Shown here one piece after another: positions 1-64,000 of a DNA stretch of 64,000 nucleotides. The stretch comes from Girardia tigrina. Taxonomy: Eukaryota. How positions within the stretch are numbered: position 1 is the first letter of the stretch; every line of letters starts with the position of its first letter. Under the pieces are notes generated by a model. It was not told the origin of the DNA, searched no databases, and worked only from the letters and a program-made list of their open reading frames with translations. The stretch is from NCBI GenBank assembly GCA_001938485.1, contig MQRK01191251.1:1-64000 (forward strand), read 5' to 3'. Position numbers and translations under genes: made by a program.

Positions 1-234
1 GCCAGTAAAAGAACTAGAAGACATCTGTTAAATAAACTTATATTTCAATACAAAAATACAAATATATATATATAAGAAAGTATTGCGTAATTACGCAATA
101 AGATCTGACCCGCCAATGGATTGGGTCAATTTCAATTACACAACACTTCTGTGCGTAATCGCTAATTCTTGTTGCGCAATTGCGGAACATATTGAATATA
201 TTCTAACTGATATCAATACACTTTAATAGTAATG

Positions 235-950
235 CAGCAAAGACGTGTTTGAGAAAGCAAAAGATTTGTTTATCAAAAAGTGGCTTACCAAAAAACAAAA
301 GATATTTATAGAATACATGAAGCAAAAGTGGTATTTATTAAGGCATCAAAACTGGTACGAAGGAGCAGCTCATAACATACCATCTCAAAACAATGCGTTA
401 GAACGCAAAATCTGGTTATAAAAAGAAAAAACATTCAGAGAAAGAATGTCATTATCTCTGTTTTTGGAACAATGTCTGGACACAGTGTCAAAATGGTCAA
501 ACCAATACGCAAAACATGATAAACAATCTAAAGAAAAATCAACTATTGAACTCTAAAAATGAACTGAAGATTATCAATGGGAAAAAAAGCTATAAAATAC
601 TTGAAAATTCAACTGATTATTATTGTCCAGCAGGTGAAGAAACCAACTCAAGTGAAAAAAATACAAAATATCAAAGAAATACGATGAAATACATTTGAAA
701 AATTTAAGAAGAGAGCTTTTGCTTTGTTGATTGTTACTCTACCAAAAAGTGATGATATATCAGCCAAATGGTTTGAAAGAAAATGTACTTGTCCAAGTTT
801 TCTCAAGTAATACATAAGCAAACATTTAATTGGATTATCAATAAGATTAAAATATGTGAAACCACCGCACACTGCAAAGGATGTTCCAATTGGTGAAAAA
901 CGTAAAAGAGACAGACCATTAACAGCAATAAAAGCATTATTAATTGATTA
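235..950 (+). pseudogene. Mutator-like (MULE) transposase C-terminal remnant with SWIM zinc finger
   Basis: Manual translation gives KDVFEKAKDLFIKKW...IEYMKQKW...NWYEGAAHNIPSQNNALE (MULE 'WYEG..PSTNNALE' block) and KCTCPSFLK*YISKHLIGLSIRLKY (decayed SWIM CxC...CxH). It has frameshifts and stops. Short ACTGATCAAA-like tandem repeats at ~1228-1325 resemble subterminal repeats. Confidence 0.8.
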
Positions 951-1696
951 ATTGTTTAATTTTTGTTATCATTTGTTTTCTTATTTCAAAATACAAAATT
1001 TTATTGAATCGTTAGGATTTTTCAGACCTCTAGAGCGCTTCTATAAACATATAGATTTAGAAAAAAATAAATATAGTTTTGTTTTATTTTTATGTAATAA
1101 TCTTCTATTAATAAATGAAAATTCAATACAACAATCAATTATTTATTTTAATTTCCTAATTTTACCAGTTTCTTTTCAATTTCATACTCACCAATTAAAA
1201 ATAATATACTAGTCAAATTTTTATTAATTACTGATCAAAAATAAATACGACTAATCAAATAATTAAAAAATACTGAGCAAATAATTTAAAAAATACTGAT
1301 CAAAGTATTAAAAATTCTGATCATTTAATATAGAGAGGAATATTATACCTTTGTGGCTAGCGAATCAGAGTGAGTTTGCATTGTTCTAGCCAGTAAAATT
1401 GGCACGTACACGAATTTTCTCGCACGCAGTATCACTCTCTCGTTCTCAGACCAAATACTGGCAACAATCAAGAAAAAAATTAAATATTGTCTTGATGAGT
1501 CATAAAATTGAAATAATTTGTTCGTTTTGAATACAATTCAAAACATACTTAAATTCATATATTTCTTTGAACTAATTTTATCTTTGATTTAATTTTTTTT
1601 ACTTTTTAGCTATTATTTAATTATTTTACAATTTAATTACATATTTTTATTTAAAGTAATTTACTTTTAATCATATTATTATTTATCTTCACATAT

Positions 1697-4483
1697 TGTT
1701 CTGTCAAGTCTCAAGGAAAATAATTTTAATCCACCGAAATAAAATTAGTCTAGAATCCCGCGGAATTGTCGCTTCGGATAAACAATGTTCTTGAATCCAC
1801 CACACGTCTCCTGTCGTTTAGGCATACAGGAAAACACTGCTTGACCAGGAGGGGATTCGATCGCCGCCATGTGTTGGGGTCCCTGTACATAAGAAGCCTT
1901 CGAATCGTGCTGGCGTTTACAGGAAGTTCTCCTCACTCTGCTGCCGCGTTCTCAAAGTCACTTTCTTCTCAACTGCTGACATTCATTACTCGCGAATTTA
2001 CAGCCTTTTGTCTTGTTCTATATCGTAGATGATTGACGTAGGTGGGGCCATCCTCACTTGACTAATGTGATACGGTCTGCCGTCAACCTTCATTTGATGG
2101 GGAAGGTTCAACTCTATAACGGTTGCTCGCCTCTATTGTCTCATACACGAGTATAGTGGTGCCAGTTTCACGAACACCTCATCTCATATTTTAAATTGGT
2201 TTGGATGTACCTCTCACCCCGCCTGGATTGCCAAACTCGAACATACTCGGAAGTAATAAACTCCGCTTCTGGGCAAAGACTGTCTGAAGGGACAAGCGTT
2301 ACAGTGACGCTCATCTTTTCTTCCTCGATGACTTGTTTGAAAAGACCTACTTTTCTCCTGAATAAAATTTCACTGAGCGCCAGGAATCTAATCAGTTTGC
2401 ACTCCAACAGTGCTCCTAAGAGCCACTGGCTGACGGTTACCGAATCTGTTAGAAATTCCAGCTTCCAGATTCCCAAATCTGACTGCTTTCTTGAGTGCTC
2501 TGTTCGCTGCGTTCAGTTCAGCCAAATTATTATGATCTTTGTCTTCCATTTGACGCTGCAAACAGGCGTCTTCCACGACCACTTCGCTTATCTTGACGCA
2601 TATGTCGACCGCAATCCAGCTTGCATCGTACCACACACGCCCCACTCAATTTATGGGACTTCCCTGTCGCCCTTGGCTGGGTCCTCTGTTTGAACTCGTT
2701 TTGCTAATTGCCTCACGATTTTGGCAATGTGGTTTTCTACGACTGTATCCCATCCGCAGTCACTAGCTAATCTTTTAATGATACTACACACCAACGTAAC
2801 CAAATACAAACTGGGTAATACTCCACTAATCGACCGGTCCAAGCAAAAATATTGAACGACCTGGTACTCCCAAAATGTTTGTCAACCTTAATTTGCAGGT
2901 AAGCCTGTCGCAGATTCACAATGACCAATTTTCGCCTCATGTGGCGAAATTTTCTCAATTTCTCCACGTACACCAGACTTTCTACAGTATCCATGGAGAT
3001 TGCTTCATTGAGCTCTCAGTAATTGAGAACTGCCCGAATTTTCTCTTTTGCCTCCTACATCCCTTCCATGAGGATCAGGGTTGGCCGGCGATGGCCTTAA
3101 AATTCTACCATCCATCCCATCGATTTCCAATCTGTGAGTTTGCCATTGACCTCTATTTCATGCAACCTGGCGGACTCGTATTCTGCAACCTGCTAAGCAT
3201 CGTCGGCAACCACCCTTCTTTCCCCTGTCACGCCACTAATCAGGATGATCCATCAAATTCTCCTGTGAAGTCCTGATCCAGGATGCAATTCGGATCCTCT
3301 CACCTTGCCATCATAGTCCCGAGGATTGCTTGAGAAGTTGAAACGCTCGCTCGTGCCACTACTGATACTATGGGCGAATTCCATTTGGATTTTCTCATTA
3401 CAGTTGTGCCAAATTTGGGTTTTTCTCCTGCAATACCGAAGCTCACACCTCTAAGCATTGTAATTGCGTCCATTGAAATTTGCTTTAAACTCGTTGTTCG
3501 CCGCAACCAGCATCTCAATGGTTGCTTTGACATATCAAAGTCCACCCAGGTCCTATGATTTACTACCACTTGACCGAGAATAGCCTGCAATATTTTGGGC
3601 GCCCGTTGGACTACGACGTATCGACCAATGCCATCACATTGCTACTCCAGACTCTGATGTCAATCACAGGGCTACTGTGTATTAGAGCTCACAGAGACTT
3701 TCCAAGCGCAGAACAGAGGGCCTGTTGATCTTTTCCCTATTTCTGATGGCGGTGTAGGCAGCCCGCGCAAAAGGGATCTGCTGCGCCGCATACAAAGTAG
3801 ACCCCAGCTTTCGAAATCGGCGATGGATTACTCCCCCATCTTTACGCCTTGCTGTCCCGTTGCAAGTGACCCCACAGGCTTAACCTGAAATATCGCTTTT
3901 GATCGGCGCGGAAACTGACCTTCGACGTTGTTACTACGATTCTGCCAACGCTCATCACCACCAGAGCTTCATCTTTTGCTCGACGTGAAGTACCGAACGT
4001 GTTTTTAGAATAAACTCACGCAATGGGGTTTTTTCTTCCCACCCTCCGACACCAAATGCTTCGACACTTCTGCCGGGAGACCCACAAAGAACGATTGTCG
4101 CAAAAACTGTTCTTGGCGCCTTTGTCGCTAGCAGATGACAGTTGCGAGTCGCCACAAAACCGACATTTAAATCTTTGGTTGAGGTTCCCGGTTTGATATT
4201 TCTCGATTGAAAGTCGTCGAACACCTCTTGTGGGTCTGATCCGTACCACTCCTTGCGGCAATACTGAGAAAAACAAAAACGACCGACTTTCCAAGAACAT
4301 CGATAGGGCCTAATTTATCGACATTATAGATAGGTGCTGCGACCTCAAACTAGCAGCACCAGGTTCTGAAATCGCTGCTTCCGTTGAATATTGCGACTGC
4401 GTCATAAATTTTCACTCAGTTGATAGCTCCGATAGTTTGTTATGTCTAGTCTCAAGAAAAATGATTTTATTCTACACAAATAA
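1697..4483 (-). mobile_element. Degenerate Ty3/Gypsy LTR retrotransposon (gag-PR-RT-RH-IN fragments, internally deleted)
   Basis: Minus-strand fragments in Gypsy order: decayed Zn knuckles (~3760-3900), protease 'MALVDTS' (~3620), RT 'KIRAVLNY*ELNE..VNLRQAYLQIKVD' (2870-3050), RNase H 'WYDASWIAV..VEDA..HNNLAELNA..LTDSVTVSQWL' (2290-2645) and integrase tail 'KVDGRPYHISQVR' (~2050-2100). 1697-1742 matches 4438-4483 (LTR end), and there is a PPT-like GAGAAGAAAG at 1961-1970. Confidence 0.8.
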
Positions 4484-5910
4484 GATCAAACAAGGATATA
4501 ATGCAATTGTCACTTCGGATAAGCAATGTTATTTAATCCACTACACATATCAATACCAATATATGAGAAAAAGGCACAGAAACAAGCATTTAAAGATATC
4601 ATTGATTGTCATTCTTCGAAGACGTCAAATAAATGTCTTGCTTTGAATCTTCATTTCAGGAGAAGAGGATTGTAATTTGAATATAAATAATAATAACGTA
4701 AATATATATAATTCGAATTTTACTCCGAACAAACTTTATCAATGTGAGGAATGTTTTTGAGGAATGTTTCATCACACAGATACAATACAATATTGTGCAT
4801 GTTTTATGTTAATTCGGAATATGCCTCTCCTGCACAGATGGATGATTGGTATTTTCTTTGATTCCTACTAATTAAAAATAATTTTATTTAATTTTAAAGT
4901 AAATAAATTTAAAATAATTTTTGAATGTATTATTTATTTTTTAATGTAATTTAAGATTTTAATATATTCATTTAATATGTTCTTTTTTATAAAAAATGTT
5001 TAGATTTAATTTTAACCAATTAGATTCTTTATAATTAATAATTTTTATTAACAGATTTTCATTTATTGAAAATAATTAGTTTGAACTCAAAAATAGATTG
5101 ATCAAGAGAGGTGTCAAATAGTGAATGCGCTTGTGATATTAATAAATGTTATAACACTCATATTGATGTTGTTAATAATCAATAAAAGACGACAGCAGAA
5201 AAAGAATTTTAATGTATCGGAGAATATTAAAGATGGGTAAAACGTTTGTAAGATTTTGAAAGCATACCAGAAAATAGTCATCTTGTTGTAATAAAGTATA
5301 ATTTCTGTCTTTTCATCTAGTAAAGTTTATAATTTTTCTATCTTACTAAATTAAAACATAAAAATTACAACATCAAAAGAATATATTACGGATTTCTAAT
5401 TTTCTTCGTATTATTTCGACACAATAGAGTAATTTGTGTCGCTTAAGACTCATTAGAATGTTTTATAAATATAACAAATGTACATATTAAAAAAATATTT
5501 TAATCAGGAAACCATAAAATGAGAATAAAAGTTCACTTTAAAATTAAATATTAAGCATCAACAAGTTCAGAGAAACGTTGCAGAAAACTTTGGAAAATAT
5601 AAAAAAAGATTAATAGTCTAATTATGCAATAATTATCTAAATAATAATATTGTCTCCTCAACGTTCTTACGGTACCCAATACCCTGGCCAAATTGATTTT
5701 CCAAGGATTCTGACATCAGAGCAAAATACATTTTTCTTTAAATTTGTATATAATTTTCTTCCCCGAAATTCGCTATTAATTTTATGGGGAATCATCAAAA
5801 AATCGATCAATTATTAAAAAAGAAATAGCTAGGGTAAAATTGATTGTCATTTCAATTTTTTGGAAATTTTAAAATTGAGCCTCATGTCAATATGTCGAAT
5901 TATTAAAATA

Positions 5911-7205
5911 TTAGGTTGGTCGAAAAATAATGGCGGTTTTGGGACACAAACTTCAAAGACGTGCAAATTCACAGAAACAAAAAGTTTATTAATCAAAGTA
6001 TGAACCGTTAGCATCAATACATTTTTGGCAACGAGAAACAAGTTGTTTTATTCCATCAGCATAAAATGCATCGGTTCTCGAAGCGACGCGAATTCTTGGA
6101 AGGCATTTTGAGCATCATTTTGGTTTTTGAAAATTTTTTCACGTAGGNNNNNNNNNNNNNNNNNNNNNNNNNNNNNNNNNNNNNNNNNNNNNNNNNNNNN
6201 NNNNNNNNNNNNNNNNNNNNNNNNNNNNNNNNNNNNNNNNNNNNNNNNNNNNNNNNNNNNNNNNNNNNNNNNNNNNNNNNNNNNNNNNNNNNNNNNNNNN
6301 NNNNNNNNNNNNNNNNNNNNNNNNNNNNNNNNNNNNNNNNNNNNNNNNNNNNNNNNNNNNNNNNNNNNNNNNNNNNNNNNNNNNNNNNNNNNNNNNNNNN
6401 NNNNNNNNNNNNNNNNNNNNNNNNNNNNNNNNNNNNNNNNNNNNNNNNNNNNNNNNNNNNNNNNNNNNNNNNNNNNNNNNNNNNNNNNNNNNNNNNNNNN
6501 NNNNNNNNNNNNNNNNNNNNNNNNNNNNNNNNNNNNNNNNNNNNNNNNNNNNNNNNNNNNNNNNNNNNNNNNNNNNNNNNNNNNNNNNNNNNNNNNNNNN
6601 NNNNNNNNNNNNNNNNNNNNNNNNNNNNNNNNNNNNNNNNNNNNNNNNNNNNNNNNNNNNNNNNNNNNNNNNNNNNNNNNNNNNNNNNNNNNNNNNNNNN
6701 NNNNNNNNNNNNNNNNNNNNNNNNNNNNNNNNNTTTAAATGATCCAGGACTGTTGAATGACTAATGCCCAACCCATCTGCAAGTTCTCTGATTGTTGTAC
6801 GGGGATCTGTTTCCACCATTGTCCTCAAATTGTCGTTGTTCACAGCAACTGAGAAAATTTCATCTCCATGAGAAAATTTTCGGAACCATCGTTGCACTGT
6901 GCGCTCAGAAGCTGTTCCCTTGCCAAACGCTTTATTGATATTGCGAGCCGTTTCTGCTGCTTTACGACCCAGTTTAAATTCGTTCAAGAAAATTGCTCGA
7001 ATTTTATTTTTTTCCATTATTAATTTATCACCGTAAATATTCTAAAAAATAACAGCAATATGTTAATAATCGCTATAGGAATATACAGTTAGGTATAAGA
7101 TTTCAAATAGTATCTAACACTAATGCATTTAAACTTATATACATATCAAAGTAGATAAACAAAGTAAAAAGCTCAAAAACCGCCATTATTTTTCGACCCA
7201 TCTAA
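5911..7205 (-). mobile_element. Full-length mariner element (1295 bp), transposase spanning an assembly gap
   Basis: 30-bp TIRs ttaggttggtcgaaaaataatggcggtttt (5911-5940) and aaaaccgccattatttttcgacccatctaa (7176-7205), with TA on both flanks. ORF starting at 7017 reads MEKNKIRAIFLNEFKLGRKAAETARNINKAFG..TVQRWFRKF (mariner HTH). Confidence 0.95.
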
Positions 7206-7261
7206 TAAATTATGTCGAATCGATTCGTTTTTTTTATTTCAACCAAAAGCATTTTAATCTA

Positions 7262-7600
7262 CCTGTTTAATTGAGTTTTGTTTTCGCAACCAAAGTGTTG
7301 ATGTGCTTTGCAATTCAAATTTCGCTCTAATTTGACGATTCATCCTGTCACAAACAAGATCCTTTAAAATTATACCGATCTACAAGCCACACGATTCATC
7401 ACACGGATACAATACAATCTCAAGCGACCGATGGAATCCTATGGGTAACTGTTTGGGTTGAGCAACTTCTAAATTATCATTTGAAATTAACAACCGTGGC
7501 TTACATAAGTAATGGCCATCACTTTAATCGGCGAGTCCATAGGGGCATGTCACCGTTTGACCTGAGCCGTTTTCATACTTAATACTGTCTGTCTCATTTA
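7262..7600 (-). pseudogene. Unidentified coding-like remnant
   Basis: One frame reads YENGSGQTVTCPYGLAD*SDGHYLCKPRLL...IVLYPCDESCGL*IGIILKDL with only two stops. It shares 23/24 nt (7395-7418) with 4768-4791. Confidence 0.3.
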
Positions 7601-8798
7601 ATAAAAGAATTAAGTCATGATTAAAAGATTTCTTTTTAATCAATGACTTACATCTTTATTATTTTTAATGAAATTTAATAAAAGCGCTTAGAAGAAATTT
7701 TATTGAAAGTGTTGGGGTTCCTTTTGGTGAACTTTAAATTTTTGATATTTTTAAATTAAAAATCATATTTATATTTTAGATAAATTAAAAATAATGTTCG
7801 ACTAATTAAAATGAAATAATTTTTTAAATAAAAAATTTAACTTTATAGATAACATTTTTACTAATTAAAACAAATAAGGTTTCATAAAAAAATTTATTTT
7901 ATTGGTAATATTTTTACTAATTAAATTGAAATAATTTTGTAAAAAATTATAGTGTAATGATAATATTTTAATTAAATTGGGACAATTTTTTATAAACTTA
8001 AGTTTTATAATAACAGCTTCGGAGTTAAAGAATATTGTATAGTTGATTTCGATATATCTTGTAACATTATTTAAAATAAAATCATAATTTTTATTGAATT
8101 TAATTGTCAATGGGAAAGTTTTATTAAAAATTAATTTATAATCGAATGATTTAAAATTAAAGAAAAAATATTTAGGAATTGAATTTTTACAGGACATGTC
8201 CATTAAAATATTTTTAAAGATCTAAATATATATTTCAATTAATAAACATTGTGAAAAATTAATAAAACAAAAACAAAATATGAATTATGCAAAATTGAAT
8301 AAAATAATATATATTTATACATCGATATTATTATTTATATTTGGAATTTTAAGATCTGGATTATGTAACTGAAATATTGTTCCTCATAAATTTGTTTGAA
8401 TAATGAAAGTTGTATTATAAATAAAGTTTGCAAATTATGACTTTGAATTTTAATCACGAACCCAATAGAAGGTATTTCGGTAATGATGTCAGTGGATTTT
8501 ACTCGTAATTTAATCCTATGGAACATATCGAAAACCCATGTCTTTCAAGACTGGTCGGATTTAACGATCAATCTTTTTCGTGAGAAACCTTGTCTCGATA
8601 TTGGACGATATTTTAAGAATATTTCAAACATACAAATGACTAACAATTTCCACGTTATTTCATTTGAAAGGAAAACAATTCTTTAGTGTCAAAACTCGAT
8701 TACATTTGTTAAAAAAATCGTCTTTTGTCGTTATTGGAGCTTTTTTTGTAAAACTCTTTATTCTTTTTTTTAATTAAACATAATTATTCATTTTTTAA

Positions 8799-9340
8799 GG
8801 GGCTGTCCATAAATGACGTCAAGCAGGAAAGAGAGGAGATGGTCAGAAATTTGTGATGAAGTGTGACGAGGGGGAGGGGTTGATTTAGGGAATGTGACGT
8901 CATATCGAAATGATGAACGTGCTTTAATACCACAAATTACAATACAAAAATGATATTATGAATCACAATTGTTGATTTTTGAAATACAGTTTGTATTTTA
9001 TGAAATACAATTATTAATTGTTAATTTTTGATAAAAAAATTTTATTTTTTTAAATACAATTTTTAATTTTAGAAATACGATTTTTATTTTATCATATACA
9101 ATTTACAATTAAGGTGTGGACAAGACATGTCACACATACTTTGCACATTAATTATGCTCCGTAACCATTCTGTTGCCCACAAGCAGGAATCGTTTATTGT
9201 TCCGCCTAAACGCATCAGGCCACAGAGGGTCGCTGCACGTCGTCAACTTGAACTAAGGGTTATAATTGCGAACGAAGAAAATGGAGCGAATCTGGATTGG
9301 ATAGACGAAGAAGACCTTAAACTGAATGGTATATTCACTC
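8799..9340 (+). mobile_element. Probable Zator-like DNA transposon remnant: left terminus plus transposase C-terminal C2H2 region
   Basis: TAA|GGGGCTGTCCATAAATGACGTCA...TGTGACGAGGGGGAGGGG terminus and ~21-bp GAAATACAATTTT repeats (8980-9105). The downstream peptide TCHTYFAH/IMLRNHSVAH...RIRPQRVAARRQLEL..LDWIDEED needs one frameshift to give C2H2 spacing. Superfamily assignment is from memory of GG termini and TWA target sites. Confidence 0.5.
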
Positions 9341-11819
9341 CACTGGATGTAGAGATTCGTGCTCTCCTTGTATATTTCATGAAAGAGCATTTCATTCGCC
9401 ATGGGAGAATGGAGAGGCATAAACTTTGTGAATTAATCTATCTAAAATATAAAGTATATTATAAAATTTTCTTATTTTGATTTTTCTTAGCGCTATAATA
9501 CTTTGACTCGACACTACTCAGTAAATATGTGTTTGATTCACTTGGGGGGAACTTACGAATAAAATAAAAAGGGTATTATTACGACGCGAACTTAAATAGA
9601 TTTAACTCAAAGGAACCCCTTCCTTACGACCTACGCCCCGACGCGCGAAAACTTTAGTGCAAATAGTCAAACTCGACTATCCTCGTCATGTGTAATTGGT
9701 CCCGAGCACGCGAAGCAAGGAGCGTGAGAAGAGTCCCCAGTATACATAAGCCGTCCAACAGTACACCTCGTGAACCACAGAGGCTCAGAGATCCCATGTC
9801 GAACAAAGCCGAGTCCACTTCCCCACTCAAATACCGTTGAAGCCACGAATCTTTAAATAAAAACATAATTAAAACGAGAACGTCCTTAATTAATTAATTA
9901 GTTTACCAAATGATTCAGAGTGAATCATGGTAATCCACCATCTGTTTTTCTCTGCGGTAGGCTCTGATTAGCTCGTAGCGACATCCTGGATAAACAAATG
10001 TCAGCCGCCACTTACGAAGCGTTCGCGGCGGTCTGAAACAGATAAGAATGAATGAAAACGACAGACAATTATACACAGAAACCCGCATAACAGTGGAGAG
10101 GGCATCCTGAGGCAACAATTTCCGCTCAATCATTCCACCAACATAATCGAGGACTGGATAGCAAATATCTAAAATAAACAACATACGCCTCTCCGAGATA
10201 ATTACTTAGAACGAACTACTGTCTTACACAACATTACAAATAATTGTAATTGTAAGGATGTGTGAATTATTATTATTATGGTTGTTAATTATTATTGAGA
10301 ATATTATTATAAACATATTATTATCATTATTAGATGTATGTGGAATGTATGCGTGATTATGATGTATGAAATTGAGTAACATGATTGAGAGTTTGATGAT
10401 ATNNNNNNNNNNNNNNNNNNNNNNNNNNNTCAATCATGTAATGCTAACCCAGCAGATCTCCCTAATCCAGTTATGCAACCGGATTGAGGTGTGCTGATAT
10501 ATAAGATATGCACATTGAATGTTTAGTTCATTATTGTATTATTTAATATATTTTCGGAAAGTATCTTGTCTTTTAACAGTAATAGTTAAACCCCCCTCTC
10601 CCGCATCCTGTCATTAGACGATTGTATATCCAAATCAAATTCATTACACAGGATGCCCGAGTGAAACGGGTCATGCGAACATCCGGAAGGGTATAAATAC
10701 CCGAGGTTGTTTCGCACAAAGCACACAATTTTATCGACAAAAATTTTCTACAGTTTATTTGACGATTACATTTTGATCTTACGATTTAACCTTATAGTGT
10801 AATTTGGCAATTCAATTTTATATTTTCGCTAACAGTTGACGCAATAACGTTAATATTCAATGCCGGAGGTACAGTATTCATCATTTGTTGGTTTATTTAA
10901 TCTTATCATTATTCTTGCTTTATTTATTCTTATTGGTTTCGATTTAAAGATTCACTTCCAGTTCGAAGAATCATCTACAAGATAGATTATGACTCAAAAA
11001 GTCAAAAAATTTTCAATACAGAAAAATCATCTCGAAGAAAAGAGTTCTCAAATAAGAAAATGCTTGTCGATGCTGCAATGCCTTTTAAGTTTGACCGGAG
11101 GAATGCTGTTCTGACAACGTTTATCCTGTTGAAAAAAGATAAATTTTATAAAATAAAATTTTTTTTGTTAAAATATGTTTTGTTTATTTTTTTAACAATG
11201 AAGATGTAATATACATACAAAATATTGAATAGATCTTTGGACAGCCTTGTACATAATTATTATTATTAAAATATAAATAATACATTAATTATCTTAATTT
11301 ATTGAATATAGGACGTATCGATTTGGTTTTCCTGTCTTGACATAAAATATTATTTATATTTAATTTCATTTTTACTAAAACAAATATGATTATTATTTGA
11401 AAATATCGTTTTATTTATTTCAATAATAACTAAAGTAAAATCTGAGTATAATGAATGAATATGTTCTCGGTTGTTCCACTAATTATTGCATGAAAGATTG
11501 ATGTAAAAGTTCTCAACAGAACATATATAACATCCCCATAATTATTTTACATCCATTAATTATATTTAATTTTAACATAACTTCCTATAATTTTCTTGGC
11601 TCTCTCAAATATTATACTTTCCCTTCAAATTAAATACAATAATTAATAACTCTTTCCAAAGAAGATAAATATCATTTTCAAAAACAATTTTGTCTATTAA
11701 TATTTAGTGGACGTATTACACTTGATGAAAAAAAGAAAATAAAATATTTAGATACATAACCGTTGAATGGGAATATTGATAATACATAAAATATGTATTG
11801 TGTAACATAATTAAGAATA

Positions 11820-11945
11820 TTAGGTTGTCAAGTATGAAATATGTAAAACTGAAGTCAAATTTTATTGATAATTTACCAATACAACATTAATTCCATTCAT
11901 AAATGAATGCATCCATATTATCGACACACTTTTGCCATTTGAGCA
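11820..11945 (-). mobile_element. Mariner 3' end fragment
   Basis: TTAGGTTGTC terminus at 11820. Minus strand encodes LKWQKCVDNM (mariner C-terminal WQKCV motif). About 30 nt are identical to 62093-62124. Confidence 0.6.
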
Positions 11946-12099
11946 TTTTGTCAAGAAAATGTAATTGCTTATGAGTCACACAAAATGAATAAGCATAAGT
12001 TAGGATATTGCATTACCAGAAATTACCAATGTTGTTCAAATTGAGAAAGAACTGGTACTCATTTGGGGCTACGTCTGGTGAGTATGAAAGATAATGCAG

Positions 12100-13214
12100 A
12101 AGTTCCAACTTCAGTTCCTGTAGTTTGGTCAAGATCTTAAGTGCAGTATGTAGTTTTGTATTGTCAGGCTTGTCAAAAACGTAATGACTACGAGATCAAA
12201 ACAAACTGTAATTAAGCAAAGCATTAACCTTCCATTTGAGTCAGTATTTCTCGATTTTTGTGGACCATTTAAACAGACATTTCAAGGAAAAAAGTATATT
12301 TTAGCTATTATAGATCACTTTAGTCAATATATTTCTTTAAATGCTGTGGCCAAACAAGATGAAAAGATAACTGCTGATATACTTCTGAATCGATGGATAT
12401 TAAAATATGGTGCACCTCGAGTAATCTATTTAGATTGTGGAAAATCGTTCCAATCGAAAGTTATGAAGGAGCTAGCAGAACTTTATAAAATTCAGATACA
12501 ATATTCAAGCCCATATCATCACAATACCAATGGGCTAATCGAAAGACAATTTAGGACAATTCGAGATTTTATATCTTCCTATTTAAAATATAAAAATGGA
12601 AAAACTTTGGTCGACTTATTACCAGAAATTAATATTCTTTAAATGCCACAACACAAAAGTCAATTGGAATGAGTCAAGCAGAAGTCGTATTCGGTTTCCC
12701 GATAAATATGTAATGGAATAATAATAAAGAGATAGAAATAAATCGTGAAGATATTTTAAATACCGTTAGACTAAATCAAACTAAAATTGTATATGATGAT
12801 AGTAAACGGGGAAACAGAGAATTTAACGTGCAAGAAAATGTTCTAGTAAAAGTTGAAAGCAGAAGTAATAAAGATGAAAACCTTTACAAGGGGACAATGA
12901 AAATTCATAAAAAGCGACGCAACAGAAGCTATGAATTACAAGATAAAAGCGGAAAATTATTGGTGAGGAATATACAGTGGTTGAAACCTTTTAAAACGAG
13001 GGGATGTGAGATATTATAAAATTAAATTTAAATTACTTAAATAAAATATTACATAATCAACAAATTTAGAATATTTCTAAATTTGTATTATATAACTATT
13101 ACGGGTTCGAGAACGGAGTTAACCTTTGACTCATTTTATTCTCTATATATCTGATGTATTTTTGTATGTAGTTTAGGTTATTAAATATATTTTAGTGCAG
13201 ATCTTGTGCCTTCT

Positions 13215-13218
<4 letters not shown>
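12100..13218 (+). mobile_element. Ty3/Gypsy integrase remnant with PPT and 3' LTR
   Basis: ORF 12184-12642 reads PFESVFLDFCGPF..YILAIIDHFSQY..YGAPRVIYLDCGKSF..SSPYHHNTNGLIERQFRTI (rve DDE), followed by a GPY/F-like tail. PPT AAAACGAGGGGA precedes an LTR at 13005-13218 with TGTGAGA...TCTAACA ends. Confidence 0.9.

Positions 13219-13260
<42 letters not shown>
13219..13260. repeat. (TA)n microsatellite; others at ~25483-25514, 26719-26751, 29112-29147, 30851-30973 (gapped) and 49665-49708
   Basis: Directly visible dinucleotide runs. Confidence 0.95.
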
Positions 13261-13263
<3 letters not shown>

Positions 13264-14430
13264 TAAAAATAGTTTCCTTAGTAATCAAAGTGGGGGTTAA
13301 TTGGTGAAATTATTTTTAACAGTAAACATCTGTTATGATCTACACCTCCAATAGTATATCAAACCACTCACTTTCAGCTTTTTTTATGAATTCTGTACTT
13401 TGGACTGTGTTTAGTGCTTCATTATTGACCATCCAGCTTGCTAAACGTTTCCAAGTATCATACTGAATCTACTGTACTTGATTAGATGGGGGACTGACAG
13501 CATAAGGGTCCATAGAGATGTACTCCCCACTTCATCCTTTATAACTTTTACAACACTTCACAAAAATGATGCGGATGACTATTGATTATTGAGGTTGTAT
13601 CAACGGCAACACATTCGTGATCTTTCCGAACGAATGTCTGTGGACCGACACCCAATCGAATAATGTTAATATTGGTGTCGGGTACAGGAAGATAACATTC
13701 GGGTTGCAAATCGACTCACGGAATGCTTTGAATAAGACATTTAAAATTTAAAACTCATTTCAAACAAAGAAAATTTTGAAGATGACAAATTAAATCGAAT
13801 TCCTTTCAAATCAAAACATACGAACTTTGAAAAATGTTTATTTGTTGTTATCACAAATCCATTTTCAAAAAAATAAACCATACGGAATATCACGTATCCA
13901 AAACAATCTCTTTTACACAAATCAAATTTTGCAACTTTACATATAATATCAAACGCGTTTAAACAACGCAAATTTTTACACACTTTTTACAAAAATCATT
14001 TTTTCTTATTATAAATACATATATTTTTATTTATTTTATTGTATTACATACATATATTTATTTATATCAGCGATCCAATTCATCCACTTTTCCTCACAAG
14101 TGACAATGTTATTAAAAAAGTGATCACATTTATTACAAGAAATCCTTATCAAGCCAGCATCAAAAGGCTTTTTTCTGCTTTTCATTAAACTCATGTGAAA
14201 ACCACTTTTGTTTCCCTTTTCCAATTTGAGCCAAGTGATTCAATATTGTTTGCTTTGTAACAGCAAACGTTAGTAATAAAAGATGATCATTTTGAGATGG
14301 ATCCGACTCCATGACAACTTAAAGTTTCTAATTGTCTACCTGCATTCATGGGTGACACAGAGACCATTTATTTAGGTTAAAATTACCTTTCGTGAATTTC
14401 CTGAACCAACGTGAGACTGTCTAAAAAGTA

Positions 14431-15250
14431 AAGGGGTTCCAGATCTCGGGATCCTGGACTTACGTAACTTTTTAAATTTAATTTTTAATTTAGTTCAAAT
14501 TTTAATTATTTTAATATACATATATTATTTTTTTCATTAAAATTTTGATATTTTATTTGAAATCTAAAACAAGAAACATTAATACAACTAAAATTGATAA
14601 AATATTTATTTATTTAAAACATTCTACACTAGAATCACTAAAAATTTTGAAAATAATGTCATAACAAGGTCAACTTACATAGTGATTTATCGGAGAGTCT
14701 GGACCTTAGCTTCGTAAAAAACATTCCACTCGCAGAAAATGCTTTTTCCGCCTCAACACTTGTTGGATGTACGCTCATAAGAGCCTTGTACAAAAGTTTC
14801 AGAAGCTTCGCTTCTTTGACAGACGACGCTGAAAAAATCGAGTTCTCTACCAATTTGGCATTCTATTGATGATGTCTTTTCTCTTCCTTCCTTTTCATTT
14901 AACCCACTGCCACATTTATACAAGGTTTTCTTCGAACATTCGTTAATATCACTAGATTTCTTTTCTTCAGTTAAAAGATCTTTTCCCTTTTCACAAACAT
15001 TGACGACATTCACTTTGTTAGCGAGGGTGATGAGTAAATACTTTACGGCATTCATTTAGATATCTGTATCTACGTGTCCACCACAACTAACATATTTTAC
15101 TGCTAAAGATATCGCTGTTAACCTTTCTGTCATGCGATTCTGCAATACAGTAGATAAGTCACCTGAGAAGATTGACTTTTGTTGGGCTAATTAATCTAAT
15201 GCAAATCAAACAGCAGCATTTGTCATCGCCAAAGTACATTTTCTCTATAA
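14431..15250 (-). pseudogene. hAT transposase C-terminal (dimerization domain) remnant with probable terminus
   Basis: LYKALMSVHPTSVEAEKAFSASGMFFTKLRSRLSDKSL matches the hATC motif P.TSV..ER.FS..G. GGGGTTCCAGATCTCGGGATCC at ~14433 resembles a hAT terminus. Confidence 0.85.
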
Positions 15251-17097
15251 AACTTTTTTGACAATTTGAACTTCAAATCAAAATATAAAGTTGTCAAAAT
15301 TATATCTGAATACAAGAATTCAGTTCAAAATAGAAAATTCTTTTCAATAAAAAATCATTTCAAGATAATAAATCTCAAGTCAAAGTAAAAATAGTTTTAA
15401 AATAAAAAAAAACAATTCAAAATCAAAAATTCTCAATTTAAAATGAAAAATTCTTTAAAAAATTTGTCAAGATTACTGATTTTTAGCTTTTATGACGCTT
15501 ATAAATGTGGAATTAATAATTTTGTAATCTATTGAGTAAAGTTAATCGAGAATTCTAAGTAAATTGATTGACAACAAAATTTCATAATTATCCACTTCAC
15601 TAATATATAAGCTGTAAGAAGTTAATAATCAGTGATCTAAGTTGAAGATAAAACCGTCGATATATATTATCATAAAATATGTTTTGAAATAGTTTAATAA
15701 TTTTTAATGTATTAATAATTTTAAAGAAAATAATTATTTTTACCAATAGAAATCATTTTCAATTTAAAAAATATCATGATTATCGCAAAATGTGTTCATC
15801 GCATAAGGTTGTTAATGCGATCGTATCTCTATTGTTCATTGTACTTATTAACGTAAAAGGATGACTTCGTATTGTTAACACAACAATAATTGAACTACTT
15901 CCTCTTACAAAAGTAATTTAAAATTATTTATTTAAAAGAATAAATAAATTTTGCCTTTTCTATTAATTATATTTTTTGTATCAAGTTTACCTAAATCAAT
16001 CATAGCTTAGGCAAATAGTGAAGTAAGAAATGATATAATTTCCCGGAACGAGAAGTTAGAAATTAATAATAAAAGCTCTTTTTTAATGAAGCGAAAAAAT
16101 GTCTTCTCTCTTTAGTAAAATTTATGAAAGAAACTCGATCTATTTGTCGATAATTAATATCTTTTTCTTTTAGCCACCCTTGCTTGTGTGGTACTCCCTT
16201 TTTTGGAATATAACACCTTTTTTATTCCTACGAATTAAATAAATTTGATTTTTTATTTATTTTTTTTAAAGTAAAGGTATAAAAAGAGAAGAACTCATGA
16301 TGACTCTTACTGGAGTTAAAAATTGAATTTTACTTTTGTGATTTTACGTTTTTTATAACTTGAAATTCATATTTTATTTTAACAGATCCAAGCTTTCTTT
16401 TAATTTTTAAATCACGAAAGGATTGTAAAGTAAGCACCTTCTTTGTAGAATACATTATCCATCACAAACGTCAACACATAAATATCCTTCGAACAAGTCT
16501 CGTTTACACCAATAGTAGCTTTATGGCTATAAATATGAACCTTTTGAACGTTTTTCAACCCCTTAAATATGATCAGTGATCACAAATATCACAAGTTTAC
16601 AAACTTATGAAATTGTTAGAGAAACTTGAAGCTATTGCAGCGGTAGTTATTGTCAACATTCTGAATTTATTTATAAAAGGATGTATTTATATCTGGATGT
16701 CCGTATAAGTCATTTATTTACATTAGAGGAATTATCAAAAGCCTTTCAAGCTATAAACGTAAGTCTTTTAACTTAACATTCCTTCCAGTTTTTTAAAATC
16801 AATTTTAACTCTTTTTATCAAACTCACCATAGTGATTTGCCTTGCAAGGAGTGTTTCAGTGTCCTTTTTTCAATCGAGTACGTATGATTTCTATTCCAGT
16901 TGTTTGAAAATTTAAAACGAAGAAATTTCACATTAAAATGATCTCAATAATCTCGTTTAAAAATGTATATTTTAAAAATAAAGTTAACAATTATTTAATA
17001 AAACTTAATTTGTACAAATCGAAGAATAGTAATGTAATAAAATTTATTCCTTTAACAAAATGTAAGTCAATCAGCGTAAATATTCCAAAGTTTTTAG

Positions 17098-17700
17098 AGT
17101 AGGGGAAAAATGGCATTCTCCCTCACCCCCCGGGGGGTAGCCCGTTACCATGGCAACAGTTCCGGTTACCATAGCAACGGTCACGGTTCTCTTGGCAACG
17201 GTAAGCAAGAGTGTTTTTCATTAGCAACGGATACAGTAATTCAAGACAGTTGTAACCATGGTGACGGTTACCGTATCCATAGCAACCGTCACCTTATCAC
17301 TAGGGACCGAAGAAAAAAGTGATAATCGATACTTTAAAAGTGCTAATCGATAGTGCACATTGTGCCGCACATTTAAAATGTGCTAGCACAATGCTTCTCA
17401 AGTTGCACATGTGCAAAAGTGCAAAAATCAATACATTAAATTTTTTAAAAGTACTAGTGTCAAAAATCGATTTCATGTGTTTGATGCACATTTTGATTCT
17501 CTATCTGAATGTGCAATTAGAAATTTCATATATTGATTATTTTTCTCTATAATAAGCATAATGTGCAAATTTGCACATCGATTTTAAAGATACAGGGAAG
17601 CAGAATATCAAAAATAGTGCTGATGCACTTGAATAGTAACCCATATACCTAAAAGATTCAGATTCCACATCAACATTTTCAAAAAAATGTTGAAATATTG
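17098..17700 (+). mobile_element. Unclassified non-coding TIR element, copy A (left end, X-box repeat array)
   Basis: Starts AGTAGGGGAAAAATGGCATTCTCC and is colinear over ~550 bp with 24603-25230 and 29813-30500. Confidence 0.85.
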
Positions 17701-18044
17701 ATATTTCAATGTCGAGTCAACAATGATCAAGAATCTGATGATGTAGAAGTTAGGATTTTTTTCTTAAATAATTATAAATTAAATAAAAATAAATAAATAA
17801 ATAAAAGATTAATGATTTTTTTATTTTAATAATCCAACAATTTTCATAATTATAAAAAAACGTTAACAAACTACATAAATGAATTTTCAGGCCAACTTCT
17901 TATAGAATTCAAATCTAAAAAAATTAAAAGAATGTTATTTAAAAGAAAAAAAAATTTTATAAGGCAGCTCGTCGCCGTATATTAACCCGTTAGTGATGCG
18001 TTAGTGAGATTACTCCCTTTAATAATAAATCTGATTCCTCCATT

Positions 18045-18480
18045 TCAGCCGGCGGGAGTAACTGGACTTCGTCGAAATCTTTTTCTATTGCCTGGAATAA
18101 AAAAAATTAAATCATATATTATATATATATATATAATATTTAATTTATTTACCTTTAGGATCTGGAGATTAATGATCGTCTCCAGGCTTTTTTTTAATTT
18201 TCGCTCCAGCTGGAGCCTCATGGAATCCAAAGATTTTTGTCTTATACATGGTATACATTCAGAATGGTTTTCTAAACCACCCTGAATGCATTTTCGAATG
18301 TTTTTAATGGATAATTTGCGATTATTACAAATCGCTCTACATTCTTTAGCTGCAGCGTTTTTCCTTAAACGGTGCAGCATTCTACATGAGGCCCTGCTGG
18401 ATGGTGGTGCGGTCGGCGATTCTGAAAATCCCTGCCACCGACTGTTGTGTTGTACTTGGGGTTTGCGGTGAATCTATATA
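18045..18480 (-). pseudogene. Intron-containing gene remnant with a bZIP-basic-region-like peptide
   Basis: RLRKNAAAKECR resembles CREB/ATF1 RLMKNREAARECR. AT-rich GT-AG introns at ~18093-18152 and 18487-18534. The upstream exon has stops in all frames. Confidence 0.3.
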
Positions 18481-19660
18481 CATTTTCTAAAAAAAAATTA
18501 AAAATTATATTACATAAATAAAAAAAAATAATACCAGTATTCTAATGTTTCTCTTGAGAATACTAGGGCATGTCCCATTCTAATGATTTCTTCGTAGTGC
18601 CATACTACCTGCATTGTTTCCACTGTCCAGGGAAGGTGTTACCGTCATGTTTTTATACCCTAATGTACTAAGTCGTGGCATTTAGCTAGATTCTCAATGT
18701 ATAGCGACATCTGCAGCTCAACCAACCAATGGAAAAAACTTATATTTTTTCATGGAGTTTTGCTCGATTGCCATCTAGCTTATAAATCAGTTAAGAGTCA
18801 CCTATACCGATATCTGATTTGTCTACAAACATTAAACTGAACCGCTGTCGCAAGCCCCCATTTGGAAGGTGGATAGTTAAACCACCATGTCGCTATCCTA
18901 GAGGTTGGCGATCCGGTTCAACATCTAATATCGTGAAGAATGACCGATTTATTGAGATTATATGCCTGCCACTTCTACTAACTTAGTTTACCGTGACTGA
19001 AGAATTTAGGGAAGCACAAATCACTACCTAACTTTACAATTCTCCAAATGTATACTACAAAAGAATCTCAATACTCAATCTAAATGTTCCAATTTAATTA
19101 TGTGAGGAGCTGAAGCTCCATTCTTTTCAAATCATTAATCGATTTCCATAATGTTGGATATTTTACTCCAAAATTATTGTTTGTTTTTTGAATGTTTTTC
19201 AATTGTGGATTGAATTTGGTTTCGACAATTTGTTTGGAGATTTGTTCGACTTTTGATTTGATGATTGTAGTAATCCGATAATCGATAGCAAACAAAATTA
19301 AAATAATTAAACGTGGGAAATTCAAATGTGGTAAAAATGTCGATGAAAATAAATTCTTCCGATTTCTTACTTTTTTATATTTTAATCGAATGAAATCGAG
19401 CGGACCAGAGCTACAACCGCATTGTTCAGCGAATCGGCATCCGGACAACACACTTGGACGCATCGAGTGGACCACCAACCGATGCGATGCCGCCAACAAG
19501 ACCAACACACTTCGGCGAGCTGCTATGGGCCGTTTGCAGCGCCGACGCGCGTATTGACTGTGTGACACTGGAACCGACCGATCATGTCCGCCAGCAACGA
19601 TTTCCCACACAATTAAGAGGTGCTGGTTGCCGCCACTGGGTTCGGCAGTCGATACCACAT

Positions 19661-19678
19661 TGGTGTCAGAAGTGGGAT
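19661..19678 (+). promoter_or_regulatory. Primer-binding site complementary to the tRNA-Leu 3' end
   Basis: TGGTGTCAGAAGTGGGAT is the reverse complement of ATCCCACTTCTGACACCA (3' end of metazoan tRNA-Leu). It lies 1 nt after the LTR-terminal CA. Confidence 0.85.
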
Positions 19679-19884
19679 CAACTGATCCAACACAGGTAAG
19701 CGATTTTGAATGTTTTTTGAAACGCGCTTGCTGCAACGCATATACACACTACAATCACCACGCATACACCGCAACAAACACTCACACGCCTCACGTTAAA
19801 CAAATTTACTCTCACACAGCACTTAACGATTAAATAAGCAAACACCACATCGAAATCACACTGAAAACAATAACTTTAGCACAC

Positions 19885-20103
19885 ACCACAAAAACAATAA
19901 ATACTGAAGGGGACATTGTCACCACACTCCAATTGTCCACCGACTGTTTAATCGAACACCTCATAAATCACCTCACTAGCCAGTCGGGACATCCAGTCAC
20001 ACTTTATAATGGATTTAAACCGTTTCGTTCTCACCTCTCTTTAAGGCAGTACGGGATCGTGACCAACACGACAATCACTTGCCACGTGGTACTTTTTGGC
20101 GGT
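19885..20103 (+). pseudogene. Ubiquitin-like domain in frame with Gag
   Basis: TTKTINTEGDIVTTLQLSTDCLIEHLINHLTSQSGHPVTLYNGFKPFRSHLSLRQYGIVTNTTITCHVVLFGG aligns by eye to ubiquitin (KT..G..TL, IE, GxP, L...K, L..Y.I...T, LxGG). Confidence 0.75.
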
Positions 20104-22310
20104 GGTGATCGCGATGAGGGACCCGAACTTTTCTCTGTAACCGGCATACCACAGCTTCAGGAGTCAATCGCAGTGCACTCATTGGCGCTATCGACGTCCC
20201 CGTTTTTACTAGATGACGACGGATCACCACGAACCTGGCTTTGACTAATGGAGTTCCGCCTGAAAACCGTGAGGAGCCAACATGTGCGGTTTCAACACCT
20301 CACAGCCGCATTACCGGTCGATCAACTGTGAGCAATAAACAAAGAACTGCCGTTAATCATGGCACATGACCGACCATACGATCAGTTGTGCCACAATTTA
20401 ATGAAGGCATACACGCAGACCTTCGATGCGCATTTCGAGCAATATTTCAGATCTCAGCCTATGGGAGACATGAAACCCACTCAGTTCCTGAACAAGATGA
20501 TAACCGATCTGCATGCGCTCAACCCGGCACTGGTCAATGATAATGCAGATCAGTGACAGTGGCGGAAGCTCTTACTCCAAGCTCTTCCGGACACACAACG
20601 ATCCATACTGGCCGCCTCCGAACAGATAGCGGCTCTNAAGCCAGTCTGACCGCTATCAGCCGCAACCGTGATTACTCAACAGTCGAAACCGAGCCGGTCA
20701 GCAATGCAGTGACCTGGGGATCGTGGAGCCATACTGCACGGATGCCAGTCGCCCGATGTCCTGGAGGGACGCAAACCCCGCTATCCGGCTCATTCATGAA
20801 GGCCACTATCGTCATGTGCTACTTTCACCGTCGATTCGGCAAAGGAGCTAAGAAATACCAACCCGGGTGCTCGTTCCCGTGCGATGGATCCGAACTGACG
20901 TATGTATTTGGCATGCCCAGTTCGGCACGGATACCAAGGAATGTGCTCCCGGGTGTGTACACTATCAGCAAAAAAAACTGGAACCACCCCTCACAATCGC
21001 AGCAAGTGAGGCAGGTAGAAGAAGCCACTGCGACCCCACACATATACAGAGCAACAATAACGTTCACCACATCCATAAACTAAACACATATAACAACAAA
21101 AATGACAATATTCACACTATAAACATCTACAACAACAACGACATTCACCATATTTACGATCCACATATACAAAGTAACTACAATAGCTACCGCCACAACC
21201 TTGACACGTACAAAAACAATACTCAGCACACATATGACTCCAATATACACCACACCAATAACAACAACACCGAACAAAACAACAGTAACACCAGCAATTA
21301 CGACAATCAAGATGACAACATGAGCAACCACACAGATAATCAAAACCACACCGAACAAAACAACAATAGCAAATCAAGCGACAATGTGCAGCAGGCCAAC
21401 TACAGCGATAATTCAACTCCAAATACATTGAAAAGCATTAATAATTCGATTATTTATTAATAAAATATTTATTCATAAATTAAATTATTCTTAAAAAAGT
21501 TATATTATTTTTACAGTTTGAATCCAATATACTTTTTATAAATTAGGATTATACTTTGAACAATAAAATTCAATTTTTGTAACGTTCGCTTGGTCTCTAA
21601 TACGTATAGATATTTGGTATTTTTCGACTAAGCTTTTTCTTGACGCCGGAAGCTAGATTATATATTTTGTCATTGACATTTAGATTTAATTTATTTATTT
21701 TTTCAAACCTATGCTTGTTATCTTCAAAATGATTTTTGGAGCATTTGTTGTTGAATATTTCTGCAAAATTTCAAAAATAATTATTTTTATAAGAAAAAAA
21801 ACACAATCTCCAATTTATATGAACATCCTTTTTCTTACACAATTGTTTATAAAAGAATAAAAAAATATTTTAATATAATAATTTTAATAAACAACAATAT
21901 ACATAAAATAATAAACAGAGTAGGTAAGAGAAAGAATAATCACTTCAGAGAATAGTGTTTGATAAAACAATAAAATAACCTTACAAAATTATCGTTCCGA
22001 TGACTGATATAGGCGCAGTTCACAAAATAGATTTTTTAGTTCTAAATATAATAACTGAATCCGGATACGGATATAAAATTGGCGAAAGTATTGTGTAAAC
22101 AGCAAATGATTAAAAAAATTGTTTACCTCAATTGTTTGGGTCGGGATATTGAATTGACGAGAATATCTTTTGAAAAGCGAAAGATTAAATATTTGTTTTG
22201 CTCATATGATGAGCGTTTTTTATTAACCGTATTCAAAGTGAGAGAACAACTATGTAAGATCGTTCGACTGATTGATATTGCTATAAAAAATTTAATATAA
22301 TTGTGGTGCT

Positions 22311-22740
22311 TCAGTGGAACCAATTTGATTTAAAACACAACTGTTGGTAACAGAACGGGCGCAGTGGACTCGTGGCTGCGGAGAAGGACCGCGGGACGTG
22401 AGAGGAATAGACACAAAAACAACTCACCCAGAGAATGCATCGACTCGCCGCACGAGTGCAAACTTTTATCTCCTCTTCTATCATCGCCACCTCTTCGAAC
22501 GAACACACTCGGCGAATGTCACCTCGTTTGTGGGCCTGGGAACTCTCGCCACTCATGTGGCCAGCCTCGTCGAAACTGTAACACGAACCACTAGATCTCG
22601 GACCGGCACCCGATTTACGAGCCTCAGCACATTCACGAGAAATGTAAACGTCTTGACTATAATTGTAACATTCTTTTTTTCGTTGAATCATCTTCACCAA
22701 TTATACTTATCACACTCACACGGGTTACGGTTGTTTTTAT
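22311..22740 (-). pseudogene. Decayed tandem CCHC zinc-knuckle (CNBP-like) gene fragment
   Basis: ECYNYSQDVYISREC..SGAGPRSSGSCYSFDEAGHMSGES are two eroded CX2CX4HX4C knuckles with a Gly/Ser/Arg linker. Confidence 0.6.
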
Positions 22741-23539
22741 TCAAATCAATGGCGGCTCAAACCGTCAATTCAAAAAGAGACTTCGTGCCAAAATTTTAAT
22801 CAATTTTTCGATTTAAACAATCGCAAATTCCAGAGAAATCGATCTCATATTTTTACAAAAAAAACTAATCAATCCAAAACAGCCAGCAATCAAACACAGA
22901 AATACTGGTCAATTAAAAGCCAAATAATAATATCCTCAATTGTTATAACAACTACATATCGCTATGTGATTTTTTATTTACATTTTATTTATGTATTTAA
23001 TTAATTTTTTTTCAAAAAAATAACGAATAACAATTACAAGAAAATATGATATTCAACAAAGCGAAATCGATTGTTCCTTTTTCTCTGTTCTCCAAAAAAT
23101 GAAAGACAAAGAATCAATCATAACCCAGATCACAGATTCGAATTTGAATCAAGAAAAGATTTCCGTTTTTAAATGTAATTCATCCATTGACTTTCGTTTT
23201 CGACTGAGGAAATTCTGGTTTGTAATTTGTGATAATTTATTCCACTTTCTTTCACGATCTAATGCTTCTTTACTCGACATGCTTTCTTTATCAGTTGACT
23301 TTCATGTAATTGATCTTTACGTTTTTCATCCAGATACTCAGCATTGTCAAATTCGACTGGGCAAGATTGACCGTGTCGTCTCCCCCAATGACGAATCAAA
23401 CAAAAAAATAATAAAATTAGTTGTGTTTTAGTAAACTGTTAGTTATGATAAAATTCGGATCTGGTTTAATGTCTCTATCAAGAAATATTTTTTAACAAAT
23501 TCAATTTTTCAATCCTATGTCATCATTTTCGATCCCTAC

Positions 23540-23862
23540 ACGGATGAAACGGACCTGACCTATCGCCACCTCTTTCAGGGAATCGGTACGTCGACGATTC
23601 AATCGAACTAGTCGAGTGGACCATCGGGACACAAGCACACGGACCGATCAAACTGATCGCCCCGCGGATGGCAACACCGAAAGGAGAACTTTTACGAGCT
23701 GGTCAGAAGACCGATATTCGCATGCACGCAGACCGGTGGCCACTGGGTCTAACCGGTTCATGAGCGCCGCAAGACAATCGGACCACTTCTCTGGCCAGCA
23801 CCTTTCCGCGCGATTAAGAGATCCTGGTTACTGAAGCTCGGTACGGTAGCCAACAGCTTCAT
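23540..23862 (+). mobile_element. Diverged LTR-like copy related to 19390-19659
   Basis: Colinear blocks CGGACC.GA.CTA, TTCAG.GAATCGG, TCGAGTGGACCA (exact), GCCAGCA and ATTAAGAG...CTGGTT are shared with the upstream LTR. Confidence 0.6.
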
Positions 23863-24602
23863 AATGATAATAAATACATATATTAGTTATTAATAAAAAT
23901 ATACTTTAATAATATTATTAAGAACACATATATGGGTTTTCACACGTTTATTTTCATGACAGTTTGAATTGTCAATGGAACGATTCTCAGCCAAGCTTTT
24001 ATTATTTGACATCTTGCTAAATTGATAATTTTTTGTTAAAACAATTATTCGAATAAATTTTCATTTTAATTGATTTTCAGATTTTATTTAAAAATTCTAC
24101 TTTTATAATTTGGGTAATAATTTTATCTAAATATTAATTTAATTTTAAAAATGATTTTATTTAAAAACATTTATTTAATTAATTTAAAAATAAGTTAAAA
24201 GTTATTTACTTTATTAAAATGTTTGATATTAAAAGTTTAAACAATTTAATATTTTAAAGTTTTAAAATTCATCAACAGTAATTTAAAATGAAAACTATGC
24301 TCGAAAAACTATTCATCGTAAACATCCAAAATACTAATTTTCCATCTGTGTAGGAAAAAGCACCACAAACCAAAATACTAAATTCCAAATACTAAACTCA
24401 ACATACAAAATTCAACGCACCAATTTCAATATTTAAAATTTAAAATAATCTCACAAATATAATGGTGGCGATAATACACCACAATTATATACATTTCATA
24501 AATGAAAACAAGAATCAGTTTAAAAACAAAATACGAAATTCCTATTATACAATTAAAGTAAGTCGTATTTTCTGTAATTTGATATTTTTATGGCAATTTG
24601 AT

Positions 24603-25271
24603 ATTACCATGGCAACGGTCGCGATCAACATAGCAACTGTTCCGGTTCACTTGGAAACGCTTCTGATTGGTTCAAATTTTTAACGGTTCCTATTGGTCCC
24701 CGATAGCGTGGAAACGCTTCTGATTGGTTCCCGGTTCCTTAGCAACGGTTCGGGTTCCCATGGCAACGGTAACCAAGGGCGTTTTTCATTATAAACCGAT
24801 ACAGTGGTTCAAGGCGGTTTGTTACCATGGTAACGGTTATCGTATCTATAGCAACCATGACCTTATAACAAAGGAGCGTAGAAAAAATGCTAATCGATCA
24901 CTGCACAGTGCCAAGATGTGCTAATCGATAGTGCACATTGTACCGCACATTTCTAATGTACTATCACAGTGCTTTTCAAGTTGCACGTGTGCAAAAATCA
25001 ATACATCAAATTTTTAAAAGTGCTAGTGCCAAAAATCAATATCATATGTTTGATGCAAATTTTGATTCTCTATCTGAATGTACAATTAGAAATTTTATAT
25101 ATTGATTAAGTTTTCCTATAATTGGCATAATGTGCAAATTTACACAAAATGCACATCGATTTTAAAGGAACAAGGAAGCAGAATAGCAAAAAGTGTCCAT
25201 GCACTTGAATAGTAACTCATATACGTACCCGGGGGAGGGTAGTGGTGGAGAACCCGCTTTTTTCCCCTACT
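24603..25271 (+). mobile_element. Unclassified TIR element, copy B (left end lost, right terminus present)
   Basis: Same X-box array and body as copies A and C. Ends ...GGAGAACCCGCTTTTTTCCCCTACT, the imperfect reverse complement of the A/C left end. Confidence 0.85.
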
Positions 25272-25481
25272 GTTGACCAATCAGATCGAGTCAATTGACT
25301 TGTGGTTTTCTTATTATTGCACAATTACTTGTTAATCAAATTAAGATGACAACTCGACACACTCGGTCAATATAACCCAAACAAGTCTTTGTTGGGGTTT
25401 CTAAATTTTAATTATAATAATGTTGTTTATTAATTATTTTTTTAACTTTATTCTTTTAATTACATATTTACACACACACAC

Positions 25482-25518
<37 letters not shown>

Positions 25519-26713
25519 AGCATGCTGGAGGTCAATATAAATAATCGAAGTCATTCAAAATAACAAATCGATGAAAAGCTATATTACTAATGATTCCGAA
25601 CGATCAAAAGATATTTTAACTAGGACGTGAGAGAAGAAATATCGGAATATAAATAATGATGTCAACATTAAAAATAAGATATTTAAAATTCCGTAACAGA
25701 TTCATTTCAAAATGCATGTGCCTTGTTGATCTTCACACTTCCGCAAATGAAAAATGAGGTCATCAAAAGCATTTTAAAAAACATTATCAAACAGTCAACC
25801 AAAATATAACTTAATTCATCTGTCACCTCTGTAAATGGGGATTCTTAAGGCTCTTGAAGGTTTTAAAATGTACAAATTTAATTGTAACTCAATTCGAGCA
25901 GTATGTAAAATGGTGATAATTTTCGAAGTCTCATTCATCTACTTTTACTATTGAAATGTAGAATTTGTAAAGGAGAACCCCAATAGGTACGGCTTTTGAT
26001 TCGCATCGTTCCCAGTGAACTTGCCTGATTAGCTCGGAATAATTAGAATAATATATTTTAATGAATTCCCAAAACACTTCCAACTTTGACTTATGATTGT
26101 GAGAGTATTTGTATGAAAATGAAGAATGTTAAAAAGAATAAAGAATAATGTCATAAAGAATAGCATATTGTTTTGTAGAATATTTGATTACATTAAATTA
26201 TATATTAAGAACAAAATAATAACTTTTGTTGTTTAGACTTCAATTATTATTTATATACTTTTACTCCTTATACTTTCTATAGTAATGATAATATCATTAT
26301 TAATTTGATGATTTATTACGTTGTAGAAAAGGTTATTATGAATATTGAAACTTTTATTTTTGAAAGCATATGGGAAATATGATGTATATCCATTGTAAAA
26401 CAATATTACTCTACGTTGAATAACAAATAGATGGGAACTGTTCCTTCCGCATTTATCATTGTCAAATGCGATTTATACAATGGAAAATTAACCAAAATTA
26501 TTAAAGAAATAATTCAGAGATATTTATCAAATAACCAAATTTGATAAATAGATAATGTGGTCAGACGAAGTGAAGCAAACAATAGTAATTATCATAAAAG
26601 CAGTTGCACGAAAGACAATTGTTAAAGGGAAAGAGTTTTCAATTCAGAAATGAAACATTTAAGGGATTACAAGAAAGACATTAAAAATTTAATTCATACA
26701 AATTAAAAAAAAA

Positions 26714-26754
<41 letters not shown>

Positions 26755-26791
26755 CGAAAATATAATTTGATTAAATCTTTTTTATATAATT

Positions 26792-26833
26792 ATTGGACAT
26801 GTTTCGATGTTTATATACATCATCATCAGCAAT
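26792..26833 (-). ncRNA. Minimal type I hammerhead ribozyme (Penelope pLTR type)
   Basis: Minus strand: AUUG CUGAUGA U GAUGU auauaa ACAUC GAAAC AU GUC^ CAAU. Intact core, 4-bp stem I, 5-bp stem II and palindromic ACAUGU stem III. Confidence 0.75.
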
Positions 26834-26880
26834 TTTCGTATGTTTAGTAAATGAATATTGAATTGTTTGAATAATACAAT

Positions 26881-27300
26881 TTGAATAATACAGTTAAAAA
26901 ACAATTAAAAGAAGTAAATACTGAAGAATACAAACAAATCATTAAAATACCATATTCTGAAGGATTTAGAGCTTTTAAGAAGAGTATTTGTAGAACAATA
27001 AGTAGTGCTAAAGTAGTCTCTGTCACATCCAAAGNNNNNNNNNNNNNNNNNNNNNNNNNNNNNNNNNNNNNNNNNNNNNNNNNNNNNNNNNNNNNNNNNN
27101 NNNNNNNNNNNNNNNNNNNNNNNNNNNNNNNNNNNNNNNNNNNAAATCGTCATCTCAAAACCCGGATTAGCGAGCACTCGCAAATGAGTCGATCGAGTAA
27201 GGTTCTTGATCATTGGTTATGTTGTAAGGATATAACCTCATCCATTTCAAAAGATGAGTTTTATGTTCTACAAACTTGCGTTCACAAGACTCAATATTAT
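26881..27300 (+). pseudogene. Penelope-like element GIY-YIG endonuclease remnant (gapped, interrupted by Tigger)
   Basis: KQIIKIPY..SICRTIS..[gap]..NRHLKTRISEH..SKVLDH..ISKDEFYVLQ. Homologous to 54470-55080. Confidence 0.75.
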
Positions 27301-27307
27301 ATATATA

Positions 27308-29108
27308 CAGTAAACCCTCGGTTTTTGGGCAAAAAATATCAAATTTTGCCCAAAAAACCAAAATCCACCCAAAAAATTAAAAAACATCAAAAAACTAAAT
27401 AAAATTTATGTCAATTTTTTAAAATAATCAGTTATTGTTTTCCCAAATTTAAATTCCTTCCTTAAAAAATTATTAAATTGCATTCTAAACATGATGTATT
27501 CTTTTTGAACATCAAAAGGTATATATTCAATAACATTTTCCAATTCTTTAAGTTTTTCCCATCCCAGCTTAAGTTTATCATAACGAACTTTTTCACAAAT
27601 TTCAGCTGTTCCGGTATCCTCCAGCGGTTCTGATAAATTTTCTTCATAAACCTCAACAATAACGTCCTCTATATCTTCCTCAAGCATATGAATTTTCATA
27701 TTTTGGTTGGTTTCTTCTTTTTGGGAAAATGCCTTTTGAAAACAATTAATAATCGATTCTTTGGATATTAACTCCCAGGCAATAGAAGTAAAAACAATAG
27801 CATTTTTAATATTAATGTTTTTAAATAGATCATTATTTAAATCATCTTCTTCAGTTGCCAAAAATTCAACAAGAGAATTATTGTAATGATCCTTGAATGC
27901 CTTTATCAAACCCATATCCAATGGCTGTGTTATGGCAGTTGTGTTTTTTGGCAAATATAAAAACTCTATTGCTGAAAGTTGGATATTCGGATGGGATTGT
28001 GCATTATCTAAAATAATTAAAATTTTTCTTTTCTCCACTTCCATCTCATTATTAATTTTAATTCACCATTTATCCATAATTTATTTTTATGGATTTTGGG
28101 TCAAACCCACCAAAACACCTTGGTTTTTTTTCTTTGCCTATTACTAGAGGTTCCATTTTATCTGCGCACATATTACAGCAAAGCAATATGGTAAATCTCT
28201 CTTTTATGACTTTAATACCCCTACAATCATCACCGGGTGCGACAAAACTTTTTGAGGGAGGGTTCTGATAGTTAAGTCCTATTTCATCGCAATTCCGCAC
28301 ATCCCGAGGTTCATATTGTCCACGTTTTGTTTAAAGAACATCGTGAAATTCATCTAAATGTTCCAAATCAGCAGATCTTGATTCACCGGCAATTCGTTTA
28401 AACTCCAATTTATTCCGTTTTTTAAAATTCTCCATCCACCCATTAGACGCCTTGAAGTTTTCTAATCCAAGTTTTTTTTGCAATTTTCAGAGCGATGGTT
28501 TTGATTATCATTCCATTTAATGGAATCGATGAAGATCTTAGGCGATTAAAAACTTCCAAGACCAAACCATTAAGCTCTTTATATTTATTAAATGGATTTT
28601 CTATCATAGTTTCTTCCGATTTTTGTTTGTCACATTTTCTTTCATCCCAAATGTTAAGAATATTGTCTAAATTCTTTTTAATTCTAAAAATGGCACCTTT
28701 ATTTGTAGAAAATTTTTCAATTAATTTTCTCTCTGTTGTTTTTTCATCCTTCAAACATTTCGCAATTTCAAATTTTTCGCTCGATGTTAGTTTTTTCGTC
28801 ATTGGGGATAGTGCTTTTTTTCAAAATTTAATATAAATTTAAACAAAATTTAACAAAATTTTTTAAAAAAAGCTTTTAATATTTTAAATTTGGGGAAATT
28901 TTGATACTTATTTCAGACCAAGATTAAATATTATTTTTAGGTTAAAAAATATGCCCCAAAAAACAAAACATAATTTTGCTTTTGGAATAAAACCACAATA
29001 TAAATAATATGTAATAGTGTGATTATCTTAAAACTTGTCCCAAAAACCAAAATTTCCCCAGAAATCAAGGTGCACCACCATAAAGAATGCCCCGGAAACG
29101 AGGGTAGA

Positions 29109-29111
<3 letters not shown>
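27308..29111 (-). mobile_element. Tigger/pogo DNA transposon, full length with frameshifted transposase (28802 to 27406)
   Basis: ~24-bp TIRs CAGTAAACCCTCGGTTTTTGGGCA and TGCCCCGGAAACGAGGGTAGACTG with TA flanks. Peptides include CENP-B-type HTH (IPLNGMIIKTIALKIA, GWMENFKKR), NCDEIGL, KERFTILLCCN, ILIILDNAQSH and QPLDMGLIKAFK. Confidence 0.95.
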
Positions 29112-29147
<36 letters not shown>

Positions 29148-29151
<4 letters not shown>

Positions 29152-29812
29152 GTTGATGCAAAAAAATGTCGTTTTTTAACTGTCAAATTTAAATGAACAT
29201 AACTTTCTTTAGAATTAACTTTATTAGTCAAAATAAAAACCATTATATTGAACACACTATTTTTTTACAAGTTTTTTTACGAACAAGTTTTTTTATTCCG
29301 GTTTAATAAAACTCTGGAGTTCTGGAAGCGATGAAATCGTCCAAGGCTCTTTCAGTATCTCGGTGGTGTCTGAAGCATTTTTCGCGATGGAACTAGCTGA
29401 AATGTTTGAAAAGGTTATAGTCTGTAAGAGAAAGGTCTGGTGAGTACGGAGGATGAGGCAAAGTTTCATATCCCAGTTCGTTTAACTTCAGCATGGTCTT
29501 TCTTGCAACATGTGGACGTGCGTTATCATGCAAAAGAATTGGTTCCTTTCTATAAAGTAATGCATGCCGTTTTTTGTAGTTCTTGGTGCATTTTGTCAAT
29601 TTGCTGACAATACTTTTCCGCTGTAATTGTTTTGCCTTGTTTTAGGAAGCTGTAATGGATTAAACCGTTAGCGGACCACCAAACAGTCACCATGACATTT
29701 TTGGTGTAATTTTGGCTTTGGAAAAGTCTTTGGACCCTCATTGATATCCAACCACTGAGCTGAACGTCGGTGGTTGTCGTATAGGATCCATTTTTCATCG
29801 TATGTTACAATT
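29148..29812 (-). mobile_element. Mariner element, 3' half (catalytic domain), truncated by copy C insertion
   Basis: TIR TTAGGTTGATGCAAAAA at 29148. Peptides IVTYDEKWILYDN, VMVTVWWS, LLHDNARPH and HPPYSPDLSLTDY; frameshifted. Confidence 0.92.
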
Positions 29813-30843
29813 AGTAGGGGGAAAATGGGCATTCTTCCTCAAACCCCGGAGGGGGGTAGCCCGTTGCCATGGCAACGGTCGAGGTTACCATAGCAACGGT
29901 CGCGATCACCCTAGCAACGGCCCCGGTTACCATAGCAACGGTTCTGGTTCACTTGGTAACGGTAACAAGGTCTTAGTTACCATAGCAACGGTAGCCAAGG
30001 GACGTTTTTCATTAGCAACGGATACAGTGATTCAAGGCGGTTGTAACCATGATAACGGTTACCGTATCCATAGCAACCGAAGAAAAAAGTGCTAATCGAT
30101 CGCTGCACAGTGCACAAATGTGCTAATTGATACTTTTAAAGTGCTAATCGATAGTGCACATTGTGCCGCACATTTATAATGTACTAGAACAGTGCTTTTC
30201 AAGCTGCACATGTGCAAAAGTGCAAAATTCAATTCATAAAATTTTTTAAAAGTACTAGGGTCAAAAATCGATATTATATGTTTGATGCACATTTTGATTC
30301 TCTATCTTAATATGCAATTAGAAATTTCATATATTGATTACTTTTTCCTATAATTAACATAATGTGAAAATTTACACAAAATGCACATCAATTTTAGAAG
30401 CACAAGGAAGCAGAATATCAAAAAAGTGCTCATGCACTTGAATAGTAATTTTTGTACGTAAATACAGATTCCACATCAACATTTTCGAAAAAATGCTGAT
30501 AAATTTCGAACATTTCTGAAATTCTCAAAAAAGTGCTCAAAATCTATTTTTTCATAGATATAAAACACATATGATATATGTGTGTTGTTTACCATCAAAC
30601 AATACCTCATAAATTTCCTAATGTACACAAGTATAATCACAAGTACCATGGTACCGTAAACAAGATACATAACTTTTTCTTTTACATGTTAAAACGACTT
30701 GTAAAAACTCCTGTTGTACTTCAAACATGCTTCAATATAATACATAACATCTGCATAATCATCTAATTCACCTGAGCCTAAGCATCGCCTAGGCATCAAC
30801 CATCAAAAGTATCATGGTTACCGTAACCATGATACATAACATT

Positions 30844-30888
<45 letters not shown>

Positions 30889-30947
30889 NNNNNNNNNNNN
30901 NNNNNNNNNNNNNNNNNNNNNNNNNNNNNNNNNNNNNNNNNNNNNNN

Positions 30948-30978
<31 letters not shown>

Positions 30979-31200
30979 CAGTCGAAAACACCTTAGAAAC
31001 CATCATCGTTATCTTAAAAACCATGAAAAACATGTAAAAACCATCAAAATTACACAAAAAAGTGCAAAAATCAATACTGCACTCGTCTGCATATATGCTA
31101 ATCATTACTGCATTAGGCTGCACATGTGCTAATCAATACTGCAATTGTGTAGCCTACCTATGCTTAGTGCAAGTGTGCAAAGTCAATAAGTTCCCAATTG
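29813..31200 (+). mobile_element. Unclassified TIR element, copy C (longest)
   Basis: Starts AGTAGGGGGAAAATGGGCATTC with an X-box array at 29863-30077. Homology to copy A runs to ~30500 and GTGCTAATC motifs recur to ~31150. The right boundary is uncertain. Confidence 0.8.
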
Positions 31201-31237
31201 TACAAAAAGCAATATATTCATGTTTTAATATAACATA

Positions 31238-31518
31238 GTTTAAAGTATAGCAGTATGCCCATATGGTATAGCCTTAGCAGAGGGCGAAGGTAGTAAGATA
31301 TCGAAAATCTGTCTGAACACATGTATAGAAACCCATAGGTAAATAGTCGGAATATGATCTTAGATTCCCGAAAAAACGCACGCATATCGATTATTGAGAT
31401 GTTGTGTTTTATAGTATAAAGTGAGGGAGAATCCCCATAGGGTATAAAGGGTGAAGAAAGCAAAATATCAAAAATCTGTTTGAACACATAGATAGAAACT
31501 CATATATGAATAGTCAGA
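31238..31518 (+). repeat. Imperfect ~110-bp direct repeat pair
   Basis: ATATCGAAAATCTGTCTGAACACATGTATAGAAACCCATA (31298) vs ATATCAAAAATCTGTTTGAACACATAGATAGAAACTCATA (31465). Confidence 0.75.
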
Positions 31519-31756
31519 TTTAATATCAACATTTTTGAAAAAAAATCGATACGTAGTGCTTTTTCGAATATATGCACATTATGTGTACAATTATTATATT
31601 ATAGATATTTATTATATTATGATTTATTACTATGTTATCAACCAATATCGTATCAACCATTCAAAACATGACCGTATCCAAGGTGATATTGTCATGCATT
31701 CGTCGTGTCAACGCATTGCATCCATAATGTCAACGTATTGAATTCATCATATCAAT

Positions 31757-33483
31757 ACATCACATCAATCTAGTTGAGTTAGAAGCGGTTGTGAAGGGGT
31801 TAAACTTAGCAATTGCATGGGGTTTTTCAAACATTGAGTTGAGACTCGACAGTCAGGTTGTTTGTGGGTGGATATCGAATGTGATCGATAACGTGCAAAG
31901 AAACAAAATTAAGGCGGTTTCCGAGATATTGATTCGTAGAAGACTTAACCTGCTCAAAGATATTGTTTCCGAATATACTTTGAAGCTGCGCATGGTCTAC
32001 GTTAGGTCAGAGATGAATTATGCCGACATCTTAACGAGAATCCCTTCACAATGCTCTTTTTAAAGCCGCTCCATGGAAGGTGGCAACGTTCTTTCGGCTT
32101 CATTAGAATTGGATATAGAAAGATTTAAACAAATTCATCGCATATGGGACTCCAGAGATCGATTTTCCTAGCGAAGAAGTTCAAAGTTAACATCAGTAAT
32201 GAGAAAATTCGGCAAATTATCCTTCATTGTAACCGGTGCCAATCTATTGATCATGCACCGGTTCGATGGGAAAAAGGGAGTTTGGATATTGCCGAAACTT
32301 GGAAAAGAATTGCAATTGATGTCACGAAGTTCGTGGAGTCAAGGTTTTTCGCCATCATTGACTTTTATGTTGACATCGCGATTTGCTACCTGGAGACTCA
32401 TTAGAGATGAAGGAGCGCAGGAAGTCATTAAGAATTTGAGAAATGTATTCTTCAAACGTGGAGCTCCTGCTGAGTTGTTAGCGGATAATTATGCGTCTTT
32501 TCATTCCGAATCTTTTACTGCTGAGATGAAGGCCTTGAATATTAATGTAGTGTTTCGAGCCGTGAACAGATCGAGTTGGAATGGAATTATCGAAAGGAGC
32601 CACCGCGAGAGCTGGAAATGGGATCCAGGAAGTGGTTTACTGGATGAATAACACTCCCGGAATAAGCGATAAGCTACCAGTCGAATTCCTTTATGGGTAT
32701 AAGCCTCGGTTGAAGTTGATCGGTATCTCAACCGATCAAGCAAGTAATGGAACCTTTTGTTCAATTAAATTCAGGGTTGGAGAAAAGGTTTGGGTGAAAC
32801 CAAACCAGATCCAGCGCTGTAATGAAAGGCAAACAGAAGGAGTCATTAAAGAAGTAATTAGTTCACTTAATTTTTTTGTCTCCATGAGAAATGTTGATTC
32901 GTTGCGTCATCTCGCTGACCTAAGATCGCGATCCGAGTTGAATGTCTCGGAGCTGAGCGATTCTCCTCATCGTGCTGATGACTCACCGAGCGATCATCCA
33001 AACACGGTTCCAGTTGACATGGAATCCGTAGTCCGAGAGCGTCGACCGCCAACGAGATTTCAGGACTATGTCTCATGGGACGATTTATATTCTTATGAAT
33101 CTGGGAGAGATGTAGAATGAGACATATTAATATTTGTTTTTCTGAGTTATTGAAATAATAAATATATATTTTCCGTCGTTCGAAGTACAGTTACATTAAC
33201 AGATTCCTGAATAATGAGGAAAAAGAAATTAATATTTAGACGTTTTATGTTCTTCGCGGTAGATGATGGAAGACTATGTTGTTCGAACGGAAGGAATTTG
33301 TATAAATAACTCGAAAATAGTGTATCGTCACTTCGTACCCGACTGGTTTGATAAATTATCTCACTGTAAATTATTACGATTTATTTTTTAATTTTTCGTT
33401 CGATTGATTGATTGATTTTTAAAATTTTATTTATTTTATATTTTATTGTATTATTACGTAACTATTATTATATCTCTTCCACG
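31757..33483 (+). mobile_element. Ty3/Gypsy RNase H-integrase remnant with PPT and 3' LTR
   Basis: HHINLVELEAVVKGLNLAIAWG..LDSQVV..NYADILTR (RNase H); C..CQSID, WKRIAIDVT, APAELLADN and NGIIERSHR (integrase). PPT GGGAGAGA then LTR from TGTAGAA at 33111. Same lineage as 1697-4483. Confidence 0.9.
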
Positions 33484-36400
33484 CACTGCAGTGGCCGCCA
33501 AAGGTAAGGCCCTCCAGTAAGCACATAGGAAGAGATCATACATAAAATATATGTAAACATCTACATAATTTTAATATATATACTAATATATTTGTGTTTA
33601 GGTAGGTAACTACACCAATTTATAATTATTTATATATTTATATTTTTTGGGGGATCCTTACTTACATCTTCTAATTCCGTTCAAAAAACATAAAATTCTT
33701 CGATGAAAATTGATGTTAAACAATCATTCAATATTTCATAATGTTAAAAAGGAATTTAATTAAAAAAATATATATTTTAGACCTTAAAATTGTACATTTT
33801 AAAGAATATTTTAATTAATATTTTATTGGTTGAATTTGATTGGCAAATTTGTTCAAACAATTATTGGATAAAAAATAATCAAAAATTGAATAAAGAAATG
33901 ATAATAATTTTAAAAGAAATATAATAAATCTATAACTAATAATAATGGACAACGAAACTGGAACTTGCAATCTTCAGTTGATAAATGAGAAATACGCCCC
34001 CCAAAATCCGGAAAGTAAAGTCGAACTGCCCAATGTTAATTTTTCAATTAATAAAAAACGAAACTTTTTCAAAAGATATTCTTGGAAAAGAAGGAATTCT
34101 CTACAATCTTATAGAAAAAGTAAGATTATTAAATACGATTTATTTTTTTTAAATTTCCTAATAACATTAAAAATAAGAATAATATAAAAATATTATATAT
34201 ATTACTTTATATATTATTTATATATTATAAAAAATATATATTTATTAAATGAATTTTATAAGGTAATATATTTAATTTTAATTTTTCAGAAAGAGATTAA
34301 AAAAATTTAAATTTATATATTGTGAATTGTTAAAAGAAACATATTTTTCGAATTATTAAACTTTCTATAATTAAAAATATTTTTATTATTTCTTTCAGGA
34401 ATAAAGGAAAATTTAAAAAAATAATTATAATTTTAAAAAAATAATATAATTATAATCAATATATACATTTTCTTTAATTTTTTATTTTTATTCTTATAAT
34501 ATATTAAAATATTTATTATTAAAATTATTATTATTATTTTTTTAATTTTTATTATTAATACCTGTTAGCTAATTTTATTAAAATAAATAGGCTAAAATTA
34601 AAGGATAATAACAATTTTTTCTTTTATCTGATTTTCTTGATGATTAATTAGATGTTCGGTAGAAGAAAAAAAACAAGTTTGATTTATTTTCCAATTTGTT
34701 TTCGGATTTAATTTTCGTTGCTCGATTATAAAATTGTCTATTATTTAATTAATATTAATTATTAGTTTTTTATTAAATTTTACATAGACGTTTTATTATT
34801 AATTTCTTGTCTTTAAAAGGAAATAATTTTTTTTCTTTTTGATGATATTTTGGTTATTAAAAATTCCATAAATAAAATTTAAATTATTTTTTTTCATTCG
34901 ATCAATATATTAATTATCTTTGATAATTTAATTTTAATTTCGGTTATAATATTCTTACGATTTTTCATTTCTTACATTTTAATTAAAAACACAGCAATAT
35001 ATTTGTTAATTAAAATTTAAAGTAATTCACAGTATAAATTTANNNNNNNNNNNNNNNNNNNNNNNNNNNNNNNNNNNNNNNNNNNNNNNNNNNNNNNNNN
35101 NNNNNNNNNNNNNNNNNNNNNNNNNNNNNNNNNNNNNNNNNNNNNNNNNNNNNNNNNNNNNNNNNNNNNNNNNAAATTATATCAGATTTTATTTTTTCAT
35201 TTTTCATTCTAAAACTAATTTTTCCTTATATTATATCAATAGATCTGAACATAATATTTATATTGAATAATTTAAATTAATTAAATAATAAAATTTGATA
35301 TTTATTATCTCTTAATAAAACAATTTATTAAAGAATGCAATTTAATTAAAAATATAATTAATATAGATTTAATTAATACGTATATTATATTTCTTTTAAA
35401 AAAAGATGTTTTTTATTATTTTGAAGATTAAAAAAATTATGAAATTTCTCTTAAAATATTTATATTTTGCTTTCAAAAATATTTATTATACTAATTTGAA
35501 CTAGTTAACAATTTTTTATGCTTATTGGTTTTGGCTTTTCCTGAGCCTTTTTTATGGAGTGTTCCTAAGAGTTTTTAGTTAAGTATTTTTTTAAATAAAA
35601 ATAATCTTTATAAATGGCTTAATTATTTGCAATATGTGTAACATATTGTATGATTATTATTATTCAATAAAATTTAAGATTTTATAGTAGTGTAAAGATT
35701 GTTTTTTAAAATTAAATTATTAAAAATATTTATATTTCGACAAATATTATTTATTATGACAATTTTCATAATTATAATAACAATTTCAAATTCCGGACGA
35801 CGTAAAGAAAAAAACTCTTACTACATTTTATTTTTTTGTAAAAATGAAACCTTTATACTCTGATATAATATTTTTTTTAAAGTATAAAAATTTTTCATAA
35901 AAAAAGTGCAAAACTTAAATCAAACCAGAGATAAATATGTTTTTATAAAAGTACCACGACTAAGAGAAAAAGGAAACCAACATAAACTGTATATTTATCA
36001 AAAGAGCAACAATATTATGTAAGACGGAGGCTATGTAGGAGGACATCAAGAAGATCCAGGTGGTCATAAAGACAGACAGCGCAGTCACTGAGTATCTTCG
36101 CAATTCGATAAAAGATCTGTCCGAGAAGACCCTTTTGGTCAACAAGGCACTCGTGAGGTTCAATGAAAACAATACTATTCTAGCCACCGCAGTTCTTATG
36201 TCAGCCGAGTCGATTATCGACGGGATCCATTGTATCGTGAAATTCGTCAGTACCTTCTCCCAATTGATCGATGGTGCGACCAGTCTAGAATTTTCCGAGA
36301 CATTGAAGTTGTTCTAGAACAAATCAAGCAACATCGTCGTGGAGTACAAGATTGATGAATCTTAGACCGGAAGTCTCAAATTGAGTGGTGGGGATCGATT

Positions 36401-37761
36401 TTTAGATATATCTGCCAGTAAAAAGGTGCCTGTTCACAGAGATCCCGAAAAAAACATAAATGTCTATAAAATTATGAAAGCCAACTGAGACATGTAGAAT
36501 CTTTTCATTTCTGACGATAAGATTCTATGAAAGAAATTTTTTGAATAAGTTTTAGATTCTAAGAATGATTTGTAAATATGAAAAACTATATTGAAAAGGC
36601 TTTGTCCCTTCATTAATTTAAATACATTGACTGAATACATTGAATATTAAAAAATCTTTTGGTATTATTTTCACGGAGAACACTTATAAGATAGTCAACG
36701 CCATAGCATCATCACAATCTGAATTTACTCTTGAACAACTCTCAACAAAATTTCTTCAGGTAACATTAAAAACATTAGAAGATTTAAGAATCTTTAAAAA
36801 ATAATTATTTGGACCAATATTTCCATTTTATACAATTTGTTTAATACAAATATTAGTGAGATTATAAAACAATAAATATAAATAAATTATAATTAAATTA
36901 ATTTACTGATAAAACTGGAAGAAATTAATAAACTACCATCACAGAAGGATATTATTTCAAATAGCAGAAATACCACACGGATCAAGTGAGGTATGGAAGT
37001 CGAGAACGACACGTAGTAACCAAAAAACACTTACAGTAACCCGAAATAGTCACCACTAAAAAGGAAAAGTTCAATAGTTTGGTATGGCAGAAGCTGTTGC
37101 TAGGGAACCTAGTAAAGTCTGGATAAGTAATTGGAGCGATTTAGAATCTTTTGTGAGGCTTGGGGTTTGGAGATTGAACGAACTAGATTTGTTGATTTGG
37201 TTTGCTCCGAGAAATCGTGGAAGCGAACAATGGCTGTTCGTTTCGGCAGATGATAATACTCGGAGGATTAATATGGAGAGGTATAAATAGTTTTTTACTA
37301 ATCACTTTTGACTCTCGACATAAGGAAAAAAACAACCAAACAATACAAATTAATGTTAGTTGTTAATATTTCTTAATCATTAATTAACTATGAATATCTT
37401 AATCGATTTGATTTTAAAATTTTAAATTAATTTTTTAATAATAATCAATATATGATAAAATATGAATAACAGATAATATAAATAAGTAAAATAATATAAT
37501 AAATAAAAACGTAGTATATTAAATGTAGTATACACTGGGACAATAGACCGATGGCATGAGTCTAAATGCGTGTCACGTAAAGTTCTGGCAGTGGTAAGTC
37601 CTTCCCTGGACTCGAAAGCAGCAGTAATAAGCTCTCAATACATCGGTCGTTCTTAGGAATATTATATAGGGAGTTGGTAAATGCGGCCTCCAACAGGGCG
37701 GGGACCTGTTGGTTCACACAGTCTCTATCCAACCGTCACTGGTAGGAAGATATATGATCAT

Positions 37762-37797
37762 TTATCAATGATTAATAATAATAATAATCATTGATAA
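37762..37797. repeat. Perfect 13-bp inverted repeat around an (AAT)n loop
   Basis: TTATCAATGATTA ... TAATCATTGATAA. Confidence 0.8.
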
Positions 37798-40499
37798 CAG
37801 AGTGGGTGGCGCAGTGGTGTGACTGCGGCTGATTGGTGACGGTAGCGACTCTTTTGTCAGAGGGGAAGAAGAAAATAATATCTCACCCGGAAAGAGAGGA
37901 AATAAAATAGAGTGTTTTTTTGATTTTTAAGGTCATTAAATTCCGAGCCCTAATGATAAGAGTTTACTTAAGTGCTGTCGTGAGTAAGGTGTTGAAAGAG
38001 TAGGGATAGTTTTGTGCGCAAAGAGAGGCGCGAAAGCAAAATCATTTCGTCCTACCAAAAAGATGGTAGACTTACTGTACCTCTGGTCTCAAGGAGCAAC
38101 CTCTAAAGATTTCGATACACGGAAGTAAATTGTGGGCTGTAAAAATGATGGTGCAATGAATTGGCAAAAGAAAGGTAAAGATGTTGTGAGGGTGGGTGAG
38201 TAGTTGGCTGCACAAATACTGATATGCGATTCCATACATGGAATTAGATTAGATCGTGTCTTGGTGGGAGTGTGGCACCGGTCAACAATGATCTGTACAA
38301 CTAGTCCCGGGATTTTGATACGCGGAAGTGGGTTGAAGGCTGTATAAACGGGAGTGCAGTAAGGTGGTCGTTAAAAATATAAATGGATAAATGATCAGTA
38401 GAATGATAAGTCCCCCAGGTGGCTGATACTATCCGATACTATCAGCCGACCTAGGCTTATGTGTGGGGTGTGGAAACGTTCACTCAATTGAAGGGTGCAT
38501 GGGGAGGCCGCTAGTGAAAGAACCCCTGTGTAAACCTGGGCACGTGTAAAGGATGCCCAAAAGGGTCGATACGTGGTGTGAATGCATTTCAGTATTAACC
38601 GGGTTCATGTGCCCACGGATCAATAAGTATAGCAAAAATACTTCAAAAAAGTGAAATGCTCATATCATTTTAAATGACTGATACAAATTAAATTATTTTT
38701 TTTAATTATATAATTATTTTATATTTTTTTTGAAATTTTTATTTTTATTGTCTTCCAAAAAAAATTTACATAAAAAATACTTTAAAAACTTTCAATTGAT
38801 CGAATTATTAATTTCATCTAAATTTTACTTGAAAAGTATTTCAAAGAATTTTATTATACAAACTTTTATTAAATCGGTTTATAAAAAAATATATTATATA
38901 TTTAAAAAATAATAATTTCTTTTTAATAATTAACATTTAGAAATATCTTATGTTGCAATTATAAACATAAATCATGCTCGAACAATTGCTAATCCGTGAT
39001 TAGTCATTACGCAAATCCGAATACCAAATTCAACATATCAAATTTAAAATATTCGTCACAATTTTTTATGTTTTGGAATACTTTTAAATATATTTTCGGA
39101 ATAACCTTGCAATAAACTATAAAATAAAATTAAAAATTTGTATCTCGAAACACATTTTTAAGACAATATTTGTAAACTAAATAATAATAATAATAACAGT
39201 AATTAAAAGAGAAATGATCAAAGCAAGCGCTGTTGAAAGGTTTCATTTTCATTTAAATTAAAACAGAATGAATTTATGCCGATCGAAAATCCTCTCATCG
39301 AATGACAGTTATAAATTTTGGAGAATATATGAATAAATTTAGTGTGAACGTTAATAATGAGGCTTCGTGAATAACGTTGAAAATCTGATCCGATCCGTCA
39401 TGTATGTTGTCTGAGACAAAATATTTTCAATTAAAAAATCTTCAAAAAACTGACAAATGTGTTAATAAAGGATTGAGCAAGAATAATAAGTCTTCTTTGC
39501 CTTTCGACAGTTATTGGATGCGGTAATAAGGGAAATTTCGTTTTTTTGTAAGAATTAAGTGATTACTAAACAAACATGACAGTTTACTATCTCAAAAAAC
39601 ATTATAATCCACATAAAAATGATAAATGGATTTAAACTATAGAAAATATAAATTTAAAATAAAGAAAAAATAATACTTAATTATATTATAATTCGAGGTA
39701 AAGTAGACGATTTTACTAGATACTTATTTTAAAACAGGGCACAGTCACCTTTTTATCTCACAGAGTTCCAGATGGGTATGTAAAATGAAAGGGAAGGGCC
39801 CCACAATCTGTGTTTACATGAAAGAAAGGGTGACAAAAGAAAGGGTGTTGAAAATAAATATCACACAAAATATTATTTAAAATTTTTAACGCCTTTGAGA
39901 ATCGGTAAAACACGCGTTCAATAACACCGCCTTCCTTTTCATAATAGCGGAATAAATGATATTGATAATGTAATAAAAAATATGAAAATTGAAAGGGCCG
40001 CAAGTGGGAAACTTTAGTGAAACATTTGAGATATTCGGGGTACGAAATGTGATGATAAAATTAATTTAATTGGGACAAATCATTGTTAAACAAAATGAAT
40101 TAAAAAAAAATATATCCGCATATAAATTTTGACAACCTTATATATTTATTTTTCGGTATCTTGTTAATAGTTAGACTAATGAGTTATATCTATAAAAAAA
40201 TATCAATTTAATATGAAAAAAATCAATTTTTATGAAAAAATATGTATTTAATATGAAAATATCAATTTAATATGAACTAATGTTTTAAAAATGCATTCGT
40301 TTACAATTCAGCCTGCCATATTATTTTGAACATAGATTTCAATTTTTATATATTTTATATAAAAAATTAATTTAATATGACAATATTGATATATATGACA
40401 ATATTTAATATTGACAATAAGACGACACAAATTTTTTAATTCTACATATTTATTAATTCAACACAGTAAAAGTTAATTTTTAACATTTCATTCATTGCA

Positions 40500-41100
40500 A
40501 ATTCATTCATTGCATAGCCAACGCAAGTATTTCAGTTTTTCATCATTTGATGCATTCAAATTGTATTCTTGCACAGCCATTGCAATAGCCTCACTCAGTG
40601 ATACATATTTTTTCTTTACAACCACAGGGCGACCTGACAGAGCATTTACCAAAGTCAGTCTGTGACAAGCAATATCTCTTCGAAGTCCATCAAGCAAGAT
40701 CCAAACACTGGGGTGGCTGCATTGAAAGCATTAAGAATAGCATTAATAGCATTGTGGAAACCTCCACAACAATTTGTAGTTTTTTGATAAGATGAACCTG
40801 GTACAATTTCTCAGCAGTCCGGAAAGCAATCCAACTCAACGACGATTCAGATTAATCAAAAACTATATCAACAACCTCTACTTTTTTGCGGAAAACATCA
40901 ACAACATCAAAGATGTAGAACTCAGCTGGTTAAACAGGTTAATCAGAACCGCCTACGAGCTATCTATTCCATACCCAAAGGAATGGCTATCAACAAACAA
41001 AACCTAATCACTTTACAAATGAAAAGATTAGTGAAATCTTGACAAGCATCTGCGACCGATGCCACAGTAAAAATGGTAGCTATTAAGACCACTAATATGA
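40500..41100 (-). pseudogene. MULE transposase C-terminal remnant
   Basis: KTTNCCGGFHNAINAIL..TPVF/LLDGLRRDIACHRL matches MULE 'TNN..EG.HN..N....P..W.L...L'. Tandem ATCAATTTAATATGA repeats at 40200-40385 look subterminal. Confidence 0.65.
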
Positions 41101-43205
41101 TTTCCAATACTTTTATTGACAACTGACAAAAATGTTATTGTCTCGACAAACGTTCGTAGTTAGATATCGTTCTTGATTGATGAAACTAAACTCTATTTTT
41201 TGAACCTCTGATTATTCGATTTTGAATATTTAAATTACATTTTCGTATTAAAATATTGAAAAATTATTTTCAAAAAATATCTAAATTCATTGTAAATGCA
41301 TTTTCTATGATTAAATAAATCTTTACTTTACAATCTACTATTAAAATATTTTAAATCACTTTCAAATACATTTAAAATATTTTGATTAAAATATTATTAC
41401 ATATTTCTTGATTAAAATATCTTAAGATTTAATTTTAAAGTTCTTATTTATATTTTAAAATTGTCGGAATAATCCTACGGTTCAAAACATTCCAAATATC
41501 AATCTTCTATCTGTGTTTCAAAATGCAATGAGAAAAACATACCAATCATAATATACAATAAACGCCATTCGACAATATTTATTACGGTAGTAATTTTGTC
41601 AAGAAATTACAAATTCAATGTTAAGAACCGAAGAATAACTTAAATTGGCTTATCGTTTCGGTCTAATAATCCAATAGTAATTAAACACATGAATATAAAA
41701 TGACGTTTATTGAATCTACTTTCGTTTTTATACAATAGATGTTATATTATAGTCAAGAACGAGAACACTCACGTATACAGTCCATACATAGTTAGAAATA
41801 TCGTAAAAAAAACTATTCACAACATGTAAGATAATGTTTTATAAAAAAGAATTTTTGAAAAATTGACAGTGGTTCATATAATAATCAAGTTGACAAAAAT
41901 GAATTAAATATAAACTTAAAACTTACATACTATTATTACTCTTTTTATTTTTCCGTTAAATAAAGATTTACTATCCATTAAGAAAGGATAATAATATTAA
42001 ATTTCAATTTATAAGTTTTTTCGTCATTTAAATTATAAATAATATTGTTATAATTATTTATAAATTTCTCTATCTATCTCTTTGCCCAAAGACGATTTAA
42101 ATCAGCTTTTTCTAATGTTATATTGAAAGACAATTAACTTATCATTCATCATTGAATTTTGTTGCTTACAGCCTATATTTATATAAAGTTGGTGCGAGAG
42201 CGGGCGCAGTGGATGTGCGGTTGCTGCACCTCTGGGTTGAGGGGTGGACTGAGGTTCGAATGGACAAATAAAAAATTATTTCACATGGTTTATCGACGAT
42301 CTGAGACCCAATCTCTGTGCCCTCCCTCAAATGTTGTCCGTTTACGAGCATCACGACGTCAATGCGCACAATAATATTAGACTGGGCACCTCGGTACTCT
42401 TCAACACATCTACATATCTCATCGAATCAATCTTCTTGAATGAACACTTTTCTTCTAACAAATCGATTTTTTACAAGTAAATCGAGAATTTTTTGGATTA
42501 ATCAATGAAAATATTTTTCCTCCATTACCATTCAAAATCGATTGAAAAATATTGAAATTTTTAGGAAACTACATTTCTTCCGACACCACATAACAACCGA
42601 TGATTGTCGCATTACCGGGAAACATTCTGAAAACATTAAGGGCGTGCTGACCCATCCATTTTGGATTAAGACTGAAGCTGGAATTATTCTCCTCTGAATT
42701 AGGACTGTTTTCAGTTGGACATGCAATCGGAAGAGAGACATTTATGTTTTATCCTTGTTTATTTCCAATCAATAATCCACAATCGATATTGAACTTGGAT
42801 ATATCGAAATTGACTAATTTAGACATCGATTTTGTCAAATAGAATCAACAGTTAAAATATACAATCAAACACATTTAATTAAAGAGCATTTAGTCAAAAA
42901 AATGGTGATTTTTAGCAAATAAATTAAAACGAATTTTCGCGCCAAAAAACTTTTATTGAATTAAATTGACTCGTTAAAACAACCAAAAAAATTATAGTTC
43001 ATTCGATCGATTTACAGTCATAACAAAAATTTCGATTCGAACCTTGTTTCTTTGACTTTTCGGCCAATCAGAAACAGCCACACAATTCCACAGTCATTCG
43101 ACATATATACGCACGCAGACGCATACATACAAAATGTTCTTAAATTCGATTCTAACTCCTGATAAAAATATTTTATATATTTTCGTTCAATAGTGATTTT
43201 AATTT

Positions 43206-43565
43206 TTGACTAATCTCCAAGAATTTCGTCAAAAACAGTTACCTTGCTCTTATTTTGTACCTACAGCAAACGATGATGTAGCATGGTCTCACGAATTCAC
43301 AAGCATTAATGTACCAGAGAGTGAAGTAAACAACAAAAAATGGTATCGAGCAATCGAGCATAAGGGTATGCGTGGTGGTGTCAGACACGGTTTCACCCCT
43401 TTCGTACGACTGATAATCCACATACATCACCTTCAGCACAATCATATCAATTATTTCGACCGAGAGATTGTGTTTCTTTGGATTAATGACAAGCAGAACC
43501 AGTCTGTCGATCTCACAGAAATGAGTGAATATCAGTATTTCGTCATTTATCAATTTGTTATTTGA
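43206..43565 (+). other. Unidentified ORF or coding-like segment
   Basis: Open in both strands for >100 codons in very AT-rich DNA, with a CCAAT box at ~43064. No motif recognised. Confidence 0.25.
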
Positions 43566-44456
43566 CAATCTGTTTTCGAAATTCGATCCAACACTCGACT
43601 GAAAGATCTCTTTTTTTCGGCAAATAAAAATTAGGAGCTTTCTTAACGACGATCGGTTTTTGGTCAAAATAATAACCGGCGATCATGATTCACCGATAAA
43701 TTGACTTAGAACTAATCGATTTAGATTTGTAACACAAATTGATAATGAGATCAATTTCAAATTGTTATTCCAACAAAATATTCCGTTTAACCTTCAGCGA
43801 TTATTTTAACAAAATTGTTTTTTAATTTTTGATGTTTTTTTATTAAATTATTTAAAATTAAAATTTATTACGAAGCAAAGGATATGTACAAATAATAATA
43901 TTATGATTAATTAAAGAAAATTAAATAATTAATATTAAAAAAAGATAAATGAAATTAAATTATTATTCAAAATAGAAATTTTAATTTTAAAAATTAATTA
44001 TTTGATTTTTGTCCAATGAAACAAAGCAAAATTTATTACCGATGACTTGTTGAATCGATTCGAGTCAGTTAACTGATTTGTGTGCCGATTGTTTTATCGA
44101 GTGATTAGTGAATGAAATTGCTTACTCTGATTGGTTGACCAATCCGAGTGAGCCTTGAGCCAGAGATTATTTTACTCTTCACGATTTAATAATTTTTGTG
44201 AAAATTTTGTCGAGCGCCTTGAACGATTGTGATTTTGAACTTTAATTATTTATGATTTTTTTCGAAGGTTTTGAATGACTATAATTTTGAACAGTTTGAT
44301 TTTTTGTGAAATTTTATCAAACTGTTATTTGAATTATGAAATTACAATTTATTTGTCGAACTAATTTGAATTTTGTATTAAGAATTTTTTTTTAAAAATT
44401 ATTTAAAAAATTGCTGAACAAATTATTTTAATTACCGATTAAAAGATATAAAAATA

Positions 44457-45725
44457 CGGATATTTCCTAATAGTATCTCCATTCAAATAGTGTCTCTTAC
44501 TTTTAAAAATGGGGACAATATTTAATACTGTTCCCTTAAATTTCAAAAATGTTGGTTAAATTAAACGCTTTTATCCGAAATTATAGAACTACGTGAAATT
44601 GATCAAATTAAAGATACCAAGAACCGTTGTTTGTAACAGGCAGTCATTTTGACCGAAAAAATAACATTTCTTTAGAGAGACGTACTCGATGGTTTTATGA
44701 GAGACATAATTTGTCCCTAAGAAGAATAAACAATCTTATAACTTTGACTGATAATGTCTTCGTTGATAGAGCTGTTTTGTTCGTTGTGTTTCTTCAAATA
44801 TTATTGCCGTCAATAAAAGTAACAAAAAATATTCTTATAGACGAAACTGCTGTCTATTTTGAAGACAATAACTCAGACTGTTGATATGAAAAGAAGACGG
44901 CTTGTCATCATGTGATCAACATGATTTTCTTTATTGAGAATTACGGATATTCTTTCTGTTTGGCAAGTGGAAAATGTCCTGTCCTTGATTATTCATAAAG
45001 AAAAGATTAGATATTGATTTAAAATGAAAATTAAGTAATGTCAACGACACCAAAAAAGAGCATGGATAACTCAAAATATTATAATCCATTGGATTGATTT
45101 AAAATTTCCTAGATTTGATATAAGTCCAGGTTAATGAATCCTTTTGGATTCGTGTAGAGCTCACATTTTCAAGGTCAAAGAACATTGTCAAAAAAGGAAC
45201 ATTTTAGTGGCCGTTATTCGGGCTGATTAACATTATATCTTAAGGCGGGGAAAATAAGAATCTTTCTGGAATTTTAAGATTTAGTATTTTCGAGAATCAG
45301 TTCTTGGTAAGTTTCATCTAAAATTGAATTTACCAGAAATGGTAATTCTAAGCCACCTGACAGACCCAAGGTCACATCTTCGGTTGGAAATTCATGCAAT
45401 GCTGTGTCATCGGAAAATATAATAAATTCTGTATATGCGACTGGAATTTCTCTTCATAGTAATAATTGGTACATAGTAAATCATGATGTTTACGGAACAT
45501 TATTGAATAAAAAATATTTAAAGGTGAAAGCATTCAATCCATCTGTTGAACCAAATGATGTTTCTGAAGAATTAAATGAACTTGAAATAGAAGATGAATA
45601 AGTTTCTTAAGAAACTTGTTTTGATTATTTTTCATAAAATCTAAATAGTGTCCTCATTTTAAAAATTTATTGAATTTTTGGAGAGACTATTTAATAGTGT
45701 TCGGGGTACTATATGGAGATATCCG
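44457..45725 (+). mobile_element. Degenerate pogo/Tc2-like DNA transposon
   Basis: TIRs CGGATATTTCCTAATAGTATCTCC and GGGGTACTATATGGAGATATCCG with TA on the left. Peptides WFYERHNLSLRR, LIDETAVYFE and LLDSCRAH; many stops. Confidence 0.8.
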
Positions 45726-46989
45726 TTATTATGCGATGAGCAAACACTTACTCTCTGTAATAAAATTGACGCAACACAAACACAAAATTAGCGAGTTTCA
45801 AATCCATCACTACATCTTCGTGGAATGTACAAAAGTTTTATTTTTATAAAAATTTATAAATGGAATAAGTTTATCTATAAATCTAAAAAAATTTGAAATA
45901 AATATAATAATTATAAATATTATTGTGTAAAGTCCGAGTACTTATTGAACGCACAGTGTATTATTTATATATTATTTAAAATAATATAAATTTTTAATTT
46001 TACAAGAAAAATATTTTTTTGCTTTTGTTATTTTTGGAAATTTGCTTTTTCTAATAGGTTCGTGCTTTCAATTGAAAAGAATAATCTTCTTTAAATCTGT
46101 GGAGAAATTCAAATACTTTTAAAAATTGGAAAAAAATATTGTAAAATTTACCCATTGTTTCTGTTTTGGCAGTAAATTGTACAAAATGATAGCGAAAAAT
46201 GTCGTATTGAGTATACATTGAAAAATCTTTTGAAGTGTTTTAATATCATTAGGAAAAAAATATTATAAAACTTTAAGAAAGAAAATTTGAAGAGGGAACC
46301 TAAAATTGCTCTGAAAAATACTTATTTAATTATTTAATTTTTAAGATGATAATTGAGAGACTCGAAAGATTTTTTTACCATTTGAGTTAAGAGTTTCATC
46401 GACTTGTTTAGGCAAAAAGAAATATACACGTATGAGTTATGCTTAATTGCACTTTATTATTTATTAATTAAATCAGTTTATATTTTTACGTGTATTATTT
46501 TATCATTATAGTTTATTTATTTTATTTAATTTATTTAATTTATAATTAATTAATTTATTTATTTATTAATACATTATATTATATAAAATTCTGCATGTAC
46601 ATAATCATATATTTATTAATTATTATTATTTATAAATTACTGTAACCTGAACTTCTTTTATGTTTTTATTATTCTAGAAAAACAAAGATGATTTATTTTC
46701 AATTTCGATGTCCCATGAAAAAATGAAAATAAATCTTATTTAAAGCGTTCTACATGAATAAATTTTGACAAAATAAATTTTCGTTTCTAATTAATTTGAT
46801 TTTAAATCAAAAAATAAAATGAACTAATTTAATCTTATTATTTAAAAAAAACGAAAATACATATTTTAAAATAATTATTACAATTTTCTTAAAAAAGTAT
46901 GATTAAATATATGATTAAAATTCGTGTTAGAAATGATTAAATTAATATAATGCAATAAAATTAACAGATACATAATTTATAATAAAAAT

Positions 46990-48445
46990 AACGATTATAA
47001 ATTATGTGTGAAGCATTTGCGCTTGCTAAACGTCTTCTCGATTCTCTAATCCTAATATTTGGTATGTTTTTAATTAAACTTAATTCAATCACATTTACTC
47101 TAGCACCGGTGTCTAAAAGACAGTGTACTTCTCTATTTTTAATGTAAAAATCTATACTTGGTCTACCATCCAGTTTGTCATATTTAATGTTAAGCTTTGT
47201 TATTTTTAAAATTTCTTCATTCTTCATTTTGTTTCTTTTTTCTTCTTTTTTACTACTAAAACAGTTCCCTTCACATTCTTCGTTCTAACAATCTAATTTA
47301 CAAACTTCGAAGGGGTTATTTCCAGTCATACAATTACATATACAATCACACACACATTCACATACACAATCACACACACCACCATACTTATTTTTATCAC
47401 TTAATGAAGCACATTGATCACCTCTCCTTGCGATCGTGCCTCCTCGTTTCCCTGATCCTTTTCATACCTTTGTCTCTTATCTGGGAAAACCCTTTTTGTT
47501 ACCTTTCCTTGATTTGATCTAGTCTCTTCGTATTTGCTGTCGTCATTGCATTCATCGATTTCCGCAACTGGGTATTGACAATTTTGAGGTTTATTAGGGT
47601 AAGCTGCATTATTTTTTTCTTCCAATCGCTGTTTCTACTGTACTCTTTCCTTAAATCTATTCTTGTTGAGATAACATTGAGTTCTATAATGGCCATTTCT
47701 GTTGCAATGAGTACACTTCACATTTAGGCAATCTCTTTTTATATGGCCTTCTTCTTGACATGCATAACATTTTACAGTTCTGTAATAATTGTTTTTTCGG
47801 TTTGAATCCATTATTTCCTTGGTTCCTATTGTTGTGTTCGTAATGTCTATGTAGGGTTCTTTCGATGTGTACAGCTTTGCGGCTAGTTACGGTGTTCCAT
47901 TTATCTTGTTTATTTACCGTCGTATATGCTGCCACTGTTTCCTCACTTTCCATTTTACGTAGTTTGTACATATTGGTAACTATGCTTTTTATATATTTGG
48001 TTTCAGTTGTTCCTCTCAGTTTTAATTCTTTTTTGATTGCATAAGTGTCAACCATATTTAAACAGGCAAGGTTGAGTAGTTCTTTTTTAGACATTTCTTC
48101 TTTTGTTAATATATTCACAAGTTTCTCTGCTTTTTTGTATGTTTCTTCTGGGTTGGAGGATCCCCACCGTAAGTTTACCAACTCCTTCCTTGTATCCAGA
48201 ATGGATTTTTCTTTAGTAAATGCAGCCTTCAATTTTTTTATAATTTTTACCGTCCATCTCTGAATATTTTTTTATTGCCGACGGTGTCATAAACACAGCC
48301 ACCGTCACTATTTTCCTCTCTTCTGCTATACCCATAATGTCGGAATAGCGTTCGAAATAATCAATGAAATCTTCCTAATCCGATTCAGATCCATTGAATT
48401 TTTCACATCCCATAATGTTTGTTGTCACATGAGCCGTGGTCGCCA
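46990..48445 (-). mobile_element. Ty3/Gypsy gag-protease remnant with PBS and no recognisable LTR
   Basis: PBS-like TGGCGACCACGG (48445-48434). Gag EKFNGSE..FIDYFERYSDIMG, two knuckles CYACQEEGHIKRDC and CTHCNRNGHYRTQC, and protease CLLDTGARVNVI. Confidence 0.9.
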
Positions 48446-48689
48446 TATTAACAACATCACAATTTGAATGCAAACATTTATTTACAACACAAACAGATTC
48501 TTCACAACAATTTCCAGAGGTCATCTTTCTTTGATTGATATAGTTTTTGTTTCTGTATTCAAATCTAAAAAAAACAATGAATGGAAAATTTTTTTAATAT
48601 TGACTTTTAATTTCTCATAATGTTATTGGATAAAAAGGCATTATGTAATTTTTAGCGCAATTTCCATACTGACAATTGCGATTATTAAT

Positions 48690-49015
48690 GGGTTATTTCT
48701 GTGTGGAGGGATGGATGTGTGTCCGCAGCTTTAAGTCGTATCTCCTCCTCAACGAAGCAATATCGAGGGCTAGTTCTAAAAGCAAATATGTTAAGCAAGT
48801 TCGGAGGATGATTGTGGGCCAAAAAAATTCCCGGAATTCCTTCATGGATTTCCCGGAAAAGCCAAAAAACCTCTAAAAAATGCAGTTTTTGGCTTATATC
48901 TCGGCAACCAGACCACTTAGCGACTTGAAACATTTACCAAACGATTCCTGCAATAATTTAGAACAATATTGTCGAAGAAAGTTTTCAAAAATATCCTTTC
49001 GTTCGGTCACAAAAA
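48690..49015 (+). mobile_element. Possible Helitron/Helentron-associated short interspersed element
   Basis: GC-richer insert with GGATGGATGTGTGTCCGC..TATCTC and TTATATCTCGG motifs reminiscent of DINE-1/HINE elements. It is absent from the duplicated segment at 50820-51690. Confidence 0.3.
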
Positions 49016-49654
49016 ATTAATCATAGTCAAATACTGATATAAACGTTTTAATATTTGGGCACCGAATAACATAAGGAAATTGCGCTTAAATTGTCACTAG
49101 ACTTTTTATTAACTTGTTTAAATAAACATTAATATTTAAAATATATTAAATTTAATAAGTTAAAATCGTTTACTTAAAATATTATTAGAATTCATAATTA
49201 TAAAACTTTAATTAATTAGTACTTAAATTAATATCATTAAATTAGTTTCATTAGATTCAAATAATCAATCAATAACATATCAATTCCATCTGAGTAGGAG
49301 AGTCACAAATCAAAACAGCATACAAACAACAAACTTACAACATTCCAAATTTTCCCTGACAAACTCAATTTAAAAGAAAAATATTTAATCAATTTTGAAC
49401 CATTATCTTACAATTTTTTATTAAAAATGATCGAGGGAAATGTTTAAAAATAATGTTTCAATCAATTATTGACAGTTTCTTATTTTCTTTTGACGATAGT
49501 AGAATAAATTAGATAAATATATATTTGTAGGGGTCTACCACAAAGAGATAATATAATCATATTTAGTCATGGATATTATATATTTATAACATTTTTTGAA
49601 CTTTTTTAATTAAAAAGAAGTTGTATAAATATATTCGTTCTCAATATATATATA

Positions 49655-49709
<55 letters not shown>

Positions 49710-49989
49710 TTAGTTAAGCTAGTCCCAACTGGAAAATTATACTTCTAGTGCTTACTGTCAGCCGGGCAACTTATATAATAAACATATCTATAAATAATTT
49801 TATATTAAATAATTAAATATATAATAATTATAAGAAAGCTATGCGATCATAATTAATTTAAATAATTAAAATTTCAAAAATCAATAATAAAATTAATTTA
49901 TTTGACTAAATTTGTAATCTCTTTCCGGTCGTTCATCCAAGATGCCTGCAAAATACCAAAAATCCAATTCAATTCATCCGAACATTTGA

Positions 49990-50925
49990 ACCCATCGTTC
50001 AACAGTAGATTACTATATATGTTTTCCAGTCATAATATGCACGGGCAAATATTAAACTTTTACGACAGTTAAAATCTGTAAAAATTGGTTTCTTTGCAGT
50101 TATACATCTATGAAGTTCATTTTCATGCCACTATTTATGGAATATACGTACCCCAAGATTTATTCTATTCTTATATTTTTGCAAGCAATGAAGATTTGAT
50201 AAAAAGCATATGATTCTACAAGGACCATAACCAGAATTCAATGTTTTTAAGTTAGTTCTTTTAGAATGAAAACGCCCTATGTCCTTTACTATATCAACCT
50301 CTTTATATTTGGCGAAAATTTTGGGTACTGCAGTGGTGGAGGTGCCAGTAGCTACATACAAAAAAGCAAAAAACAAAAAAAACATACAAATTATAAGTAA
50401 AAATTAAAATTAAAGCTTGCTTTTGAATAAGCATTTCCTTACTTATTGCTGGGTACTGAATGTATATATTTAAATAATAAGATTTTATTTTATTTATTTT
50501 TTTGAAGAAATTTCGAGAAAGTCATTATATTTGCCTGGTTTTTTGCAACAAATATACAATGTAGACATGTTATTAAGTAACATTATAAATATTTCATTGT
50601 AACAATATATAACTAATTTCTGTGTTAACATTTACATTTAAAAATTTACTTTACCTAATTTTTGGAGATGTGCATCTGAGAGCCATAGATTGTGGGACTT
50701 ACAGATTTAGATTAATATTTTAATAATTTGTTTCTCACATATGTTTAAAAATCAAATTAACTTAATAATCAATCAAAATATGTTTTATCAGAAGTAAAAA
50801 TAATAATATATTAATAATATTAGCAACATCACAATTTGTGTGAAAACATTTTTTTTACAAAACAAACAGATTCTTCACAACAATCTTCAGTAAGGCAATC
50901 GTCAGTTTGATTGATAAAGTTTCAT
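49990..50925 (-). pseudogene. Multi-exon Cys-rich pseudogene of unknown family
   Basis: Exon-like frames DDCLTEDCCEESVCFV, YICCKKPGKY and ATGTSTTAVPKIF..GYGPCRIIC..HK*WHENELHRC separated by T-rich AG acceptors. A paralogous exon lies at 48446-48564. Confidence 0.4.
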
Positions 50926-52856
50926 ACTGTGAGCAAAATTTTGAATGGCGCTTATTGTAAGTTGTTTTACGATTGTGTTTCTCCCACCCAGATGGAAGAT
51001 TGATATTTTAAATATTTTAAGACGTCGAATAATTTCTTCATTTTTAAAATTTAAATAACTAGTTTTAAAATTAAATTAATATATCATAAATAATAATCTA
51101 AAATATTTTTTAAATAATTAAAATTATTTTTGTAATTATATTATAATTTATTTTGAAATCGATTTGTAAATAAATTTTAATTTAAATTTATTTGAATAAT
51201 AAGACGTTTAGAAATAGAATTAATTTTATCACTCAAGAACGATGACTAGCTATGACAGTTTTATGGAGAATTGTCATATTGACAATTCAAGTTGATACAA
51301 ATAAATGTATTAAAAATCCAATTAGTGTTCATAATATGTATATTTATTCAAATCTTTGATTAATGAATGACATCATAAAATTAATAATTTTTAATTGCTC
51401 AAAATTTAATTGGATAAAAATTGTATAAGTGATTTTTACAATACACTTTAGTTTTTTTTTAATTAAATTAAATTTAATAAACTTAGTTATTTACTCAAAA
51501 GTATTAATAAAATTTCAAATTACAAAATTTTTAATTAATTAGTATTTAAACATCAATGTCATTAAATAAAAAAAATAATATCATCAGATTTAAACAATTA
51601 AGCAATAATTTATCATTCCCATCTAAATAGGAGAGTCGCCAATTTAAACAGCATACAAACAACAAACTCACAACTTTGAGAATTTTCTCTCACAATTAAT
51701 AAACTTTATCCCAATATCTGAGTAGACTTTCTCCCTACCAAAGGTTCGCAGAGTAACACTTTGGAAAAATAGTTCTTAAAACGTTTCAGGGACTGTTACT
51801 TGACACAAGTACCTCACAGATTTCAGGCCTCGCTTATGTGTTTCCGTAATCCCTCCCTGGAAATCTTTAGGTTACGATAGTGTATCACAGCTCTGTACTA
51901 TTTCATTACAGGGTACCAAAAGAGGAAAAACAAGTTTAAACCCTCTCGTTCCAAAGGAACATCACGTGGAGGTATGTCCGACTATCTAGCGAGGGTTGCC
52001 ATTAATGCAGGTCCTTATAATCTTAGTATCATAGTTTTGCATTTTAAATTCATTTATATTAATCACATTTTAAACAGATAATATTTTCTACTCTAAAAGA
52101 ATAATCATAAAATAAAGAAAATGGGATTATTTTTTTATTATTTGTATCACTTATTTTACGACTTATTAGTTTACCTCAATTTTTATATTATTTTTGTTTG
52201 GAAAGTGAAATGTTGAAAATAAAAATAATTTTCCTTTTGCCAAGAAATATTTTTAATTTAAATAAATCAGTAATAATATTTTAATGATTGTTTAGAGTTT
52301 TATAATTGAGACAAAATTGATAATAATTGCCAATTTACTTTTTTCAGACATGTTTCAACTGAATTTCCTTTTTGCAATTAAATATTTTTGTTACAACGAA
52401 AATATTTTGAAAATAAACTGAAATAAGTACAATTAATCATAAATATAATTTTAAAAAACTTTTATTTGTAAACATTTTGGCTTTATATTTTTAATTCTGA
52501 GAGAAGCATAATACAAACTTTTGAGTAGTGTTGAGAATTCTTGAGGAACAAGTATTGTTCTACGCGACTTACTTGCAGATATAAAATGTTTTTTGCTCGA
52601 TTTACCCTACTTTTGTATAAATGCTATAAATCGCACTTTAAAAAATAATCCTCCCTAAAAAATAAAATAACCAATATAATATTTTTATTTTTAATATTAT
52701 AATGACGTTATCATTCGATAATTTTAAAATTAAATATACAATGCATCTTTACATATATAATAACAATTAAAATGTAGAAAATTTTAAAAAATATGAAACT
52801 TTTGTGATTGTAAAAAATTTTTAAAATTAATAAAAATTAAAGCAACTATTAAATAA

Positions 52857-53245
52857 TTAATAACAACACTCATCCATTTAAAAACATATTTCAAGACAAT
52901 ATATTTCGACGGATCTACCGTCATCTTCAGGTCACTAATTAATAATCAATTCACCTGAATGTAAATACAAAAGTGACGATTATGTAATCGATTGCATGAA
53001 ATCATGCTAATCAAAAATTCTCGATATGCTGGTTGAGACTGCCTATGTTCAATGTTCAATCGACAGTCTCAACCAGCTTATTGAGAATTTTTGATTAGCA
53101 TGATTTCATGCAATCGATTACATAATCATCATTTTTATATTTACATCCAGGTGAATTGATTATTAATTAGCGACCTGAAGATGACGGTATATCCGTCGAA
53201 CAAATATCTTGAAATATATTTTTAATGGATGAGTGTTGTTATTAA
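52857..53245. repeat. Long inverted repeat (~185-bp arms, 22-nt spacer), inverted Penelope-type termini
   Basis: 52857-53041 is the reverse complement of 53064-53245 with scattered mismatches. Each arm has a hammerhead core. Confidence 0.92.
52895..52933 (-). ncRNA. Minimal hammerhead ribozyme (mirror copy at 53172-53208 on + has GAAA changed to GAAC)
   Basis: GAC CUGAAGA U GACGG uagau CCGUC GAAAUAUAUU^ GUC. Core intact, 3-bp stem I, 5-bp stem II and palindromic AUAUAU stem III. Confidence 0.65.
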
Positions 53246-53647
53246 AAGAAAATTTTCATTCGGACTTCGGTTTATCAATATTAAATAATTATTAATGTTC
53301 GTGTAATTTACAATTATAATATTTGATTGAAGGTAAAATTTATAAAAGGAAAATAAAATCAGATATTATTATTATAATTATTTGTATTTATACCAGTTTA
53401 AGATTTATAAAACAAATTATTTCTAAAAAAACAGTTTGTTTAAATATAATAAAATTTTGTTTTGATGTCGAAATTAATCTCTCACAATAATTCTGAGGAT
53501 GTTCCAAGAACATCTAAAACATACTGTATTTATTATTCAGTCAAGGTTAAGATTAAATATTAAAAATGTAATCTAGAATGCATGGTGAAACAAAAACAAA
53601 TAATCGACTTAGGGTAAAGTGTTTATTTAAATTTTTTATCGCTTTTA

Positions 53648-54001
53648 TCTTATCTTATAAAAGCCCAAGTCACTCACTGCCTGCCTCACTGCCTCACTAA
53701 CGCTAATTTTTGAAATGATTTTATAATCAATAAAGAAATGATTGTATATTAATAAATAATAAATATTAGACTGATATTAGAATGAATGCGATTTTTGTAA
53801 CCGTAATTTCTTAAATATCGTTTTGTCTCGAGATATGATTTTCAAATTTGCATTAAACAGAAATAAAAACTTTTGTTATACGATTTTTTATACTCGAAAC
53901 ACTGAAATTTTCAATAAAAATGCTTTCAGAAAAAAGTCGCGTGATCTAATAACATTGAACCCCCGGCAAGAGAGGGCCGCGAAGCGGGCCGAGCGCGCTA
54001 G
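53648..54001 (+). mobile_element. Non-autonomous Helitron (354 bp)
   Basis: A|TCTTATCTTATAAAAG 5' end, (TCAC/TGCC)n microsatellite, 3' GC hairpin GGCCGCGAAGCGGGCC then CTAG|T; inserted between A and T. Confidence 0.85.
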
Positions 54002-54469
54002 TTTTTTAATATTAATACGAAATAAAATTAATAAATGTATACATTTACCGAGTTCATACGCTTACTGTAACATAAACATGTTTACACAAAATAGGACAAG
54101 TATTGTTGAAGCCTTGAAATTTATTTTTGTAGACCATAGATTATTCTTTTTATTTTGATTAACTTTTCGGATGCACCTGGCCCATAGGGGAGAGCCCATC
54201 TCGAAGAAAATTATTTTTCTTATTTTTGTTGTTGCAACAGGAATTGTATTGATCGACTGAAGGAGCGTCGCACAATTCTCGATAAATCGCAAAAATCGTC
54301 CGGTAGAATTAACCGAGTTTGAGCAATTCTTGAACATGACAGCTGGATGGTAACTCGCCAGAGTGTTCATCAAAAGCATTATTGTACTGAATTCATTTCT
54401 AACACTCACAATTTTTCGAACGAGTTTTTTATAGGGATCCAGAAAATTTCATAGATGATTTTAATTAAT

Positions 54470-55080
54470 TCAAGTTTTGCCAATTTTGAAGGATAATTGA
54501 CGGTTGATTGCAGTCTCTTATCAATTATGTGAATCAATACCCATCTGAAGAATAGGAAACTCATCCTTTGAAACAACAGAGATTTTATTTTTATAAAACA
54601 TACAATGATCGAAAACTTTACTATATCCAATCGATAAATGATAATTTTTCTGAGTTGTAAGATAACAATTTATCTTTGGAACAAACATTCTTTTACACAT
54701 GTGACAATTACATTTATAAACCATATTAGCTTGCAATCAACAAAAAGTTTTTGAACTATTTGAGACAAAGTTTTTAACTTTGAATACCATTGATATCAGT
54801 AAGAATTACTTATAGTCTTACAAATACTCTTGATATGTATTCTAAATGTTTCAAAATATGGTATATTAATAATTTGCTTATGCTCATCGATGTATTCTTC
54901 ATTTGTAAATTTTTCTTAACCCGTGTTTGAGTACATAATTTGTCTAATATTATACTTTAATTGTTTGTTTATGTATATATAATCTCTCAAGTGTCCTATA
55001 AGAATAGAAAAATTTTGATATGAGATTAACAAATTGGTAGAGCAGTGCTCTTAATAATCTCAATTTGTTTGAGAATGTAA
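54470..55080 (-). pseudogene. Penelope-like element C-terminal/GIY-YIG remnant
   Basis: KQIINIPYFETFRIHIKSICKTISNS..LQANMVYKCNCHMCKRMFV..SKVFDHC..VSKDEFPILQ, paralogous to 26881-27300. Confidence 0.75.
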
Positions 55081-55363
55081 AAGATAAAATTAAGAGTTTT
55101 TAATTTTGGTTTGGAAAATTGTATTTTTGCTGAATTGGTTTTGTTTGTAAATAAAAGGAAAATGCAATTAAATTAAAAAAAATAAGTTTGGAAAATTTTG
55201 AGTATTTTATGGTTGGTTATTAATTGATAATGGTTATATTTTATCAATTAAATATGAAAAAATTGTGAATTTTTATACATTGTTTAAATGTATTATTTAA
55301 TACAAAAATTTGATATCAAATAAAATTATTATAGCAATATCGATTTCTTTTAAAGAATAATTC

Positions 55364-55951
55364 ATGAATTGGAATTTAATATCTAAATTAAAAGAACAGA
55401 TAGTGTTGTCGATTGATCATATTTTGATGGATTATTTTATGAAGACATTCGAAGATAATTATGAAAGAATTCCCGATCAGAGATTGTGTATTAAAGAAAT
55501 TGACGAAATTTCAGTTCCTATTAAAAATTGTGAAGACATTCATGATGAATGGAATGAATTAACGATAATATTTCAAAATTGTGGAAAATCTTCAATTGAC
55601 AGATATTTATTTCTTAGGAATTATGTTGACTGCGGTTCTTATTCATTGGAAATAGTATGTATGTTATTTACTTATAAAATTAAATGTCCTAATGAAAAAT
55701 ATTTACTGTGTGTAAAATTATTAACCGATAAGGATTTACTTCTTGATTATGTTGACTGCGGTTCTTGTTTATTGAAAACAATATGTATGTTGTTTGCTTA
55801 TAAAATCAAATATCGAAATAGAATACATTTATCAAGCATAAATCACAAATCTAAAACGAGAACAAGATACGACCTGTTGAGCTCTGGGCGAGGCTGCCGC
55901 GCTCAAACTGCCGCTCTGCAATCAGTATTCATTATAATAATTATATTTTAA
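55364..55951 (+). CDS. Hypothetical 195-aa protein with an internal 42-aa duplication
   Basis: Uninterrupted ATG-initiated ORF. YVDCGS.....CMLF.YKIK occurs twice (nt 55621 and 55747, offset 126). Confidence 0.4.
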   Translation: MNWNLISKLKEQIVLSIDHILMDYFMKTFEDNYERIPDQRLCIKEIDEISVPIKNCEDIHDEWNELTIIFQNCGKSSIDRYLFLRNYVDCGSYSLEIVCMLFTYKIKCPNEKYLLCVKLLTDKDLLLDYVDCGSCLLKTICMLFAYKIKYRNRIHLSSINHKSKTRTRYDLLSSGRGCRAQTAALQSVFIIIIIF

Positions 55952-58624
55952 TGGATGTTATTAAGAACATTTAAACAAGTCTCTTTTAAATCTTTATTGC
56001 AACTACATTTAGAGTCATTAAAACTCTCAGGAGGTCTTTCATCGCTTGCCATCGTTCTAATTGATTTTCTTATTTCTGTTTTTAATCATGATTATTCGAT
56101 TTTTTTTCAATTTTTCTAAATTATTTTTTAAAATATTTAACCTCTAAAAAATATTAATTAAAAATATTAATTTTTACCATTTTTCAATAAATCTCAAATT
56201 AATAAAAATGACATCAAATTATTAAAAATGCATTTAATTTAAATTTTTCTAAAAATTATTAAACTTAATTTTAATTCTGAAATTAAAGATATGAACTTAT
56301 AAAATGATTATTTTAATTATGTTCGAATAGTCAATCACTTTAAACTTAATAAAAAGTACCAATTTCCATCTGGGTGGGAGAATCACCATTCTAAATTCAA
56401 CATACAGCATCACTACATTTACACATTCAAACAATTTAAAATATTCCTCACAGATGTGTTGATTAATATTATGAAAAGCAGTTCTGTAAATCATTATTGA
56501 TTAAATTATAAAATAATAATTAACATTCAAAATGAACAGTGATTAAAATTCGTCTTTTATTTTCCACAATATATCAATTTATTTTTTAAAACGATTTATA
56601 GAACCTAATAAGAGCAACTGAAACATATACACTGATTATATTTTAAAAAAGAGCTTTAGGTAAATTATATGGTAACAATATCAAATTAGCGTTCACAAAA
56701 CTCAATAAGATATATTATTACGTATATAATTTGGTAGGAGATTAGTTGGTAGTCGAATAGGATAACTAATACAAGCTATATTCTAATAAAATAACATGAT
56801 AAATATAAATTATTATAGATTAATATAACTTCCAAAGAAATATTTAATCCATGACCGACGGTCATTTACTGGGTATAAATATTTCGTTTTTACTTTTATA
56901 TCAATAAAGTAATAAGAAATATTTTTATTTTAAATTAAAATATCTACAATCAATAAAAAATAAATAAAATATCTTAAAAAATTATTTCAATGAAAAATTG
57001 TTTTAGTTATCGATTTATATTTACGTTTCCTTTAAGTTTAATTAACGAAATCTTTGATTAAAATAAATGTAATTAAATATATTATTTGTGATGAAACGGA
57101 TGTTAATTAAGGCATCTTTATAGTGTTAAATTTCTGACATTTATTTATTTATTTATTTTATATTTTTACCGTTTCTAATTATGATGAGTTAGTTAGAATT
57201 TTCAATTCGCCAAAGAATTTATCAGTTTTTTTTAATTTAAAATTTAAACAAAAAATAAATAATTATGTAAATTATAGAAAAATGCATAAAGTTTATAAAA
57301 CTAAGAATAGTTAAAAGGGATTTTAAAAAAAAACAACAAAAATCAAATAATTATTTACAAAACAAAAAAATGTTTAAAAATCTAAAAATTTTATGATAAA
57401 TTCAATTTAAAATAAGTTAAATATATTAATAAATTTTTAAAAAGTATAAATTTGATTTTAAACAAGATATAATAAACGGAGTTTTGCGAAATGATTAAAT
57501 TAACGAGAAAGGTGTTTAAATATGCGTATTACGTATCATTATTAAATTTTTATGTGAAATTATGAATTCTAATCTTGAATCCAACATTATGATATATAAA
57601 GTCAATGCGACTTACACTGTTATTCAAACGATTCCTCGAAGTTTCCATCCAACTTGATATGTTTTATTATTTATTGAAATTGTTCTTTTCAACAATCTCT
57701 TCACGTTCTTTTCTTTACATGAATTCATTTGAAACTTCTATTCTTTAAATGTGTTATTATAAATAGTTTTTTTGTTACCCACAAAAATAACGACAAATTA
57801 AATAAATTAAATTATAAATTATGCAAGAAAAAATATTTTTTTCTATAAAACAATTCTCTCTTAAATTAAAAAAAATATAATTGAAAACTTCAATCAATTG
57901 AAGACATTTTTTTGAATATTCTTTCAAGTCACATTGTTTGAGCGATTTGTTGCTTTTGACAGGAAACGTCACAATAAATAATGGTTAAAGGGATAATAAC
58001 TTTGAATTTGTAAATATAAACTTTCTGTTTTTAAAGATATACTAAAAAAAGTAAACATAAATATGACAAACTTATGTACAAATTACAGATATTTATAAAA
58101 ATATAAAATGATAACTTAATAATATAACTAAATCTGTTGATAACTGACTGACTGGTTCTGTGAAGAACGCGTATTCATCTAATTATAACTATAAGTAATA
58201 ATTGTATAAATAATCGTATATATTATTAGCGATTAAGAAATTAAAAATTATTTTAATTATAAAGCAGCTTTTGACACTGTTATCCATTTAAAATAAAATG
58301 ATTATATGATTTATTAACTATAACACAATATCAATAATCTCGACTATTTAATGGGGAAAATAGTGATGTTATAATGACTCACATTTTCAAAGCCTTTTCA
58401 TTGGTTTACAATCTCAAAGACACACATACTATCAACATACATTCGGCATACATTCAACATCAGACAAGTAATCCATATTACTGTATCATCACAACTGACT
58501 TTACACCATCAATTTCATCAGCAATCACTCAATAATTATTACGCAATTAATCTTAGTTACTTCTGTTAGTAACAAACAATATGGATTACATAACTATTCC
58601 TACTCACAGACATAATGTTGATCT

Positions 58625-58775
58625 TAGTTTTAAAACGAAGGCAATTTTATATAATTTCTGCCGATGTCGTGACCATCAACAAGTCTTAGGGGCAGTCATT
58701 TTATTACGTGGGAATTGATTTGCGAACTCAAGTTTTTCGCATAAACAACTTTATGTCGCTTCTTCCTGATCAAAG
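58625..58775 (+). pseudogene. PIF1-family helicase C-terminal motifs (Helitron RepHel remnant)
   Basis: RRQF..VTINKS*GQSFYYVGIDLRTQVF/SHKQLYVASS matches RRQFP..A.TINKSQGQ..VGIDL..VFSHGQLYVA.SR. Confidence 0.85.
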
Positions 58776-60539
58776 ATTTTGTCAAACGTTGAAGCTTGTA
58801 AATAACATGGATTTTAACGGATTAACTTGCTAAATGATGATCATGTTTTCACCATGTCATAGTTTGCAAGTGTTGTCTTCAATATAGAAACTAGAATTTA
58901 CGATGATCAAAATTTTATTCTCCTTCCATTAAGAAAATTCTTTGATGTTTTATAATCTGTTTTTAACAACATTATTTGTTGTTGCAATACACCAAATGTC
59001 ACACAATTACGTTTTTTAATTGAATTATTTGATTAAAAAGTAACGGCATACTTTGAAATGTATATTTTAGAGAATAAAAATTACCTGTCTTCTACTAGTG
59101 CAACATAATATTTTAATTAGGTATTTTAGTTGGGGTCCCAATTAATGACTTAAACGCTTAACAAAGTGACCAAACATTGATGAAACTTGACATCGTCTTC
59201 AGTTAAAATTTCAAGCAAAAGACGCTCTTAGATTTTTTAATCCATAACTTTTATGATTGTATGACTTCAAGATTGTCTTGGTGTGACTGATAATTTTTAT
59301 CAGAACATTTTTGAGAGGTTTTGCTATTTTGTTGACAAATAATAAAATAAGGACATTGCTATTATGTATGAAAAGAATACATTAATGTTTGTAAGTACAA
59401 GTTTAAAATAAAATACAATTTTCATTAAATCTAATTGTCGAAAAACATTTCGAGATTATGAACAATAATTGATTAGATATATTTAGAATATATAATATTT
59501 TAACTATGACTTTTTGAAAGGGCTCATAAGACTGAAAGACTGGAGACAGAACCATGACAAAAACTAAAATGATGGTTTAAGAGATAATAATCACATTAAA
59601 CCATACAATTTTATGGCGTGTTCAAATAATGTTTTTGTGAAATGACAAAAGTGTCATTATATCTGTAGTGACCCAGTCAATTATCATATATAAATTATAT
59701 AATATAATAAATTATATATATAAATTTACAAAAAAATATATCGATTATAAAAATCGATGAATAAAAATTTGATAATTTAAAGTTATCTGTCCTGGACTGA
59801 ATTTTGATCCTACCATTAGTGGTGTTGTTTGGACCGTTCCATTATTTATCAACTTAGCTGAGCGAAGTATTATCGAATCGAGACTCCGTCATCTAATCGT
59901 CTAAACGTATTCTATTGCCGGACAATATCTTATCAATTTGCCGAATATTAAAATTGCAATCAACAAACATAAAACGTCCAAGTCATCTTTCAATTACCAA
60001 AATAAATATTAGAAGAAACAAGACAAAGAATAACCCAAGTTGTGTTGTCAAGGAATAATAGAATCATCGATTTGGTACGTTACGTCTTCGCCAATTACTG
60101 CGGTATTATAAATCTTATATACGACTTGGACTCAAGCATGTTTTTATTATTTAATATAGTTTAATTAAAATTAATTTTTTTTATTTCTATTTATATAAAA
60201 AAAAATTGATAAAAGAGTTAATCGAAGCAAACGTTTCAGTTAGCTCGTTTACAATTTCCTCAACTGTTTTAGAAAAGTTTTATCGAAGTAATTTTTACGT
60301 TTGTAAAATGACTAGAAAATCAATATTCACAATTTTTTTGAAAATAATAACAATAATAATAATAAAATTAATAAAAAATAAATAAATAATGATTTTTTAA
60401 ATTTTAAATGTTTTTGAATGTTTCATCACAAATATAAGCTTCCATAAAAATTTAATAAGCGAAAGATGATGAAAAATTTATCGTAATTCATTAAAGTTTA
60501 ATGAATGTTATGTGATTGCTTTTCTGCAAAACAAGTTCA

Positions 60540-61150
60540 TCAACTACAAAATATGATCAGCATATCTCTTCACTCCGGTTGGGAAAAGATGGCATCCAGA
60601 TTAATCCAAGAGTTTCCATAAGTTTTGAATAAATAATTACTCAAAAAGAAATCTGATTGACAAACAGTTTATTAAAATAATAATCAAGAACAATACATTA
60701 ATATTTCAAATCAACCAAGGAAGTATTAAAATGACCGTGGCTTTTGGATTTTGGGAAATTGCTAAGGTAATCCTCGGCTTAAACTGCTCAATAATCACTG
60801 GTTTTTTTTTGGGATAACACTTTCTTTGTCTATATCACCAAAGTCAGTAATTGCCCGGGGTGAAGTCAAATGACGACGACGGTTAAGGCTGATATAAATA
60901 TCTGATGATAGCGCGATGAATTCCAAAGCGATCAAGCTTTACCTCTCTTAAATATGTGGAGGAATATATCTTTGCATTAATAGGATTGAAAGTAGTTTGT
61001 GGAGAATTATTAATGCAGGGATTAGATATAATTGTATCTTTTTCACGTTTTGCTCACCATCAACAGACCCAGAAAGCAATAAGTACTTGTAAGCAATGTT
61101 TTGACGCCACCATCTGACACTGTAACGAATGCACTTGGAAGAGGCTTTGA
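60540..61150 (+). pseudogene. Possible piggyBac transposase C-terminal remnant
   Basis: YDQHIS../KRWHP near 60552-60600 and Cys cluster STCKQCF...HCNEC near 61085-61135; heavily decayed. Confidence 0.25.
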
Positions 61151-61797
61151 AACAACTTTAACGTGAAAAATAGATGAATAGATGATGTAAATAGATTATT
61201 CAGAATTAAATTTTGTTTTCGAATTTTCGATTAATTATATAAATCTAAGTAATTTCATCAGCAAGTCAAATAAAAAAATATAATATAAAATATTTTTAAC
61301 CCTCAAAAAGGTCATGGGTAAATTTATTCACTTATTATAATAAACTTATAAACTTAATGAGCTGATTGTTTTTGTTGACTTTTTAAAATTGTTTCTTTAA
61401 GAAGACACTTAAACCTTTTAAAAATTTGACCATTTTGACCGTTTTGTAGTAAAGTTTCACCGTAGTTTCAGTGTTAGCAACATTCGGTATTGCGAAGTTC
61501 GCATCATTTCATCTCCTCAGATCTGTCGTTAATTAGGCTTAAAAATAATTAATATGAAATTTTCATGTGACCGTATATCTATGCCGTTTTGAGACGACGT
61601 TTCTCTCATTTTAATATTATTTAAAAAGGTAAGCAGAATATTTTCATTCGAACAATACGATAAATAATCTTTAAAAAAATTTTTTAAAAAAAATCAAATT
61701 TTACAAAATCAAGTCAAATTCTTACATAAGTGTAATTAGGGGAACGTATTTCATTTTTATAATTAATGAAATAAATAAAAAACTGAATTTCATATTA

Positions 61798-62011
61798 CCG
61801 TATTTTCGCGCATATAACCCGCATAATTTTTTCATCGCCAGGGACATTTGAAGTATGTAAAAACACATTTTATCCGTTGTTTATCATCCTGAAATGGTAG
61901 TTGTTATCATGTAAATTATTTTTAGAATACACCGCCTATTTCTATACCCTGCGAGTATGGGGCGTAGATAAAATCACACATGACTTGCGGGTTATATGCG
62001 CGAAAATACGG
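61798..62011. mobile_element. pogo/Tc2-type MITE (214 bp)
   Basis: Perfect 26-bp TIRs CCGTATTTTCGCGCATATAACCCGCA with TA duplication on both sides. Confidence 0.93.
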
Positions 62012-62089
62012 TAAGTGATCTTAATACTAAAGTCCAAGTTATTTGACAATTTACCAATACAAATATTTATCCAATTTATCAAATTTTAC

Positions 62090-62645
62090 ACCCATATTAT
62101 CGACACACTTTTGCCATTTGAGCAGTAGCTTCTTTAGGACATTTGAATACAAATTTGGTGGGTGAGAATCTATAAATTCTATAAATATAAAATCTATAAA
62201 ATCCATTTATACTGTATCTTCAGAATTGTACACCTACATGGCAGTTTCCATTCTTACGACTCTCTTTCAGATTTGGAAACATGAATGGATACGGTGTCTC
62301 GTCCTCAGTTATGATATTATCAATGAAACGGTCTCCAACATTGGTCCTGATCTGCAGATTCTCGAAGCGGCATTACAAAGGATGTTGTCTCATTTCAAAC
62401 GTAAAAAGGCGTGGAACAAAACGGGTACCCAGTTTTTGAATAGATTTACCGAGAGGAGAGTATGTAGAGTGCCTTTGCTTACATTTAGACTGGTTGTGAG
62501 CTCTTTCGTCGTTATTCTTCTCTCGGTTTGCACAATTATCTGCAGCTTTTGCGTTATTGTTTCATCAATTTCTGAGGGTCTTCCACATTTTTCTTCGTCC
62601 ATCACGGAGGTTCTACTACTCTGAAAGTAATTGAACCAATTGATA
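62090..62645 (-). pseudogene. Mariner transposase remnant, internally deleted
   Basis: WFNYFQSSRTSVMDEEKCGRP..RRITTKEL..VSKGTLH..NWVP, DNIITEDET and LLKWQKCVDNMG. Confidence 0.85.
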
Positions 62646-63127
62646 CATTGTTGTTGTGGATGGGCACTGTTGTATCTCAGAGGGAGTCTTTTTGTTAGTT
62701 GGCTCTCGTTTTGCAAGTCGGATACTCTTCGTCAGATTGGCGATCATATCCGCCAGATTACAGAACTGTACAAAGAATTGCTCCTCCACTGAACACTCGA
62801 AAATATTTAAGTCTATATACCATAAAAATATTTCTTCTGTCCAAAATTTTGATTTCAAAACCCAAATTAGAAAGTCGACGTGAGTAATTTTATTTGTAAA
62901 AATAACTCTGTAATTCTCTGTTTCAATTCTCTAACATCATTTTAAAACGGGCGCCAAAGAGAAAAGACTTGCGTCAATCACCGAGCTCAGAATCATTTTG
63001 ATAATAATGCCAAAGTGAACGAGACAATAATCAGGGATTACATTCGACGTCTCGGACGAATTATAAGACCCCTCCATCAAATGATGGTGCACATTCAAAT
63101 TGCTACGTCTGCTGAGAGAGTCAAATA

Positions 63128-63332
63128 AAGGTTGATTTTCGTATTTTTTTAGCAAATTAATCGCAGCATCGTTTGTTCCATCGGAAATGTTGTCATCGAC
63201 GATAATTAATTCATAGGCACTTTTATTTTCTTTTTTTTTATTTGTTAAGTATTTATCGAATAAATTGATAACGATCAGCAGATTTTCTTTTTCGTAATAA
63301 GTCAAGAGAATGATACAATATTTGCAATTCAT
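63128..63332 (-). pseudogene. DPM1: Dolichol-phosphate mannosyltransferase catalytic subunit, N-terminal fragment (GT2)
   Basis: KYCIILLTYYEKENLLIVI...YELIIVDDNISDGTNDAAINLLKKY vs DPM1 KYSVLLPTYNERENLP...YEIIIIDDGSPDGT.DVA.QL.KIY. Homology stops after ~65 aa. Confidence 0.75.
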
Positions 63333-64000
63333 TTTGAATTTATTAATCATCAAAAGAAATTCAAAGTCTTGTACAAAATCTTTTTTATTTTTTCCGAAAA
63401 TCATTTTTTTTAAATTATGATTATTAAAAAAAATCAATTTCCTCCTGTATGCACACACATTGGTGCACATACATTCGGCCAATCACAACCTCAATTTAAT
63501 CCACACACTCAATCTGTCAATTTAATCGGTCCATTCAAATGGACAGTTCAAGATTGTGAATTTTATTCATTGATTAAAATTCGAAAATTGACACTAGCAC
63601 AAAATATAATGAATGAATTTCTCAATTAAAACGTCAATTTTAAAAGTCCGACAAACAACAAACCCAACGTCAAAACTATACCATCACAAAACCATATGAA
63701 CGTGATGGTTTTATAACAATATTTTTGGATATAAACATATACATATATATTTTAATTTAATTTATTTGCTTTTAAATTACTTTTAATGTACTTGTTAATT
63801 TCTTTATTTTAATTTAATAATTTTATTTATATTATTTGTTTATTTTTACTTTAATTACTTTATTTAATATTTTAATGTAAATTGGGTCCAAGTAAGGGTC
63901 CACGATAATCACAGCGCGAACAATTCCCCCATCCTTGAACCAACTCGGTTTCAACCAACTAACTCTCTGTGTTTATTTCTGAAACAAATGGGCATAAAAG

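Follow-up and report, generated by a model that had tools for sequence, protein, structure and literature searches.

A Gypsy-type LTR retrotransposon family of Girardia tigrina with a di-glycine-ended ubiquitin-like domain ahead of Gag

The locus and its element

The window, i.e., the whole 64,000-nucleotide stretch of Girardia tigrina DNA analysed here, belongs to an AT-rich host genome of 1.43 Gb and contains a dead, 3′-truncated copy of a Gypsy LTR retrotransposon (Table 1). A first-pass annotation had described an LTR and a tRNA-Leu primer binding site (PBS), followed by one reading frame in which a ubiquitin-like domain (Ubl) of about 73 residues with an LFGG end continues into Gag; all of these parts are recovered. 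Paired and solo LTRs elsewhere in the genome define where the 5′ LTR (TGT...ACA) begins and ends. Its first ~125 bp are AT-rich, and the remainder is GC-rich and is read in the Gag frame. The PBS is complementary to the 3′ end of the host tRNA-Leu(CAG), for which six pattern matches were obtained, two of them called as tRNA genes. The Ubl stretch is in frame with a DUF7041-like capsid region, the Pfam match of which (E 0.003) misses the curated cut-off. The copy is dead, as had been stated: It carries five in-frame stops and lacks ~165 bp that are present in all four copies compared. Both CHCC knuckles noted earlier are present, but here they stand in separate frames, and the first departs from the consensus in one ligand. 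Neither pol nor a 3′ LTR was found for this element in the 64-kb window.

Table 1. Features of the retrotransposon copy in the window
Feature	Coordinates	Strand	Remarks
5′ LTR (TGTAGT...ACCACA)	19266..19659	+	ends set against the LTR pairs of L042, L067 and L072 and against solo LTRs
Primer binding site, complementary to tRNA-Leu(CAG) 3′ end plus CCA	19661..19678	+	
Gag-frame leader from LTR-internal ATG over PBS to Ubl, 165 codons	19390..19884	+	stops at 19555 and 19831
Splice-donor-like CAG/GTAAGC, falling between codons of the Gag frame	19693..19701	+	
Ubiquitin-like (β-grasp) domain, 73 codons, LFGG end; core and Lys48 equivalent retained, Ile44 patch lost	19885..20103	+	
Di-glycine, predicted DUB cleavage site	20098..20103	+	a third Gly and an acidic linker follow
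Gag capsid region (DUF7041-like)	20203..20620	+	stops at 20242, 20329 and 20554; deletion junction near 20620
First CX2HX9CX3C knuckle	20817..20870	+	Tyr as third ligand in this copy
Second CX2HX9CX3C knuckle	20903..20956	+	frame differs from that of the first
Asn/His-rich tail, also in the pol-less copies of the family	21010..21426	+	element stops here

The proposal that a start codon was mutated to ATA at 19834 does not hold. Among 26 close copies, this codon is ATA in 24, GTA in one, deleted in one, and ATG in none; the codon preceding it is sense in 23 of the 26.

The window carries a number of further features. Downstream of the element, a GC-rich stretch at 23559–23850 looks by eye like a related LTR end, which BLAST against the window LTR and other copies did not confirm. 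Three copies of a repeat with a 21-bp unit (17132–17700, 24591–25230, and 29851–30505) contain the palindromic motif GTT(A/G)CCATGG(C/T)AAC, which we take to resemble RFX X-boxes. Transposase fragments of DDE_1 (pogo/Tigger-like) and mariner-like type lie on the minus strand at 27406–28820 and 29393–29804. A near-perfect hairpin at 52905–53200 has 142-nt arms that are 93% complementary and a 12-nt loop.

The ubiquitin-like domain and its relatives

Taken by itself, the Ubl of the window offers modest evidence for its fold. It has no match in Pfam, and phmmer relates it to designed ubiquitins at E 0.39. The AlphaFold models feature the β-grasp order of elements at a pLDDT of 56 and 65; for the latter, ubiquitin-family chains are the top rows, with a best Foldseek E of 0.008 and a VIA Z of 4.8. 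ESM Atlas yields 0.92 to ubiquitin families. The β-grasp fold expected from structure prediction is hence seen in the order of elements and in the ranking, but at modest pLDDT, and fold and ubiquitin homology follow with moderate strength from the window sequence alone.

The assignment turns firm through relatives, as judged by sequence comparison. A homology search with a single protein found no relative. A profile from 16 natural copies, run against 1.84 billion representatives, retrieved 23 proteins—two of them unrelated repeat proteins—with the best spanning both Ubl and capsid at E 2e-26. Some relatives carry a Pfam ubiquitin match at E about 1e-22, and a profile without the near-canonical members still retrieves single chains of the ubiquitin family, with E values of 1e-7 to 1e-8. 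A search with P0008 was swamped by polyubiquitin, the viral contigs searched contained no relative, and ESM Atlas returned DUF7041 clusters only (0.85) for one Ubl-Gag region from outside the genome. FUBI as the source of the Ubl is unsupported: Ubiquitin and ISG15 rank first in the profile searches.

The genome contains at least 152 matches (908 candidates, 150 scored). The family shows the features of Ty3/Gypsy elements: TG...CA LTRs, a PBS, a polypurine tract, and the pol order PR-RT-RH-IN; paired LTRs, the PPT-like tract, and pol were read in other copies, the window holding a 5′ LTR only. PR-RT-RH-IN is encoded by L031–L033 in this genome and likewise by L165 and L169 outside it. A second search found family C (L140–L159), which is younger, with LTR pairs 94 to 99.6% identical. 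Its elements are mostly short, and their leaders consist of shared modules of up to 500 codons. The Ubl profile matches 40 of the 40 family loci fetched and none of the 30 top-ranking ordinary DUF7041 loci, so that the domain is found family-wide, as the first-pass annotation had wished to see checked. The dN/dS ratios that it had likewise suggested point to purifying selection, at about 0.23 to 0.28 between and within diverged families. Specifically, pairwise Ubl dN/dS amounts to 0.75 in family A (13 copies, mostly decay), 0.66 in family B (7 copies), and 0.28 in family C (19 copies; capsid 0.18). The net value between families A and B is 0.23 (95% 0.12–0.45; 249 of 300 bootstraps defined), several other between-family contrasts having saturated dS. 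For two outside pairs, the Ubl ratios are 0.48 and 0.54 and the capsid ratios 0.10 and 0.03. Taken together, the Ubl is a family-level feature under purifying selection.

In a quick capsid tree—long branches join near its root, and three own copies including that of the window were excluded—33 Ubl-bearing Gags are split from 8 Gags without Ubl by a branch with 100% SH-aLRT. Nested within it are four Gags with near-canonical ubiquitin (49–58 of 76 residues identical). These do not form a single clade (AU p 0.0014, for a group partly chosen once the first tree was seen). Their ubiquitins have mostly lost Met1, which L165 retains. L162 and L165 are close by capsid (dN 0.115), and their Ubls are saturated. 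Because the near-canonical members are nested and not one clade, ubiquitin appears to have been recaptured, or swapped among Gags; alternatively, a single capture may have been followed by swaps between families.

Leader, di-glycine, and the N-terminus of Gag

The Ubl had been taken to be N-terminal. However, the frame extends back over the PBS to an ATG within the LTR, and since it is open across this region in other copies, the Ubl appears to be internal, behind an unconserved leader of about 80 to 500 residues. In the window frame, the first Met 3′ of the PBS lies within the capsid motif. With four copies set aside for their indels, 13 family-A LTR copies keep the frame in register, and 8 of these are open in the Gag frame, which carries a mean of 0.38 stops versus 1.5 and 1.3 in the other frames. 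By eye, two further, unrelated LTR types of the family also have an in-frame Met and an open frame. Five family C copies, chosen for open frames out of 20 fetched, run for 80 to 502 codons without a stop from PBS to Ubl, and in three of these an ATG arises at the LTR/PBS junction. A TTG or ATG overlaps the PBS. Outside the genome, 22 metagenome loci were obtained, of which the 15 longest were read and 12 have a PBS before gag. In nine of the 12, an open frame of 77 to 198 codons starts at a Met 31 to 84 codons 5′ of the PBS and reaches the Ubl; the remaining three lack such a frame. The sequence 5′ of the PBS in these loci is presumably LTR and presumably translated. The nine frames cross the PBS in all three phases, and leaders share neither length nor sequence nor frame over the PBS. 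For the part after the PBS, dN/dS is 0.35 in one pair. A transmembrane, glyco-Gag-like leader was considered and rejected, the shifted frame being equally or more hydrophobic in 8 of the 9 outside leaders. Host fragments occur in this region: L144 of family C carries an INTS7 fragment 5′ of the PBS, and one outside Gypsy element a histone H2A fragment in its leader. A donor-like AG/GTAAG or GTATG 3′ of the PBS is kept in the family and in diverged sister subfamilies of this genome; the pattern as searched occurs in 0 of 8 family C and 0 of 11 outside elements.

The junction between Ubl and Gag is conserved. Every outside protein that extends 40 residues or more beyond the capsid motif on its N-terminal side, 32 of 32, has a GG 15 to 52 residues ahead of this motif, versus 4 of 325 control windows. 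The GG column is invariant in a 14-sequence alignment at 24 to 95% identity, and Gly is retained via differing codons in three families of this genome. Certain family C copies end their Ubl in VG or GS. Across 37 Ubls, the windows of which were picked by tail motif, the core is retained, with Lys48 in 31 and Arg72 in 25; the aliphatic residue 73 in 37 of 37 is a consequence of this choice of windows. Ile44 remains in 5, Leu8 in 4, and Arg42 in 5 of the 37. Most Ubls are identical to ubiquitin at 11 to 21 of 76 positions and lack Arg42, Ile44, and often Arg74; in the window family, GG is usually preceded by a nonpolar residue, and ubiquitin position 49 is usually Pro. The di-glycine closes the Ubl as in a linear fusion, and the residue that follows is S/G/T/M/A in 33 of 37 and never Pro, bulky, or basic. 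These small residues are stabilising under the N-end rule, and Pro after GG blocks deubiquitinases (DUBs). In the outside Gags P0002 and P0004, Met directly follows GG, possibly as the original Gag start with ubiquitin inserted ahead of it. The Ile44 patch is the site for ubiquitin receptors, and the retention of the DUB-facing GG tail together with the loss of this patch favours cleavage over display towards ESCRT.

Usually, the N-terminus of Gag stems from a start codon or from cleavage by the protease of the element itself. For this family, translation probably starts in the LTR, the leader would mainly be kept open, and a host DUB would cut after Ubl-GG and free a Gag with a uniform N-terminus. 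Translation would begin at the LTR ATG or the LTR/PBS junction and read through the RNA-signal region; a USP-type enzyme would cleave after GG, leaving Gag with a uniform small N-terminal residue, and the leader-Ubl piece would be thrown away or degraded. The 5′ region would thereby be free to vary in length and to absorb scraps of host mRNA with capsid assembly unharmed. Host DUB cleavage as the origin of the Gag N-terminus, suggested in the first-pass annotation, is the best reading of the layout. A tolerant DUB must be assumed, because most USPs are excluded, according to the available text of PMC10611586, where the Ile44 patch is altered and GG follows a nonpolar residue, as in these Ubls. 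If true, particle formation would depend on host deubiquitinases—a new host–transposon interface—and the tolerance of in-frame host fragments in the 5′ region would be accounted for.

Other readings of the same layout are less convincing. The released leader-Ubl-GG might itself matter, either as a conjugatable modifier or as a decoy that interferes with the host's ubiquitin system, with the host scraps in the leader as functional cargo. Cleavage would indeed leave a free C-terminal GG, Lys48 has an equivalent in most Ubls, near-canonical ubiquitin was taken up repeatedly, and the in-frame host fragments together with the leader dN/dS of the one pair fit this reading as well. We nevertheless regard it as unlikely: The leaders have no common sequence, length, or PBS frame, the cargo consists of fragments, and the surface residues on which E1 and ubiquitin receptors act are mostly gone.

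Improbable, too, is that the Ubl remains attached to Gag, whether to assist folding or as a displayed mimic for ESCRT, proteasome shuttles, or a chromatin reader. In retroviruses, ubiquitin connects Gag with budding, and the retained fold and Lys48 would suit such a role. However, an uncut fusion would leave 80 to 500 unrelated residues on the capsid, and GG and tail are the best-conserved part. In addition, no env was seen in the elements read. The loss of the Ile44/Leu8 patch speaks against capsid display for ESCRT, as proposed earlier.

It is very doubtful that a spliced RNA, or a near-cognate start near the Ubl, gives rise to Gag, with the LTR-started leader as a minor route. The donor-like site kept after the PBS in diverged subfamilies of this genome, the TTG or ATG at the PBS, and the Met after GG in two outside Gags speak for it; yet the donor pattern is absent from the family C and outside elements searched, leaders open over hundreds of codons would be left unexplained, and the start would be altered but not the role of GG. 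That the Ubl is a host fragment inserted once or carried neutrally, as the dead window copy and the lack of a Pfam match to its Ubl might suggest and as had been named as a possible refutation, deserves next to no credence in view of the matches across the genome, the Ubl profile match in every family locus fetched and in none of the 30 ordinary DUF7041 loci, the purifying selection, and the clade-wide GG.

Known systems and a second element family

The closest parallel is found in cytopathogenic pestiviruses with ubiquitin insertions: BVDV Osloss, CP1, and CP Rit (available text of PMC8310069). There, captured host ubiquitin is embedded in a polyprotein, and cutting behind it by host hydrolases yields an authentic N-terminus, as is predicted here; also, the ubiquitin at times brings along a piece of the host protein to which it had been fused and lacks its first residues (same text). 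Unlike the Gypsy case, these insertions are described there as sporadic recombination events in an RNA virus that free NS3, whereas the Gypsy Ubl is fixed across a lineage, stands ahead of Gag, and has both drifted to about 20% identity and been renewed. FUBI-eS30 and SDE2 resemble the family in having a divergent GG-ended Ubl, cut by particular USPs (available text of PMC8354635, PMC10611586, and PMC13572447), a step that is only predicted here. FUBI agrees with the usual state of the window family at two sites, having a nonpolar residue ahead of GG and a Pro at position 49 of ubiquitin, going by the same partial texts. However, FUBI-eS30 and SDE2 are host genes with an N-terminal Ubl, while the Gypsy Ubl is internal, follows a variable leader, and is part of a mobile element. 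With Ubls that range from near-canonical ubiquitin down to about 15% identity, the family lends itself to the question of what DUBs need to cut.

Among retrotransposons, the CsRn1 clade (PwRn1, AgCR) has in common with the element the CX2HX9CX3C motif, a DUF7041-type capsid, a DTG protease, and gag and pol in separate frames, according to the available text of PMC2582038. The earlier label of a CsRn1-type Gag stands for the Gag motif, which occurs twice, but not for the PBS, which matches tRNA-Leu and not the tRNA-Trp of the clade; two knuckles and the leader-Ubl-GG ahead of Gag are further differences (same text). The single-knuckle Gags retrieved begin with a Met a short way ahead of the capsid motif and have no Ubl. 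By its PBS, the element is classed as CsRn1-related and not as a CsRn1 member, the tree built being one of capsid sequences. Burro/GYPSM1 also features a Gypsy polyprotein with a ubiquitin/SUMO-like domain (PMC6431247). In Burro, this domain is one of the cargo domains that follow a CCHC Gag within an ORF of ~5,000 residues, and no role in GG processing is given (PMC6431247, section 7); the present elements have the Ubl before a CHCC Gag and a size of about 3 to 5.5 kb. A possible entry route for host scraps and fresh ubiquitin is template switching, as in LTR-mediated capture of host mRNA, which yields chimeric retrocopies but, in the available text of PMC5131818, no conserved cleavable junction that shields Gag. 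No account of a Ubl-GG before a retrotransposon Gag turned up among the titles and abstract openings that searches of the open literature returned; prior annotation, for instance in Repbase, Dfam, GyDB, or subscription journals, is possible. A term search on this theme had no match in the available text of PMC13524379.

A second occurrence of the layout came from a genome-wide search for the ubiquitin family, which yielded many ubiquitins inside long frames. Most of the 20 such loci fetched (L217–L236) read as leader, ubiquitin ending in LRLCGG or LRLRGG, and Gag. Pfam, run on 7 of the 20, detected DUF1759 in three and RT in one; the leaders of these seven contain fragments of Hsp90, PRMT, Hsp70, or RNA polymerase N. 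DUF1759 is taken by us to indicate BEL/Pao. The leader-ubiquitin-Gag layout is present in a BEL/Pao-type family unrelated to the Gypsy one in the same genome. At even odds, in our estimate, two unrelated LTR superfamilies independently made captured ubiquitin a host-cleaved insulator before Gag, with the 5′ end serving as a cargo bay in which pieces of host mRNA are sampled in frame, and with ubiquitin renewed repeatedly while drifting. If true, these elements would require host DUBs, through which they might also be controlled. In L217–L236, the ubiquitin is near-canonical with an LRLCGG end in many loci, and repeat pairs are up to 100% identical.
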